NCBI GenBank assembly: GCA_021205205.1 | Contig: JAJPXY010000052.1 | Location: forward strand, 1 to 62,059 | DNA length: 62,059 bases | Source of the DNA: Clostridiales bacterium | GTDB lineage: Bacteria > Bacillota > Clostridia > Oscillospirales > Oscillospiraceae | Direction: 5' to 3' | Part shown: positions 1 to 62,059 of the stretch, one piece after another | Numbering within the stretch: position 1 is the stretch's first letter | How the letters are laid out: the number at the start of each line of letters is the position of its first letter | Notes under the pieces: generated by a model | Seen by the model: only the letters and a program-made list of their open reading frames with translations | What the model was told of the DNA's origin: nothing | The model's database searches: none | Translations under genes and position numbers: made by a program

Positions 1-41
1 GCCACGTTTTTGTGGCATTTGGAACAAAGTGTCGGTTGCAT
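1..41 (-). CDS. 5' end of a gene running off the window; probable Clp ATPase (ClpC/ClpE-like) with N-terminal Cys motif
   Basis: ATG at 41 with GGAGGA RBS; reads MQPTLCSKCHKNV (CxxC), resembling clostridial Clp ATPase N-termini; only 13 codons visible. Confidence 0.5.
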   Translation of the reverse strand, partial: MQPTLCSKCHKNV

Positions 42-142
42 GGCTGTATCCTCCTTCTCAGAGTGGGGAGTGTTGATTTTAAGCATAAGGGTAGCAGATA
101 ATTGTGAACAAATCTAGACAAAAGCAAAACAAAAGCGAAAAT

Positions 143-886
143 TTATTTAAGATTAGAATTTTCCTTGCCGTCCTGATTTTCCCTCAGACGTTCTTCCTCT
201 ATCCACCGGGTCAGCTCCTCCTGGGCCTGGAGCAGCCAGGCCCGCCGGGGAATGTCCTCCGGCTTGGCGGAGTACTCCAGCCCTCGGAGCAGCCGCCGGT
301 TCTTCTCCGCCAGGGCGCGCAGAGCCGCCAGCCGCTCCGGCTCCCGTACCCAATGGGCGGGCCGTCCCGCCAGCTCCTCCGCCGGGGAGAGGGGGGCTTC
401 CCATCCGCCCTCGACCAGCAGAAGGGCATACCACCGCGCACCCTCCCGCACCATCCGCTCCCGGCGGACGGCGTAGCCGTTTGCCGCCAGCCAGCGGCGC
501 AGCTCCGGCTGAGAGCGCTGAGGCTGCAAAATCAGCCGGACGCCCTGCTTGGTCCAGGGCGCGGCCTCTAATATGTGTAAAATCGTCTCGCCGCCCATGC
601 CGCAGATGGTCACGGCGTCGGCCTCGCCGGGGGCGATGCCCTCCAGGCCGGGGCAGAGCCGCAGCTCCACCTGTTCCTCCAGCCCGAACCGCCGGACGGT
701 GTCCCCCGCGCGGCCCAGGGGGCCGGGGCGGATGTCGGAGGCGATGGCCCGGTCGATTTTCCCCTCCAGCAGCAAGGCGGTGGGGAGGTGGGCGTGGTCG
801 GTTCCCACGTCGCAGAGGACCGCCCCCTCCGGCACCCAGTCGGCGGCGGCCCGGAGCCGGGGCGTCAGTTGTATCGTCTGTCTCAT
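143..886 (-). CDS. trmK: tRNA (adenine(22)-N1)-methyltransferase
   Basis: LTPRL...DVGTDHAHLP, ASDIRPGPL, ICGMGGETI, LILQP motifs. Confidence 0.9.
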   Translation of the reverse strand: MRQTIQLTPRLRAAADWVPEGAVLCDVGTDHAHLPTALLLEGKIDRAIASDIRPGPLGRAGDTVRRFGLEEQVELRLCPGLEGIAPGEADAVTICGMGGETILHILEAAPWTKQGVRLILQPQRSQPELRRWLAANGYAVRRERMVREGARWYALLLVEGGWEAPLSPAEELAGRPAHWVREPERLAALRALAEKNRRLLRGLEYSAKPEDIPRRAWLLQAQEELTRWIEEERLRENQDGKENSNLK

Positions 887-969
887 GTTCCTCTTGTCGC
901 AGATGGAAAGGTCCCGGAAGCGCAGCCGCGTTCCCGGGACCTGGTCAGGTTTGAAAAGCCAGCGCCGTC

Positions 970-1176
970 TTACTCCTTCAGGGCCAGATGGCTGTAAATC
1001 TCATCCAGCAGAGTGTCACAGTCGATCCCGTGGACATAGCAGGCTTCTTCGATGGTCTCCCCCTGGGAGGCGGGGCAGTACAGACAGTGCATCCCGGCGG
1101 CCATGAAGATGGGAGCGGTATCCGGCGCGATGGCGAGGACCTCACCAATGATGGTGTCTTTTGTGATTTCAGGCAT
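970..1176 (-). CDS. DUF1858 / hybrid-cluster-associated redox disulfide domain protein
   Basis: ITKDTIIGEV...GMHCLYCPASQGETIEEACYVHGID; GGAGG RBS. Confidence 0.85.
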   Translation of the reverse strand: MPEITKDTIIGEVLAIAPDTAPIFMAAGMHCLYCPASQGETIEEACYVHGIDCDTLLDEIYSHLALKE

Positions 1177-1318
1177 AGTAACACCTCCAAGTCATACTAT
1201 GGCTCTATTATACCCGCCTCTGCAGGACTTTTCAATATCCAAATTGTGAAATTATCACCAAAAAGCGCCGCCGCACCAACCCGCCGCAAAAATTCCTGTT
1301 TCCGGCCTCTCCCGCCTC

Positions 1319-1347
1319 TTGCCTTTTGGTCTCTGGAACGGTATAAT
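1319..1347 (+). promoter_or_regulatory. sigma-A promoter of trkAH
   Basis: TTGCCT-N17-TATAAT. Confidence 0.6.
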
Positions 1348-1399
1348 GCTCATTGGATAAGAGAAAAACGGCGAAACGCCGGAGAAGGCGGAGGAACCC

Positions 1400-2797
1400 A
1401 TGAAAATCATCATTGTAGGCTGCGGCAAGGTCGGTTACACCCTGGCCGACACCCTCAGCGGCGAAAACCACGACGTGACCGTCATCGACAACAACCAGGA
1501 AAAGCTGGACCGACTGGCCAACGAACTGGACGTGGCGGCCGTGGCGGGCAACGGAGCCAGCTACCACGTCCTCCAGGAGGCCGGGGTGGAGGACTGCGAC
1601 GTGCTCATCGCCGCCACCAGCCAGGACGAGGTCAATATGCTCTGCTGCCTCATCGCCCGGAAGGCGGGCCAGTGCAAAACCATCGCCCGGGTGCGGGACC
1701 CCGAATATTATTCCGAGATCGGCTTCATTCGGGAGGAGCTGGGCCTCTCCCTTGCCATCAACCCGGAGCTGAGCGCGGCGCTGGCCTGCTACCAGCTGGT
1801 GCGGGCGCCCTTCGCCATGGAGATCGACACCTTCGCCAGCGGCAAGGTGGAGATGATTACCTTCGACCTGCCCGACAACTCCCCCTGGATCGGCAAGAGC
1901 CTGATGGAGATCACCCAGTCCAGCCGGAACCCCCTGCTCATCGCCATCGTCACCCGGCAGCACAAGGCAATCATCCCCAACGGCAGTACCGTCATAGAGC
2001 GGGGGGACCGCCTCTCCCTGATGCTGGACGCCCAGTATCTCCGGAAGACGCTGGAGAGCGTCGGCGTGCGGGTTCGTCCCATCCGCACAGTGGTCATCGC
2101 CGGAGGCGGCAACGTGGGCTATTACCTGGCCAGGCGCCTGTGCGACATCCGGCCGAAGGTCACCATCATCGAACCCAACCGGGCCAGGTGCGACGCCCTC
2201 AACGATTTGCTGCCCAAGGTCAACGTCATCTACGGCGACCCGTGCAGCGAGAGTCTGCTGATGGAGGAGGGCATCGACGAGGCAGACGCCTTCTGCTCCC
2301 TGCTGGGCAACGACTCCGAGAACATCATGCTGAGTATGTTCGTCAGCAAGGTCTCCAACGCCAAGGTCATCACCCGCATCAACAAGATGTCCATGAGCGG
2401 CGTGATCAACGAGCTGCCCCTGGGGGCCATCGTCTCCCCCAAGGCGCTGACGGCGGAACACATCCTCCGCTATGTGCGGGCCATGGGCAACGCCGCCGGG
2501 TCCAGCAACATGGAGGCGGTCTACCGGCTGGCCAGCGACCAGGTGGAGGCCATCTCCTTCACGGTGGAGAGCGCCTCGGCGGCCACCGGGCGGCGGCTGA
2601 TGGATTTGCACACCCGCAGCGGGGTGTTGGTCTGCGCCGTCATCCGGGAGGGAACCATCACCATTCCCTCCGGCCAGGATATGATTCTGCCGGGAGACCA
2701 GGTGGTCATCGTCACCACCCGGCGGGGCATCTGCGACCTGACGGACATCCTGGGCCGGGGCACAGGCAGCGGAACCGCCTCCCATCGGCAGAGATAA
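1400..2797 (+). CDS. trkA: Trk K+ uptake NAD-binding subunit
   Basis: Two RCK_N/RCK_C units (GCGKVG, GGGNVG), KTIARVR. Confidence 0.95.
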   Translation: MKIIIVGCGKVGYTLADTLSGENHDVTVIDNNQEKLDRLANELDVAAVAGNGASYHVLQEAGVEDCDVLIAATSQDEVNMLCCLIARKAGQCKTIARVRDPEYYSEIGFIREELGLSLAINPELSAALACYQLVRAPFAMEIDTFASGKVEMITFDLPDNSPWIGKSLMEITQSSRNPLLIAIVTRQHKAIIPNGSTVIERGDRLSLMLDAQYLRKTLESVGVRVRPIRTVVIAGGGNVGYYLARRLCDIRPKVTIIEPNRARCDALNDLLPKVNVIYGDPCSESLLMEEGIDEADAFCSLLGNDSENIMLSMFVSKVSNAKVITRINKMSMSGVINELPLGAIVSPKALTAEHILRYVRAMGNAAGSSNMEAVYRLASDQVEAISFTVESASAATGRRLMDLHTRSGVLVCAVIREGTITIPSGQDMILPGDQVVIVTTRRGICDLTDILGRGTGSGTASHRQR

Positions 2798-2829
2798 ACA
2801 ATAACTACAGGGTGTGAACTGGATTATTT

Positions 2830-4275
2830 ATGAACTATCGGAGTATTATCAACATATTGGGGTGGATCACCGGCATCGAGGGCGTCTTTATGCTGCTGCC
2901 CCTGGTGTGCGCCCTGGTGTACGGCGAGCGGACGGGCGTGTTCTTCGCCCTGTGCGCGGCGGGGTGTTTCCTGGTCTGCCTGGGACTGACCCGCGTCAAG
3001 CGGCGCAAGGACCGCTTCTATGCCCGGGAGGGCTATGTCACCGTGGCGCTGGCCTGGATCTTAATGTCCCTCATCGGGGCGCTGCCCTTCACCCTCAGCG
3101 GGGAGATCCCCAATTATCTGGACGCGGTGTTCGAGACGGTGTCTGGCTTCACCACTACCGGCGCCAGTATTCTGGACGACGTGGAGGCCCTGAGTCACTG
3201 TATGCTGCTCTGGCGGAGCTTCACCCACTGGGTCGGCGGCATGGGCGTATTGGTCTTTGTGCTTGCCATCCTGCCTCTGGCGGGGGGCGGCTCCAGCTTC
3301 GCCCTGATGCAGGCGGAAAGCCCCGGTCCCTCGGTCTCCAAGCTGGTGCCCCACCTGAAAGCCACCGCCCGGAACCTCTACATTATCTACACCGGCCTGA
3401 CTTTTGCACAGTTCGTGCTGATGTGCCTGGGCGGGATGCCCCTGTTCGACTCCCTGTGCATCGCCTTCGGCACGGCGGGCACCGGCGGTTTCGGCGTGCT
3501 GGCCGACTCCTGCGCCGCCTACAGTACCTACCTCCAAGTAGTCATCACGATTTTTATGGTGCTGTTCGGCATCAATTTTGAGTTCTTCTTCCTCTGCACC
3601 CTCCGCCGGTTCCGGGAGGCCGGGAAAATGGAGGAGGTGCGGTGGTATCTGATTATTTTCGTGGGCGCGACCCTGGTCGTGGGGCTGGACGTGTTCTGCA
3701 AGCAGGGGGGCGGCCTGCTCTATAACTTGCAGCAGAGCGCTTTCCAGGTGGCCAGCGTCATGACCACCACCGGCTTCTCCACCTGCGACTTCGACCAGTG
3801 GCCCATGTTCGCTAAGATGATTTTGGTGGCCATCATGTTCTCCGGGGCCTGCGCCGGCAGCACCGGCGGCGGCCTGAAGGTCAGCCGTATCCTGCTCTAT
3901 GCCAAAGCCGGCATCCGGGAAGCCCGGGCGCTGATCCAGCCTCGGCGGGTCAGCGCGGTGCGCCTCAATGGCAGCAGTGTGGAGCGCTCGGTCCTCCAGG
4001 GGGCCATGATGTTCCTGGCCTGCTACTTGGGCATTTACGTGGTTTCGGTGCTACTCCTGGCGCTGGACTGCGAGGACTTCACCACCTGTTTCACCGCCGT
4101 AGCCGCCACCATCAACAACATCGGCCCCGGTCTGTCCCTGGTGGGACCGGCGTGCAACTACGGGTTCCTCTCCCCCCTGTCCAAGCTGACGCTGATCTTC
4201 GATATGCTGGCGGGGCGGCTGGAGGTGTTCCCCATGCTAATCCTGCTGTTCCCCTCCACCTGGAAGCGGAAGTAA
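2830..4275 (+). CDS. trkH: Trk K+ uptake membrane subunit
   Basis: FETVSGFTTTG, TAGTGGF, GACAGSTGGG, NNIGPG, GRLE pore motifs. Confidence 0.95.
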   Translation: MNYRSIINILGWITGIEGVFMLLPLVCALVYGERTGVFFALCAAGCFLVCLGLTRVKRRKDRFYAREGYVTVALAWILMSLIGALPFTLSGEIPNYLDAVFETVSGFTTTGASILDDVEALSHCMLLWRSFTHWVGGMGVLVFVLAILPLAGGGSSFALMQAESPGPSVSKLVPHLKATARNLYIIYTGLTFAQFVLMCLGGMPLFDSLCIAFGTAGTGGFGVLADSCAAYSTYLQVVITIFMVLFGINFEFFFLCTLRRFREAGKMEEVRWYLIIFVGATLVVGLDVFCKQGGGLLYNLQQSAFQVASVMTTTGFSTCDFDQWPMFAKMILVAIMFSGACAGSTGGGLKVSRILLYAKAGIREARALIQPRRVSAVRLNGSSVERSVLQGAMMFLACYLGIYVVSVLLLALDCEDFTTCFTAVAATINNIGPGLSLVGPACNYGFLSPLSKLTLIFDMLAGRLEVFPMLILLFPSTWKRK

Positions 4276-4305
4276 CCATGACCTGTCCCCGGCATTGCAA
4301 AACGC

Positions 4306-4343
4306 AAAAGAAAGCAGACGGAAAACCGCCTGCTTTTCTTTTT
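4306..4343 (+). terminator. Intrinsic terminator after trkH
   Basis: AAAGCAGACGG-AAAA-CCGCCTGCTTT hairpin followed by a T-run. Confidence 0.65.
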
Positions 4344-4501
4344 GCTGGCAGATGGGAATTATTGTTTTTTATGGCGCGGGACGAGCGGTCCATCAGGCCT
4401 CAGCGTGACGAAAGCTTCCGTTTTCGAACCGATTTAGCCCCTTTACAGGGGAAAATCGGTCAAAATTGAGAAATTATACGACACTTGTCGCGCTTTGTCC
4501 A

Positions 4502-4530
4502 TTGATGAGCGCCCCACAACAGGGTATAAT
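4502..4530 (+). promoter_or_regulatory. sigma-A promoter of the GT8/acyltransferase/PlsA operon
   Basis: TTGATG-N17-TATAAT. Confidence 0.6.
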
Positions 4531-4565
4531 AAAGCTACATGCGGGGCGGCCAGAGGGGCAAAGCT

Positions 4566-5435
4566 ATGATAGAAAACGAAAATTTTTCAACGGACTGCAT
4601 CAATGTTCTCTATTGTGGGGACAAAAATATTGAGGACGGCCTGGTCCTCTCGGTCCTGTCGTTGCTCAGGCACACGGCGGAGCCGCTGCACATCTTCGTG
4701 ATGACCATGGACCTGACACTGGACCAGCGGCGCATTTCGCCCGTCTCCCGGGAGACCGTCCGGTATCTGGATTCCTATGTGAAACGGCAAAACAGCGGCA
4801 GTTCCGTCACGCGCATCGACGCCACGGAGTTGTTCCGGGCGGAGCCGCCTCAGGCCAACCTGGAGACCCGGTTCACCCCCTGCTGTATGCTGCGGCTGTT
4901 CGCGGACCAGGTCCCCCAGCTGCCGGACCGCATCCTGTACCTGGACAACGACGTGGTCTGTCGGCAGGATTGTAGCGCGTTTTACCACCAGGACATGGAG
5001 GGATACGAGCTGGCTGGCGTACTGGACTACTACGGAAGATGGGTCTTCCGCAGCCGTCCGCTCCACATGGACTATGTCAACTCCGGGGTGCTGCTGCTGA
5101 ACCTGGCGCGCATCCGGGAGACCGGCCTCTTTGCCCGGTGCCGGGCTATGTGCCGCGACAAGCAGATGTTTATGCCGGATCAGTCCGCCATCAACAAGCT
5201 GGCCCGGGACAAAAAGCTCTGGGGCAGAGCCTATAACGAACAGCGCAAGCTGCACCAAAACACCGTTTTTCAGCATTTCACCACCAGCTTCCGCTTTTTC
5301 CCCTGGATACACACGCTGACCGTGAAGCCATGGCAAATCGAGCAGGTGCATAAAAAGCTGAAAATTCACGAGTATGATGACATTTTTCAGGAATATACTG
5401 ATGTCACCACCGCGATGAAAGGATACTTGTTATGA
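4566..5435 (+). CDS. Glycosyltransferase family 8
   Basis: LRLF, LYLDND (DxD), YVNSGVLLLNL, PDQSAIN, HFT, KPW; start at 4566 chosen over 4539. Confidence 0.9.
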   Translation: MIENENFSTDCINVLYCGDKNIEDGLVLSVLSLLRHTAEPLHIFVMTMDLTLDQRRISPVSRETVRYLDSYVKRQNSGSSVTRIDATELFRAEPPQANLETRFTPCCMLRLFADQVPQLPDRILYLDNDVVCRQDCSAFYHQDMEGYELAGVLDYYGRWVFRSRPLHMDYVNSGVLLLNLARIRETGLFARCRAMCRDKQMFMPDQSAINKLARDKKLWGRAYNEQRKLHQNTVFQHFTTSFRFFPWIHTLTVKPWQIEQVHKKLKIHEYDDIFQEYTDVTTAMKGYLL

Positions 5436-6403
5436 AACAGGATGAGATCCCCATCTTCTTCACTGTGGACGAGAGCTATGCGCCCTATTTGGACTGCGCG
5501 ATCCGCTCCATGATGGAGCGTGCGTCCAGGGCGTACACCTATCAAATCATCGTCCTCCACGAGGACTTGACCGAGGAGAGCCGGAGGAAGCTCTCCGCCG
5601 CCGTAAAGCCTCCCTTTCAGATCCGCTTTCTCCAAATGCAGGAAAAGCTGGCAGGCATCACCGACCGGGCCGAAAATAGATTGCGGTGCGATTACTTCAC
5701 ACCGACCATCTATTTCCGGCTTTTTATTGCCGACCGGTTCCCGGAGTACGACAAAGGGCTTTATCTGGACAGCGACATCGTGGTGCCAGGGGACATCTCC
5801 CAGCTGTATCAGACCGAGTTGGGAGACGATCTCATCGGCGCCTGCCCCGACCACTCCATCACGCCGGTGCCCGCGCTGGTGGACTATGTGGAAAACGCGG
5901 TGGGCATCCCCATCGAACAGTATATCAACTCCGGGATTCTGGTGATGAACCTGAAAAAAATGCGGGAGGTGGGCCTTTGCGACCACTTCCTCCATCTGCT
6001 GCACACCTATCACTTCGACTGTCTGGCCCCGGACCAGGACTATTTCAACGCCATGTGCAATGGCAAAATCGTCTACCTGGACGAGAGCTGGGACGCCATG
6101 CCGCCAGAAGGGGGCGGCGGAACAGGCGCGATATTGGAGCGCCCCAACCTGATCCACTACAACCTGTTCCAGAAGCCCTGGTGCTACGACGACATCCCCT
6201 ATGAGGACTACTTCTGGCGCTATGCGAAAGGCTCCCCCTTCTACGAGGACATCGTGCGCCACAAGGAGACCTATACCGAGGAACAGAAGGCGTCTGACCG
6301 CGCCTGCCTGGGCAATATGATCCAAAAGGGACCGGAGGTGTGCAAACAGCCGGTGGCCTTCCGCAAGATGGCAGAAAAAGGGGAGAAAATTCGCGTATGC
6401 TGA
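5432..6403 (+). CDS. Glycosyltransferase family 8
   Basis: YFRLF, LYLDSD, YINSGILVMNL, PDQDYFN, IHYN..KPW; ATGA overlap with the upstream gene. Confidence 0.92.
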   Translation: MKQDEIPIFFTVDESYAPYLDCAIRSMMERASRAYTYQIIVLHEDLTEESRRKLSAAVKPPFQIRFLQMQEKLAGITDRAENRLRCDYFTPTIYFRLFIADRFPEYDKGLYLDSDIVVPGDISQLYQTELGDDLIGACPDHSITPVPALVDYVENAVGIPIEQYINSGILVMNLKKMREVGLCDHFLHLLHTYHFDCLAPDQDYFNAMCNGKIVYLDESWDAMPPEGGGGTGAILERPNLIHYNLFQKPWCYDDIPYEDYFWRYAKGSPFYEDIVRHKETYTEEQKASDRACLGNMIQKGPEVCKQPVAFRKMAEKGEKIRVC

Positions 6404-7275
6404 TCGGAGGCAACAAGAAGCAGGTGGTGGCCAATATGCGCGCCGCCACAGAGCGGGGCGACCTGAACTGTAAGGTGGAGGTGGACGACCCCACCCTGTC
6501 CAAAGAGGAGCAGGGGGCCATCACGCAGCATTTTCTGGACAACTACAAGACCTTTGGCTACCGGTTCTGCAACGTCTGCGCCCGGGCGCTGACGGACACC
6601 GCCACCAAGTACCTGAACCGGGGCACGAAAATCGAGGGGCTGGAAAATCTGGACGGGGTCCACGGCGGGGTCATCGTGACCAGCAACCACTTTAGCCCCT
6701 TGGACAACACGGCGGTGCGCCAGGCCATGAACCGAGCCGGTTACAAGCGGCTGTACATGGTCAGCCAGGAGAGCAACCTGGCGATGAAGGGCTGGATTGG
6801 CTTTCTGATGAACCACGAGGACATCATCCCCCTGGCCAACAACGCCACCTACCTGCGCAAGCATTTCGGCCCCATGCTCCACGAGCGGCTGGAGCAGGGC
6901 CACGCCGTCCTCATCTACCCGGAGCAGGAGATGTGGTTCCACTACCGCAAGCCCCGCCCGCCCAAGCGGGGGGCTTATTACTACGCCGCCGTCAACCGCG
7001 TGCCCGTGGTGTCCTGCTTTGTAGAGATCCGGGACCTGCCGGGGACGGAGAACGACCAGTTCCACAAGACCCGGTATGTCACCCACGTTCTCCCGCCCAT
7101 CTACCCCGACCCGGCCAAAAGCGACCGGGAAAACAGCGAGGAAATGATGGCCCAGGATTACCGGCAGAAGGTGGCCGCCTATGAGCGGGCCTACGGCAAA
7201 AAACTGACCTATGCGTTTGACCTGACCGACATCGCCGGGTGGATTCCCCCGGAGCGGTCGCGGAAGCTGCCCTGA
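6397..7275 (+). CDS. PlsC/lysophospholipid acyltransferase family protein
   Basis: SNHFSPLD (HX4D) and LIYPEQ blocks; start overlaps the upstream stop. Confidence 0.85.
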   Translation: MLIGGNKKQVVANMRAATERGDLNCKVEVDDPTLSKEEQGAITQHFLDNYKTFGYRFCNVCARALTDTATKYLNRGTKIEGLENLDGVHGGVIVTSNHFSPLDNTAVRQAMNRAGYKRLYMVSQESNLAMKGWIGFLMNHEDIIPLANNATYLRKHFGPMLHERLEQGHAVLIYPEQEMWFHYRKPRPPKRGAYYYAAVNRVPVVSCFVEIRDLPGTENDQFHKTRYVTHVLPPIYPDPAKSDRENSEEMMAQDYRQKVAAYERAYGKKLTYAFDLTDIAGWIPPERSRKLP

Positions 7276-7298
7276 GGGCACGGAAAGGAAGCATCGTT

Positions 7299-10200
7299 GT
7301 GGAAGGGACAGACAGAAACCTTCGCATTGGAATCGACGTGGGGTCCACAACCGTCAAGGTGGTCGTCACCGACCCGGAAAGCGGCCGGACGCTCCACGCC
7401 CGCTACGTGCGGCACAACGCCCGCCAGCAGGAGACGGTGGACAGTCTGCTCCGGGAGGCGGCGGAGCGCTTTCCCAAGGAACGGTTCCGGGGGGCGGTCT
7501 GCGGCTCCGGCGGCAGGCCGATCGCGCAAAAGCTGGGGGTCCCCTACATACAGGAGGTGGTGGCCAACTCCGCCGCCGTCCGGGCGCTGTACCCCAATGT
7601 GAAAACCGCCGTGGAGCTGGGCGGACAGGACGCAAAGGTCGTGTTCTTCCACTACGACGAACAGAAGGGACAGCTCCAGACCTCCGATATGCGGATGAAC
7701 GGCAGCTGCGCCGGCGGCACCGGCGCGTTTATCGACGAGGTGGCGGCGCTGCTGAACGTGGAACCGGAACAGTTTGAAGCTCTGGCGGAGCAGGGCTGCA
7801 CGGTTTACGACATCTCCGGCCGGTGCGGCGTATTCGCCAAGACGGACATCCAGCCGCTGCTGCTCTCCGGGGCCAGGAAGGGGGACATCGCCCTGTCCAC
7901 CTTCCACGCCATCGTGAAGCAGACCATCGGCGGGCTGGCCCAGGGGCTGGAGCTGGAGGCCCCCATCATCTTCGAGGGCGGCCCGCTGACCTTCCACCCC
8001 ACTCTGATTCGGGTGTTCGCGGAGCGGCTGCACCTGTCGGAACAGGACATCGTCCGCCCGGAACATCCTGAGACCATCGTGGCCTACGGCACCGCCATCG
8101 CCATCGACCAACTTTTTCCCCAGGAGACGGATACCATCACCCTGGGGGAGCTGTCGGCCCGGCTGGCCCGGTCGGACGGCCCCGCAGCCTCCGAGGAGGA
8201 CGTGCAGGAGCCTCTCTTTCCCTCCCTCCAGGCGCAGCAAGCCTTTCAGGCGCGGCACGACCGGGAGCTGAAGGACCTGTGCCCGCCACAGCCGGTGGAC
8301 GGAGAGCTGCGGGTCTGGCTGGGCATCGACTCCGGCAGCACCACCTCTAAGTTCGTCCTGCTGGACGAGGAGGAGCGAGTCATCGACCGCTTCTATGCCA
8401 ACAACCAGGGGGAGCCGCTGCTGGTGGTGCGGGACGGCCTGAACGCCATGAAGCGGAAGTACGACGCCCAGGGCATCAAGCTGACCGTTCTGGGCCTGGG
8501 CACCACAGGCTACGGGGAAAATCTGCTGGCCCGGGCCTACGGCGCGGACTACCACACCGTGGAGACAGTGGCCCACGCCATGGGCTGCGCCCAGTATTAC
8601 CCAGAGGCCACCTTCCTGCTGGACATCGGCGGGCAGGACATGAAGGCCATCTGGCTGGAGGACGGCATCATCACCAACATCATGCTGAACGAAGCCTGTT
8701 CCTCCGGGTGCGGCTCGTTCCTGGAAAACTTCGCGGTGAACCTGCACATCCCCGTGGAGGAAATTGCGGACGCGGCGTTTCGGTCAGCGGCCCCGGCCAG
8801 GCTGGGCAGCCGCTGCACCGTGTTTATGAACAGCACCATCATCAACGAGCAGCGGCGGGGCAAGGGTCCCGACGACATCATGGCGGGGCTGTGCCGCTCT
8901 ATCATCGAGAACGTGTTCACCAAGGTGGTGCGCATTTCCAACACCGCTCAGCTGGGCGACTGCATCGTGGTACAGGGCGGCACCTTCCGCAACCGGGCGG
9001 TGCTGCGGGCGCTGGAGGAATATCTGGGCGCAGAGGTCCGACTGGCCCCCTACCCAGGCGAGATGGGCGCCATCGGCGCGGCCCTGGCGGTCAAGCGGCA
9101 GGTGGCGGAATCCGGCTATCAGAACGGCGTCTGTTCCTCCTTCATCGGGTTCGACGCGGTGGAACACTTTACCTATGAGACCCAGACCGGCGTCCAGTGT
9201 ATGGGCTGCGGCAACCGGTGCAGCCGCACCGTCGTCCGCTTCTCCACCGGGACGCAGCGGATCTCCGGCAACCGGTGCGAAAAGGGCGCGGTGGAGGCGC
9301 TGGACGGCTCCGCGCCGGAGAAACCGGCAAAGGAAAAACCGGCGGACCTGTTCGTGGAACGGGAAAGGCTGCTGTTTCAGGACTACCCCTATCATCAGGC
9401 CGCCCCGGACAAGGGCGAGGTCATCGGTCTGCCCCGGGTTCTGGAATTTTGGGACAGTATGCCCTTCTGGAGCACCTTCTTCCGGGCGCTGGGCTACCGG
9501 GTGAAATTCTCCCCCAAAAGCTCCCGCAGGATCTACGAGCAGGGGCTGCAATATGTGGCCTCCGACACAGTCTGTTTCCCGGCCAAGCTGGTACACGGGC
9601 ACATTATGGAGTTGTCCCGGATGGGGGTCGACCGCATCTTTTTCCCGTATGTAATGCATATGCCCCCGGAGGGGGTGGACAGGGCCAGCCCCTACGTCTG
9701 CTCCGTCCTCCAGGGCTACCCCATGGTGGTGCGCAACGCGCAGGACCCGGGGCGGGGCGGTAAGGTCATTTTCGACACTCCGGTCTTTCACTGGTTCGCG
9801 GAAAAGGACCGGAAGAAGCAGATCTGCCGCTACGCGGTGGAGACGCTGGGCGTCCCCAAGGAGGCGGCGGAGTCCGCCTTCGCGGACGGCGAACAGGCTC
9901 TGCTCTCCTTCCGCAAGACCCTGACGGACCGGGGAGAGGCGATCCTCCGCCAGGCCCACGAGACCGGCTCCTACGCGGTGGTGCTGGCAGGGCGGCCCTA
10001 CCACACCGACCCCTTCATCTGCCACGACATCTTCAAACGGTTCGAGGAGCGGGGCGTGCCGGTGCTGACGGTGGACAGCCTGCCCCACCTCAGCGAGCAG
10101 GACCTGAAAAACACCACCATCGAAATCACCAACAACTTTCACACCCGGATGCTGGAGGGGGCCATGGTGGCGGCCAAAGACCCGGCGCTGGAGTATGTGC

Positions 10201-11711
10201 AGATCGTCAGCTTTGGCTGCGGCCACGACGCCATTTTGTCCGATGAGATCAGCCGGATTTTGACCGAAAGCGGCAGCAAGTCCCCCCTCATCCTCAAGGT
10301 GGACGAGAGCGACGCCACCGGCTCCCTGGGCATCCGCATCCAGTCCTTCCTGGAGACCATCGACATCAAGCGGCGGGACGCCCGCCTGCGGGAGGCGCTG
10401 GAACACTGGCGCCGGGACCTGCCCGCGCCCAGCCCCACCAAGTTCTACAAAAAGGACAAAAAGACCCGCACCATCCTGGTGCCCAACATCTCCAAAGAGG
10501 TCTCGGTGCTGCTCTCCGCCATCATGGAGAAGGAGAACTACAAGGTCCAGACCCTGCCCATCGGGGGCCGGGAACAAATCGCCTTGGGGAAAAAGTACGT
10601 CCACAACGACATCTGTTTCCCCTGCCAGATGGTCATCGGGGAACTCATCAGCGCCTTGCAGGAGGGCCACTACCGGCAGGACGAGGTGGCCGTGGCCATG
10701 GTGAAGTTCCAGTGCGACTGCCGGATGTCCCATTACGCGGGACTGCTCCGCAAGGGGCTGGACCGGGCCGGGTTCACGGAGGTCCCCATTGTGACCACCG
10801 ACATGAGCGACACCAAGGAGATGCACCCTGGCGTGGCGGTGCTGGGCGTCAGCGCCGTGTGGGAGGCGGTGTGGACCTTTATGATGCTGGACATCCTCAC
10901 CGACCTGTGCCGGAAGATACGCCCCTACGAGCTGCACCCCGGCGAGACGGACGAGGTCTATAACGACTGCGTGGCCCAGGTGGCGGAGGGTATCCGCAGC
11001 GGCGTGGGCAGCGCCAGGCGGGCGTTCGCCCGGTGCATTGACCGGATGGGGCAAATCCCCTATGACCGGAGCCACCTGAAGCCCATGGTGTTCGTCACCG
11101 GCGAACTGCTGGTGACCTACCACCCCGGCTCCAACTTCAACATCGAGCGGTACCTGGAGGCCAACGGCATGGAGACGGCCTTCCCCCGCATCACCGACCA
11201 GCTGCGGAAGGACTTCCGGGCCACGGAGTGCGAAATTAAGGACTACCACGCCAACATTCCGCCCTATCCCCAGCTGGTGGAGGGCCTGTTCGACTACGTG
11301 CAGCGGCAGCTGGAGAAAATCGCCGTGCGGCACCCCCTTTACGAGCGCGTCAAACGGCCCAAGGACCTGTACCAGGAGGTCAGCGACATCATCCCGGAGA
11401 CGCTGAGCTGCGGCGAGGGCTGGCTGATGGCCGCGGAGATCGCCCACAACGCCAAGCGGGGCGTCAAGTCCTTCATCATTTTGCAGCCCTTCGGCTGCCT
11501 GCCCAACCACGTCTGCGGCCGGGGCGTCATCAAGCGGCTCAAGGAGGAGTACCCCGACATCTCCATCCTGCCCCTGGACCTGGACCCGGACACCAGCTAC
11601 GCCAACGTGGAAAACCGGCTGCAAATGCTCATCATGAACCGCGGCGCACAGGGAGCGAAGCGGGAGTGCCGCTTGACGGCGCAGCAGACGGCGCAGGCCA
11701 CCGCCAGCTGA
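7299..11711 (+). CDS. Fused double BadF/BcrAD-type activase + reductase/dehydratase-like protein; plasmalogen synthase PlsA/PlsR-like
   Basis: Two ASKHA ATPase modules (GIDVGSTT..ELGGQDAK..NGSCAGGTG; GIDSGSTT..DIGGQDMK..NEACSSGCG), CxxCxxxC..NRC, then two 2-hydroxyacyl-CoA dehydratase-like modules (VCFPAK, SFGCGHD, ICFPCQ, GEGW, QPFGCLPNH); GTG 7299 follows AAAGGAAG. Confidence 0.85.
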   Translation: MEGTDRNLRIGIDVGSTTVKVVVTDPESGRTLHARYVRHNARQQETVDSLLREAAERFPKERFRGAVCGSGGRPIAQKLGVPYIQEVVANSAAVRALYPNVKTAVELGGQDAKVVFFHYDEQKGQLQTSDMRMNGSCAGGTGAFIDEVAALLNVEPEQFEALAEQGCTVYDISGRCGVFAKTDIQPLLLSGARKGDIALSTFHAIVKQTIGGLAQGLELEAPIIFEGGPLTFHPTLIRVFAERLHLSEQDIVRPEHPETIVAYGTAIAIDQLFPQETDTITLGELSARLARSDGPAASEEDVQEPLFPSLQAQQAFQARHDRELKDLCPPQPVDGELRVWLGIDSGSTTSKFVLLDEEERVIDRFYANNQGEPLLVVRDGLNAMKRKYDAQGIKLTVLGLGTTGYGENLLARAYGADYHTVETVAHAMGCAQYYPEATFLLDIGGQDMKAIWLEDGIITNIMLNEACSSGCGSFLENFAVNLHIPVEEIADAAFRSAAPARLGSRCTVFMNSTIINEQRRGKGPDDIMAGLCRSIIENVFTKVVRISNTAQLGDCIVVQGGTFRNRAVLRALEEYLGAEVRLAPYPGEMGAIGAALAVKRQVAESGYQNGVCSSFIGFDAVEHFTYETQTGVQCMGCGNRCSRTVVRFSTGTQRISGNRCEKGAVEALDGSAPEKPAKEKPADLFVERERLLFQDYPYHQAAPDKGEVIGLPRVLEFWDSMPFWSTFFRALGYRVKFSPKSSRRIYEQGLQYVASDTVCFPAKLVHGHIMELSRMGVDRIFFPYVMHMPPEGVDRASPYVCSVLQGYPMVVRNAQDPGRGGKVIFDTPVFHWFAEKDRKKQICRYAVETLGVPKEAAESAFADGEQALLSFRKTLTDRGEAILRQAHETGSYAVVLAGRPYHTDPFICHDIFKRFEERGVPVLTVDSLPHLSEQDLKNTTIEITNNFHTRMLEGAMVAAKDPALEYVQIVSFGCGHDAILSDEISRILTESGSKSPLILKVDESDATGSLGIRIQSFLETIDIKRRDARLREALEHWRRDLPAPSPTKFYKKDKKTRTILVPNISKEVSVLLSAIMEKENYKVQTLPIGGREQIALGKKYVHNDICFPCQMVIGELISALQEGHYRQDEVAVAMVKFQCDCRMSHYAGLLRKGLDRAGFTEVPIVTTDMSDTKEMHPGVAVLGVSAVWEAVWTFMMLDILTDLCRKIRPYELHPGETDEVYNDCVAQVAEGIRSGVGSARRAFARCIDRMGQIPYDRSHLKPMVFVTGELLVTYHPGSNFNIERYLEANGMETAFPRITDQLRKDFRATECEIKDYHANIPPYPQLVEGLFDYVQRQLEKIAVRHPLYERVKRPKDLYQEVSDIIPETLSCGEGWLMAAEIAHNAKRGVKSFIILQPFGCLPNHVCGRGVIKRLKEEYPDISILPLDLDPDTSYANVENRLQMLIMNRGAQGAKRECRLTAQQTAQATAS

Positions 11712-11810
11712 CGGGGCCACCCCGGCCGCGGGGAGCGCAGAGCGGCATACGATTCCAAAAACAGACGGGCGGAGCCTCCCAACCCCGGAGACCCCGCTCG
11801 TTTTCTCGTC

Positions 11811-12602
11811 TCATTCGTCCCTGTCACGGTCGCGCTGCGCCGCCGGGCGGTACTCGATGTATTGGTAAGTGCTGCGCTGGCTGCGCTGCTCCATACAGGC
11901 CAGCACCTGGTCGCGCAGCTGCTTCTTCTGCTCCCGCCGGGGCAGATTCTGGTCAGGGTAAAACGGCCCGTCCAGGTAGACGGTGAGTCTCGGCTTGCCG
12001 GAGAACCGCCGGGCCTGATAGGTGGTGGTCATGCAAAAGGCGGGGACGTGGCTGTTCACCGCGTAGTCGAAGGAGGTCTCCGGGAAGGGGCGTATCTGGG
12101 TACAGTAGGGCCAGACGTGGCCCTCTGGGTAGACCACGACACAGTTCTTTTCCCGCAGCCGCTGCCCCACGGCCCGGAGGAACCGGGGCATTTGCGCCAG
12201 GTTCCCCGGGATGGGGAGCGCCCCCATCCGGGGCAGCAGCCGACCGAGCACCGGTATCCCCAAGTTGGCGGGGCTGACGACCACGTAACACCGCTTGGGG
12301 GCGCACACCAGCGCCGGGACAAAAGCGTCCCCGATGGGCTGGGTGTGGTTTCCGTAGACGACGGCTCCGCTGTCGCGGTACGCCTTCCAGTCCACAGCCC
12401 GCACGATTTTCAGGTGCAGACAGAGCTTCCCATACAGCGCCGCGAACAGATACCCCGCCCCGTACAGCGCCGCCGCCAACAGCTTGGCCCACCTGTCGTC
12501 CCGTATCCAGGTGTAGTCCGACCGCAGGGCATAGTCCTGGTCGGCGCTCTCCACAAAGTCATCCTGAAAGGTTTTGTAATAGCAAATGCGTTTCCTGGCC
12601 AT
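11811..12602 (-). CDS. PlsC/lysophospholipid acyltransferase family protein
   Basis: GNHTQPIGD and VVYPEGH blocks. Confidence 0.85.
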   Translation of the reverse strand: MARKRICYYKTFQDDFVESADQDYALRSDYTWIRDDRWAKLLAAALYGAGYLFAALYGKLCLHLKIVRAVDWKAYRDSGAVVYGNHTQPIGDAFVPALVCAPKRCYVVVSPANLGIPVLGRLLPRMGALPIPGNLAQMPRFLRAVGQRLREKNCVVVYPEGHVWPYCTQIRPFPETSFDYAVNSHVPAFCMTTTYQARRFSGKPRLTVYLDGPFYPDQNLPRREQKKQLRDQVLACMEQRSQRSTYQYIEYRPAAQRDRDRDE

Positions 12603-12647
12603 AGGGCGTCCCTCCTGTCCGCACCGCGCCGCGAGGCTCCAGCGGCG

Positions 12648-13388
12648 TCATCTGTGCCTGTCCGCTCCCAGCCAGGGCAGGTATTCGACTGCGATCAAGG
12701 CCACGATCAGAGCCGCATAGGCCGGGAGATATGCGGCCCCGACCTGCTCCTGGAGCGTTTGCAGCGGGGACCCGGGCGAACCGCGGAGCAGGAAAAAGTA
12801 GTTCGTCCCAAGACGCCGGTCGATTAGGTAGATGGGCGGCGCTGCGACCGCCAGGAACAGCACCGGTTTCCACATCGCCGTCAGCCGGGGCCTGACCGTC
12901 TTGCCCACCAGCTGCCAGACACCGTAGAGAATCAGACCGCCGTGGACGAAGAAGCCGGTCAGGTTCATATAATTCCACTGGGGATACCGGTTCCAGTCGG
13001 GGAAGAGCAGGGCCAGCGCCGCGCCCGCGATCCCCAGGCTGTAAATCGTCTGCCCCGCCCAGTCCCAGTGCGTATAGGAAAAAAGCAGGCACACCACCGG
13101 CATCAGCGTACACAGGTGCAGGGGCAGCTGATAGACGGTCTGATGCCCGGTGGCGAGCAGGATGATATGCTCCGCCGCGAGGACGTCGCACATGGACCAC
13201 GCCAGGGCTTTGCTGAGTCTGCGCTGTGTCCGGGCGCTTTTCCCCCGGAACCATCGCGACAGCAGCACGGTACCGGCGGTGATCGCCGCGAGCCACGCGA
13301 GATGTACCGGGGAAAAGTGGGAAAATCCCACGTCTGCCGGCAATTCTGTTTCATAGGCGAAAAAACAAGGCGCAGTCCCCCCTACCAT
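12648..13388 (-). CDS. YwaF / TP0381-type (TMEM164-related) integral membrane protein
   Basis: ~6 hydrophobic helices; F.FSPVH, LPLHLC, FFVHG, GTNYFFL motifs; start position uncertain. Confidence 0.75.
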   Translation of the reverse strand: MVGGTAPCFFAYETELPADVGFSHFSPVHLAWLAAITAGTVLLSRWFRGKSARTQRRLSKALAWSMCDVLAAEHIILLATGHQTVYQLPLHLCTLMPVVCLLFSYTHWDWAGQTIYSLGIAGAALALLFPDWNRYPQWNYMNLTGFFVHGGLILYGVWQLVGKTVRPRLTAMWKPVLFLAVAAPPIYLIDRRLGTNYFFLLRGSPGSPLQTLQEQVGAAYLPAYAALIVALIAVEYLPWLGADRHR

Positions 13389-13883
13389 CGTTTCACAAGG
13401 CGTTCCGCCAGGCGGACTGCCTTTTCTGTTTTGTCTGCCTATAGTATACCACAAACGTTGGAAAACCGGCAGCCGGAACAGTATTTTTTCCGGGGACCGC
13501 GCAAAGGGAGGGGCTGTTCTGCCGCAGGAGGCGGCCCATCGCTGCCGCTATTTTACCACAGGGGCAGGTCTTTGTAAATCTGTCCGGCATATTTCGCAGC
13601 AAGCGCGGCCGGAGGACGCCAAAATGCAGGGTTTTTCTCCAACGGAACCATCCGGGCGTTACCGCCGTGCTTATCCGTTTAATATTTCCGATTCGGAAGG
13701 AAAAACCGTTTTAAGTTGATATTTTACACTTTATTCACAAAAATTCGCTTAAAGTTTAGGTTCGCTTGTTCTGCCTCCGCTATAATATAGATGATTCCCC
13801 CCTCAGCGAGTTTTCCCCGTCCGGGCGGAGGGAGCGCGCTGCCACACACCCTCTGGGGATTTCTATCCGAAAAGGAGGCCCTT

Positions 13884-14597
13884 ATGCTGCAAATCAAAGA
13901 CATCCGAAAGCAGTATCATACCGGCGACCTGGTGCAACAGGCGCTGGACGGCGTGTCCCTGGAATTCCGGGACAATGAATTTGTGGCCATCCTCGGCCCC
14001 AGCGGGTCGGGCAAGACCACGCTGCTGAACATCATCGGCGGACTGGACCGCTACGACACCGGCGACCTGATCATCAACGGCGTCTCCACCAAAAAGTACA
14101 AGGACCGGGACTGGGACGCCTACCGCAACCATTCCATCGGCTTCGTCTTTCAGAGCTACAACCTTATCACGCACCAATCCATCCTGGCCAACGTGGAGCT
14201 GGCGCTGACCCTTTCCGGCGTTCCCCGGTCAGAGCGCCGGGAGCGGGCCACAAAAATGCTGGACAAGGTGGGGCTGGGCAACCAGATCCACAAAAAGCCC
14301 AACCAGCTCTCCGGCGGGCAGATGCAGCGGGTTGCCATCGCCCGGGCGCTGGTCAACGACCCGGACATCCTGCTGGCCGACGAGCCCACCGGCGCGCTGG
14401 ACACCCAAACCGGAATCCAGGTCATGGAGCTGCTGAAGGAGGTGGCCGAGGACCGGCTGGTCATCATGGTGACCCACAACCCGGAGCTGGCCGAGCAGTA
14501 CGCCACCCGAATCATCCGGGTAAAGGACGGGCGGCTGCTCTCCGACTCCCGGCCGCTGACCGAGGCCGAGCGGGCGCAGTGCGCCGCGGAGGTGTGA
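13884..14597 (+). CDS. ABC transporter ATP-binding protein (MacB/LolD type)
   Basis: [27 protein letters not shown]; AAGGAGG RBS. Confidence 0.95.
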
Positions 14598-14600
14598 ACA

Positions 14601-17600
14601 ATGCGAAAAAAACAGAAAAAAGCGCAGAATACCAGGACCTCCATGTCGTTCCTAACGGCGCTGGGCCTCTCCGCCAACAATCTGCGCACCAAAAAGGGCC
14701 GGACGCTGATGACCGCCTTCGCGGGCAGCATCGGCATCATCGGCATTGCGCTGATTCTGGCCCTTTCCAGCGGCGTAAACGACTATATTCAGGGCATCGA
14801 GGAGGACACCCTGGCCGAGTACCCCCTCCAAATCACCAGCTCCGCCTTTGACATCTCCTCGCTGCTGTCCACCATGTCCTCCTCGGATGTGACGGGCAAC
14901 GTAATTGAAGCGGAGGCCGACGCGGAAATCTCCGTGACAGAGGTCATCTCCACCCTGTTCTCCCAGATGAACTCCAACGACCTGGCCTCGCTGAAGGAGT
15001 ACATCGAGAGCGGCGAGAGCGACCTGATGGACTACGTCTCCTCCATCGAGTATATCTACGACCTGGAGCCGGAAATCTACCTCCAGGACGGCGACTCCGT
15101 CCGGCGGGTCAACCCGGACGACTCTCTCAGTCTCAGCAGCGGTTCCATTTTCTCCAGCTTCATGTCCTCATCCGGCATCACCTCGTTCTACGCCATGCCG
15201 GAGCAGGAGTCCCTGTATATGAGCCAGTACGACGTGCTGGCGGGTCATTGGCCGGAAAACTACAACGAGTGCGTGTTGGTCCTGACCTCGGACGGCAGCG
15301 TCAGCGACTATATGCTGTACACCCTTGGCCTGCGGGATTACTCCGAGCTGGAGAACATCATCGAGCAGTATTCCGACGGCGAGGACGTCGTCGGAATCAA
15401 GAACATCGGCGCGTATACCTATGACGACGTGCTGGGTATCACCTTCAAGGTGGTTTGCAGCGCCGACTACTACGCCTACGACAGCGAATACGACGTCTGG
15501 GTGGACAAGACAGACAATGAGGAATATCTGGCCGAGCTGGTGGAAAACGGGGAAGATCTGACCATCGTCGGGGTGGTGCAACCCTCCGAGGACGCCTCCG
15601 GCGCGGCCCTGTCCTCCGGCATCAACTACCCCATGTCCCTGATTTACCACATATCGGAGCTGTCGGAGAGCAGCGACGCGGTCCAGGCCCAGCTGGCCAA
15701 CCCGGATGTCAACATTTTCACCGGGGAGGAGTTCGGTGAGGACACCGACGAGTTTGATTTAAGCTCCGTGCTCTCCATCGACGAGGACGCACTGTCCGAC
15801 CTGTTCGACCTGAGCGGCCTGACGGATTCCTTTACCTTCGACCTGTCCTCCATGGACCTGGATACCAGTTCCCTGGACCTGGATTTCAGCTCGATGGACC
15901 TGGACTTTTCCTCGCTGGACCTGGACATCGACCTGAGTGCGCTGGACCTGTCCTCCATGGACCTGGACCTGAGTCTGGACTCCAGCTCGCTGGACCTCTC
16001 CGACTATCTGGACCTGAGTTCCATTGATTTGAGCTCCATCGATGCAAGCTCCATCGAAATCGGCCTGTCGGGCCTGGACCTGAACGAACTGCTCAGCGGC
16101 ATCACGCTGGACATCTCCCAGGACGCCGTGACCGACCTGACCAACGACCTGCTGGCCGGGTATGAGACCTATCTGGAGAGCAACTCCGGCGCATCCTATT
16201 CCGACCTGACAGACGACTTTTCCGCCTATCTGAACAGCGATGAGGCGGCGGACCTCATTGAGGACTTTTTGAACGACCTGATAAAAAACAGCGAAGTCTC
16301 CGTTCCGACTGACGGCCTGACCGAGGTCATCGAGAAGAGCCTGAAAGAGGCCGAGGAGGCGGGGACCCCCGTCACCGCGGATACCCTCGTCACCGCAGTC
16401 GCCAACTACGTCAACGAGTCGGCGGAGGTTTCGGTCAGCGTCGGCGACGCTGACCTCAGCGGTCTGGTCAGTTCGCTGGTCTCCGGCTACAGCGACTACG
16501 CGAAGGCCAACGGCCTGACCACCTTCGACAGCGTCAGCGAGAGCTTTTCCGCCTATCTCAGCACAGACGAGGCGGCGCAGATTTTGTCCGACGGCCTGAT
16601 GAGCATGGTGGATATGGACGCCATACAGGAGCAGGTGGCCGACACTCTGGAGGACTATTTGCAGACCGCCTTCGCCTCTGCGCTGTCCGCCTACACGGAG
16701 GCGCTGTCGGCGGCCATCGAGGAGCAGCTCACCGCCGCCATGGAGCAGATGATGAGCGGGCTGACGGAACAGCTCAGCGCGCAGGTTTCCGCCCAGCTGT
16801 CCAGCGCCATGGAGCAGATGATGGGACAAGTGTCAGAAGAAATCACCGCGCAACTCTCCACCCAGCTGTCCGGCGCCCTGTCGTCCATGACTGACGAGGT
16901 CATGGAGCAGCTTTCCGGCCAGCTTTCGGACAGCATGGAGTCCATGATGACCGAGATGATGGAGGGTCTGTCGGACAGTCTGGCGGACTCCCTGACCATC
17001 GACGCGGACACGCTGACGGACGCTTTCAACTTCAACATGGATAGCGACGCGCTGACCGAGCTGCTGTCCTCCATGAGCGACTCTGTGGGCACGGATTATA
17101 CAAGCAACCTGACATCCCTGGGCTACGCGGACTTCGCAACGCCCAGCGAAATCGACATCTATCCCATCGACTTTGACGCCAAGGAGGAGGTCGTGGCCAT
17201 TCTGGACAGCTACAACGACCAGATGGACGCCGCAGGCGAGACGGATAAAATCATCTCCTACACCGACCTGGCCGGTACCATGATGTCCTCGGTGACGACC
17301 ATCATCAACGTGGTCTCCTATGTGCTGATCGCGTTCATCGCGGTCTCTCTGGTGGTGTCCTGCATTATGATCTCCATTATCACCCAAATCTCCGTTATGG
17401 AGCGGACCAAGGAGATCGGTATCCTCCGCGCCATCGGCGCCAGCAAGGGGAACATCTCCCTGGTGTTCAACGCGGAGACCTTCATCATCGGCAGCTGCTC
17501 CGGCCTGATCGGTGTGATCGTGACGGAGCTGTTGATTTTCCCCATCAACAGCCTGATCCACGGCCTGGTGGGAGACACCTCAGTCAACGCAGTCCTGCCC

Positions 17601-17717
17601 TGGACCTATGCGGGTATGCTGGTCATTCTCAGCATTGTCATCACCGTGCTCAGCGGGCTGGTGCCCGCCTGGCGGGCGGCCAAGCTGGACCCGGTCACCG
17701 CCCTGCGGTCGGAATAA
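14601..17717 (+). CDS. MacB/FtsX-type ABC permease with large acidic extracytoplasmic domain
   Basis: N-terminal TM ([16 protein letters not shown]), C-terminal FtsX block ([14 protein letters not shown]...[10 protein letters not shown]); GGAGGTG RBS. Confidence 0.9.
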
Positions 17718-17953
17718 CCCCCGGTCTGCCAACGGGAAATCGGCATCACCCAACATCAAAAAACGTTCAAATGAGATACTACTTCCCATCGAGGAAGCGG
17801 ACGCCGACGCCTCCAGCGCGTTTGAGGCCGCGGAGGAGGGCGACAGCTCGGCGGGCTGACCGCTTTCCACAGGGTGAGGAAACCACAATGACAAAAGGGG
17901 CGGCAGATGCGTTCTGCCGCCCCCGCTGCTTTCAGAGGGTGAATTGCCTGGTT

Positions 17954-18247
17954 TTATAACTCCGTGTGCAGGTAGAGATACAGCACTCCGCCCCACAGTC
18001 CCACGAGGATGGCCGGGTAGCCGATGGCGCACAGCAGCCAGCCCCACTGGATGGGCTGGCCCAGCACCGCCCAAACCGCCAGGCAGACCCCGCCGCCCAA
18101 AACGCCCCACAGGAGGGTGTTCAGCACCAGAAAGAGCTTGCAGCCCAACAGACTGACGCCCTTCGTGGAGGGTTTGACGTTTTCCTGTTTTCCTGCCCGC
18201 AGCAGCCAGTTCAGCAGCTGCCGGGCGATTCCGACTTGCATTGTCAT
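17954..18247 (-). CDS. Small hypothetical membrane protein (2 TM)
   Basis: GAGGTG RBS, two hydrophobic segments, co-oriented directly after phoU. Confidence 0.6.
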   Translation of the reverse strand: MTMQVGIARQLLNWLLRAGKQENVKPSTKGVSLLGCKLFLVLNTLLWGVLGGGVCLAVWAVLGQPIQWGWLLCAIGYPAILVGLWGGVLYLYLHTEL

Positions 18248-18314
18248 CGTTTTTTCACCTCGTTCTCTTTTTCCAACGGTTTCCCGGGCGTTTGGCTGCT
18301 GATTTGAAACAGGC

Positions 18315-19016
18315 TTAGCGCTGACTGGGCTGCGCGCCGAGGTTTTCCTCGTCCATCTGCTCGGGATGAACGCCCAGGATGGAGAACTCCACCCACTCGG
18401 CGATGTTGGTGGCGTGGTCGCCGATGCGCTCCAGGTACTTGGCGATCATCAGGAAGTCCAGCGCCTGCTGGCCGCAGCTGGGGTCTTTGGCGATCAGGCC
18501 GATCAGCTCGTGCTGGATGGTGATGAACAGATTGTCCACCGTATCATCGGACTCGATGACCTCCTGGGCCAGCTTCAAATCCTGCTCCACATAGGCGTTG
18601 ATGCACTTCTGCACCATCTCGATGGTGGCGCTGGCCATGGCCGCGATGTGGTCTATCTTCTTGATATACTCCTGGCTGGTCAGGGACAGGACGATTTCCG
18701 CGATGTCCCCCGCCTGGTCGCCGATACGCTCCATGTCGGAGATCATTTTCAGCGCGGAGGAGATCTGCCGCAGGTCCCGGGCCACCGGCTGCTGTTTCAG
18801 CAGCAGCTTCAGGCACAGGGACTCGATGTCCCGCTCCAGGTGGTCGATCTCCGCGTCCATCTCGATGGTTTTACGGGCCAACTCCGGGTCCTTTTCCATC
18901 AGGGCCTTGGCGGCGGAGTCGATGGCCTGCTCGCAGCTGGCTCCCATCTGAATCAGGCTGCGGTTCAGCTGAACCATCTGTTCTTCAAAGGTTTTTCTGG
19001 GTTTCAACGTGTTCAT
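18315..19016 (-). CDS. phoU: Phosphate signalling protein PhoU
   Basis: QQPVARDLR, DMERIGD, YLERIGDHATNIAE. Confidence 0.95.
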   Translation of the reverse strand: MNTLKPRKTFEEQMVQLNRSLIQMGASCEQAIDSAAKALMEKDPELARKTIEMDAEIDHLERDIESLCLKLLLKQQPVARDLRQISSALKMISDMERIGDQAGDIAEIVLSLTSQEYIKKIDHIAAMASATIEMVQKCINAYVEQDLKLAQEVIESDDTVDNLFITIQHELIGLIAKDPSCGQQALDFLMIAKYLERIGDHATNIAEWVEFSILGVHPEQMDEENLGAQPSQR

Positions 19017-19039
19017 AGTGATTCCTCCCGTTCCCGCCG

Positions 19040-19819
19040 TTATCCAAACCGGCCGGTGATGTAATCCTCGGTCCGCTGGTCCTTCGGCATAGAGAAGATT
19101 TGGTCGGTCTTGCCGAACTCCACCAGCTCACCCAGCAGGAAGAAGGCGGTGTTGTCGCTGATGCGGACGGCCTGCTGCATATTGTGGGTGACGATGACCA
19201 CGGTGTAGTTCTTTTTCAGTTCGCTCATCAGCTCCTCGATTTTCATGGTGGAGCCGGGGTCCAGCGCGGAGGTGGGTTCGTCCATCAGCAGCACCTCCGG
19301 CTTCACCGCCAGGGCGCGGGCGATGCACAGCCGCTGCTGCTGGCCGCCGGAGAGGCCCAGGGCGCTCTTTTTCAGCCGGTCCTTGACCTCGTCCCATAAG
19401 GCGGCCCCCCGCAGGGACTCCTCCACCAGCTCATCCAGCTGGGCGCGGTTCTTGATGCCGTGAATTTTGGGGCCGTAGGTGATGTTGTCGTAGATGGACA
19501 TGGGGAAGGGGTTGGCCTTCTGGAAAACCATGCCCACCTTGCGGCGCAACTCGTTGACATCCTGCTCCTTGGCGAAGATGTCCTGGCCGTGGAGCTTGAC
19601 CTCGCCGGTGATTTTCACGCCCTCCACCAGGTCGTTCATCCGGTTCAGCGTCTTTAAGAAGGTGGACTTGCCGCAGCCGGAGGGGCCGATGAAGGCGGTG
19701 ATCTCCCGCTCGTTGATGTCCATATCAATGCCCTTCAGGGCCTGAAAGGACCCATAATACAGTTCCAGGTTCCGGGCGGTAATAATCGGCTCGGTTTTGG
19801 TGATTTCCTGTGTGCTCAT
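19040..19819 (-). CDS. pstB: Phosphate ABC transporter ATPase
   Basis: [36 protein letters not shown]. Confidence 0.97.
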
Positions 19820-19826
19820 ATTTCTT

Positions 19827-20669
19827 TTACCCCTTCTTCAACTTTGTCTTGGCGAACTTCGCCATAAAGTTGATAATCAACACGATGATCATCAGAATGG
19901 CAGCGATGGCGAAGGCCAAATCGACCTCTCCGTACTCCTGGTAATACACATACAGCATGACGCTCAGCGAGCCGCTGCTGGTGCCCAGGGCCTGGATATA
20001 ATTGGTGACCAGCTTATAGCCGGTGCCGGCGGTGTAGAGCAGCGCCGCGCTCTCGCCCACGATTTTGCCCACGGAGAGGATGGCTCCCCCCACCACGCCG
20101 TCCAGAGTGCAGGGCAGGACGATGGTCCAGATGGTGTGCCACTTGGTGGCTCCCAGGCCCACGGAGCCTTCCCGGTAGGACTGGGGGACGGTTTTCAGCG
20201 CCTCCTGGGTGGTGCGGAGGATGTTGGGGAGGATCATAATGGCCAGGGTGAGAGAACCGGCCAGGATGCCCGACCCCATGGACATCCCCTGGACAAAGAC
20301 CATCATGCCCACCAGGCCGTAGATGATGGAGGGGATACCCGCCAGGCTCTCGGTGGCGAACTCGATGATGGAGACCAGCCTGCGGTTCTTGGCGTACTCC
20401 GTCAGGTAGATGGCGCCGCCGATGCCGATGGGCAGGGCCACCACCAAGGTGGTCAGAATCAGATAGATGGTGAAAATGATGTTGGGCAGGATGCCGATGG
20501 TGCCGTTGATGGCGCTGCGCTGGGTGGTCAGCAGCTGCACCGTGATGTAGGGCAGGCCCCGCACCATGATGTACCCGATGAGGCCCACCAGCAGGGCCAC
20601 GGTGATGATCACACAGACCCAGATGATGGCCTTGACGGCGTTGTTCCACGCCTTTCTCGAACTGCTCAT
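19827..20669 (-). CDS. pstA: Phosphate ABC transporter permease
   Basis: [30 protein letters not shown]. Confidence 0.95.
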
Positions 20670-21538
20670 TTCTTATCGTCGTCCCCTTTCTTCAACAGGC
20701 GGCCCATGATGGTGTTGATGATCATGATAAAGAGGAACAAAATCAGGCCGATGGAATACAGCGCCTGCCGCTGGAGGCCGGAGGAGTAGCTCATTTCCTT
20801 GGCGATGGCCGTGGTCAGGAAGGTGACGCTGGTGAACAGGCCGGGCATATTGGCCACGTTGCCCGCCACCATCATGACGGCCATGGCCTCGCCCACGGCG
20901 CGGCCAATGCCCAGCACGATACCGGCGGCCACGCCGCTCCGGGCGGCGGGCAGAGAGACCTTAAAGTAGGTCTCCATCTCCGTGGCTCCCAGGGCCAGGC
21001 TGCCCTCCTCGTACTCCTTGGGGACCGCGGAGAGGGAGGTCTCGCTGACGCTGATGATGGAGGGCAAAATCATAATGGACAGGACGATGATGGCCGCCAG
21101 CAGGCAGGTGCCGTTTTTCAGCGAAAAGGCGTTCATGATCAGCGGCACCAGGATGATGGCCCCCACCAGACCGTAGACAACGGAGGGGATGCCGCTGAGC
21201 AGCTCCACCGCGGTGCGGACCACGCCCGCCGTCTTTTTCCCGGCGATTTTGGAGAGGAAGATGGCGGTCATTAATCCCACCGGCGCGCCGATGAGGCAGG
21301 CCCCGCAGGTGCCATAGATGGAGGCCAGGATGAAGGGCAGGATGCCATATTTGGGGTCCGAAGCCGTGCTGGCCCATTCAGTCCCAAACAGGAAGTTGAT
21401 GGGACCGATTTTGATGATGGCGGGCAGTCCGCTGACGATCATATAAATCGTGATGAGGGCCACCATTGCGATGGACACCATACCGCAGACAAAAAACAGC
21501 CCGTTCATGAATTTTTCGATTGCGTCTCTGAGTTTCAC
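20666..21538 (-). CDS. pstC: Phosphate ABC transporter permease
   Basis: YGILPFI, ELLSGIPSVVYG, GRAVGEAMAV. Confidence 0.95.
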   Translation of the reverse strand: MKLRDAIEKFMNGLFFVCGMVSIAMVALITIYMIVSGLPAIIKIGPINFLFGTEWASTASDPKYGILPFILASIYGTCGACLIGAPVGLMTAIFLSKIAGKKTAGVVRTAVELLSGIPSVVYGLVGAIILVPLIMNAFSLKNGTCLLAAIIVLSIMILPSIISVSETSLSAVPKEYEEGSLALGATEMETYFKVSLPAARSGVAAGIVLGIGRAVGEAMAVMMVAGNVANMPGLFTSVTFLTTAIAKEMSYSSGLQRQALYSIGLILFLFIMIINTIMGRLLKKGDDDKK

Positions 21539-21666
21539 GTTTTTGACCCTTTCTTTCGGATTTTACTTCTGAGGATTCCTTTGAAACAGCCTCATTGCGG
21601 CAGACAGCCGACCCACTGAGACTCCTTCAAGGGAATCCCCCGCGCTTTTGCGCTTTCATCTAAAAT

Positions 21667-21696
21667 GCCGGGACGGGAGCTTCTCCCGCCCCGGCT
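21667..21696 (-). terminator. Hairpin between pstS and pstC (partial terminator or mRNA stabiliser)
   Basis: GCCGGGACGGGAG-CTT-CTCCCGCCCCGGC. Confidence 0.5.
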
Positions 21697-21728
21697 TGTT
21701 GGGCTAAGCGAAACGGTTTGCGTTCAGG

Positions 21729-22691
21729 TCAGGGCTGGATAGCGCCGGCCTGAGAGATGTAGTCCGCCACGTCCTCGCTCAGGCAGAAGTCCAGGAACGC
21801 CTGGGCCGCGTCGCTGAGGGTGGTGGAGTCGTTGACCACCATGTTGAAGTCACGCTGGATGGAGTAGGTGCCGTCCTTGACGGTCTCCTCGCTGGCGGCG
21901 ACGCCGTCCACGGTGACCATCTTCACGGAGGCATCCTCGGCGGCCTCAGACAGGGAGGCGTAGCCGATGGCGTACTGGTTCTGAGCTACAGCGGTGATGA
22001 CCGCGCCGGTGGAGGTCAGCTCCTGGTCATAGGTGCAGGCGTCCTCCACGCCGACGACGCTCTCGAAGCCGTCGCGTGTGCCGGAACCGGCCTCACGGCC
22101 GATGACAGCGACTTCCATATCCTCGCCGCCGACCTCGCTCCAGTTGGTGATGGTGCCGTTGAACAGACCGGCGATCTGCTCCAGGGACAGGTCCTCCACG
22201 CCGTTGGATGGGTTGACGATGACGGCGATGCCGTCCAGGGCCACCACGTAAGCGGTCAGGCCGGTCTCGTCCTCTTTCAGGTCACGGCTGGCCAGGCCGA
22301 TGTCGGCGCTGCCCTCGGTGGCGGCGGTGATGCCAGAGCCAGAGCCGGTGGCGTCATAGGTGACGGTAACGTTGGAGTACTGCTCCTCAAAGGCCTCGAT
22401 CAGGATGGACATGACCTTTTCCATCGAGGTGGAGCCGTTGGTGGAGACGCTGCCGCTGATGTCGGTGTTGACGGCGATGGTGGTGTCCTCTGTTTCCTCC
22501 GTGGTGTCGGCTTCTTCGGTTTCGTCAGTGGTGGTTTCTTCTTCGGTGTCGTCGGTGGTCTCTTCTTCGGTGGTGCTGGCCTCGGTCGTGGTGGTCTCCT
22601 CGGTGTCGGTGCTGGCCTGAGAAGAGCCGCCGCAGGCCACCAGGCTGAACGCCATCGCCATGGCCATCAGCAAAGCAATCAGTTTTTTCAT
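21729..22691 (-). CDS. pstS: Phosphate-binding lipoprotein
   Basis: Lipobox LVAC, T/E/D-rich linker, GSTSM, GSGSG, REAGSGTR. Confidence 0.95.
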   Translation of the reverse strand: MKKLIALLMAMAMAFSLVACGGSSQASTDTEETTTTEASTTEEETTDDTEEETTTDETEEADTTEETEDTTIAVNTDISGSVSTNGSTSMEKVMSILIEAFEEQYSNVTVTYDATGSGSGITAATEGSADIGLASRDLKEDETGLTAYVVALDGIAVIVNPSNGVEDLSLEQIAGLFNGTITNWSEVGGEDMEVAVIGREAGSGTRDGFESVVGVEDACTYDQELTSTGAVITAVAQNQYAIGYASLSEAAEDASVKMVTVDGVAASEETVKDGTYSIQRDFNMVVNDSTTLSDAAQAFLDFCLSEDVADYISQAGAIQP

Positions 22692-22796
22692 GTTGTTTCG
22701 ATCTCCTAATCTCCATAAATGGAAGGATGTAAAATTCCGTCTGGCAGGTACGCCACAGCGCATATGCGGCGTTTCTTTCTCCTTGACGGTGAGGCC

Positions 22797-22875
22797 ATTA
22801 TAACAGGGGGTTTGTAAAGCCCTCTATCCCGAAAGAGGAAAATCTCTCACAGCGATTGGTAAATTGTTTGCAAGG
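22797..22875 (-). promoter_or_regulatory. pst promoter with Pho-box-like repeats
   Basis: On the minus strand TTGCA/TTACC spaced 11 bp apart, then TTTACA 10 nt before TATAAT. Confidence 0.4.
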
Positions 22876-23097
22876 TTTTTCTGTGCAGAATAAAGAAAGG
22901 CCCGCCGCCGTCAAGCGACGTTTCCGGGGCTTCGCCCCCTCCCTGCGCTGCCTGTTTGGACGGCGGTGGGCCTTGTGTTGGTCAGGCTGTCAGCGTTCCG
23001 CAATGCGCGGAGCGTTTCATTCTGTCATTGCACATTGCAAAACTGGTTATCCCTATTACTCAGTCTTACGCTGGAAACCCCTCCGCCACCGCCTAAA

Positions 23098-23390
23098 GGC
23101 GGCGGCCCTCCTCCCTCGTCGGCGTGGACTTCATATTCTTCGCTTCCGGCTAAAGCCGAAAGCTCATCCATTCCGTCACACCTCCTCTCCCAGCCGAACC
23201 CGCTTCGCTGGGCTTCGTCTGGGTACCTGTGGGGGGAAGCAAGAGGGGATAGTGCTAATTGCTTGGGCTCAGTTTTGTTCGATAGATGTGAATTTCTCGA
23301 CAGAATCAGCCTCTTTCAAGCCACTGGACATTAAAATGTGGCTGATTCAAGGGAATAACCATAATTGCTCATTGCACATTGCAAATTGCT
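23098..23390. repeat. Heptamer-bounded dispersed repeat, copy A (interrupted by the structured repeat)
   Basis: Aligns with the reverse complement of 41583-41745; ends in AATTGCT/CATTGCA heptamers. Confidence 0.75.
23117..23227. repeat. Structured REP-like repeat, copy 1
   Basis: CGTC...GGGTACC unit homologous to 28098-28237, with compensatory stem changes. Confidence 0.8.
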
Positions 23391-23397
23391 GATTGGC

Positions 23398-24009
23398 TTA
23401 CGCCTTCATGGCCCCCTTGTCGAAGGAGGGGTTGTAGAAATAGACGTTTTTCCGGTTCAGCTTCTCCTTGGTCAGCTCCAGGATCTCTCCGAACCGCTGG
23501 AAGTGGACCACCTCCCGCTCCCGCAGGAACCGGATCACGTCGTTCACGTCGGGGTCGTCGCTGAGTCGCAGGATGTTGTCGTAGGTCAGGCGGGCCTTCT
23601 GCTCCGCCGCCAGGTCCTCGGTCAGGTCGGCGATGGCGTCGCCGGTGGACTGGATGCTGGCGGCGGTCCAAGGGTAGCCGCTGGCGGCGGCGGGATAGAC
23701 ACCGGCGGTGTGGTCCACAAAGTAGGTGTCGAACCCGGCGGTCTTGACCTGCTCGTCGGTCAGGTTGCGGGTCAACTGGTAGACCAGCGTCCCCACCATC
23801 TCCAGGTGGGACAACTCCTCGGTGCCGATGTCAGTCAGCAGGCCCTTGGCCTCGTCGTTGGGCATGGCGAACCGCTGGCTCAGGTACCGCAGGGACGCGC
23901 CCAGCTCGCCGTCCGGCCCGCCGTACTGGGTGATGATGATGTTGGCCAGGCGGGGGTTGGGATTTTTCACGCGGATGGGATATTCCAGCTTCTTTTCATA
24001 CACAAACAC
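23398..24009 (-). CDS. cotJC: Manganese catalase family spore coat protein
   Basis: YEKKLEYP, QYGGPDGELGASLRY, DIGTEELSHLE, REVVHFQRF; GTG start at 24009 (ATG at 24015 is an alternative). Confidence 0.93.
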   Translation of the reverse strand: MFVYEKKLEYPIRVKNPNPRLANIIITQYGGPDGELGASLRYLSQRFAMPNDEAKGLLTDIGTEELSHLEMVGTLVYQLTRNLTDEQVKTAGFDTYFVDHTAGVYPAAASGYPWTAASIQSTGDAIADLTEDLAAEQKARLTYDNILRLSDDPDVNDVIRFLREREVVHFQRFGEILELTKEKLNRKNVYFYNPSFDKGAMKA

Positions 24010-24011
24010 GA

Positions 24012-24482
24012 TCATTTCCCTCCCATCGGTTCCCAGGGCCACGGCCCGTTCACCCAGGTATAGTGGTCATCCTCCGCCGCGTCGTTCCGGCAGAGGGGGC
24101 CGTACTGGGCCTCGTACTTCCTGCGGCCCTCCTTCTCCAGCGCGGTGTACTGCTGGAACAGGGCGAAGGCCTCCTCATCGTCCTGGTGGCTGTCCAGATA
24201 CAGTCCCAGTTCCACCAGCACGAACTCCAGCGCCTGCAACTCGCTCAGCGGGGTCTGGGGCACCGGGTCGCCGTTGGGTTTCAGGTGGAAGGGCAGGTTC
24301 AGCCCCGGAAAAAGGGTGCCCTGGGCCAGCGCCTCGCTGCGCTGGTAGACCTCGGGGTCCTCCGGCTGGAAGGGCACGTAGGGGACCGCCAGCTGGCCGC
24401 AGCAGGGCAGCTTCCCTTGGCCGTCGGCGCACTGGTTCCCCGCCGGGCAGGACTTCTTCGGTAAAGTCGTTTCAGTGAACAA
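24012..24482 (-). CDS. cotJB: CotJA-CotJB fusion spore coat protein
   Basis: LAVPYVPFQ..GTLFPGL (CotJA-like) followed by ELGLYLDSH..YGPL..WVNGPWPWE (CotJB); TTG start with AAGGAGG. Confidence 0.85.
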   Translation of the reverse strand: MFTETTLPKKSCPAGNQCADGQGKLPCCGQLAVPYVPFQPEDPEVYQRSEALAQGTLFPGLNLPFHLKPNGDPVPQTPLSELQALEFVLVELGLYLDSHQDDEEAFALFQQYTALEKEGRRKYEAQYGPLCRNDAAEDDHYTWVNGPWPWEPMGGK

Positions 24483-24579
24483 ACTGTTTTCCTCCTTTGG
24501 AAGAACTGAGGGGCCTCGGCAAGTCAGCCTGGGCCGTCCCCGGGGCCACCCCAAAGACAGCGTTCCGCTGCCTTCGACT

Positions 24580-24609
24580 TATTTTATTCTCCCGGCGGGG
24601 CGGGTGTGC
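24580..24609 (-). promoter_or_regulatory. Possible mother-cell sigma (E/K-type) promoter of cotJ
   Basis: GCACA-N16-AATAAAATA on the minus strand. Confidence 0.3.
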
Positions 24610-24691
24610 GTCCTCGGCCCGCCGTCCGTTTTCCCTCTCCGGGGCTATATCGCCCTTTTGGGCTGATTTTTGCGGCTTTTTCCTTCCTGTC

Positions 24692-24721
24692 TTGACGAAA
24701 CGCCTGAAAAACGACTATAAT
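24692..24721 (+). promoter_or_regulatory. sigma-A promoter of niaR
   Basis: TTGACG-N18-TATAAT. Confidence 0.6.
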
Positions 24722-24824
24722 AATGCTTGCAGCTTTGTTCAGTACACATTATAACAATGCGCGGGAGAAAGGAACGCTTTCTCCCGGCCATTCGATTTTT
24801 TTGTAGTTTCAGGGAGGCGAAGCC

Positions 24825-25343
24825 ATGAATGCCGCAGAACGCCGGGAACAGATTTTAACCTATCTTCAACGCCAGACCGCCCCTGTCAGCGCCTCTGCTC
24901 TGGCCCGGCAGTTTTCGGTCAGTCGCCAAATCATCGTGGGGGACGTGGCGCTGCTCCGGGCGGGAGGCGCAACCATCTCCGCCACGCCCAGGGGCTATCT
25001 GCTTGCCCAGCGCCAGAGCGGTCTGCTGCGGCAGGTGGCCTGCAACCACACGGCGGAGCAGATGGAGGATGAGCTGACCATCTGCGTGGACCAGGGGTGC
25101 AGCGTGCTGGATGTCATTGTAGAGCATCCGGTCTACGGGCAGCTGGCGGGTCAGCTCCAGCTCCATTCCCGGTACGATGTGCAGCAGTTCCTCCAGCGGG
25201 TGCGGCAGGAGAGCGCCCACTCCCTGTCCGAGCTGACCGACGGTATCCACCTGCACACCCTCCGCTGCCCCAGTGAGGACGCCTATCGGCGCGTTTGCGC
25301 CGCCCTGGACCGGGCGGGGTATCTGCTGAAAGAGGAGGAGTGA
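24825..25343 (+). CDS. niaR: Niacin-responsive repressor (HTH + 3H domain)
   Basis: VSRQIIVGDVALLR, ATPRGY, EHPVYG, LTDGIHLHT. Confidence 0.9.
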   Translation: MNAAERREQILTYLQRQTAPVSASALARQFSVSRQIIVGDVALLRAGGATISATPRGYLLAQRQSGLLRQVACNHTAEQMEDELTICVDQGCSVLDVIVEHPVYGQLAGQLQLHSRYDVQQFLQRVRQESAHSLSELTDGIHLHTLRCPSEDAYRRVCAALDRAGYLLKEEE

Positions 25344-25359
25344 CCGCGCTCCGGCCCAT

Positions 25360-25397
25360 TAAAAGGAGAGCCAGGGGGTTTTCCCTGGCTCTCTCTG
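25360..25397. terminator. Bidirectional terminator between niaR and the carboxyltransferase gene
   Basis: GAGAGCCAGGG-N6-CCCTGGCTCTC between convergent genes. Confidence 0.6.
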
Positions 25398-25443
25398 TCG
25401 TTTCTATGTTGTTTTTCTGTCCCCGCGCCTGGCAAGGGTACGC

Positions 25444-26961
25444 TTAAAGCGGGATATTCCCATGGGTCGGCTTCGTCTTGGGGTCCTGGAAGGAGATCAG
25501 CGCCTCCAGCGTCTGCTCCAACAGACGGCGGGTGTCCTGGGGGGCGATAACGTCGTCGATATAGCCCAGCTTGGCCCCCACGAAGGGGTTCAGCTGCGTG
25601 TCCTGATAGGCTTTGACCTTCTCGTCCAGCACCTTCTTGTAGTCGTCACCGGCGGCCTTCAGGTCCTTGCGGTTGATAATCTTCACCGCGCCCTCGGCGC
25701 CCATGACGGCGATCTCCGCCGTGGGCCAGGCCCAGCACACGTCCGCGCCCAGTTGCTTGCAGCACATGGCGATATACGCGCCGCCGTAGGCCTTCCGCAG
25801 CACCAGGGTGATTTTAGGCACCGTGGCCTCGGAGTAGGCATAAAGCACCTTCGCGCCGTGGCGGATGATGCCGGAATACTCCTGGTCGGAGCCGGGGAAG
25901 AAGCCGGGGACATCCACCAGCGTCAGCAGCGGGATGTTGAAGCAGTCGCAGGTGCGGACAAACCGGGCCGCCTTGCAGCTGGCGTTCACGTCCATGCAGC
26001 CGCTGATGACGGCGGGCTGGTTGGCCACCACGCCGATGGTGTGGCCGTTGACCCGGGCGAAGCAGGTGACCACGTTGGCGGCGAACTCCGGCTCGATCTC
26101 AAAGAGGGAATCGGTATCCACCAGGTAGTCGATGACCTGCTTCACGTCGTAGATTTTCCGCTTGTTTTCGGGGACGATGTTCTCGATGCCCCGCTGCCAG
26201 CGGGATTTGTACTTGGTGCGGGGAATGGGAAGGCTCTTGTTGTTCTGGGGCAGATAGGTCAGCAGGTTGCGGATTTTGTCCAGGCAGTCCTGGTCGTTGG
26301 CCGCCCGGACGTGGGCCACGCCGTTTTTGCGCATATGCACGTCCGCGCCGCCCAGCTCCTGCATGGTGATGTCCTCACCGATGACCTCCTTGACCACATC
26401 GGGGCCGGTGACGAACATCTCGCCGGTGCCCTCAACAAAGAAGATGAAATCCTGCAAGGCTGGAGAGTAGGACGCGCCGCCGGCGCAGGGGCCCATGATG
26501 GCGGTGATCTGCGGAATAACGCCGGAGGCGTTCACGTTGTTCTGGAAGATGGTGCCGTACTGGGCCAGGGCCTGGATGCCGTCCTGAATTTTCGCGCCGC
26601 CGGAATCCATCAGGCCGATGATGGGCGCTCCGGCCTTCAGCGCCGCCTGCTGGCACTTGATGATCTTCCTGGCGTTGGAGGAGGACAGGCTGCCGCCCTG
26701 GATGGTGAAGTCCTGGGCGTAGGCGTAGGCGTACCGGCCGTTGATTTTGCCAAACCCGGCGATGACGCCGTCCCGCTTGGGGGGCTTGTCGATGGACTGC
26801 CCCCGGTTCTGGTAGACATTCAGCTCGATGAAGGTGTCTTTGTCGAACAGATAAGCCAGGCGCTCATCGGCGGTGATCTTGCCCTTGGCGTGCTGCCGGT
26901 CAGCGTTGCTGCTGTTTTGCAGCGTCCGGCGCTGGTGTTCAAGTTCTTGCAGGGAATCCAT
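25444..26961 (-). CDS. Acyl-CoA carboxyltransferase/decarboxylase subunit (MmdA/PccB-like)
   Basis: QDFTIQGGS, DSGGAKIQ, GPCAGG, DVPGF, RKAYGGAY, VMGAEGA, HGNIPL. Confidence 0.92.
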   Translation of the reverse strand: MDSLQELEHQRRTLQNSSNADRQHAKGKITADERLAYLFDKDTFIELNVYQNRGQSIDKPPKRDGVIAGFGKINGRYAYAYAQDFTIQGGSLSSSNARKIIKCQQAALKAGAPIIGLMDSGGAKIQDGIQALAQYGTIFQNNVNASGVIPQITAIMGPCAGGASYSPALQDFIFFVEGTGEMFVTGPDVVKEVIGEDITMQELGGADVHMRKNGVAHVRAANDQDCLDKIRNLLTYLPQNNKSLPIPRTKYKSRWQRGIENIVPENKRKIYDVKQVIDYLVDTDSLFEIEPEFAANVVTCFARVNGHTIGVVANQPAVISGCMDVNASCKAARFVRTCDCFNIPLLTLVDVPGFFPGSDQEYSGIIRHGAKVLYAYSEATVPKITLVLRKAYGGAYIAMCCKQLGADVCWAWPTAEIAVMGAEGAVKIINRKDLKAAGDDYKKVLDEKVKAYQDTQLNPFVGAKLGYIDDVIAPQDTRRLLEQTLEALISFQDPKTKPTHGNIPL

Positions 26962-27198
26962 AAATTCAGATGCTCCTTTAGAAAAGGCAGCGCGGCGCTG
27001 TGTCGCTGCCGCCTGCCGTGACATAGTTCTTATCAGTATTTTATTATAGCATATGGAAACAGGAGATGTAAAGGGCTTTTCGATTGGGCCAATGAAATCT
27101 GTATGAGAATCCAGAACGAAACGGCAAAACCCGCCCAAATATGGGGGGAATCCCCACATTTGAGCGGGTCGGAGCCATCCTCAAGCAGGGTCCTGGCC

Positions 27199-28026
27199 TC
27201 AGGCCAGCCCCATGCGCGCCAACTGGCGGGCAATGCCGTCCTCCTGGCAGCTTTCGCAGACGACGTCGGCCTCGGCCTTCACGTCCGGGGCGGCGTTGCC
27301 CATGGCCACGCCGGTCCCGGCGGCCCGGAGCATGGGCAGGTCGTTGCCCGAATCGCCAAAGGCGACAGCGTCCTCCACCCCCACTCCGTAATAGGCACAG
27401 ACCTTGTGGACGGCGCTGCCCTTGTCCACGCCCCTGGCCATGGTTTCGCCGTTCAGGGCGGGGCCGCCGGGCACCATGTTGGTCACGGTGAAAAAGTCGT
27501 CGCCCAGCTCTGCCACTGCCGTCTGTAACCCCTCCACCGACCCGGCGGTGAAGCAGATTTTGTACACCGGCTGGCCGTGGAAGCCCTCCATGGGCAGCAC
27601 CCCCAGTCCGTCGATGAGCTGGAGCATCAGCCGCCGCTGTTCGCTGTTGGCGTTGGACTGACCCCGCATCCAGGCCGCCAGGCACTTCTCCCGGTCCGCG
27701 AAGGTCCCTTCGGCGGTTTCCAGCATATAGCTCATATCATATCTGCCCAGCACGGTCAGCGCCCGCTCCAGCAATGCCGGGGGCATGGCCCGGTCCTCCA
27801 GCACCTGGCCGTCTACGATGACGTAGCCCCCCGCGCTGGCAATGATGCCGTCAAAGCCGATGTCCAGGAGAAAACCGGGAATGATGGGAATGTTGCGGCC
27901 TGTGGCGATCAAAATCTTATGTCCTCTGGCCTGCGCCCGGTGCAGGGCAGCCACGGTCGCGTCCGAAGGCGCTTTCCCCGGTTCGCACAGGGTCCCGTCA
28001 ATGTCAAAGAAAATGATTTTGGGCAT
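27199..28026 (-). CDS. Cof-type HAD IIB hydrolase
   Basis: FFDIDGTL, ATGR, KG, FGDSGND, MGNA. Confidence 0.92.
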   Translation of the reverse strand: MPKIIFFDIDGTLCEPGKAPSDATVAALHRAQARGHKILIATGRNIPIIPGFLLDIGFDGIIASAGGYVIVDGQVLEDRAMPPALLERALTVLGRYDMSYMLETAEGTFADREKCLAAWMRGQSNANSEQRRLMLQLIDGLGVLPMEGFHGQPVYKICFTAGSVEGLQTAVAELGDDFFTVTNMVPGGPALNGETMARGVDKGSAVHKVCAYYGVGVEDAVAFGDSGNDLPMLRAAGTGVAMGNAAPDVKAEADVVCESCQEDGIARQLARMGLA

Positions 28027-28060
28027 AGCGGCCCACTCCTTTTTTCATTCTGTTTGCTAA

Positions 28061-28355
28061 GGAAGCTCTGATTAAATGGCCTTGGATGGCTGGGCATCGT
28101 CGCCGCAAGCTCCATATCGCTTCCTTCCGCGCAAAGCGCGAAAGGTCGCTCATTCCGGCTGCGGCTCCTCTCCCAACCAAACCCGCTGCTGCTGTGACCG
28201 AAGGAAATCCCCGGAGGGGAGGCTTTGGTTGGGTACCCTTCGCGCAAATCGAGGCGCGAAATCGCAGGAATCCTTTGTGGATTTCAAGATTTCGCAACGA
28301 AGAGATGCACGAAATGTGCCGTCCAGACGCCGGGAGTTATTTAATCAGAGGTTCC
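28061..28355. mobile_element. Non-autonomous IS5-type MITE (295 bp)
   Basis: 17-bp terminal inverted repeats GGAAGCTCTGATTAAAT / ATTTAATCAGAGGTTCC (16/17 match) flanked by CTAA at 28057-28060 and 28356-28359. Confidence 0.8.
28098..28237. repeat. Structured REP-like repeat, copy 2 (nested in the MITE)
   Basis: Homologous to 23117-23227 with an extra segment in the last loop. Confidence 0.8.
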
Positions 28356-28696
28356 CTAATATCATATCTGATTTCACGGCGCTTTGCAAGCGGTATTCCG
28401 TAAACGATCCCACCATTTCATGTAAGGTATCCTCTGCCGTTCACGAAAGATTCTCACTTTCGTTGCAATTTGTTGACTTCTTTTCCCCGTCCGCGTGGTA
28501 TTTTGTAGTTGGACATTTAGAACATCTGCTTTTTTCTCTCTCCTTTCTTTTTTTGCTGAAAATGCGGCCGCCTGCGGGGAACCCCGCAGGCGGTTGTGCT
28601 TTGCCCGGAGAGCTGCTCTCCAGAGCGTAAAAAACGCTGAAACACAGACCGCGCGGCCTGCATTTCAGCGTTTTTGGTTTTTTAGCGCCTGACGGC

Positions 28697-29395
28697 TCAG
28701 CCGTTTTCGGCGCGGGAGGCGGCGATGGCCTCTTCGGTCTCTTTCCGGCGCTCCACAATGTTCTCTTCCAACATCATGTCCTTGACCTTCATCAGGCGGA
28801 TGGTGTTGTTGCGCTCGTTCTCGTCCAGCTTCATGGAGATGGACTTGATTTTGGCCTCGCAGTCGGGGATGACCACGTACTCCAGGGCGTTGACCCGGCG
28901 GCGGGTCTTTTCGATCTCCTCGGCCAGCAGCTGACAGGCTTTTTCCATCTGGGCCAGCTTGAGCATATCCTCAAACACGGAGAACAGAGCGTCCACCGCG
29001 TCGTCCAGCTCGCAGCTGGTGGTGGCGAAGCCGTAGGGGTAGATTTCCCCGGCGTCGGAGCTTTTGGTAGTGAAGTGGTACTGCGGCACGTTGACGGACA
29101 TGATGTTCTGGAACGTCATATCCAAATCGACGCTCTGCTGGGGATAGAGCAGGGACTGCTCCATCATTTCGGAACTCATCAGGGCGCTGGCCACGGTAAA
29201 GCTGCCGTGGGCGCGAATCAGCGGCTCCTCCACCCGTTTCCGGAGGGCGCGGTTCTCCCGGACCATCTCCAGGAACTGCTTCATCAGCTCGTCACGCTTA
29301 TCTTTCAGCAGCTTGTGGCCGCGGACAGAGGTGCGCAGCTTCTTCTTCTGCTTGGTCAGCTCCATGCGGGTGGCGTTTACGTTGGCGGAAGGCAT
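28697..29395 (-). CDS. ntpD: V-type ATPase subunit D
   Basis: TRMEL, RGHKLLKDKRDEL, EIEKTRRRVNALE. Confidence 0.96.
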   Translation of the reverse strand: MPSANVNATRMELTKQKKKLRTSVRGHKLLKDKRDELMKQFLEMVRENRALRKRVEEPLIRAHGSFTVASALMSSEMMEQSLLYPQQSVDLDMTFQNIMSVNVPQYHFTTKSSDAGEIYPYGFATTSCELDDAVDALFSVFEDMLKLAQMEKACQLLAEEIEKTRRRVNALEYVVIPDCEAKIKSISMKLDENERNNTIRLMKVKDMMLEENIVERRKETEEAIAASRAENG

Positions 29396-29414
29396 TTACG
29401 ATCCCTCCTTTCCC

Positions 29415-30797
29415 TCAGGACTTATCCTTCTTGGGCAGATACTTCTCGATATACTCGGGCTTGATCCGCTTCAGCTCGCTTTCGGGCAGGATGCTCAGCA
29501 GCTCCCAGCCCAGGTCCAGCGTCTCCTCGATGGAGCGGTTCTCCTCCGGCCCCTGGGCCACATAGCGCTTCTCGAACTCGTCCGAGAACTTGGCGTACAG
29601 CAGGTCGGTGGGAGACAACGCCGCCTCGCCCAGGATGGACATCAGCTCCTTGTTCTCCTTGCCGGTGGCGTAGGCGGCGAAGAGCTGGTTCATGGTGCCG
29701 GAGTGGTCCTCGCGGGTCTTACCTGCGCCGATGCCCTTGTCCTTCAGACGGGACAGGGAGGGCAGCACGTCCACCGGGGGCAGGATGCCCTTGCGGTAGA
29801 GCTCACGGTCCAGGATGATCTGACCCTCGGTGATATAACCGGTCAGGTCGGGGATGGGGTGGGTCTTGTCGTCCTCGGGCATGGTCAGGATGGGGATCAT
29901 GGTGATGGAACCGGGCTGGCCCAGGTGACGGCCGGCCCGCTCGTACATGGTGGCAAGGTCGGTGTAGAGGTAGCCGGGGTAGCCGCGGCGGCCGGGGACT
30001 TCCTTCTTGGCGGCGGAGACCTCGCGCAGGGCCTCGGCGTAGTTGGTGATGTCGGTCATGATAACCAGCACGTGCATCCCCATGTCAAAGGCCAGGTACT
30101 CGGCGGCGGTCAGCGCCATACGGGGGGTGGAAATACGCTCGACGGCGGGGTCGTTGGCCAGGTTGATGAACAGCACGGTGCGCTCCAGCGCGCCGGTGCG
30201 GGTGAACTCCTGGGTGAAGTACTCGGACTCCTCGAAGGTGATGCCGATGGCGGCGAACACCACCGCGAAGTTGGACTCCCCGTCCAGCACCTTGGCCTGC
30301 CGGGCGATCTGGGCGGCCAGCTGGTTGTGGGGCAGGCCGGAGCCGGAGAAAATGGGCAGCTTCTGGCCGCGGACCAGGGTGTTCAGGCCGTCGATGGTGG
30401 AGATGCCGGTCTGGATAAACTCGTTGGGGTAGTCCCGGGCGGCGGGGTTCATGGCCAGGCCGTTGATATCCCGATAAGCCTCGGGCAAAATCTCGGGGCC
30501 GCCGTCGATTGGCTCGCCCATGCCGGAGAACACCCGGCCCAGCATATCCTTGGAAACGCCCAGCTGGAGGGGGTGGCCCAGGAAGCGGACCTTGGAATCC
30601 CGCAGGTTGATACCGGCGGAAGACTCGAACAGCTGCACCACAGCGTTGTCGCCGTTGACCTCCAGCACCTTGCCCCGGCGGATACTGCCGTCCGGCAGCT
30701 CGATCTCCACCAGTTCGTCATAGGTGACGCCCGCGACCTTGCGGACGACCATCAGAGGACCGGAGATCTCTTCTATCGTCTTATACTCTTTGATCAT
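29415..30797 (-). CDS. ntpB: V-type ATPase subunit B
   Basis: [36 protein letters not shown]. Confidence 0.98.
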
Positions 30798-32566
30798 CAG
30801 TCATCTTCTCCTCTCTCGGCCACCTCGTTGATCTGGGCTTCCATGTCGGCGAAGATCTTGGCGTAAACTTCCTCATATTCATCCTCAGGCACCGTCTTGG
30901 CCCGGCCAATGCCGTTGCGGGCCTCGATGGAAAAGAGGTCGTAAAGGTTCGCGCCCTTTTCCAGGGCGGCGCGGCATTCGGCGTCGTAGTCCTTGATCAT
31001 TTTCAGCATCAGGAACTGACGGCGATAGGTGGAGAAGGTGTCCACGTCCACAAAGGCGTTCTGCTGGAGGAAGTCCTCGCGAATCATCTTCGCCGTCTCC
31101 AGGGTCATCTGGTCTCTATCGGAGAGGGAGTCCTTGCCCACCAGCTGGACGATCTCGTTCAGGCTGGCCTCCTCCTGGAGGATGGCCATGGCCCAGCTGC
31201 GGTTTTTGATAAAGTCGGGGCCAAGGTTCTCGTCATACCAGGGCTTCAGGGAGTCGATATACAGGGAGTGGGAGCTGAGCCAGTTGATGGCGGGGAAGTG
31301 GCGGCGGTAGGCCAGGGAGGAGTCCAGGGACCAGAACACCTTGACGATGCGCATGGTGCCCTGAGAGACCGGCTCGGACAGGTCGCCGCCGGGAGGGGAA
31401 ACCGCGCCCACGGCGGTCAGGGAGCCGGTGCGGGCGCTGTCGGACCCGATGCACTGCACTACGCCCGCCCGCTCGTAGAACTGGGCCAGACGGGAGGCCA
31501 GGTAGGCGGGGTAGCCTTCCTCGCCGGGCATTTCTTCCAGACGGCCGGACATCTCACGGAGGGCCTCGGCCCAGCGGGAGGTGGAGTCTGCGATGACGGC
31601 CACGTCGTAGCCCATGTCACGGAAATACTCCGCGATGGTGATGCCGGTGTAGACCGACGCCTCACGGGCGGCCACGGGCATATCGGAGGTGTTGGCGATG
31701 AGGACAGTCCGCTTCATCAGCGTCTCGCCGGTGCGGGGGTCGATCAGCTCGGGGAACTCCCGCAGCACGTCGGTCATCTCGTTGCCGCGCTCGCCGCAGC
31801 CGATATAGACCACGATGTCCACGTCGGACCACTTAGCCAGGGCGTGCTGCACCACGGTCTTGCCGGACCCGAAGGGACCGGGGACGGCGGCGGTGCCGCC
31901 CTTCGCCACCGGGAACATGGTGTCAATGACACGCTGGCCGGACTGGAGGGGGGTCTTGGGGGGGAACTTTTTGGTGTAGGGGCGGCCAACACGGCCGGGC
32001 CACTTCTGCATCATGCAGAGTTCCTTGGTCTCGCCGCTGTCGGTCTCCAGGGTGGCGACGGTCTCGGTGACGGTGAAATCGCCGCCGGTGATGGACTTGA
32101 TGGTGCCGGAAACGCCCACGGGGACCATGATGTGCTGCGCCACGGAGGGGGTCTCCTGCACGTCGCCCAGGAAGTCGCCGCCGACGACCTTGTCGCCTAC
32201 CTTGGCGGTGGGGACGAAGGTCCACTTTTTCTCGCGGTCCAGGGCGGGGACTTCAATGCCACGCTTGATGTTGGAGCCGCAGACGGCCATGATGCCCTCC
32301 AGGGGGCGCTGGATGCCGTCGTAGATGTTTTCCAGCAGGCCAGGGCCAAGCTCTACGGAGAGCTGCGCGCCGGTGGTGACGACCTCCGCGCCGGGGCCGA
32401 GGCCGGAGGTCTCCTCGTAGACCTGGATGGAGGCGGCGTCGCCGGTCATGTTCAAAATCTCGCCGATCAGGCGGTCTTCGCCCACTCGGACCACGTCGGA
32501 CATGTTGGCGTCCAGCATACCGGTAGCCACCACCAGCGGGCCGGAAACCTTGACAATTTTGCCCAT
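30797..32566 (-). CDS. ntpA: V-type ATPase subunit A
   Basis: [27 protein letters not shown]. Confidence 0.98.
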
Positions 32567-32638
32567 AGGGTAACCTTCTTTCAAAACAGGATGTGGGGGA
32601 ACCCCGCCGCGCCCGGACAGGCCGCGGTGGGAAAAGTT

Positions 32639-32950
32639 TTAGAGAATATCGGCGCCCACCGCTCGCTCCACCGAGTCGGTGATGTTCTGCATCCCGATGC
32701 CAAGGCTGCCGGCCTTGCCGGGGATGAGGATGATGGCGGGGGTGACCTCGTCCTTGTAGCGGGCGATCTCGTCGGGCATTTCGGCGGCGTACTGCTCCGT
32801 CAGGTAGATGATGGCGGTCTCTCCGTCCCGGGCCAGCTGGTGGAGGATCTTTTTGGCCTCCGCAGCGGTCTCGGCGGGGTGGACATCCAGCCCCAGCGCC
32901 TTGAAGCCCAGCACGCTCTCCCGGTCACCCAGCACAGCGATCTTATACAT
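32639..32950 (-). CDS. V-type ATPase subunit F (NtpG-type)
   Basis: KIAVLGDRESVLGF, VERAVGADI. Confidence 0.93.
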   Translation of the reverse strand: MYKIAVLGDRESVLGFKALGLDVHPAETAAEAKKILHQLARDGETAIIYLTEQYAAEMPDEIARYKDEVTPAIILIPGKAGSLGIGMQNITDSVERAVGADIL

Positions 32951-33944
32951 AAGCCTCACGCAGCCTTTCTCGGATCAGGTCGGTGCTCAGCCCGGCCAGG
33001 CGGCCGGTCATGATGATGCGCACCGCCGTAAACTCGTTGTCCCTGGCCACCAGATAGCCCACCACGGGGGCCTCGCCAAAGGAGACGTACTTCGCCGCGG
33101 AGACGTAGTCCATGACGGCGTTGTCGCAGGCTTTCTCGAAGGCAGTCAGCGACCCGCCCTTGATGGCGGCCTCGCCCGCCTCGGCGGCCCCGGCCAGGGG
33201 GGTGACGCCGTAGATGGCGCCGAACTCGCCGCCGGAGGCGGCCGCGTTCAGCAGCGGACGGACGGCCACAGTGCCGCCGTCAAAGAGGACGTTTTTCAGG
33301 TAGTCCTCGTTCTTGCCCATGCGGAGCACCCGCACCAGGCTGCGCAGGTTGGCCACGTCGATCATCATCTGCACATAGCCCACCAGGAAGTCGGAGCCGG
33401 TGTCCTTGGCCAGCTGGAGCATCTCCGCGAAGTAGGCCCGGTCCAGCGCGAAGTCGCTGAGCTGGGGGTTGTGGGTGGTGCTGAGGATCTCCCGGGCCTC
33501 CCGGATGGCGGCGGCGAAGGGAGCGGTCAGGGCGGAGAAGTTGCCGTTGGTCAGGCTCTCCGCCACCACGGCGGAGGGGAACCGCCCCGCCTCCACCAGC
33601 AGCCGGGCGGGGTCAGTTTTCATGGCCTCGGCCTTCAGCAGGGTCTTCGCGTTGTGGTAATCGTATTTCAGTTTGAACACGTCGATCAGCTTGGGATCGG
33701 GCGCGTTGTTGTTCAGGTCCCGATAGAGGCTGTCCCTCACGGCGGCCAGGGCGGCGTTGATGCTATCCACGTCCACAACGGGCATTTCGGGATAGCCACA
33801 TTCCACCAGCACCTTGGCGGCCTCTGCGTTCGTAGGGGCTTCCAGCATCCGGTCCATGCGCTCCTGGGTCAGCAGGGCGCGCTGGAGGACGTGGACGCGG
33901 GTCGAGAGGAACAGGTAATCGGTGTCTTTGATTTGGTTCGCCAT
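32943..33944 (-). CDS. ntpC: V-type ATPase subunit C
   Basis: YDYHNAK, IDVANLR, IRERLREAY; operon position. Confidence 0.92.
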   Translation of the reverse strand: MANQIKDTDYLFLSTRVHVLQRALLTQERMDRMLEAPTNAEAAKVLVECGYPEMPVVDVDSINAALAAVRDSLYRDLNNNAPDPKLIDVFKLKYDYHNAKTLLKAEAMKTDPARLLVEAGRFPSAVVAESLTNGNFSALTAPFAAAIREAREILSTTHNPQLSDFALDRAYFAEMLQLAKDTGSDFLVGYVQMMIDVANLRSLVRVLRMGKNEDYLKNVLFDGGTVAVRPLLNAAASGGEFGAIYGVTPLAGAAEAGEAAIKGGSLTAFEKACDNAVMDYVSAAKYVSFGEAPVVGYLVARDNEFTAVRIIMTGRLAGLSTDLIRERLREAYV

Positions 33945-34018
33945 TTGTTCCTCCTTGTCACAGGCGGGCGGGGCGGTCTGCCCCTCCGCCGGAACTCGGA
34001 GCGCGGCTGGCTGCGACC

Positions 34019-34618
34019 TCAGGCAAAGAGGACCTCTGCCACCTGGCCCGCCAACTCGCTCCGGGTGAGCCGCACCAGCGTCTCAAAGGTGCAGTTGACC
34101 TCCACGTCTCCGTCGCTCAACAACAGGCCGCCCTCAAAGGAACCGGTCTTGTCGCTGAGGGTCAGCTTCGCGGGTTTGCCCGCCGCTTTCAGCTGCTGGT
34201 TGGCCTGCGCCACCACTTGGGCGCCGCAGGCGTCCCGGTCCTTTGCGGAGAGGATCACCTGCTCCACACCGGTGCTGCTGGCCCGGACGGCCAGGTCGGC
34301 CAGCAGGGCGGTGTTGGCGGCGGCGTCCAGCCCCCGCAGGTCCTGGAGCGCCAGGCCAAAGGCGGCGTCCAGCATCTCCTGCTTGGCGGCCAGGGTCATC
34401 TTCCGGGCCTCCATCTGGGCGGAGGAGCCCAGATGCTCCTCCCGCTCCTGGGCGGCGGCCCGGCCCTTGCGGGTCAGGTCCCCATAGGTGCGCTGGGCCT
34501 CGGCGTCGCCTTTGGCGGTGATGGCGTCGGCGTCCTCCCTGGCCTTGGCCAGGATGGCGTCGATCTCCGCCTGGGCGTCGCTGTGAATACGGCTTGTGAT
34601 TTTTTCAATACCTTGCAT
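34019..34618 (-). CDS. ntpE: V-type ATPase subunit E
   Basis: MQGIEKI, helical N-terminus, GGLLL..VEVNCTFE. Confidence 0.92.
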   Translation of the reverse strand: MQGIEKITSRIHSDAQAEIDAILAKAREDADAITAKGDAEAQRTYGDLTRKGRAAAQEREEHLGSSAQMEARKMTLAAKQEMLDAAFGLALQDLRGLDAAANTALLADLAVRASSTGVEQVILSAKDRDACGAQVVAQANQQLKAAGKPAKLTLSDKTGSFEGGLLLSDGDVEVNCTFETLVRLTRSELAGQVAEVLFA

Positions 34619-34659
34619 CGTTCAATCCATCCTTTCTGCAATGGCTGGGCAGGATGGGA

Positions 34660-35145
34660 TCAAGCCATGAACAGCAGCATCAGGAAGGAGGCCAGCAGGC
34701 ACAGGATGGCGTAGAACTCGACCATGATGGCCATGATGATGCCCTTGGACATTTCTTCCGGACGGCGGGCCACCAGGTTGACACCGGCGGCGGCGCAGCG
34801 GCCCTGTGCGATGGCGGTGACATAGCCGCCGATGCCCATGGGCAGGCAGGCGAAGCAGTAACCGATGCCCTGGGCGAGGGTCAGGGTGGCGGGGGTGCCG
34901 CCGATGATGCCCAGGGTGAACAGGGCGTAGAACCAGACGACCAGGCCGTACAGGCCCTGGGTGCCGGGCAGGATCTGCAGAATCAGGCAGGACGCGAATT
35001 TGCCGGGGTCCTCAGAGATGACGCCCGCGGCGGCCTCGCCCACCGTACCCACGCCGCGGCCGGAGCCAGCGCAAGCCAAACCTACGGCGAGAGACGCGCC
35101 GATGACAGCGATATACAGACCGCCGTTAGCCAGTAATTCTTCCAT
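34660..35145 (-). CDS. ntpK: V-type ATPase rotor subunit K (Na+-binding signature)
   Basis: 4 TM; LPGTQGLYG, AIAQG and MVEFYA match the Na+-site pattern of Enterococcus hirae NtpK. Confidence 0.93.
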   Translation of the reverse strand: MEELLANGGLYIAVIGASLAVGLACAGSGRGVGTVGEAAAGVISEDPGKFASCLILQILPGTQGLYGLVVWFYALFTLGIIGGTPATLTLAQGIGYCFACLPMGIGGYVTAIAQGRCAAAGVNLVARRPEEMSKGIIMAIMVEFYAILCLLASFLMLLFMA

Positions 35146-35147
35146 TG

Positions 35148-37115
35148 TCAATTTTCCTCCTTGGTGAGAATGTCGGTGTATTTGGTGTCGTATTTCAGGG
35201 GACGGAAGGGAATACCGCCCGAAATATAGAACTTGTTGAAGTACTCCAGGTACTGGAGACGGGCCGCGTGGACATAGGTGCCGATCAGGTTGACGCCGAT
35301 GTTGAACACATGGCCGATGAGGAACACGATGATAAAGACCAGAATGTTCCGGGGAAGCGCGCCCAGGGTGTTGAACACCTGAGCGATGACGCTGGTGGCC
35401 AGCATCAGGGCCATCAGACGGGCGTAGGACAGCACGTCGCTGAGCCAGCTGGTGATGTCATACAGGCTGGAGATGCCGCCCCAGAGCTTGCCGAAAAAGC
35501 TGGGGGCGTGGCGGCCCTGGGTGCAGATCAGGACGACGACGCCCAAAATCAGCACAACGGGGGTGCCGGCCAGCACGATGGCCCCGATGCCCACAAAGAC
35601 GATCCACCAGGGCACCACGTCCAGCAGCGCGTCCACCGGCGTTCCGTCCCGGAAGCCCATATAGATGTGGATGCACTGGCCCATGAGCAGGTGGAAGCAG
35701 CCGATGACCACGGCGATGATCAGCACCGTCATGGGGTCGTTCACGGGGTTGACGATGATGCCGTTGCAGAAGGTCACCATCCAGCCGGGCATGGCGGCGG
35801 TGCCGCCGGGGATAAAGTTCTCGTAGATGACCTCCAGCGCGTTGCCGAAGAAGCCGCCCACGAACACGCCGCAGAACGCGGTGCTGGCTCCCAGCCAGAC
35901 GCCCAGGTGGAACATCCGGCCCATGGTCTTTTTGGGGTTGATGGTCTTGATGACGATCAGGCTGACCACCATGATGATGATGCCGTAGGCCACGTCGGCA
36001 AACATGAAGCCGAAGAAGAACACGTACCAGAAAAAGTACAGCGGGTTGGGGTCGATGCCGTTATAGGCGGGCAGGGAGTACATCTCCGTGACCATGTTGA
36101 TGCAGTCCATCCACTTGGGGTTGTCCAACTGGGTGGGGGTGTCGTCGCCCTCCTCCGGGTCCCGGAAGGAATAGGCCGCGTCGAAGGAATCCAGCACCTT
36201 TTGGACCTTGTTGAGCTTGGGCGCAGGGACCCAGCCCTCCAGGAAGATGATGGTGCCGTCGGTCATGGCCCGCTCCCGGGCGGATTCCCGGGCGGCGTCC
36301 TGGTTCAGGCGGTCGGTGATCACCTGCAGGGCGCTGAGGCAGTCGGAATGGGTCTTGATTTTTTCGATCTCGGCCTGACGCTGAGCAGCGACCTCCGTCA
36401 GCGCCTGGTCTGTCCTGGCGATGTTTTCCGTCGCCGTCCCGGTCAGGGCTTTGTCGAACCGGGTGGCGGTGAAGGAATAGGGCTTCATCGCCGCCTGGGC
36501 GTCCGCCCACTGGGACTTGTGGCACAGGAGCAGAATGTACTGCTGCTCCTTGTCCGCGCTGACCGGGATGACCTGGGACAGCGGCGCGGCCTGGTCCAGC
36601 TCCCCTCGCAGGTCGTCCAGCGAGGAGGTGGCGGGCAGCGCACCCATCACGATCTCCACGTTCTCGGTGGAGCCGGTCTCCAGCGGCAGGTCCAGCGAGG
36701 TCCAGGGGACCAGGCTGGCGCGCTGGGCGTTGAGCTGGTTCTCGCGGGAATTGAGCTGGGTGATCGTGGACACGCTGTCGTTGATGGCCCTGGCGTGGCC
36801 AAGGGCGTCCGCCAGCCGGTCCGGGTCAAAGAGGTCTTCTTCCTGGATCTTGGTGCGGGGTTTCAGGCTGCTGCCCTTGACGCCTGCGTACTTTTTCAGG
36901 GCGTCCAGCGCGGCGCTCAGTTCGTTGAGCTGGCCCTTCACCTGCCCCAGGCTGCTGGTGTTCCGGCCCAGCAGGGCCGTCCAGTCCGGGTCAGCCAGCT
37001 TGTCCGACGGTTCGGAGATCTCCACACAGCCCAGGCGCTCCAGCTGGGCCAGGAGCGCCTCCTGGTCCCGGGCCAGGGCCAGCAATCGGACGCGCTTCAT
37101 CTTGACGATGGACAT
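35148..37115 (-). CDS. ntpI: V-type ATPase subunit I
   Basis: GWVP, IDPNP, FGFMFADVAYG, SDVLSYARLMAL, RLQYLEYF. Confidence 0.96.
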   Translation of the reverse strand: MSIVKMKRVRLLALARDQEALLAQLERLGCVEISEPSDKLADPDWTALLGRNTSSLGQVKGQLNELSAALDALKKYAGVKGSSLKPRTKIQEEDLFDPDRLADALGHARAINDSVSTITQLNSRENQLNAQRASLVPWTSLDLPLETGSTENVEIVMGALPATSSLDDLRGELDQAAPLSQVIPVSADKEQQYILLLCHKSQWADAQAAMKPYSFTATRFDKALTGTATENIARTDQALTEVAAQRQAEIEKIKTHSDCLSALQVITDRLNQDAARESARERAMTDGTIIFLEGWVPAPKLNKVQKVLDSFDAAYSFRDPEEGDDTPTQLDNPKWMDCINMVTEMYSLPAYNGIDPNPLYFFWYVFFFGFMFADVAYGIIIMVVSLIVIKTINPKKTMGRMFHLGVWLGASTAFCGVFVGGFFGNALEVIYENFIPGGTAAMPGWMVTFCNGIIVNPVNDPMTVLIIAVVIGCFHLLMGQCIHIYMGFRDGTPVDALLDVVPWWIVFVGIGAIVLAGTPVVLILGVVVLICTQGRHAPSFFGKLWGGISSLYDITSWLSDVLSYARLMALMLATSVIAQVFNTLGALPRNILVFIIVFLIGHVFNIGVNLIGTYVHAARLQYLEYFNKFYISGGIPFRPLKYDTKYTDILTKEEN

Positions 37116-37429
37116 TAGCCATCCACCACCCTTCTGACAATCAGTGACGCTGCTTTTTCAAGCCGTCCTTGGGCCTCGGCACGAAGCTGATCGCAGGCGC
37201 CCTCGGTTTCCCGGACCACCGCCGCCAGATGGGCCGCAGCGTTTTGCTCCGCCTGGGTCATCAGCGCCGCGTTTTCCGCCCGGGCCTTTTCCCGGGCCTG
37301 GGCCAGCTTTTGCGCGCTGGCCTTCTCTGCGTCAGCAACGAGCCTGCGGGCGTCCTGTGCGGCCTGGGCCTTTTGGACCCTGGCGTCCTCTTCCGCCTGG
37401 TTCACCTGTTTGACTGCTTCCAGAGACAT
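37115..37429 (-). CDS. V-type ATPase peripheral stalk subunit G/H
   Basis: Ala/Glu/Gln-rich helix, first gene of the operon. Confidence 0.8.
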   Translation of the reverse strand: MSLEAVKQVNQAEEDARVQKAQAAQDARRLVADAEKASAQKLAQAREKARAENAALMTQAEQNAAAHLAAVVRETEGACDQLRAEAQGRLEKAASLIVRRVVDG

Positions 37430-37818
37430 CGTCTCACCGCCTTTCGTTCTTTAGATTTTTCCGCAGATTGCTTTGGTGAATGTGACACATCACACATCTT
37501 GTGTGCAACACCCAACAATATGCCTGTTCCTATTGTACCGCACTTGTGCCCTTTGCACAAGGACAAATTTTGTTCTTTTTGGCACAATCTCAAAAAAGTG
37601 CCCATCAAAAGGGGCGCAGTGGGCAAAATAGCAAAAGGAGGCTGCTCTTTCGCGGATGATGTTGTTTAGTATATCACTATATTTTTCAAAAATCAACATG
37701 GCACGTAAAAAACGAATGAAAACTATGGATTCATAAATTCATTCTAAGAGATGGATGGCGCAGAAAAAGCGCGGCGTCCCGCAGGGGAACGCCGCGCCGT
37801 ATGGCTTGGATTCTGTTT

Positions 37819-39282
37819 TCAGTTCAGGTTCATCTGGCACTGATCCGCGCCGTCGTCCAGAGAGCTGACCAGCAGCCCCAGGGCGTTGTCGGGATACCCG
37901 GCGTCGGTCAGGGCCTGGGACAGGGCCTCGGCGTCGTCCGCGTCGGCCTCCACCCACAGCCTTCCGCCCAGCTGGAGCATATTCTCCAGGCTCTGGCCGG
38001 TGGCGGCGTCCGCGCCGCCGGTGATAGCGTCGGTGGTGGTGATGACGGAGACGATGGTGTCGGTCCCCTCCACCGCCTGGGCCAGCTTCGCGTAAAAGGC
38101 GCTGATGGTGTCCTCCAGGGTGTCCGGATCGTAGCAGTCGGCGCTGAAGGAATCGGTGTCGCCAGTGGCGGGATAGGCCGCGTTGTTCAGCACGATCTCG
38201 TCATAGCCCATGGCCGCCAGCTCCTGCACCATGCCGATGATGTAATCCTGGAAATCCTCGTTGGCGGGGTCCGCCCAGGCGCAGTCGTCGCCGTCATACC
38301 AGGCGTCGCCGCTCTCGTCATAGAGCTGGTAGTCCGCCAGCGCCCCGGCGGCGCTGTCCTGGAAGCAGTCGATATAGGCCAGGGTATAGTAGCCATCCTC
38401 GCCCAGCTCGGCGATGGTGTCCGCAATGGTGGCGCTCTTGGACTCGCCGCAGGAGGCGTTGAACACGGCGGAGAGGTCCAGGCTGGAGGCGTAGTTCAGC
38501 GCGCCGCTGGACTCCTTCAGGTAGAGCATGATGCCGTTGGCGCCCGCGTTGGTCAGGTCGCCCTCGGCGTAGCCGGTGGTCACGTCCCCGATGGAGACGT
38601 GCTGGAGCAGCAGGCCGCCAGTCAGGGCTTCGGGACGAGTGGTTGTCTCCTCATCCGGTTCAGTCTGGGCGCTCTCGTCCCCGGAGGTGTCGCCGTCATC
38701 CTGGGTGCTGCTGTCGGCCTCCGCGCTGGCGGAAGCGTCCGCAGCGGAGCCTTCCTCGTCCGGCGTCACAGAGGCGTCGCCGCCGGTGTCCTTTTTGGCG
38801 AACAGGTTAGCGAAGAAGTTCCGGATGCGCTGGAAGAAGCCCACCTGCTCCTCGTCCTGCCCGGCTGCCGCGCTGGTGTCGGCGCTGGTGTCAGCCTCCG
38901 GCTCCTCGTCCACAGGCTCTGTCGCCTCGTCCTCGGGCTGCGCCGAGGCGCTGGCGTCGCCGTCGCTCTGGGAGCCGCTGGCATCCGCGCTGATCTCGGC
39001 GGCGTCGGTGGACTGGTCGCCTTCCTCGTCGACAGTGAGCAGCCCATCGGTACCGTTTCCGTTGTTGTCGCCGTCTGAAACGCCGGAGGAATTGGCCCAA
39101 GGCAGCTCCAGGTGGCCGCCGTTGGCGGTGTAGACCATGTACCGCTGGAGCGCCAGGGTGATGCCCCCCAGCACCAGCACCACTATCACCGCGATGGTCA
39201 CAATGACCTTGAGGACAAACCCCGGGCCGCCGCCACCGTAATAACGGCTGTAGCCGTATTTATCCGTTCTGCGAAAAAGCAT
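37819..39282 (-). CDS. Membrane-anchored putative glycoside hydrolase-like (DUF4015-type) protein with acidic linker
   Basis: Single TM, D/E/S/A-rich linker, TIM-barrel-like C-terminus (LKESSG, AYIDCFQD, WADP, GYDEIVL). Confidence 0.6.
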   Translation of the reverse strand: MLFRRTDKYGYSRYYGGGGPGFVLKVIVTIAVIVVLVLGGITLALQRYMVYTANGGHLELPWANSSGVSDGDNNGNGTDGLLTVDEEGDQSTDAAEISADASGSQSDGDASASAQPEDEATEPVDEEPEADTSADTSAAAGQDEEQVGFFQRIRNFFANLFAKKDTGGDASVTPDEEGSAADASASAEADSSTQDDGDTSGDESAQTEPDEETTTRPEALTGGLLLQHVSIGDVTTGYAEGDLTNAGANGIMLYLKESSGALNYASSLDLSAVFNASCGESKSATIADTIAELGEDGYYTLAYIDCFQDSAAGALADYQLYDESGDAWYDGDDCAWADPANEDFQDYIIGMVQELAAMGYDEIVLNNAAYPATGDTDSFSADCYDPDTLEDTISAFYAKLAQAVEGTDTIVSVITTTDAITGGADAATGQSLENMLQLGGRLWVEADADDAEALSQALTDAGYPDNALGLLVSSLDDGADQCQMNLN

Positions 39283-39338
39283 AGAAAAATCGCCTCATCT
39301 CAGGGAACCGCAGCTCGCCGTAGAGGCAGCGCGGTTTG

Positions 39339-39779
39339 TCAGTCGTTTTCTTGTTTTGCGCGCTCAAAGGCCTGCTGCATCAGGCTCAGGCCGTTGAGGA
39401 CCTGGCGCAGCTCGTCCTCGCTCATGGTGTCTATCGACCTGGAAAAGCGGGAGAGCACGTAGTTGCGGGACTCCTCCTGGATCTCCCGGTACTTGTCGGT
39501 GACCTCCACGAAAATCACCCGGCGGTCCTGTTCGGAGCGCACCCGCCGCAGGAGGCCGGCGTTCTCCAGCCGGTCCACCACGCCGGAGATGGTGCTGTTG
39601 GCGCTGCCGGTGGCCTTGGCCAGGGCACTGATGGGCATCGGTCCGTCGCTGTCCAGCAGGGTGAGCACCAGAGTCTGGGGGAAAGTCAGGTTCTGCTTGC
39701 CATAGTGGCCCCGCAGCTCCTCGGAGATGCGGCGGCTGGCCTGTAAATATGCGTGTAAAATCTCGTTGGCTGCCTGCAT
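39339..39779 (-). CDS. MarR family regulator
   Basis: LTFPQ, STISGVVDRLE, DRRVIFV. Confidence 0.92.
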   Translation of the reverse strand: MQAANEILHAYLQASRRISEELRGHYGKQNLTFPQTLVLTLLDSDGPMPISALAKATGSANSTISGVVDRLENAGLLRRVRSEQDRRVIFVEVTDKYREIQEESRNYVLSRFSRSIDTMSEDELRQVLNGLSLMQQAFERAKQEND

Positions 39780-39840
39780 GATCGATCCAACTCCTCAATT
39801 TGATTCACTACTGCGTATGAAACACAAGATAGATAAACTT

Positions 39841-39870
39841 AGGATACAGTCACAGGAAGGAAAAAGTCAA
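39841..39870 (-). promoter_or_regulatory. sigma-A promoter of marR
   Basis: TTGACT-N18-TATCCT on the minus strand. Confidence 0.5.
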
Positions 39871-40047
39871 CAGTACCGAAAGATTATTCACAGATACTTT
39901 ACAGATTGGTCAAATTCACTTTAGAAAACAGGAAAATTCCCGGGAATCCCCGGGGGAACGGGACAAAAACCCGCCTTTCCGGGAACCCCATTGTGGCAGA
40001 GCGGCGGGGAAAAGTCAAGGGGCAAACAGACGAAAAAAGCGTCGGCT

Positions 40048-41562
40048 TCAGCGCAGGTATGCAGTCGTGCGATATTGGAGGGCCTCGGCCAGGTGGGCGA
40101 CCTCCAGCTGTTCGGCCCCGGCCAGGTCGGCCACCGTCCGCGCCACCCGCAGGATGCGGTCGTAGCTGCGGGCGGTCAGGGCCAGCTTGTCATACGCCTG
40201 CTTCATCAAAGCGGTACACGCCTCGTCCATCCGGCAGTACTCCGCCAGCTCCGCCTGGCCCATCTGGGCGTTGCAGCGGGGGCCGTCCGGGCCATAGCGC
40301 TGCCGCTGCCGCTGGCGGGCGGCGTTGACCCGCTCCCGGATGGCGGCGGACGGCTCGCCGGGGGACCGGCGGCTCAGTTCCTCAAAGCTCAGGGAGGGCA
40401 CGTCTACCTTTAAATCAATGCGGTCCAGCAGGGGGCCGGACAGGCGGCCCAGGTACTGGGCCACGCTCTTGGGGGAACAGGTGCAGCGGCCGGAGGGGTG
40501 GCCGTACCAGCCGCACTTGCAGGGGTTCATGGCGCAAATCATCTGGAACTGGCTGGGGTAGGTCACTGAGCCGGAGGCCCGGGAAATTTGCACCTCCCCG
40601 TCCTCCAGGGGCTGGCGCAGCACCTCCAGGGCGGCGGTCTGGAACTCCGGCAGCTCGTCCAGGAAGAGGACGCCGTGGTGGGCCAGAGAGATCTCGCCGG
40701 GGCGGGGATAGACGCCGCCCCCGGCCAGGGCGTAGCTGGAAATGGTGTGGTGGGGCGCGCGGAAGGGGCGGCTGGTCAGCAGGGGATGTTTGTTGTCCAG
40801 CAGGCCGCAGACCGACCACAGCTGGGTGACCTCCAGGGCCTCCTCCCGGCTCATATCCGGCAGGATGGAGGGCATCCGGTGGGCCAGCATACTCTTGCCG
40901 GAGCCGGGGGACCCCACCATCAGCAGGTGGTGGCCGCCGGCGGCGGCGATCTCCAGCGCCCGCTTCACCGGCTCCTGGCCCTTCACGTCCTCGAAGTCCG
41001 GCAGGGGGACGGCCTCCGCCTCCGGCTCCCAGGGGCTGGCGGCGGCAATGCGTTTACGCTGAAAGAGGTGGTCCGCCAACTGGCGCAGGTTCTCCACCGG
41101 GTAGACGTTCAATCCCCCGGCCAGGGTGGCCTCCAGCGCGTTGTCGGCGGGGACGAACAGGCTGCGCACCCCCATCTCCCGGGCGGCGGCGGCCATGGGC
41201 AGCACTCCCCGCACCGGGCGGATCTCTCCGGAGAGGGAGACCTCCCCTAAAAAGGACATCTCCTCCGCCGGAGCGGGAAGCTGGCCGCTGGCGGCCAGCA
41301 CACCCACCAGAATGGGCAGGTCGTAGAGGCTGCCCTCCTTCCGGCGGTCGGCGGGGGCCAGGTTCACCGTGATGCGGTGCGCGCCAAAGAGAAAGCCGCT
41401 GTTCTGGATGGCGGAGCGGACCCGCTCCCGGGCCTCCTTCACGGCGTTGTCCGGCAGGCCCGCCAGGTCAAACCGGGGCAGCCCGGCGGAGATGTCGCAC
41501 TCCACCCGGACCTCGTAGCCGGTCACGCCGGACAGACCCAGCGAACGCACAGCGGTAAACAT
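40048..41562 (-). CDS. comM: YifB/ComM Mg-chelatase-like AAA+ ATPase
   Basis: GLPDNAVKEARERV, GSPGSGKS, PFRAPHH, LFLDELPEF, AMNPC, LDRID. Confidence 0.93.
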   Translation of the reverse strand: MFTAVRSLGLSGVTGYEVRVECDISAGLPRFDLAGLPDNAVKEARERVRSAIQNSGFLFGAHRITVNLAPADRRKEGSLYDLPILVGVLAASGQLPAPAEEMSFLGEVSLSGEIRPVRGVLPMAAAAREMGVRSLFVPADNALEATLAGGLNVYPVENLRQLADHLFQRKRIAAASPWEPEAEAVPLPDFEDVKGQEPVKRALEIAAAGGHHLLMVGSPGSGKSMLAHRMPSILPDMSREEALEVTQLWSVCGLLDNKHPLLTSRPFRAPHHTISSYALAGGGVYPRPGEISLAHHGVLFLDELPEFQTAALEVLRQPLEDGEVQISRASGSVTYPSQFQMICAMNPCKCGWYGHPSGRCTCSPKSVAQYLGRLSGPLLDRIDLKVDVPSLSFEELSRRSPGEPSAAIRERVNAARQRQRQRYGPDGPRCNAQMGQAELAEYCRMDEACTALMKQAYDKLALTARSYDRILRVARTVADLAGAEQLEVAHLAEALQYRTTAYLR

Positions 41563-41582
41563 CAGACGACCCCCTCACATTA

Positions 41583-41814
41583 AAGTGTGCAATGCGCAAT
41601 TCTGACAATTTCCTTTGCTCAGCCCCTTTTTAGTGGCCGGAAAAAGGACGATTCTAATTAAACTCCCACATCTGTCGTACAAAACTGACATCAGACGGCA
41701 AGCGCTGTCTCCTTTTGCTTCTCCAAAGAGGAGGGGCGCCGCCGCAAGACAAGAGCGGGAGCCGGTTCCCCGCTCCATTGCACATTGCTAATTGTTAATT
41801 GCTAATTGCTAATT
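41583..41814. repeat. Heptamer-bounded dispersed repeat, copy B (uninterrupted)
   Basis: Inverted heptamer arrays TGTGCAATGCGCAATT ... CATTGCACATTGCTAATTGTTAATTGCTAATTGCTAATT; core homologous to 23228-23390. Confidence 0.75.
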
Positions 41815-42126
41815 ATTCCGCCGCCGCGGGAGAGGAAGCGGAAAATCGACTCTTATCCTCCCCTATCATACCGTTTTATCCGGCAAAAAGCAATCCCGAC
41901 GGCAAAGAAAATAATTGGTTAGCAGGAAACAACTTATAGAAAAAAGACAGAATGCTGACCAAATGTGGTGCCAACCCCTGCCTGCTTTGGTTATTTCATA
42001 TGACAAACGAGATTTTTCACAAATTTTTATTTACAAATGCCACAAGAACTGTTATGATAAGTGATGTTAGAAAAGGTTGCTCTAATGCTGAGGAATTCTA
42101 ATTCGTACAAGGAGGAAACAAACATC

Positions 42127-45645
<3,519 letters not shown>

Positions 45646-45737
45646 GAGACAGCCCGCTGCGGCAATAAAGCAATAAACCATTCCCTTTGCATAGTTTTAT
45701 GCAAAAGGACAGTTGCAAAACAAACTCTAAAAAAATG

Positions 45738-45772
45738 AGGGAGCGTTGCAGTTTTGCAACGCTCCCTTTTTT
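45738..45772 (+). terminator. Intrinsic terminator after nifJ
   Basis: AGGGAGCGTTGCA-GTTT-TGCAACGCTCCCT followed by a T-run. Confidence 0.7.
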
Positions 45773-45883
45773 GAGCGAGTCCTCGTGAGAACATATTTTT
45801 AATAGCATGAACGAATTGACATAAAAAGCAAATTGAATTTGCAATAAAATCAATATTTTCTAAGTTTTATTGGAGGAGTTTGT

Positions 45884-46944
45884 ATGCGTTCTAAGACAGG
45901 CAATAAAAAGAAACCGATGAAAAAAAGAATAGAAGGCTTTTTTGCAGTTTATCAAGAAATTGGGAAAAGAGTTTTTTCAGTAAAGCAATTTTGGTCGATA
46001 CTCCCACTCACAGCAATCTTGGAGATCATGGGATCGTCTTGGCTGAAAAACAATTTGTACAAAGCAACGGAATAAAGCGCGTTGCGGAGATCACTGCAGC
46101 CGAATATGACAAATATAGCAAGTGGTTGGCGAAGTATACCCCCAAGAGCCGAATCATTCTGGTTCCTGGGGGTGGATTCCTTGGGTGTCTATGGCCAAAG
46201 GAGGAATATAGAGTTCGTGATATTTTGAAGAAGTTTTCAAGAAATCGCATCATTGTTTTTCCGCAAACTGTGACTTTTGATTTGGGCAGTAAAGATGGAA
46301 GGAAATTCTTTGAGGAAAGCAAGAAAATCTATGAAGCGCATCCGAACTTAACTATATTTGTTCGGGAAGCAAAGAGCTACCTCTTTATGCAGGAGTATAT
46401 GCCGAAGGTCAACTGTTATATGGTGCCCGATATTGTGACAGAACTAAAAACCGATGTTACCGGTTCTGCCGCTCGTTCAGGTATATTGTTCTGTATGCGC
46501 TCAGATCTTGAAAAAGCTCTTCCGGAATCTGATGTTCGCCTTATTATGGAGTGTGTGAAAACGAGATTCAAAGGGGAGTCGGTTGAATTTACGGACATGG
46601 CTACCAAGGGTGGGCGTGTTATTCCACCCCAAGAAAGAGATGAAGAAGTAACAAAGAAGCTGAAGCAGTTTGCCGCCTCTCGTTTGGTTGTCACAGACAG
46701 ATTGCATGGAATGATTTTTTCTACGTTGGTCGGAACGCCGTGTATCGCGTTCAATAATTCAAACGGGAAAGTGCGAATGGTATATGAGTGGGTCAAAGAA
46801 CTGCCATATATTCGATTTGTTGACAAGCCGGAAGATTTTGATTCTGTGTTGAAGGAAATGGATATTGATAGGACCTACATATATGATTATCATCTTGTCG
46901 ATAATCAATTCCAACCGTTAAAAGATGTGTTAAAGGAGTTATGA
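45884..46944 (+). pseudogene. Polysaccharide pyruvyltransferase (EpsI-like), frameshifted near the 5' end
   Basis: TPTHSNLGD, PGGGFLG, FPQT, VRE, PD, TDRLHGMIF; the RBS-linked ATG at 45884 is out of frame with the body; AT-rich. Confidence 0.7.
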
Positions 46945-47211
46945 TAAACAAGCTTACTGTTTTAGGCCAATAAATTGATGAATAGAATTACGTGCCATTG
47001 TTCCGTGGACGGAGAATGGAAAAAAGCCATCATTCCGTTTCCATGCAACATCCTGCCGATGGTATGGAGATATGATGCGGAGATTATTCCACCCTGTAGT
47101 TACCGCAGTTTTAGCAAAGAAGATGTATGATTGACCGCGACAGATAATGCCAATATAGCTGAAAAGCGGAGGTCAGGCACGCATAGGGGCCTGACCTTGC
47201 TTTGAAGAGAA

Positions 47212-47254
47212 GAAAATCGTTGCAGTTTTGACAATTCTGCAACGATTTTCTTTT
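47212..47254. terminator. Bidirectional hairpin terminator downstream of yebC
   Basis: GAAAATCGTTGCAG...CTGCAACGATTTTC. Confidence 0.6.
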
Positions 47255-47277
47255 CTACTGTTATGTTTATTATGGAA

Positions 47278-48012
47278 TCAGTCCTGATCCCAGTTATGCC
47301 AGACGTTCTGGACGTCGTCGTCCTCCTCCAGCAGCTCCAGCATCCGCTCCATGTTCTTGATGTCGCCCTCTTTTTCCAGCTTGACCAGGTCGTTGGGGAT
47401 CATGGCCTCCTCGGCGGACTCGAAGGTGTAACCGGCGGCCTCCAGGGCCTCGGAGACGGCCACCAAGTCCTCAGGGGCACAGTAAACCACGAACACGTCG
47501 CCCTCGTTCTTCAGGTCGTCTGCACCGGCCTCCAGGGCGTCCATCATGACGGTGTCCTCGTCCAGCTCCTCGTCCTCGTTGTTGATGACGATCTGGCCCT
47601 TGCGCTCAAAGTTCCAGGACACACAGCCGGTAGCGCCCAGGTTGCCGTTGTATTTGTCGAACAGGTGGCGGATGTTGGGGGCGGTGCGGTTGCGGTTGTC
47701 GGTCAGGGCCTCCACGATGACCGCCACGCCGGAGGGGCCATAGCCCTCGAACTGCAAGGTCTCGTAGTTGTCGCCGCTGCCGGAGGCCAGGGCCTTGTCG
47801 ATGGTGCGCTTGATGCTGTCCTTGGGCATATTCACGGCCTTGGCCTTGGCGATGACCGTGGCCAGCTTGGAGTTATTCTTGGGGTCGCCGCTGCCGCCGG
47901 TCTTGACGGCGACAATCATTTCCCGGGCGATTTTGGTGAACGCCTGGGAGCGCTTGGCATCGGCTGCGCCTTTGGTCTTTTGAATGTTATGCCACTTGGA
48001 ATGTCCGGACAT
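47278..48012 (-). CDS. yebC: YebC/PmpR family protein
   Basis: MSGHSKWHNI, EGYGPSG, TDNRNRT, DDDVQNVWHN. Confidence 0.96.
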   Translation of the reverse strand: MSGHSKWHNIQKTKGAADAKRSQAFTKIAREMIVAVKTGGSGDPKNNSKLATVIAKAKAVNMPKDSIKRTIDKALASGSGDNYETLQFEGYGPSGVAVIVEALTDNRNRTAPNIRHLFDKYNGNLGATGCVSWNFERKGQIVINNEDEELDEDTVMMDALEAGADDLKNEGDVFVVYCAPEDLVAVSEALEAAGYTFESAEEAMIPNDLVKLEKEGDIKNMERMLELLEEDDDVQNVWHNWDQD

Positions 48013-48348
48013 GAGTGATTCATCCCTTCATATGAGTATGTTGCTGTGGTTTTCCTGTTCTGCTCCCACGGGGAGCGAAAAACCGCATATAAACCTATTG
48101 TTCGCTTATTATATCACGGAAAAAAACGGGTTGCAACCCCTTTTGAGAAAAGAAACCGGCAAACCCCGGCCTGACGCCGTTTTTGCCCCTCCCCTGCCGC
48201 GGTCGGTCTTGGCGGGAATGGCTCCCGAATCGCTCTCGCACCCGTCCCCGTCCTCACGGCCTGCCGCGGCCGACCCCGGCGTGAATGGCGCCGATGGGTA
48301 CGTTCCCGCCCATGAAGTTCCCAATGCGGCCCTTTAGAATGGTTTTAC

Positions 48349-48391
48349 TTGACAGAAACGGCGGCAAATGCTATAATCATTTTGTCTTACA
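48349..48391 (+). promoter_or_regulatory. Consensus promoter plus putative FadR-type operator
   Basis: TTGACA-N17-TATAAT (extended TG), then TGTCTTACA at 48383-48391. Confidence 0.7.
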
Positions 48392-48442
48392 TAAGAACAT
48401 CATACGTATGAAATTCTGAGCTGGAGAATGGAGGAGAGAGTT

Positions 48443-49180
48443 ATGGCAGACCGACCTGCTTACCTAAAAAATTTAAAGAGTGAATCTGTCGTCCAGCGCG
48501 TCATCAACTGCCTGACCGACGGCATGATCTCCGGGGAACTAAAGCCCGGCGACAAGCTCCCCACCGAGCCGGAGCTGGCAGCCAACTTTGGCGTGGCGCG
48601 CACCTCAGTCCGGGAGGCCACCAAAATTCTCACCTATATGGGCGTGCTGGAGAGCCGACGCTCCGAAGGCACCTTCGTCTCCACCGGATTCCAGGAGAGC
48701 ATGATCGACCCCATGGTCTACGGCATCATCCTGAACCGGGGCGACGACTTCGACAGCCTGATGGAGCTGCGGGAGCTGATCGAGGTGGGCATTTTGCAGC
48801 TGGCCGTCAAAAAGGAGAACCAGGAGGGCCTGGACCTGGTGAAAAACCGCCTGGAGGACTTTGAGGCCGCCGTGGCCGGGACAGACGACGTGGCTCAGGC
48901 CGCGTTCGAGGCGGACAACGCCTTCCACGACGCGGTTTCCGACCTGTGCCGGAACACGCTGGTCAGCAAAATCGACTCCGTCGTGCGGATGCTCACCTAT
49001 TCCGTCCGCTGGGATACCGTGAAAACAATGATCGACACCGGGCGGGGCGAGGAGCTGCTCCAGGCCCACCAAAAAATTTATGATATGCTGGCGGCGAAAG
49101 ACCTCCAGCATATCGAAGAACGCATCCGCAACACCTACTTCCTGGACGTTTTGGACCGGGAGGAGGAAAAAACAGATTAA
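48443..49180 (+). CDS. GntR/FadR family regulator
   Basis: LKPGDKLPTEPEL, VARTSVREA, GTFV, FCD domain (ELRELIE, DNAFH). Confidence 0.93.
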   Translation: MADRPAYLKNLKSESVVQRVINCLTDGMISGELKPGDKLPTEPELAANFGVARTSVREATKILTYMGVLESRRSEGTFVSTGFQESMIDPMVYGIILNRGDDFDSLMELRELIEVGILQLAVKKENQEGLDLVKNRLEDFEAAVAGTDDVAQAAFEADNAFHDAVSDLCRNTLVSKIDSVVRMLTYSVRWDTVKTMIDTGRGEELLQAHQKIYDMLAAKDLQHIEERIRNTYFLDVLDREEEKTD

Positions 49181-49303
49181 AACGTTTGTACCCCTTTCTG
49201 CGCGGCCTTCGGGCCGCGCTTTTTTTCGCGCCTGGGCTGAGGGCATTTTCCATAAAAAATAGGAAAGAACTTTATGCAAAAGGTAGAAAAGAAGAAAGAG
49301 GGA

Positions 49304-49348
49304 TTGACATTCGCCTTTGCTTGTGGTATTACATACATATGTCAGACA
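49304..49348 (+). promoter_or_regulatory. TRAP operon promoter plus putative FadR-type operator
   Basis: TTGACA-N17-TATTAC, then TGTCAGACA at 49340-49348. Confidence 0.65.
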
Positions 49349-49457
49349 AAGGACGTAAGGCATCAAGAGAGAAAGAAGATGAATCAGCTACCACGATTCC
49401 TTGGAAATGCCTTTCACTATACGCAATCCACCCATCAATCAAGTAAAGGAGATGTCT

Positions 49458-50486
49458 ATGAAAAAAGCAAAACAACTGTTGGCCCTGGTCATGGCGCTGA
49501 CAATGGTCTTTCTCCTGACGGGGTGCGGCTCTTCCAGCGCCGACACCAGCACCGACAGTGAGTACCAGACCATCGAGCTGTCCATGGCTGTCAACGGCAC
49601 CAACACCCAGATCGACGCCCGCGTGGCGGAGTACTTCGCCGACCTGGTCGAGGAGCGCTCCGGTGGCTCCGTCACCATCGCCGTGTTCCCCAACGACGAG
49701 CTGGCCGGCGGCAGCGCCTCCCGCGGCATCGAGATGATCGCCTCCGGCAGTACCGACCTGGCGGCCTACGCCACCTGTACGCTGGCCGTCATCGACGAGA
49801 TGCTCCCCGTGGCCACCATCCCCTGGAGCTTTGACGACTACGCCGAAGCCCGGGAGATCATCGACAGCACCGGCTGCGAATACTACGCCGAGCGGCTGTC
49901 CGCCAAGGGCATGACCTATCTGGGGTCCTTCCACAACGGCTTCCGCCAGATCACCAACTCCAAGCGGGAGATCCACTCCCCGGATGACCTGAAGAACCTG
50001 AAGATCCGCGTTCCCGGCAGCGTGGTGTACATGGGCTTCTTCACCGCCCTGTGCGCTGACCCCACCTCCATGAACTGGAGCGAGGTGTTCACCGCCATCC
50101 AGCAGGGCACCATCGACGGTCAGGAGAACGGCGTCAGCATCACCTCCTCCTCCAAGATGTACGAGGTGCAGGATTACCTGACCATGTGGAACTACTCCTA
50201 CGAAAGCGACCTGTTTGTGGCCAACACTTCCACCTGGGAGAGCCTGAACGAGAACACCCGTGAGCTGCTCCAGGAGTGCGCCACCGAAGCCTGCAACTGG
50301 GGCCGCGACACCCTGGAGGCCGAGGAATCTGAGACCCTGGAAATGTTCGAAGAAAAGGGCATGACCATCACCTACCTGACCGAGGAAGAGAAAGCCGTCT
50401 TTGAGGACGCCATTGCCGACTGGAAGGACAGCATGATCGACTACTTCGGGGAAGACGCCTGCGCCGCCTTCAACATCACGAAATAA
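49458..50486 (+). CDS. dctP: TRAP solute-binding lipoprotein
   Basis: Lipobox LTGC, NGFRQITN, LKIRVP, QQGTIDGQEN. Confidence 0.93.
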   Translation: MKKAKQLLALVMALTMVFLLTGCGSSSADTSTDSEYQTIELSMAVNGTNTQIDARVAEYFADLVEERSGGSVTIAVFPNDELAGGSASRGIEMIASGSTDLAAYATCTLAVIDEMLPVATIPWSFDDYAEAREIIDSTGCEYYAERLSAKGMTYLGSFHNGFRQITNSKREIHSPDDLKNLKIRVPGSVVYMGFFTALCADPTSMNWSEVFTAIQQGTIDGQENGVSITSSSKMYEVQDYLTMWNYSYESDLFVANTSTWESLNENTRELLQECATEACNWGRDTLEAEESETLEMFEEKGMTITYLTEEEKAVFEDAIADWKDSMIDYFGEDACAAFNITK

Positions 50487-50499
50487 GGGAGGGAAGAAT

Positions 50500-51054
50500 A
50501 TGAAAGTTTTTGACTGGATCGAAGAGATCATCTGCGTCATCTGCACCGTCGTCATGACCGCCTTGGTCTTTGCGGGCGTTGTCTCCCGGTTCCTGCTGCA
50601 CGCCTCCCTCTCCTTCTCGGAGGAGATCACCACTTACCTGTTCGTCCTGCTGAGCCTGATGGGAACCGCCATCGCCGCCAAGCGCCGGGCGCACCTGGGC
50701 CTGACCATCGTCACCGACTCCGTACCGCCCAAGGCCCGCAAAGTCCTGATGATCATCAGCTACGCCATCGCCACTGTGTTCTCCGCCGCCCTGGTGTACT
50801 ACGGCGTGCTGATGGTCATGAACCAGCACCGTCTGGGCATGGTCACCTCCGCCATGCAGACTCCTGAGTGGATCTACGCCACCTTCGTGCCCTTCGGCGC
50901 GGTGTTCGTCACCATCCGCTTCGCCCAGGCCCTAGTTGAAGAAATCAAAAAGCCGCTGGACGCTTCCGCCCTGGAAGCGGAAAAGAAAGCTGTCCAGGAC
51001 GAGTTCCTGGGCGCCGCAGACAAAAACTTCAAGAAGGAGGGCTCTGACACATGA
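50500..51054 (+). CDS. dctQ: TRAP small permease
   Basis: 4 TM, SEEI, RAHL. Confidence 0.9.
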   Translation: MKVFDWIEEIICVICTVVMTALVFAGVVSRFLLHASLSFSEEITTYLFVLLSLMGTAIAAKRRAHLGLTIVTDSVPPKARKVLMIISYAIATVFSAALVYYGVLMVMNQHRLGMVTSAMQTPEWIYATFVPFGAVFVTIRFAQALVEEIKKPLDASALEAEKKAVQDEFLGAADKNFKKEGSDT

Positions 51055-52337
51055 TCGCTGCTGTTCTGTTTATCACCTTTGCGGTGCTGCTGCTGATCGG
51101 CACACCCATCGCCGTCTGCCTGGGCGTATCCAGCGTAGCGGCCATGCTGGTTCAGGGGATCGGACATCCCCTCAACACCATTATGAGCAGCCTTCCTCAG
51201 CTGTTCTCCGCCTCCACCAGCAAGTTCGTGCTGCTGGCCATCCCCTTCTTCATCCTGGCCGGCAACATCATGGAAAAGGCACAGATTTCCGCCAAGCTCA
51301 TCCACCTGGCTGAGACCTGCGTGGGCCACCTGAAAGGCGGCCTGGCCATCGTGTGCGTCATCGTGGCCTGCTTCTTCGCCGCCATCTCCGGCTCCGGCCC
51401 CGCTACCGTGGCCGCCCTGGGCCTGATCCTCATCCCCGGCATGATTCGCTCCGGCTACAGCCCCGCCTTTTCCGCCGCTCTGATGGGCAGCGCAGGCGCC
51501 ATCGGCGTTATCATCCCGCCCTCCATCACCTTCGTGGTTTACGGCTCCATTGCCGATGTCTCCATCGGCTCCCTGTTCAAGGCAGGTGTTCTTCCTGGCC
51601 TGATCATGGGCGCGGCGCTCATCATCGCGGCGCTGTTCGTGGGGCGGAAATACGACCTGGTCTCCCTGCCGAAAGCCTCCGGCAAAGAGCGTTGGCAGGC
51701 ATTTAAGGACGCCTTCTGGGGCCTGCTGATGCCCGTCATCATCCTGGGCGGCATCTACGGCGGCATCTTTACTCCCACCGAAGCCGCTGCGGTCGCCGTG
51801 GTCTATGGCCTGGTGGTCGGCGTGTTCATCTACCGCACCATCCATTTTAAAGAACTGTGGGCCATCATCATCGACTCCGCCAGCACCACCGCCACCGTCA
51901 TGTTCATCACTGCCTGCGCCGGTCTTTTCGCCTACGTGCTGACCCGCGCCCGCCTGGACGTGGCCATCAGCGGCGCGCTGGAATCCATCACCGGCGGCTC
52001 CACCATCGTGTTCTTCATCATCGTCAACATCATCCTGCTCATCGCGGGCTGCTTCCTGGACTCCACCTCCGCGCTGTACATTTTCGTTCCCCTGTTCGTC
52101 CCCGTGGCGGAGGCCCTGGGCATCAACCTGGTTCACCTGGGCGTGGTCATGATCGTCAACCTGGCCATCGGCCTGTACACCCCTCCCGTGGGCGTCAACC
52201 TCTATGTGGCCTGCGGCGTGGCAAACGTCAACCTGAAGCAAATCAGCAAGGCTGTTGTTCCGCTGCTCATCGCCTCCATCGCGGTGCTGCTGCTGATCAC
52301 CTATGTCCCCGGCATTTCTACCATCTTTGTCTCCTAA
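51051..52337 (+). CDS. dctM: TRAP large permease
   Basis: AIPFFILAG, ISGSGPA, IIPPSI, FTPTEA, TPPVG. Confidence 0.95.
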   Translation: MIAAVLFITFAVLLLIGTPIAVCLGVSSVAAMLVQGIGHPLNTIMSSLPQLFSASTSKFVLLAIPFFILAGNIMEKAQISAKLIHLAETCVGHLKGGLAIVCVIVACFFAAISGSGPATVAALGLILIPGMIRSGYSPAFSAALMGSAGAIGVIIPPSITFVVYGSIADVSIGSLFKAGVLPGLIMGAALIIAALFVGRKYDLVSLPKASGKERWQAFKDAFWGLLMPVIILGGIYGGIFTPTEAAAVAVVYGLVVGVFIYRTIHFKELWAIIIDSASTTATVMFITACAGLFAYVLTRARLDVAISGALESITGGSTIVFFIIVNIILLIAGCFLDSTSALYIFVPLFVPVAEALGINLVHLGVVMIVNLAIGLYTPPVGVNLYVACGVANVNLKQISKAVVPLLIASIAVLLLITYVPGISTIFVS

Positions 52338-52359
52338 ATTCAAAAGGAAGGTGCTACTT

Positions 52360-53196
52360 ATGAAAGACATGAGCATTGCACAGCTGCAAAACACCTGTGT
52401 AGACCTGAAAAAGAACGTCATCTCCATGATTTACAAGGCCCAGTCGGGTCATCCCGGCGGCTCCCTGTCGGTGGCCGAGTTCGTGACCGCCTGCTACTTC
52501 CGCGAGATGAACGTGGACCCCCAGAACCCCTACTGGCCGGACCGTGACCGCTTCGTTCTCTCCAAGGGTCATGTCTGCCCCGCTCAGTACGCCGCCCTGG
52601 CCATGAAGGGCTACTTCCCCATGAAGGAGCTGGACACCCTCCGCAAGGAAGGCTCCATCCTCCAGGGCCACCCCAACATGAAGTGCCCCGGCATCGACAT
52701 CCCCACCGGCTCCCTGGGCCAGGGCCTGGCCTGCGCCGTGGGTATGGCCATCGCCGCCAAGCTGAACGGGCAGACCTACCGGGTGTTCTCCGCCGTAGGC
52801 GACGGCGAGTGCAACGAGGGCGAGATCTGGGAAGCCTGCCAGACCGCTTATAAGTATCAGTTGGACAACCTGGTGGTCTTTGTGGACTACAACAACCTCC
52901 AGCTGGACGGCACCTGCGACGAGGTCATGCCCCCGGTGGACCTGGGTGCCAAGTTCCGTGCCTTCGGCTTCGACGTGTATGAGATCAACGGCAACGACAT
53001 GGGCCAGATGGTGGAGGCGCTGGACTTGATCCTTGCCACGAAGAACGGCAAGCCCAAGTGCATCTTCGGCCACACCGTCAAGGGCAGTGGCGTCTCCTAC
53101 ATGGAGAACGCGTGCGCCTGGCACGGCACCGCCCCCAATGAGGCCCAGTACAAACAGGCCATCGCCGAACTGGACACCCAGTATGTGTCCCGCTAA
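52360..53196 (+). CDS. Split transketolase, N-terminal (TPP-binding) subunit
   Basis: GHPGGSLS, DRFVLSKGH, GSLGQG, GDGECNEG. Confidence 0.93.
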   Translation: MKDMSIAQLQNTCVDLKKNVISMIYKAQSGHPGGSLSVAEFVTACYFREMNVDPQNPYWPDRDRFVLSKGHVCPAQYAALAMKGYFPMKELDTLRKEGSILQGHPNMKCPGIDIPTGSLGQGLACAVGMAIAAKLNGQTYRVFSAVGDGECNEGEIWEACQTAYKYQLDNLVVFVDYNNLQLDGTCDEVMPPVDLGAKFRAFGFDVYEINGNDMGQMVEALDLILATKNGKPKCIFGHTVKGSGVSYMENACAWHGTAPNEAQYKQAIAELDTQYVSR

Positions 53197-53211
53197 AGGA
53201 GGAGAACAGAA

Positions 53212-54150
53212 ATGAGTGAAACTGTCAAGCTGCCGACCCGTGACGGCTTTGGCGACGAGATCGTCGCCCTGGGCAAGGAAAACCCCGATATTCTGGTAGT
53301 GGACGTTGACATCGGCAAGAGCTGCAAGACCGGCGCGTTCCGGCAGCAGCTGCCCAAGCAGCACCTGAACGTGGGCATCGCCGAGCAGAACGGCGCTGGC
53401 GTGGCGGCCGGTCTGGCCTCCTGCGGCAAGATCCCCTTCGTGGTCACCTACGCGGCCTTCGGCTCCATGCGGATGTGCGAGATGATCCGCCAGGAGATCT
53501 GCTATCCCAAGCTGAACGTGAAGATCGCCTGCTCCCACGGCGGCGTGACCCCCGCCAACGACGGCGCGTCCCACCAGGCCATCGAGGATATGGGCATCCT
53601 CCGCACCATCCCCAACATGACCGTGGTCATGCCCGCCGACTACTGGTCCGCCCGCAAGCTGGTCCGCGCAGCCGCGGAGTTCAATGGCCCCGTCTACCTG
53701 CGCTTCACCCGTGACGCCATCCCCGTCATCTATGACGAGAGCGCCGAGTTCACCATCGGCAAGGCCCACCAGATCCAGGACGGCAAGGACGTGGCTATCA
53801 TCGCCAACGGCGACACCGTCCGCCTGGCCATCGAGGCCGCCAAGGTGCTGGCCGCCGAGGGCATCTCCGCCCGCGTGCTGGATATGCACACCATCAAGCC
53901 CTTGGACGTGGAGGTCGTGACCGCCTGCGTCAACGACATCGGCAAAATCATCACCGTGGAGGACCACAACATCCTCAACGGCCTGGGCAGCGCCGTGGCC
54001 GAGGTGGTCGCTGAGAGCGGCAAGGGCATCCTCCGCCGGGTGGGCATCCAGGACCAGTTCGGTCAGTCCGCCCCCTATGAGCGCCTGCTGGCCATCAACG
54101 GCGTCACCGTGGAGCACATCGTGGAGCTGGCAAAGGAATTGAACGCCTAA
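53212..54150 (+). CDS. Split transketolase, C-terminal subunit
   Basis: GIAEQN, DGASHQ, GPVYLR, TIKPLD, EDH. Confidence 0.93.
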   Translation: MSETVKLPTRDGFGDEIVALGKENPDILVVDVDIGKSCKTGAFRQQLPKQHLNVGIAEQNGAGVAAGLASCGKIPFVVTYAAFGSMRMCEMIRQEICYPKLNVKIACSHGGVTPANDGASHQAIEDMGILRTIPNMTVVMPADYWSARKLVRAAAEFNGPVYLRFTRDAIPVIYDESAEFTIGKAHQIQDGKDVAIIANGDTVRLAIEAAKVLAAEGISARVLDMHTIKPLDVEVVTACVNDIGKIITVEDHNILNGLGSAVAEVVAESGKGILRRVGIQDQFGQSAPYERLLAINGVTVEHIVELAKELNA

Positions 54151-54311
54151 GCTTCCCTAAATTTTTTTAAAACTCTTATGTCATACAGCAAATGACCGCT
54201 ATCTTACCTCATTCAACTGTTTCCTAAGCGCCCCTCCGGCAAACGAACCCCGGATCTGCCGGAGGGGCCCCAAAAAATCATCATTTATCATTCAGAAAGG
54301 AAGTATTTCTT

Positions 54312-55070
54312 ATGTTAGAGTTCAATGGTCAGGTCGTTCTCGTCACCGGCGCCGGTTCCCCCAAGGGCATTGGCCGCACCATCGCGCAGACCTTCGGCAA
54401 GCAGGGCGCTACCGTCGTCATCTGCGACATCAACCAGGCCGGTCTGGACGCCAACGTGGCCGAGATGAAGGCCATGGGCATCGAGGCCGCGGGCTACGCC
54501 GCCAACATCTGCGATGAGGACAGCGTCAACGAGCTGGTCAACACCGTGGTGGAGAAGTATGGCCGCATCGACGTGCTGGTCAACAACGCCGGCGTCTCCC
54601 AGAAGGTCACTGTGGCCGACATGACCCTGGACGATATGAAGCGCATCTTCAACGTCAATATGTTTGGCCTGTTCCTCATCACCAAGGCCGTCTGCGAGGT
54701 CATGAAGAAGCAGAAGTATGGCCGTATCGTCCACCTGTCCTCCGTCTCCGGCAAGCGGGGCGGCGGCGTGTTCGGCGGCGCGCACTACTCCGCCTCCAAG
54801 GCTGCTGTGCTGGGCTTCTCCAAGAACCTGGCCCGCGAGGTCTCCGAGTACGGCATCACCACCAACTGCGTCTGCCCCGGCCTGATCAACACCGAGATCT
54901 GGAAGAGTATGCCCAAGGAGCAGGCTGACGCCGTCATCGCCGGTATCCCCATGGGCCGTCCCGGCGAGACCCAGGAAGTCGCCAACGCCATCGTGTTCCT
55001 GGCCTCCAAGGAAGCCTCCTACATCACCGGCGAGGAGATCGACATCAACGGCGGCTCCCACATGGACTGA
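54312..55070 (+). CDS. SDR family oxidoreductase
   Basis: TGAG..GIG, NNAG, YSASK, YITG..DINGG. Confidence 0.93.
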   Translation: MLEFNGQVVLVTGAGSPKGIGRTIAQTFGKQGATVVICDINQAGLDANVAEMKAMGIEAAGYAANICDEDSVNELVNTVVEKYGRIDVLVNNAGVSQKVTVADMTLDDMKRIFNVNMFGLFLITKAVCEVMKKQKYGRIVHLSSVSGKRGGGVFGGAHYSASKAAVLGFSKNLAREVSEYGITTNCVCPGLINTEIWKSMPKEQADAVIAGIPMGRPGETQEVANAIVFLASKEASYITGEEIDINGGSHMD

Positions 55071-55176
55071 TTTCCGCTCATCTCCCATCTTTTCGCTTTT
55101 CGTCCCCTCTACTTGATAAAGGGGCTGTACCCGGCCCAGCTGGGTACAGCCCCCGAAGTCAACCGACTTATCGTTT

Positions 55177-55395
55177 GAAAAAAGCGCCACGGCTGCTCCT
55201 CTTTACCTCCTACACTCCTACCTTTCGTCGTGGCGTTTTTTGGGAGAGATAAGAACGATTCCCACCATCAGATACAACACTCTTCCCGGACCCTGTCCTG
55301 TTCCGCAAAAGCGCCACGGTTTGCCCCTTACCTTTACCCCACCTCAAACAGCCTATTCTTTCCCGTGGCGTTTTTGCAGGATAGGACAACCATTT
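55177..55395. repeat. Two tandem hairpin units upstream of rpe
   Basis: AAAAGCGCCACGG-(pyrimidine-rich loop)-CGTGGCGTTTTT occurs twice. Confidence 0.65.
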
Positions 55396-55416
55396 CATCA
55401 CAAAGGAGCCTTCTCT

Positions 55417-56070
55417 ATGACTAAAGTTAGCCCTTCCATCCTCTCCGCCGACTTCGCCCGGCTGGGCGCGGACTGCAAGGAAGTCCTGGACGCCGGGGCA
55501 GACATGATCCACTTCGACGTGATGGACGGCCACTTCGTAGACAACCTGAGCTTCGGTCTGCCGGTGCTGGAGAGTCTGCGGAAAGCCCTCCCCGACGCCT
55601 ATTTTGACGTGCATCTGATAATCACTCACCCTCTTACCTATGTCCGGGATTTCGCAGACGCGGGCGCGGACTGCATCACCTTCCACATCGAGTCCAGCGA
55701 CAACATCCGCTCCACCATCGCCGCCATTCGCGCCTGCGGCTGCGGCGCGGGGCTGGCCATCAACCCCAACACCCCCGTCGAGACGGTGTTCCCCTACCTG
55801 GGCGGCCTGTCTCTGGTGTTGGTGATGGGCGTGACCCCCGGTCACGGAGGGCAGGCGTTCCAGACCAGCGCACTGGACAAGCTCCGGGCGCTCCGGGCCG
55901 AGTGCGGACGCCGAAATCTGAATCCCATGCTCTCGGTGGACGGCGGCGTGAAAGCCAGCACCACTGCTCCTCAGTGCGTGGAGGCCGGGGCCAACGTGCT
56001 GGTGGCGGGCAGCGCGGTCTTTGGCGCGGCGGACCGGGCGGCGGCCGTGCAGGCGTTCCGCTCCCTGTGA
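55417..56070 (+). CDS. rpe: Ribulose-phosphate 3-epimerase family
   Basis: SPSILSADF, HFDVMDGHFV, DVHL, VDGG, VAGSA. Confidence 0.92.
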   Translation: MTKVSPSILSADFARLGADCKEVLDAGADMIHFDVMDGHFVDNLSFGLPVLESLRKALPDAYFDVHLIITHPLTYVRDFADAGADCITFHIESSDNIRSTIAAIRACGCGAGLAINPNTPVETVFPYLGGLSLVLVMGVTPGHGGQAFQTSALDKLRALRAECGRRNLNPMLSVDGGVKASTTAPQCVEAGANVLVAGSAVFGAADRAAAVQAFRSL

Positions 56071-56124
56071 CCTCCCCTTCCCGGCCCGGCGCAGGGCCAG
56101 CTAAAATAATTCATTCAAAAAAAC

Positions 56125-56165
56125 AGGTTCCCAACGCAGAAACCAGCTGCGTTGGGAACTTTCTT
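56125..56165. terminator. Bidirectional terminator between rpe and the GH3 gene
   Basis: GTTCCCAACGCAG-N7-CTGCGTTGGGAAC flanked by A and T runs. Confidence 0.65.
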
Positions 56166-56233
56166 GTCCAGGCGTCCGCCCAAGGGCGGACGCCTCGGAA
56201 TGTGATTATCTGTGCTGTGGGTCTGCCGTACCC

Positions 56234-58003
56234 TTACAGCCGGGTGTCAAACAGGCCGCAGTAGCTGTCGATGGGGTCGGTGCCCTTGAACGCCTCCGGC
56301 CCGGTCATCAGGTCGTCGATGAGGGCGTCGAAGGTGTCGTTTGTGGAGTCGTAGGTGTTGATATAGGTGCGCACCTGGGGGATGTCCGCCAGCATGGTGG
56401 GCTGGCCGCAGCCGATGGCCACCACCGGCAGCTCGAACACATACCAGGGGATCTCGCCGCCGCCTTTGGAGAAGCCAAACACAGGCCGTCCGCTGGAGAC
56501 GTCGCAGAGAGTGATGATGAGGTCCTGGCCGCTGACAAAGTCATCAATGGCGTTCTTACCGGCGAAGTAGACGTTCAGGCTGGGCTGCTCCCCCGCTTCA
56601 ATCTGCTTCTTCACCTTGTCGATGGGGCTTTCATAGATAAAGGCGTCGAAGCCCTTTTCGATGAGCTTATCCCGCAGCACCTCGGCGGCGCTCTTCTTGG
56701 CAGGTGCGCCCAGCAGCTTCATCAGGGTGCTCATGCCGCTCTCCGTTTCCTTGATGTGGACGATCATAATGCGCTTGTAGCGCTCCGGCGTGATGGGCAG
56801 AACGTCCTTGTCCTTGTACTTGACCAGGGTAATGCTGTCCTGGCTGATGGCCTTGTGCATTTCCTTGTACTCGGCCTTGCCCAGGGTGGCCGCCACGACC
56901 TCCTGAGAGGGGACCAGCTCCTCCGCGGACTTTTTGTGCATCCCCAGGTGGGCTTTCAGGCCCAGGATGCGGGTCAGGGCTTCGGTGATCCGCTCCTCGC
57001 TGATGGTGCCGTCCTGATAGGCGGCCAGCATGGTGGCGAAGTCCTCGTCCGGGTCGTTGAAGAACAGGAACATATCGCAGCCCGCGTTGATACACCGGGG
57101 CAGCATTTCCCGACGGGTCATGCGGTCGGTCATGCCCACCATGTGGGAGGCGTCGGTGACCACCATGCCGTTGAAGCCCAGCTTGTCCCGCAGCAGGCCC
57201 TTCATGATCTCCGGGCTGAGGGTGGCGGGCATCATGTCCTCGTCCTTCAAGTCGGGATTGATGGCTCTTGCGTACTCCGGCAGCATGATATGGCCCGCCA
57301 TGATGGCGTCCAGCCCGTTGTCGATGAGGGTCTTGTAGACCAAGCCATAGGTCTCATCCCACTTTTCAGGGGTGAAATAATTGACGTTGTTGGACAGATG
57401 CGCGTCCCGGAAGTCCTGGCCGTTGCCTGGGAAGTGCTTGGCCGCACAGGCGAAGCCGGGAATGGTGTGCGCACCCTGGACGTAAGCGGCGCTCATCTTG
57501 GCCACCCGCTCCGGGTCATTGCCGAAGGCGCGGCAGATGATTTCGGTATTCTCCCAGTTATAGGCAATATCGCAGACGGGAGCAAAGGCCATGTTGCAGC
57601 CGATGGACGCCGCCTCCTCGTTGGCCATCTTGCCCAGGGCATAGGCGTATTCCTCCTTGCCCGTGGCGCCAATCTTGACGCCGGAGCCGATGGCGGTACC
57701 GTCCGCGCAGGCGCCGTCGCCGCCGCCCTCGGTGTTGCAGGCGATGAAAATGGGCACCTTGGCGTAGGTTTGCAGCGTGCGGTTCTGAGCCTGAACCTTT
57801 TTCCCCGGCATACCATTGTACCGGCAGCCACCTACATGGTATTTCTCCATCAGGTTTTTCAGGTAGGCTTCGTCCTGGGATTCGGTCAGCTGGAAGAACA
57901 GCTGGCCCACCTTCTCCTCGTCGGTCATGGAGGCGATGGTGTCCTCTGCCCATTTGATGTCTTCGTCAGAGAGGTAATAGGGGTTGGCTTTCAAATCGAC
58001 CAT
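56234..58003 (-). CDS. Glycoside hydrolase family 3 (Nag3/BglP-like, possible phosphorylase)
   Basis: EKVGQLF, FAPVCD, KHFPGNGQDFRDAH, VVTDASHM. Confidence 0.88.
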   Translation of the reverse strand: MVDLKANPYYLSDEDIKWAEDTIASMTDEEKVGQLFFQLTESQDEAYLKNLMEKYHVGGCRYNGMPGKKVQAQNRTLQTYAKVPIFIACNTEGGGDGACADGTAIGSGVKIGATGKEEYAYALGKMANEEAASIGCNMAFAPVCDIAYNWENTEIICRAFGNDPERVAKMSAAYVQGAHTIPGFACAAKHFPGNGQDFRDAHLSNNVNYFTPEKWDETYGLVYKTLIDNGLDAIMAGHIMLPEYARAINPDLKDEDMMPATLSPEIMKGLLRDKLGFNGMVVTDASHMVGMTDRMTRREMLPRCINAGCDMFLFFNDPDEDFATMLAAYQDGTISEERITEALTRILGLKAHLGMHKKSAEELVPSQEVVAATLGKAEYKEMHKAISQDSITLVKYKDKDVLPITPERYKRIMIVHIKETESGMSTLMKLLGAPAKKSAAEVLRDKLIEKGFDAFIYESPIDKVKKQIEAGEQPSLNVYFAGKNAIDDFVSGQDLIITLCDVSSGRPVFGFSKGGGEIPWYVFELPVVAIGCGQPTMLADIPQVRTYINTYDSTNDTFDALIDDLMTGPEAFKGTDPIDSYCGLFDTRL

Positions 58004-58075
58004 AATTTGCTCCTTTCCGCAGGCCGTCGCCTGCATTGCGTATGGTTATGGTTGAAAACACTTTGCTTACGAGAC

Positions 58076-58918
58076 TTACGAGAGGTTCTGGAGGAAGGCC
58101 GCCACCTTCTCCTCCTGGTACGCGCCGCCGTATTCGCCGCCGACCAGCTTGTCCACCGCTGTCTCCCGGAACTCCACCCAGGACTCCTTCTCGTGTTTGA
58201 CCAGGATGGGGTAATAGTAGACGCCGTTCTTCTTCGCCGCGTCGTAATCGCCGGGGGCATCGCCGGTCATCAGCACGTTGGCCGGGTCGTAGCCCTTTTT
58301 CAGCAGCTCCTGGATGCAGAACGCCTTGCTGCCGGTGTCCTGGGCCAGCACCAGGTCCACATGGTCCAGCAGCTTGTACAGCTCCCACTCCTCCATCACC
58401 GCCCCCAGGTTGGCGGAGGAGACGATGACCACGTCCGCCTTTTGGTTGGCATAGGCCAGGCCCTCCCGGACGCCCTCATAGGGCTTTTTCACCTCGAAGG
58501 GCAGGGCGTTGATGGCTTCGTTGACACTCTTCGACCAAGACAGAGCCTTTTTCAGGCAAGGGCTGCCGGTCTCCTCGATGGCTTTGGCAATGGCGCTGTT
58601 GGACAGCTCGTCGCTGTTGGCCGCCCAGTCCTCCAGCGCCTCCAGGTCGTCGATTTTGGTGTACTGGTCGTTGACCTCCCGGAGCATCAGTGCCAGCCCC
58701 TTGAACCGGTTGATGCCCCGGGTCATGGTGTACAGGTTGATGTCGTTCCAGCGCTTCAGAATCGGCTCCCACCACTGTTGCAGACCCCATTCCTCCACCA
58801 TACACGGGCCAAAGCAGCGGATGTGCTTGATGTCCATGGTGTCCATAGCGCAGCCGTCGGAATCCACGCAGATCAGGAAGTCTTTCTTCTTCTGAAAAGT
58901 CTCCAATTTGCCACCCAT
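58076..58918 (-). CDS. HAD family hydrolase
   Basis: VDSDGC (DxD), VSSA, K, GDAPGD. Confidence 0.88.
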   Translation of the reverse strand: MGGKLETFQKKKDFLICVDSDGCAMDTMDIKHIRCFGPCMVEEWGLQQWWEPILKRWNDINLYTMTRGINRFKGLALMLREVNDQYTKIDDLEALEDWAANSDELSNSAIAKAIEETGSPCLKKALSWSKSVNEAINALPFEVKKPYEGVREGLAYANQKADVVIVSSANLGAVMEEWELYKLLDHVDLVLAQDTGSKAFCIQELLKKGYDPANVLMTGDAPGDYDAAKKNGVYYYPILVKHEKESWVEFRETAVDKLVGGEYGGAYQEEKVAAFLQNLS

Positions 58919-59353
58919 TTTTGTGCCTCCTAACGTTCGATTTACAAAGCTAAATGTCCGTATGCGCGATAAAGCTTTCATTCCGCTTTGTATTATTTTA
59001 AACGTTTCCAGGCCGTTTCGTCAAGCAGAAACAGCAAAGTCCCAACAAATATCCAAACACAGCCAAAAATCAGCAAACTCACCAAAGCACGCCTGCCACA
59101 AATCCCCTAAATTGTTCGATTCCCCCTATGATTGCCCCAGAGGGCATGAAACCCCCCTGCGGCTAAAAGCCTCAGGGGCGGTCTATGCTGGGTGGTCGGT
59201 CGTTGTTTTCCGCCGCTGCGGCGGCCCCGCCGTGGGCCGCAAAAAAGCGCCGCGCAGAGGTGTCTTCCTCACGCGGCGCACGGCTGCTGCCCTTTTTCAG
59301 CTCCGGCACAATTTCCCCCTTGTCAAATGGGTAAAATCCGCCTATAACAATGA

Positions 59354-59450
59354 TAAGTGCGATGCGGTTTGACCGCTGTGTAAGGTGGCTGTCTCACCTG
59401 CGCAGGCTACCGGGTGGTGGCACACCCGGCAGCTGTCGCGCGTTTCTTTC
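59354..59450 (+). ncRNA. Candidate small RNA (type I antitoxin-like architecture)
   Basis: TTGTCA-N17-TATAAC promoter at 59319-59347, short stems, terminal hairpin CCGGGTG-GTGGCA-CACCCGG and T-rich tail; no ORF. Confidence 0.4.
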
Positions 59451-59478
59451 GTCCAGTGTTTTCTCAGCTACTGTATAT

Positions 59479-59521
59479 TAGGATACCACAGGCGGCCTGG
59501 GCCGCCGTCCAAGTGATTTCC
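59479..59521 (-). promoter_or_regulatory. Repeated promoter-like motif, copy 1
   Basis: GGAAATCAC-TTGGAC-N21-TATCCT with GGCGGC/GCCGCC dyad in the spacer. Confidence 0.45.
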
Positions 59522-59640
59522 ACCCGGGGCGGCAGAAAGCGGGCCTGCCGCCGCCCTTGGCAACAGCAGGCCCGCTTTGTTTTTGGTTTACAAAGTCTGT
59601 GTGACAGGGGGCACGAGACGGCCCCCTGTTTTTTGCGTTT

Positions 59641-60015
59641 TTACGCCTTCCACAGGCCGTGGAGGTTGCAGTAGGCATAGACCGCCTCCACCGTGTCTCC
59701 CTGGCTGAGGGCAAAGCTGGCGGCGGGCTTTTCGCCCGGCTGTAAGTACTTGAGCTGTACGCCCTGCTTCGTCTTGAGGGCGATCCACTCGATGTAGTGC
59801 TCCGGGAGCATGGGGTGGTCGATGGAGCCGACGTTCACCGTGACCAGGCTCCCCTCCGCTGTGCAGACCGGGACGTGCTTCTCCGCGGCGGCATCGGTGG
59901 TGCCGGGGACCAGCTCGGTCATCTTCTGGCCGCAGCACATGACGGGGACACCAGTGTCCTTCACCTTGACGACGATGTTGCCGCAGTGTTCACAACGGTA
60001 GAATTTCAGTTCCAT
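59641..60015 (-). CDS. dfx: Desulfoferrodoxin / superoxide reductase
   Basis: CEHCGN..CCG, EKHVP, HPM..EHYIEWI, YCNLHG. Confidence 0.95.
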   Translation of the reverse strand: MELKFYRCEHCGNIVVKVKDTGVPVMCCGQKMTELVPGTTDAAAEKHVPVCTAEGSLVTVNVGSIDHPMLPEHYIEWIALKTKQGVQLKYLQPGEKPAASFALSQGDTVEAVYAYCNLHGLWKA

Positions 60016-60028
60016 GGGCGGTTCCTCC

Positions 60029-60853
60029 TCAATAATTTTCGGCCCGCACTTCGAAGAACGACTGGGGGTGCTTACACACCGGGCAGACCTCGGGGGCCGT
60101 GGTGGCCAACACCATGTGGCCGCAGTTGCGGCACTCCCACAGGGTCACGCCGCTCTTCTCGAACACTTCCTTGGCCTCCACATTGTGGAGCAGCTTGCGG
60201 TAACGCTCCTCGTGGGACTTCTCGATGGCAGCGACGCCCCGGAACTGCTCGGCCAGGTCGTGGAAGCCCTCCTCGTCCGCCTCTTTCGCCATCCGGTCGT
60301 ACATATCGGTCCACTCGTAGTTTTCGCCCTCGGCGGCATGGAGCAGGTTCTCGGCGGTGTCGCCCACCTCGCCCAGCGCCTTGAACCACAGCTCGGCGTG
60401 CTCCTTCTCGTTGGCGGCGGTTTTCAGGAACAGGTCGGCGATCTGCTCATACCCGGCCTTTTTCGCCACGCTGGCGAAGAAGGTATACTTGTTCCGGGCC
60501 TGGGATTCTCCGGAGAACGCCTCCCAGAGGTTCTTCTCGGTCTTGGTCCCGGCATAGGGGTTCTTCGCGGGGGCAGCGGGAGCAGCGTCCTGAATCTTCT
60601 CGAACTTGCTGGCGGGCGCCTTGCACAGCGGGCAGCGGTAGTCCGCCGGCAGCTGGCCCTCGTAGATGTAGCCGCAGATCGTACACTTCCACTTCTCCAC
60701 CTGGGTCTCGGCCTTCTCCGCCGGAGCGGCAGGGGCGGCGTCCTCCATCTTCTCGAACTTACTGGCGGGCGCCTTGCACAGCGGGCAGCGATAGCCCTCT
60801 GGCAGCGGTCCCTCATAGATGTAGCCACAAATCGTGCATCTCCATTTTTCCAT
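60029..60853 (-). CDS. rbr: Rubrerythrin with two N-terminal rubredoxin-like domains
   Basis: 2x [33 protein letters not shown]-terminal CRNCG..CPVC. Confidence 0.92.
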
Positions 60854-60933
60854 AGTTGAGTCCTCCTTGTTATAATTTTGGTTTATTCTACTATCAGGAT
60901 AGGAACGCAAGGCCATTTTTCCTGATATTGGTG

Positions 60934-61671
60934 TCAATCGGTACAGTGCCCGTGGTGGTGGCCCTCGTGATGGCTGCACTGCGCGTCTGGGTCATACGCC
61001 AGGTCCCCCGCCAGCAGCGCCGCCACCGCGGCGTCCGCCTCACCGGTCACGCCGCCGTACAGCCGTACCCCCACCGAGGCCAGGGCGGCCCGTGCGCCGC
61101 CGCCAATGCCGCCGCAAATCAGGACGTCCGCCTGGAGCGCGTTCAGAACCTCCGCCAGCGCGCCGTGGCCCTGGCCGTCAGTGCTGACCACCTGGGTGGA
61201 GACGACGGCTCCGTCCTTCACGTCGTAGAGCTTGAACTGCTCTGTGTGGCCAAAGTGCTGGAACACCTGGCCGTTCTCATAGGTCACTGCGATTCTCACG
61301 ATCTGGTCCCCCTTCGGTTTTTGAAAGGTCCGGTAGAGTGTCTGCTTAAAGCAGTCCCTGTTGCAGAAGCGGTTCCCACCGTCGCAGAGCCGGTACTTCC
61401 CGCCCTGGATTTTCAGCGGGCGGCCCTCCACCAGCACGTCCGCCAGCTTTTTGCGGGCGGAGTCGTAAATCTTCTGCGCGGTGGTGCGGGCTACCTGCAT
61501 CCGCAGGCTGCACTGCTCCTGGGACAGCCCCTCCCGATCGATCAGGCGGATGGCCTCGTATTCGTCTACAGTCAGGAGGACCGGCTCCCGCGCCCCGTCG
61601 TCCTCCGTCGGGCGGAACTCCAGCGTCTGCGGGAAATGACAAATCGTTCTGCATTTGGTGGGCCGCGACAT
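60934..61671 (-). CDS. DUF134 HTH fused to NifB/NifX-like domain
   Basis: [24 protein letters not shown]; [12 protein letters not shown]; His-rich tail. Confidence 0.88.
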
Positions 61672-61792
61672 TTTTTCACCTCGCTGGGTTTGGTTCTGTT
61701 TTATCATACACATATTTGTGGCATATGTCAAGAACTATTTTATGGCGATTCCTTTTATAGCTGAATAAAAGAAACCGCCAGTGTATTGTTTA

Positions 61793-61834
61793 TAGGATAC
61801 CACAGGCGGCAGGCCGCCCGTCCAAGTGAGTTCC
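61793..61834 (-). promoter_or_regulatory. Repeated promoter-like motif, copy 2
   Basis: GGAACTCAC-TTGGAC-N20-TATCCT with GGCGGC/GCCGCC dyad in the spacer. Confidence 0.45.
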
Positions 61835-62059
61835 GCGGCTCCGCCGCCCGGGGCGTCCGCCCGAAAATATGTCGGAAACAGCGAAAAAACGCTGTACTAA
61901 CTGTCGTTGTTTTTTGCTTAACTGTGGGCCGGAGTAAACGAAAAAACGCCGCCGACCCGGCGTGCGCCGGGTCGGCGGCCCCGATCAGGAAGGAGCGCCG
62001 CGCCAGTGTTTTAAAGACAACGAGTTTTTTCGCTATATGCGGGGTGTTGTAGTTAGTAT

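Follow-up and report, generated by a model that had tools for sequence, protein, structure and literature searches.

The described genes closest to the glycosyltransferases and acyltransferases of the locus analysed here are those around horA, the hop-resistance gene of beer-spoiling lactobacilli. These neighbours consistently flank horA, appear in the literature as phospholipid or cell-wall genes, and are transcribed in beer at levels exceeding that of horA (PMC3765258, PMC4394401); they are enriched on beer-spoiler plasmids (PMC6533708), and what they do has been considered an open question since 2013 at the latest (PMC3765258). The horA-cluster literature found names no product and nowhere treats the four genes as a single pathway. 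The large reductase of the locus resembles the anaerobic plasmalogen synthase PlsA/PlsR (Clostridium perfringens; a single ORF in Enterococcus faecalis and L. cremoris), with which it shares the Act1-Act2-Red1-Red2 order, a length of ~1,450 aa and Cys residues (PMC12838417, PMC9702350), and the glycerol ester reductase Ger of Thermotoga maritima and Desulfatibacillum alkenivorans, which, compared by description, has two activation domains and DUF2229 in common with it (PMC13159169). PlsA and Ger are indistinguishable from sequence, and the role of the extra PlsA/Ger paralogues in Bacillota has been stated to be unresolved (PMC13274423).

The window is a stretch of 62,059 nucleotides (contig JAJPXY010000052.1) from a Clostridiales bacterium of the Oscillospiraceae, in which a first-pass annotation proposed a six-gene cluster for a glycosylated ether lipid. 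The layout it described was confirmed, with all ORFs, overlaps, the 23-bp gap and the promoter-like site in place, and so were its family assignments, with profile matches for all six genes and catalytic motifs that appear intact:

4479-4490, no strand: palindrome CGACA-N2-TGTCG, a likely TetR operator predicted from the sequence motif
4502-4530, + strand: promoter-like site of the sigma-70 type, TTGATG-17-TATAAT, with 10/12 consensus matches
4566-5435, + strand: GT8a, family 8 glycosyltransferase (PF01501 match)
5432-6403, + strand: GT8b, LgtC/WbbM-like family 8 glycosyltransferase (PF01501 match)
6397-7275, + strand: AT1, PlsC/GPAT-fold acyltransferase (PF01553 match)
7299-11711, + strand: PlsA/Ger-type reductase, 1470 aa, a clade I paralogue
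11769-11797, no strand: terminator-like hairpin where the reductase and AT2 genes converge
11811-12602, - strand: AT2, PlsC/GPAT-fold acyltransferase (PF01553 match), a module member inverted here
12648-13388, - strand: YwaF/TMEM164-family membrane protein (PF14808 and TIGR02206), a neighbour only

GT8a and GT8b overlap in ATGA, GT8b and AT1 by 7 bases, and the GTG start of the reductase gene, 23 bp after AT1, is preceded by AAGGAAG. The YwaF ORF spans 12648-13454 on the minus strand, its start being taken as the ATG at 13388. The -10 box upstream of GT8a is kept in relatives, with its distance nearly unchanged. The palindrome at 4479-4490 is the sole exact copy in the genome; a copy with one mismatch lies 114 bp before a TetR orthologue on another contig (C72), and close relatives have the palindrome ~72 bp before GT8a as well as 4-5 copies in a TetR/ABC spacer. 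It is likely, from these positions, to be a TetR operator, and a TetR protein encoded elsewhere in the genome likely controls the predicted operon.

The reading that we prefer, with confidence about evenly balanced, takes GT8a, GT8b, AT1 and AT2 as a conserved module, the likely source of a dedicated acylated glycolipid, and the reductase, appended to the module in a subset of gut clostridia, as an enzyme that likely reduces one ester of this lipid to an ether. Both glycosyltransferases have the DxD and D-Q motifs of family 8 (YLDND and PDQ in GT8a; YLDSD, DQD and HYN..KPW in GT8b). GT8a also has invariant aromatic/basic segments (YGxWxF and FRFxP) and is likely the membrane-facing, priming enzyme; because these loops are conserved, a membrane acceptor is suggested. 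AT1 carries NHFxPL[DE], an HX4D/E motif, and AT2 carries the HX5D variant NHTQPxGD, with H86 and D92 invariant. Structural models of both are predicted to adopt the fold of the PlsC/GPAT superfamily: that of AT2 is closest to PlsC (Z 14.6, rmsd 4.0, 186 aligned), and that of AT1 matches LpxM, PatA and PlsC equally (Foldseek E 2-4e-7), so that fold searches did not separate a glycerolipid-type from a sugar-type acyltransferase. Because the host genome encodes separate housekeeping PlsC and PlsY, AT1 and AT2 appear to be extra to the housekeeping enzymes. No primer glycosyltransferase was found in the genome in a weak test, in which PF06925, one Mgs-like GT4 query and a two-sequence profile had no match.

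All four module genes occur together in 58 of 80 GT8a loci, which favours the preferred reading, and in most of 20 more distant loci. GT8a is fused to GT8b in four loci (L079, L197-L199) and GT8b to AT1 in two (L200, L201); AT2 has the orientation of the module in 59 of the 65 loci holding it and is inverted in 6. Module genes were present in 30 of 121 sampled Lactobacillaceae, in 30 of 41 genomes of one sampled gut genus, and in 14 of 399 other Clostridia sampled. Judged from these neighbourhoods, the conserved unit is a four-gene module of two GT8s and two PlsC-fold acyltransferases, rather than six genes.

The gene that falls outside the unit passes the PF14808 and TIGR02206 cut-offs, and its product has C93 (LPLHLC) and H149 as candidate nucleophile and His residues, by inspection only. 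Human TMEM164 acylates lyso-ether lipids (bioRxiv 10.1101/2022.07.06.498872), and a functional link with the YwaF/TMEM164 (ATGY) acyltransferases is attractive, yet it is unconserved: the YwaF gene, which the first-pass annotation had counted as a cluster member, is linked to the module in 0 of 129 other module loci, and a gene of the family is present elsewhere in same-genus genomes without the module. The six-gene cluster was rejected on this ground.

The module is 48% (GT8a), 44% (GT8b), 44% (AT1) and 40% (AT2) identical to the horA-flanking genes, and the two GT8 and two PlsC-like homologues of that cluster are all found here. The horA cluster differs in carrying the horA ABC exporter, which is absent from positions 4502-13388 (the best match to HorA in the genome is 31% identical and lies on a different contig), and in its location on beer-spoiler plasmids, whereas here the genes stand without plasmid context and have a PlsA/Ger-type reductase appended. 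MsbA-like ABC exporters adjoin the module in 16 of 80 loci, as horA does. These exporters lend some weight to an improbable alternative, in which the product is not a free membrane glycolipid; the module would instead decorate a polymer of the cell wall or its lipid anchor (lipoteichoic acid anchor, teichoic acid or wall polysaccharide), and the reductase would act at most on the anchor. The closest solved GT8 enzymes, LgtC and WbbM, extend LOS or O-antigen, and the original paper on gtfD15, a GT8 gene of L. brevis, reportedly advanced a surface-polysaccharide hypothesis; both count for a wall polymer, as does the tie of gtfD15 to the cell envelope (PMC12188725). Against it, two PlsC-fold acyltransferases belong to the core, one of them fused to GT8b in places, and no recurring polymerase, ligase or LtaS-like neighbour was seen by eye in the ORF lists.

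The reductase consists of two PF01869 stretches (BadF/BcrAD activase domains), PF09989 (DUF2229) and a C-terminal PlsR-like part, as in the PlsA/Ger-type family. Its candidate Fe-S ligands are the cysteines C137, 176, 467, 506, 634, 637, 641, 660, 759, 801 and 974, conserved in 47-48 of 48 alignment rows, and C1106, 1141 and 1400, conserved in 43 of 48, some rows being without that region. It is 37-39% identical to canonical PlsA-like proteins, a group with 46-57% internal identity that was represented by proteins from Listeria, Fusobacterium and TetR-linked Collinsella, which stood in for the tested proteins of C. perfringens, E. faecalis and L. cremoris. In the tree it falls in clade I, separate from this canonical-type group (SH-aLRT 100 for that group), so that its place in the PlsA/Ger-type family stood but not a place within the canonical PlsA-like clade. 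Subclade Ia has moderate support (SH-aLRT 82), and module-linked loci are spread throughout it, in favour of the preferred reading. The host genome also encodes a split canonical-type pair (contig C4) and a third paralogue (contig C98); in view of the pair and the separate clade, the reductase was rejected as the housekeeping PlsA.

An HgdC/HgdAB 2-hydroxyacyl-CoA dehydratase system was likewise rejected, the reductase being a single 1470-aa chain in which the PF06050 dehydratase has no match; small PF06050 domains have been reported for Ger of T. maritima but were not detected here. It is very improbable that the reductase is a fused activator/dehydratase-type enzyme for soluble acyl-CoA, adjacent to the module as the supplier of an unusual acyl chain to its acyltransferases. 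Its distance from the canonical-type group allows for this, as do the HgdC/BcrAD-type activators that are its sole solved relatives and a literature search that found no experimentally characterised member of clade I or II, but the full-length colinear match and the Cys pattern that it has in common with PlsA-like proteins, including the C-terminal part, argue against it, as does the unmatched PF06050.

A reductase gene lies directly after the module, on the same strand, in 33 of 67 informative loci (gap -4 to 221 bp, tblastn ends), in several gene orders that include a position between AT1 and AT2 (L144); many of the top loci belong to a single series of related MAGs. The association of a PlsA-type reductase with a GT8 pair and acyltransferases that the first-pass annotation had noticed is thus conserved in several clostridial lineages, and by these comparisons linkage exceeds chance for five of the six genes, the YwaF gene excepted. 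Among 43 genomes of the host's own genus, all 13 GT8a carriers have a clade I reductase and 29 have neither; in one (G559) the reductase lies at the end of a contig and the module is unmatched. Distances of AT1 and of the reductase are correlated over 19 linked loci (Spearman 0.39, Mantel p 0.009), which include kin that are not independent. Counting against the preferred reading, 34 of the 67 informative loci are without a nearby reductase, and a search that started from the reductase found 2 of 12 informative metagenome lineages of its clade to be module-linked. A random draw found a clade I reductase in 0 of 14 module-bearing Clostridia, AT1 was unmatched in three members of the family whose reductases belong to clade I or lie near it (G734, G1297 and G1227), and in one Lachnospiraceae lineage the reductase has moved from the module into a TetR/ABC/SDR context. 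A strictly dedicated reductase clade was not upheld by the reductase-first tests. As far as these genomes tell, the reductase is an optional add-on and not, as had been supposed, integral to the cluster: most modules are without it, and close relatives of it occur without the module.

Such a distribution makes it possible, if rather doubtful, that the module makes a glycolipid and the reductase is a second ether-lipid enzyme of general use, which is only co-regulated with the module in a TetR-controlled membrane-stress regulon and acts on bulk lipids. Clade I reductases often stand alone, also where AT1 is unmatched; TetR genes adjoin module-free reductases (L099, L102 and L106; Collinsella), a TetR gene (EF1326) is beside the reductase of E. 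faecalis (PMC9702350), and known PlsA enzymes act on the host's own lipids (PMC12838417). What argues against a general enzyme is that reductase and module are closely coupled on one strand in several lineages and in differing gene orders, in one case with the reductase inside the module, and that they are jointly present or absent in the host's own genus. In addition, 31 of 32 linked genomes already have a canonical-type copy, and the module-linked reductase is therefore an extra one.

For the preferred reading, in which the reductase serves the module, we infer the biosynthetic steps, whereas the genes with their motifs and folds, the fusions, the linkage and the distinct clade are observed. 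GT8a would transfer a first alpha-sugar, donated by a UDP-sugar, to an acceptor that is a glycerol or a lipid, GT8b would add a second alpha-sugar, and AT1 and AT2 would each attach one acyl chain. Under anoxia the ATP-driven [4Fe-4S] reductase would then turn one ester (sn-1 by analogy) into a vinyl ether, the kind that PlsA makes from the sn-1 ester of diacyl lipids, or an alkyl ether, the saturated kind made by Ger; the sequence is compatible with either and does not discriminate between them. The same module in lactobacilli and most clostridia would go no further than the ester form. Two points count against this pathway: the cell's canonical-type enzyme may already be able to reduce glycolipids, and no lipid product of the module is described in the literature found.

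Glyco-plasmalogens are known in gut anaerobes (PMC10080676, PMC12291448, PMC11898633), so that the proposed lipid class already exists in Collinsella aerofaciens (CaPlsM), Eggerthella lenta (ElPlsM-1) and C. difficile, the last making it with UgtA/UgtB (PMC11898633). The C. aerofaciens record has one canonical-type and one clade II reductase, and no module genes were seen beside either. The glyco-plasmalogens of Collinsella and Eggerthella carry beta-galactofuranose, which a retaining GT8 with an alpha-linked donor would not yield. The first-pass annotation knew of no described pathway joining these parts; this holds for the gene set, no report of module plus reductase having been found in a literature search whose coverage mostly excluded subscription papers, but not for the lipid class, which is known, or for the four-gene core, which has been noted around horA. 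The novelty is in the gene set, not in the lipid class.

More speculatively, and with rather low probability, the horA-flanking genes may be a self-contained pathway for an undescribed acylated diglycosyl lipid that dispenses with the usual GT4/GT28 primer, and a separate PlsA/Ger clade may have been taken over by gut clostridia as an ether synthase specific to glycolipids, which possibly acts on an ester, even a sugar ester, placed by the module. If so, the locus would be a movable ether-glycolipid cassette, and the module would offer a biochemical explanation for the part of hop tolerance that belongs to the horA cluster. The locus joins the question of what the horA neighbours do to that of the extra PlsA/Ger paralogues, in a five-gene set amenable to dropout testing. 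TLR2 agonists derive from the glyco-plasmalogens that gut anaerobes make (PMC10080676, PMC12291448), and module genes are common in one of the gut genera sampled; a defined product would therefore be of consequence both for lipid signalling by the microbiome and for the microbiology of brewing.

The sequence contains all six open reading frames described in the first-pass annotation, with their overlaps, the promoter-like site at 4502-4530 and the 23-bp gap that precedes the GTG start at 7299, and Pfam and NCBIfam confirm the family assignments: two GT8 glycosyltransferases (GT8a and GT8b), a PlsC-type acyltransferase (AT1), a double-activase reductase with a DUF2229 domain, a second PlsC-type acyltransferase (AT2) and a TMEM164/YwaF protein. 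Both GT8s have intact DxD and D-Q motifs, the HX4D/E motif of AT1 is intact, AT2 has an invariant HX5D variant, and predicted models of both acyltransferases show the PlsC/GPAT fold; AT1 and AT2 are extra because the genome encodes a separate PlsC (contig C119) and PlsY (contig C149). The Cys set common to PlsA-like proteins is found in the reductase. The non-conserved 3' tail of its reading frame contains a REP-like 36-bp dispersed repeat (11649-11684), with ~40 matches in this genome and many in same-genus genomes. Further along, 14601-17717 (+) encodes a 1038-aa ABC permease-like product that contains a long low-complexity insert rich in Ser, Asp and Leu.

Scanning genomes with a GT8a alignment gave 334 relatives, of which the best 80 were kept. 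GT8b is present at 72 of these 80 loci, AT1 at 70, AT2 at 65, all four genes at 58 and the reductase at 33; the nearest loci with a name carry Clostridiales or Oscillospiraceae MAG labels. AT2 points the same way as the rest of the module in 59 of 65 loci; six have it inverted, like the window. Fusions of GT8a with GT8b (loci L079, L197-L199) and of GT8b with AT1 (L200, L201) tie the module genes together. The YwaF gene, previously proposed as a sixth member of the cluster, is to be removed from it as a chance neighbour, since it occurs in none of the best 80 GT8a loci or of all 129 module loci fetched besides the window's (some redundant), and sits elsewhere in same-genus genomes.

Farther afield, GT8a was found in 14 of 399 other Clostridia and in 30 of 41 genomes from the genus to which L079 belongs, and AT1 in 30 of 121 Lactobacillaceae; among 20 distant loci inspected from these groups, most contained at least three of the four module genes, and a reductase was absent from all. 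One distant GT8a without the module (L232:6975-8982) lies directly upstream of an Mgs-like GT4 gene. GT8b is tandemly duplicated within the module of some lactobacilli (L088, L233, L238), and the sugar chain might be longer as a result. Two loci labelled Lachnospiraceae (L028, L029) carry a TetR-ABC-module cassette with 73-90% identity to the own-genus form, which may reflect horizontal transfer or mis-binning.

Of the 18 strong GT8a matches on plasmids, 17 come from lactobacilli and pediococci, most of them brewery isolates. In pPECL-8 and pUCCLBBS124_D, an ABC exporter gene sits among all four module genes (48, 40, 44 and 44% identity to those of the window), and by homology the module is the gene set that flanks horA, the hop-resistance exporter gene of beer spoilers. 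The horA-flanking genes have been noticed before: one study describes them as consistently surrounding horA, transcribed in beer more than three-fold above horA and in need of study (PMC3765258), and others name them as markers of beer spoilers (PMC4394401, PMC6533708). The GT8 gene gtfD15 of L. brevis is tied to hop tolerance by the title of a paper cited in another text (PMC12188725); it would correspond to one of the two module GT8s, possibly GT8a, whose counterpart is the 15th gene listed. In the open literature we found nothing on what the horA-flanking genes make, how widely gut clostridia carry them or whether they are coupled to a PlsA/Ger paralogue. The module of a 1.9-Mb Lactobacillaceae contig (L237:1982-7178) encloses the gene for a horA-like exporter (57%), so the horA arrangement is likely chromosomal as well.

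ABC exporters near the clostridial module parallel horA: heterodimeric exporters lie within 3.5 kb of it at 16 of the best 80 of 334 GT8a loci, several of them at 51-57% and in other arrangements, and this genome has a heterodimeric pair on contig C148. Such an exporter might act as a flippase or in efflux. The palindrome CGACA-N2-TGTCG occurs exactly once in the genome, at 4479-4490; with one mismatch it is also found upstream of a TetR gene on contig C72, whose product is 59% identical to the TetR encoded just upstream of the module at 11 of the same 80 loci. Close relatives carry the palindrome at the promoter of the operon, and in several copies upstream of divergent genes for a heterodimeric ABC exporter, which suggests TetR control of the operon through this operator-like motif. 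A strong promoter-like site (11/12) at 4473-4501 (-) overlaps the palindrome, pointing away from the operon and facing the end of trkH, with no evident minus-strand gene there; it may be left over from an earlier gene arrangement.

DUF2229 occurs at three loci of the genome: the window gene, a paralogue on contig C98 (53%) and a split pair on contig C4 (38/31%). Trees were made from the first ~1,000 residues, with incomplete and redundant rows omitted (46 rows) and outgroup rows also omitted in the second (42 rows). Clade I (the window gene), clade II (the C98 paralogue and the second Collinsella gene) and a canonical-type group (Listeria, Fusobacterium, Acetoanaerobium, a TetR-linked Collinsella gene and C4), so labelled from stand-ins for experimentally tested PlsA and Ger proteins, are separate. 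The Collinsella aerofaciens record, from a glyco-plasmalogen-making species, has two four-domain reductases, one of clade II and one canonical-type, each beside a TetR gene.

G000:C98:8574-13196, clade II paralogue in the window's own genome, single ORF, with a MarR-like gene adjacent (labelled by eye)
G000:C4:1005-5263, canonical-type pair in the same genome, split
L095:7995-12434 and L215:7141-11922, Collinsella aerofaciens reductases, either a candidate for CaPlsM synthesis

Of 32 genomes in which the reductase is linked, 31 also have a canonical-type copy (hand count), and the window reductase is, from these comparisons, an extra paralogue. Clade I is rare: none was found among 398 other Clostridia scored, and 400 genomes of the order yielded one 55% relative.

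Thirteen of the best 80 of 334 GT8a loci end too early, leaving 67 informative. The GT8/acyltransferase/reductase link holds in 33 of these, from several lineages, where the reductase immediately follows the module in the same orientation, but the other 34 have no reductase nearby. Where linked, the reductase may follow AT1, follow AT2 (L044) or lie between them (L144), and the module may lack GT8b (L191) or AT1 (L020). The carriers bear labels of Oscillospiraceae, Lachnospiraceae, Anaerovoracaceae and other groups, the AT1 and GT8b trees place linked modules in several separate groups, AT1 distances correlate with reductase distances, and a reductase-first search added two linked genomes of another genus. 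In the window's own genus, clade I is present in 13 of 13 genomes with GT8a and 29 of 43 have neither, a pattern that one acquisition may explain. Against a fixed link, a clade I copy is located elsewhere in 13 of 47 genomes behind unlinked or short loci; of 13 such copies fetched, seven had no module gene in the stretch and most lay beside an ABC transporter. When metagenomes were scanned with a clade I alignment, the best 80 of 560 matches fell into 17 lineages, and only two of the 12 informative ones are linked. Solo copies include common human-gut Lachnospira-type ones nested among linked copies; in that genus, clade I is present in four of 41 genomes, all with GT8a, one adjacent. The reductases of a sister subclade and of genome G734 stand alone, and no AT1 match was found in G734, G1297 or G1227, in a search whose control matched. 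Thus relatives of the reductase persist without the module, the module persists without them, and the reductase is optional.

GT8 enzymes transfer alpha-sugars with retention, and HX4D enzymes put acyl chains on the hydroxyls of glycerol or sugars. From family knowledge, GT8a and GT8b would add alpha-sugars, and AT1 and AT2 would acylate such hydroxyls. A weak test found no usual primer glycosyltransferase in this genome, leaving room for GT8a, which may make the first bond. PlsA and Ger proteins reduce sn-1 esters anaerobically (PMC9702350, PMC12838417, PMC13159169 and PMC8788747), and the reductase would by family do the same to the sn-1 ester of the module's product; sequence does not assign vinyl versus alkyl ethers (PMC13274423). 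Glyco-plasmalogens are already known as lipids (PMC10080676, PMC12291448 and PMC11898633). Whether the reductase acts on the module's product is evenly balanced. The arrangement is real, conserved and testable: a four-enzyme unit of known families with a common operator-like motif and a paralogous reductase that comes and goes, whose four module genes very probably form one envelope-lipid pathway.
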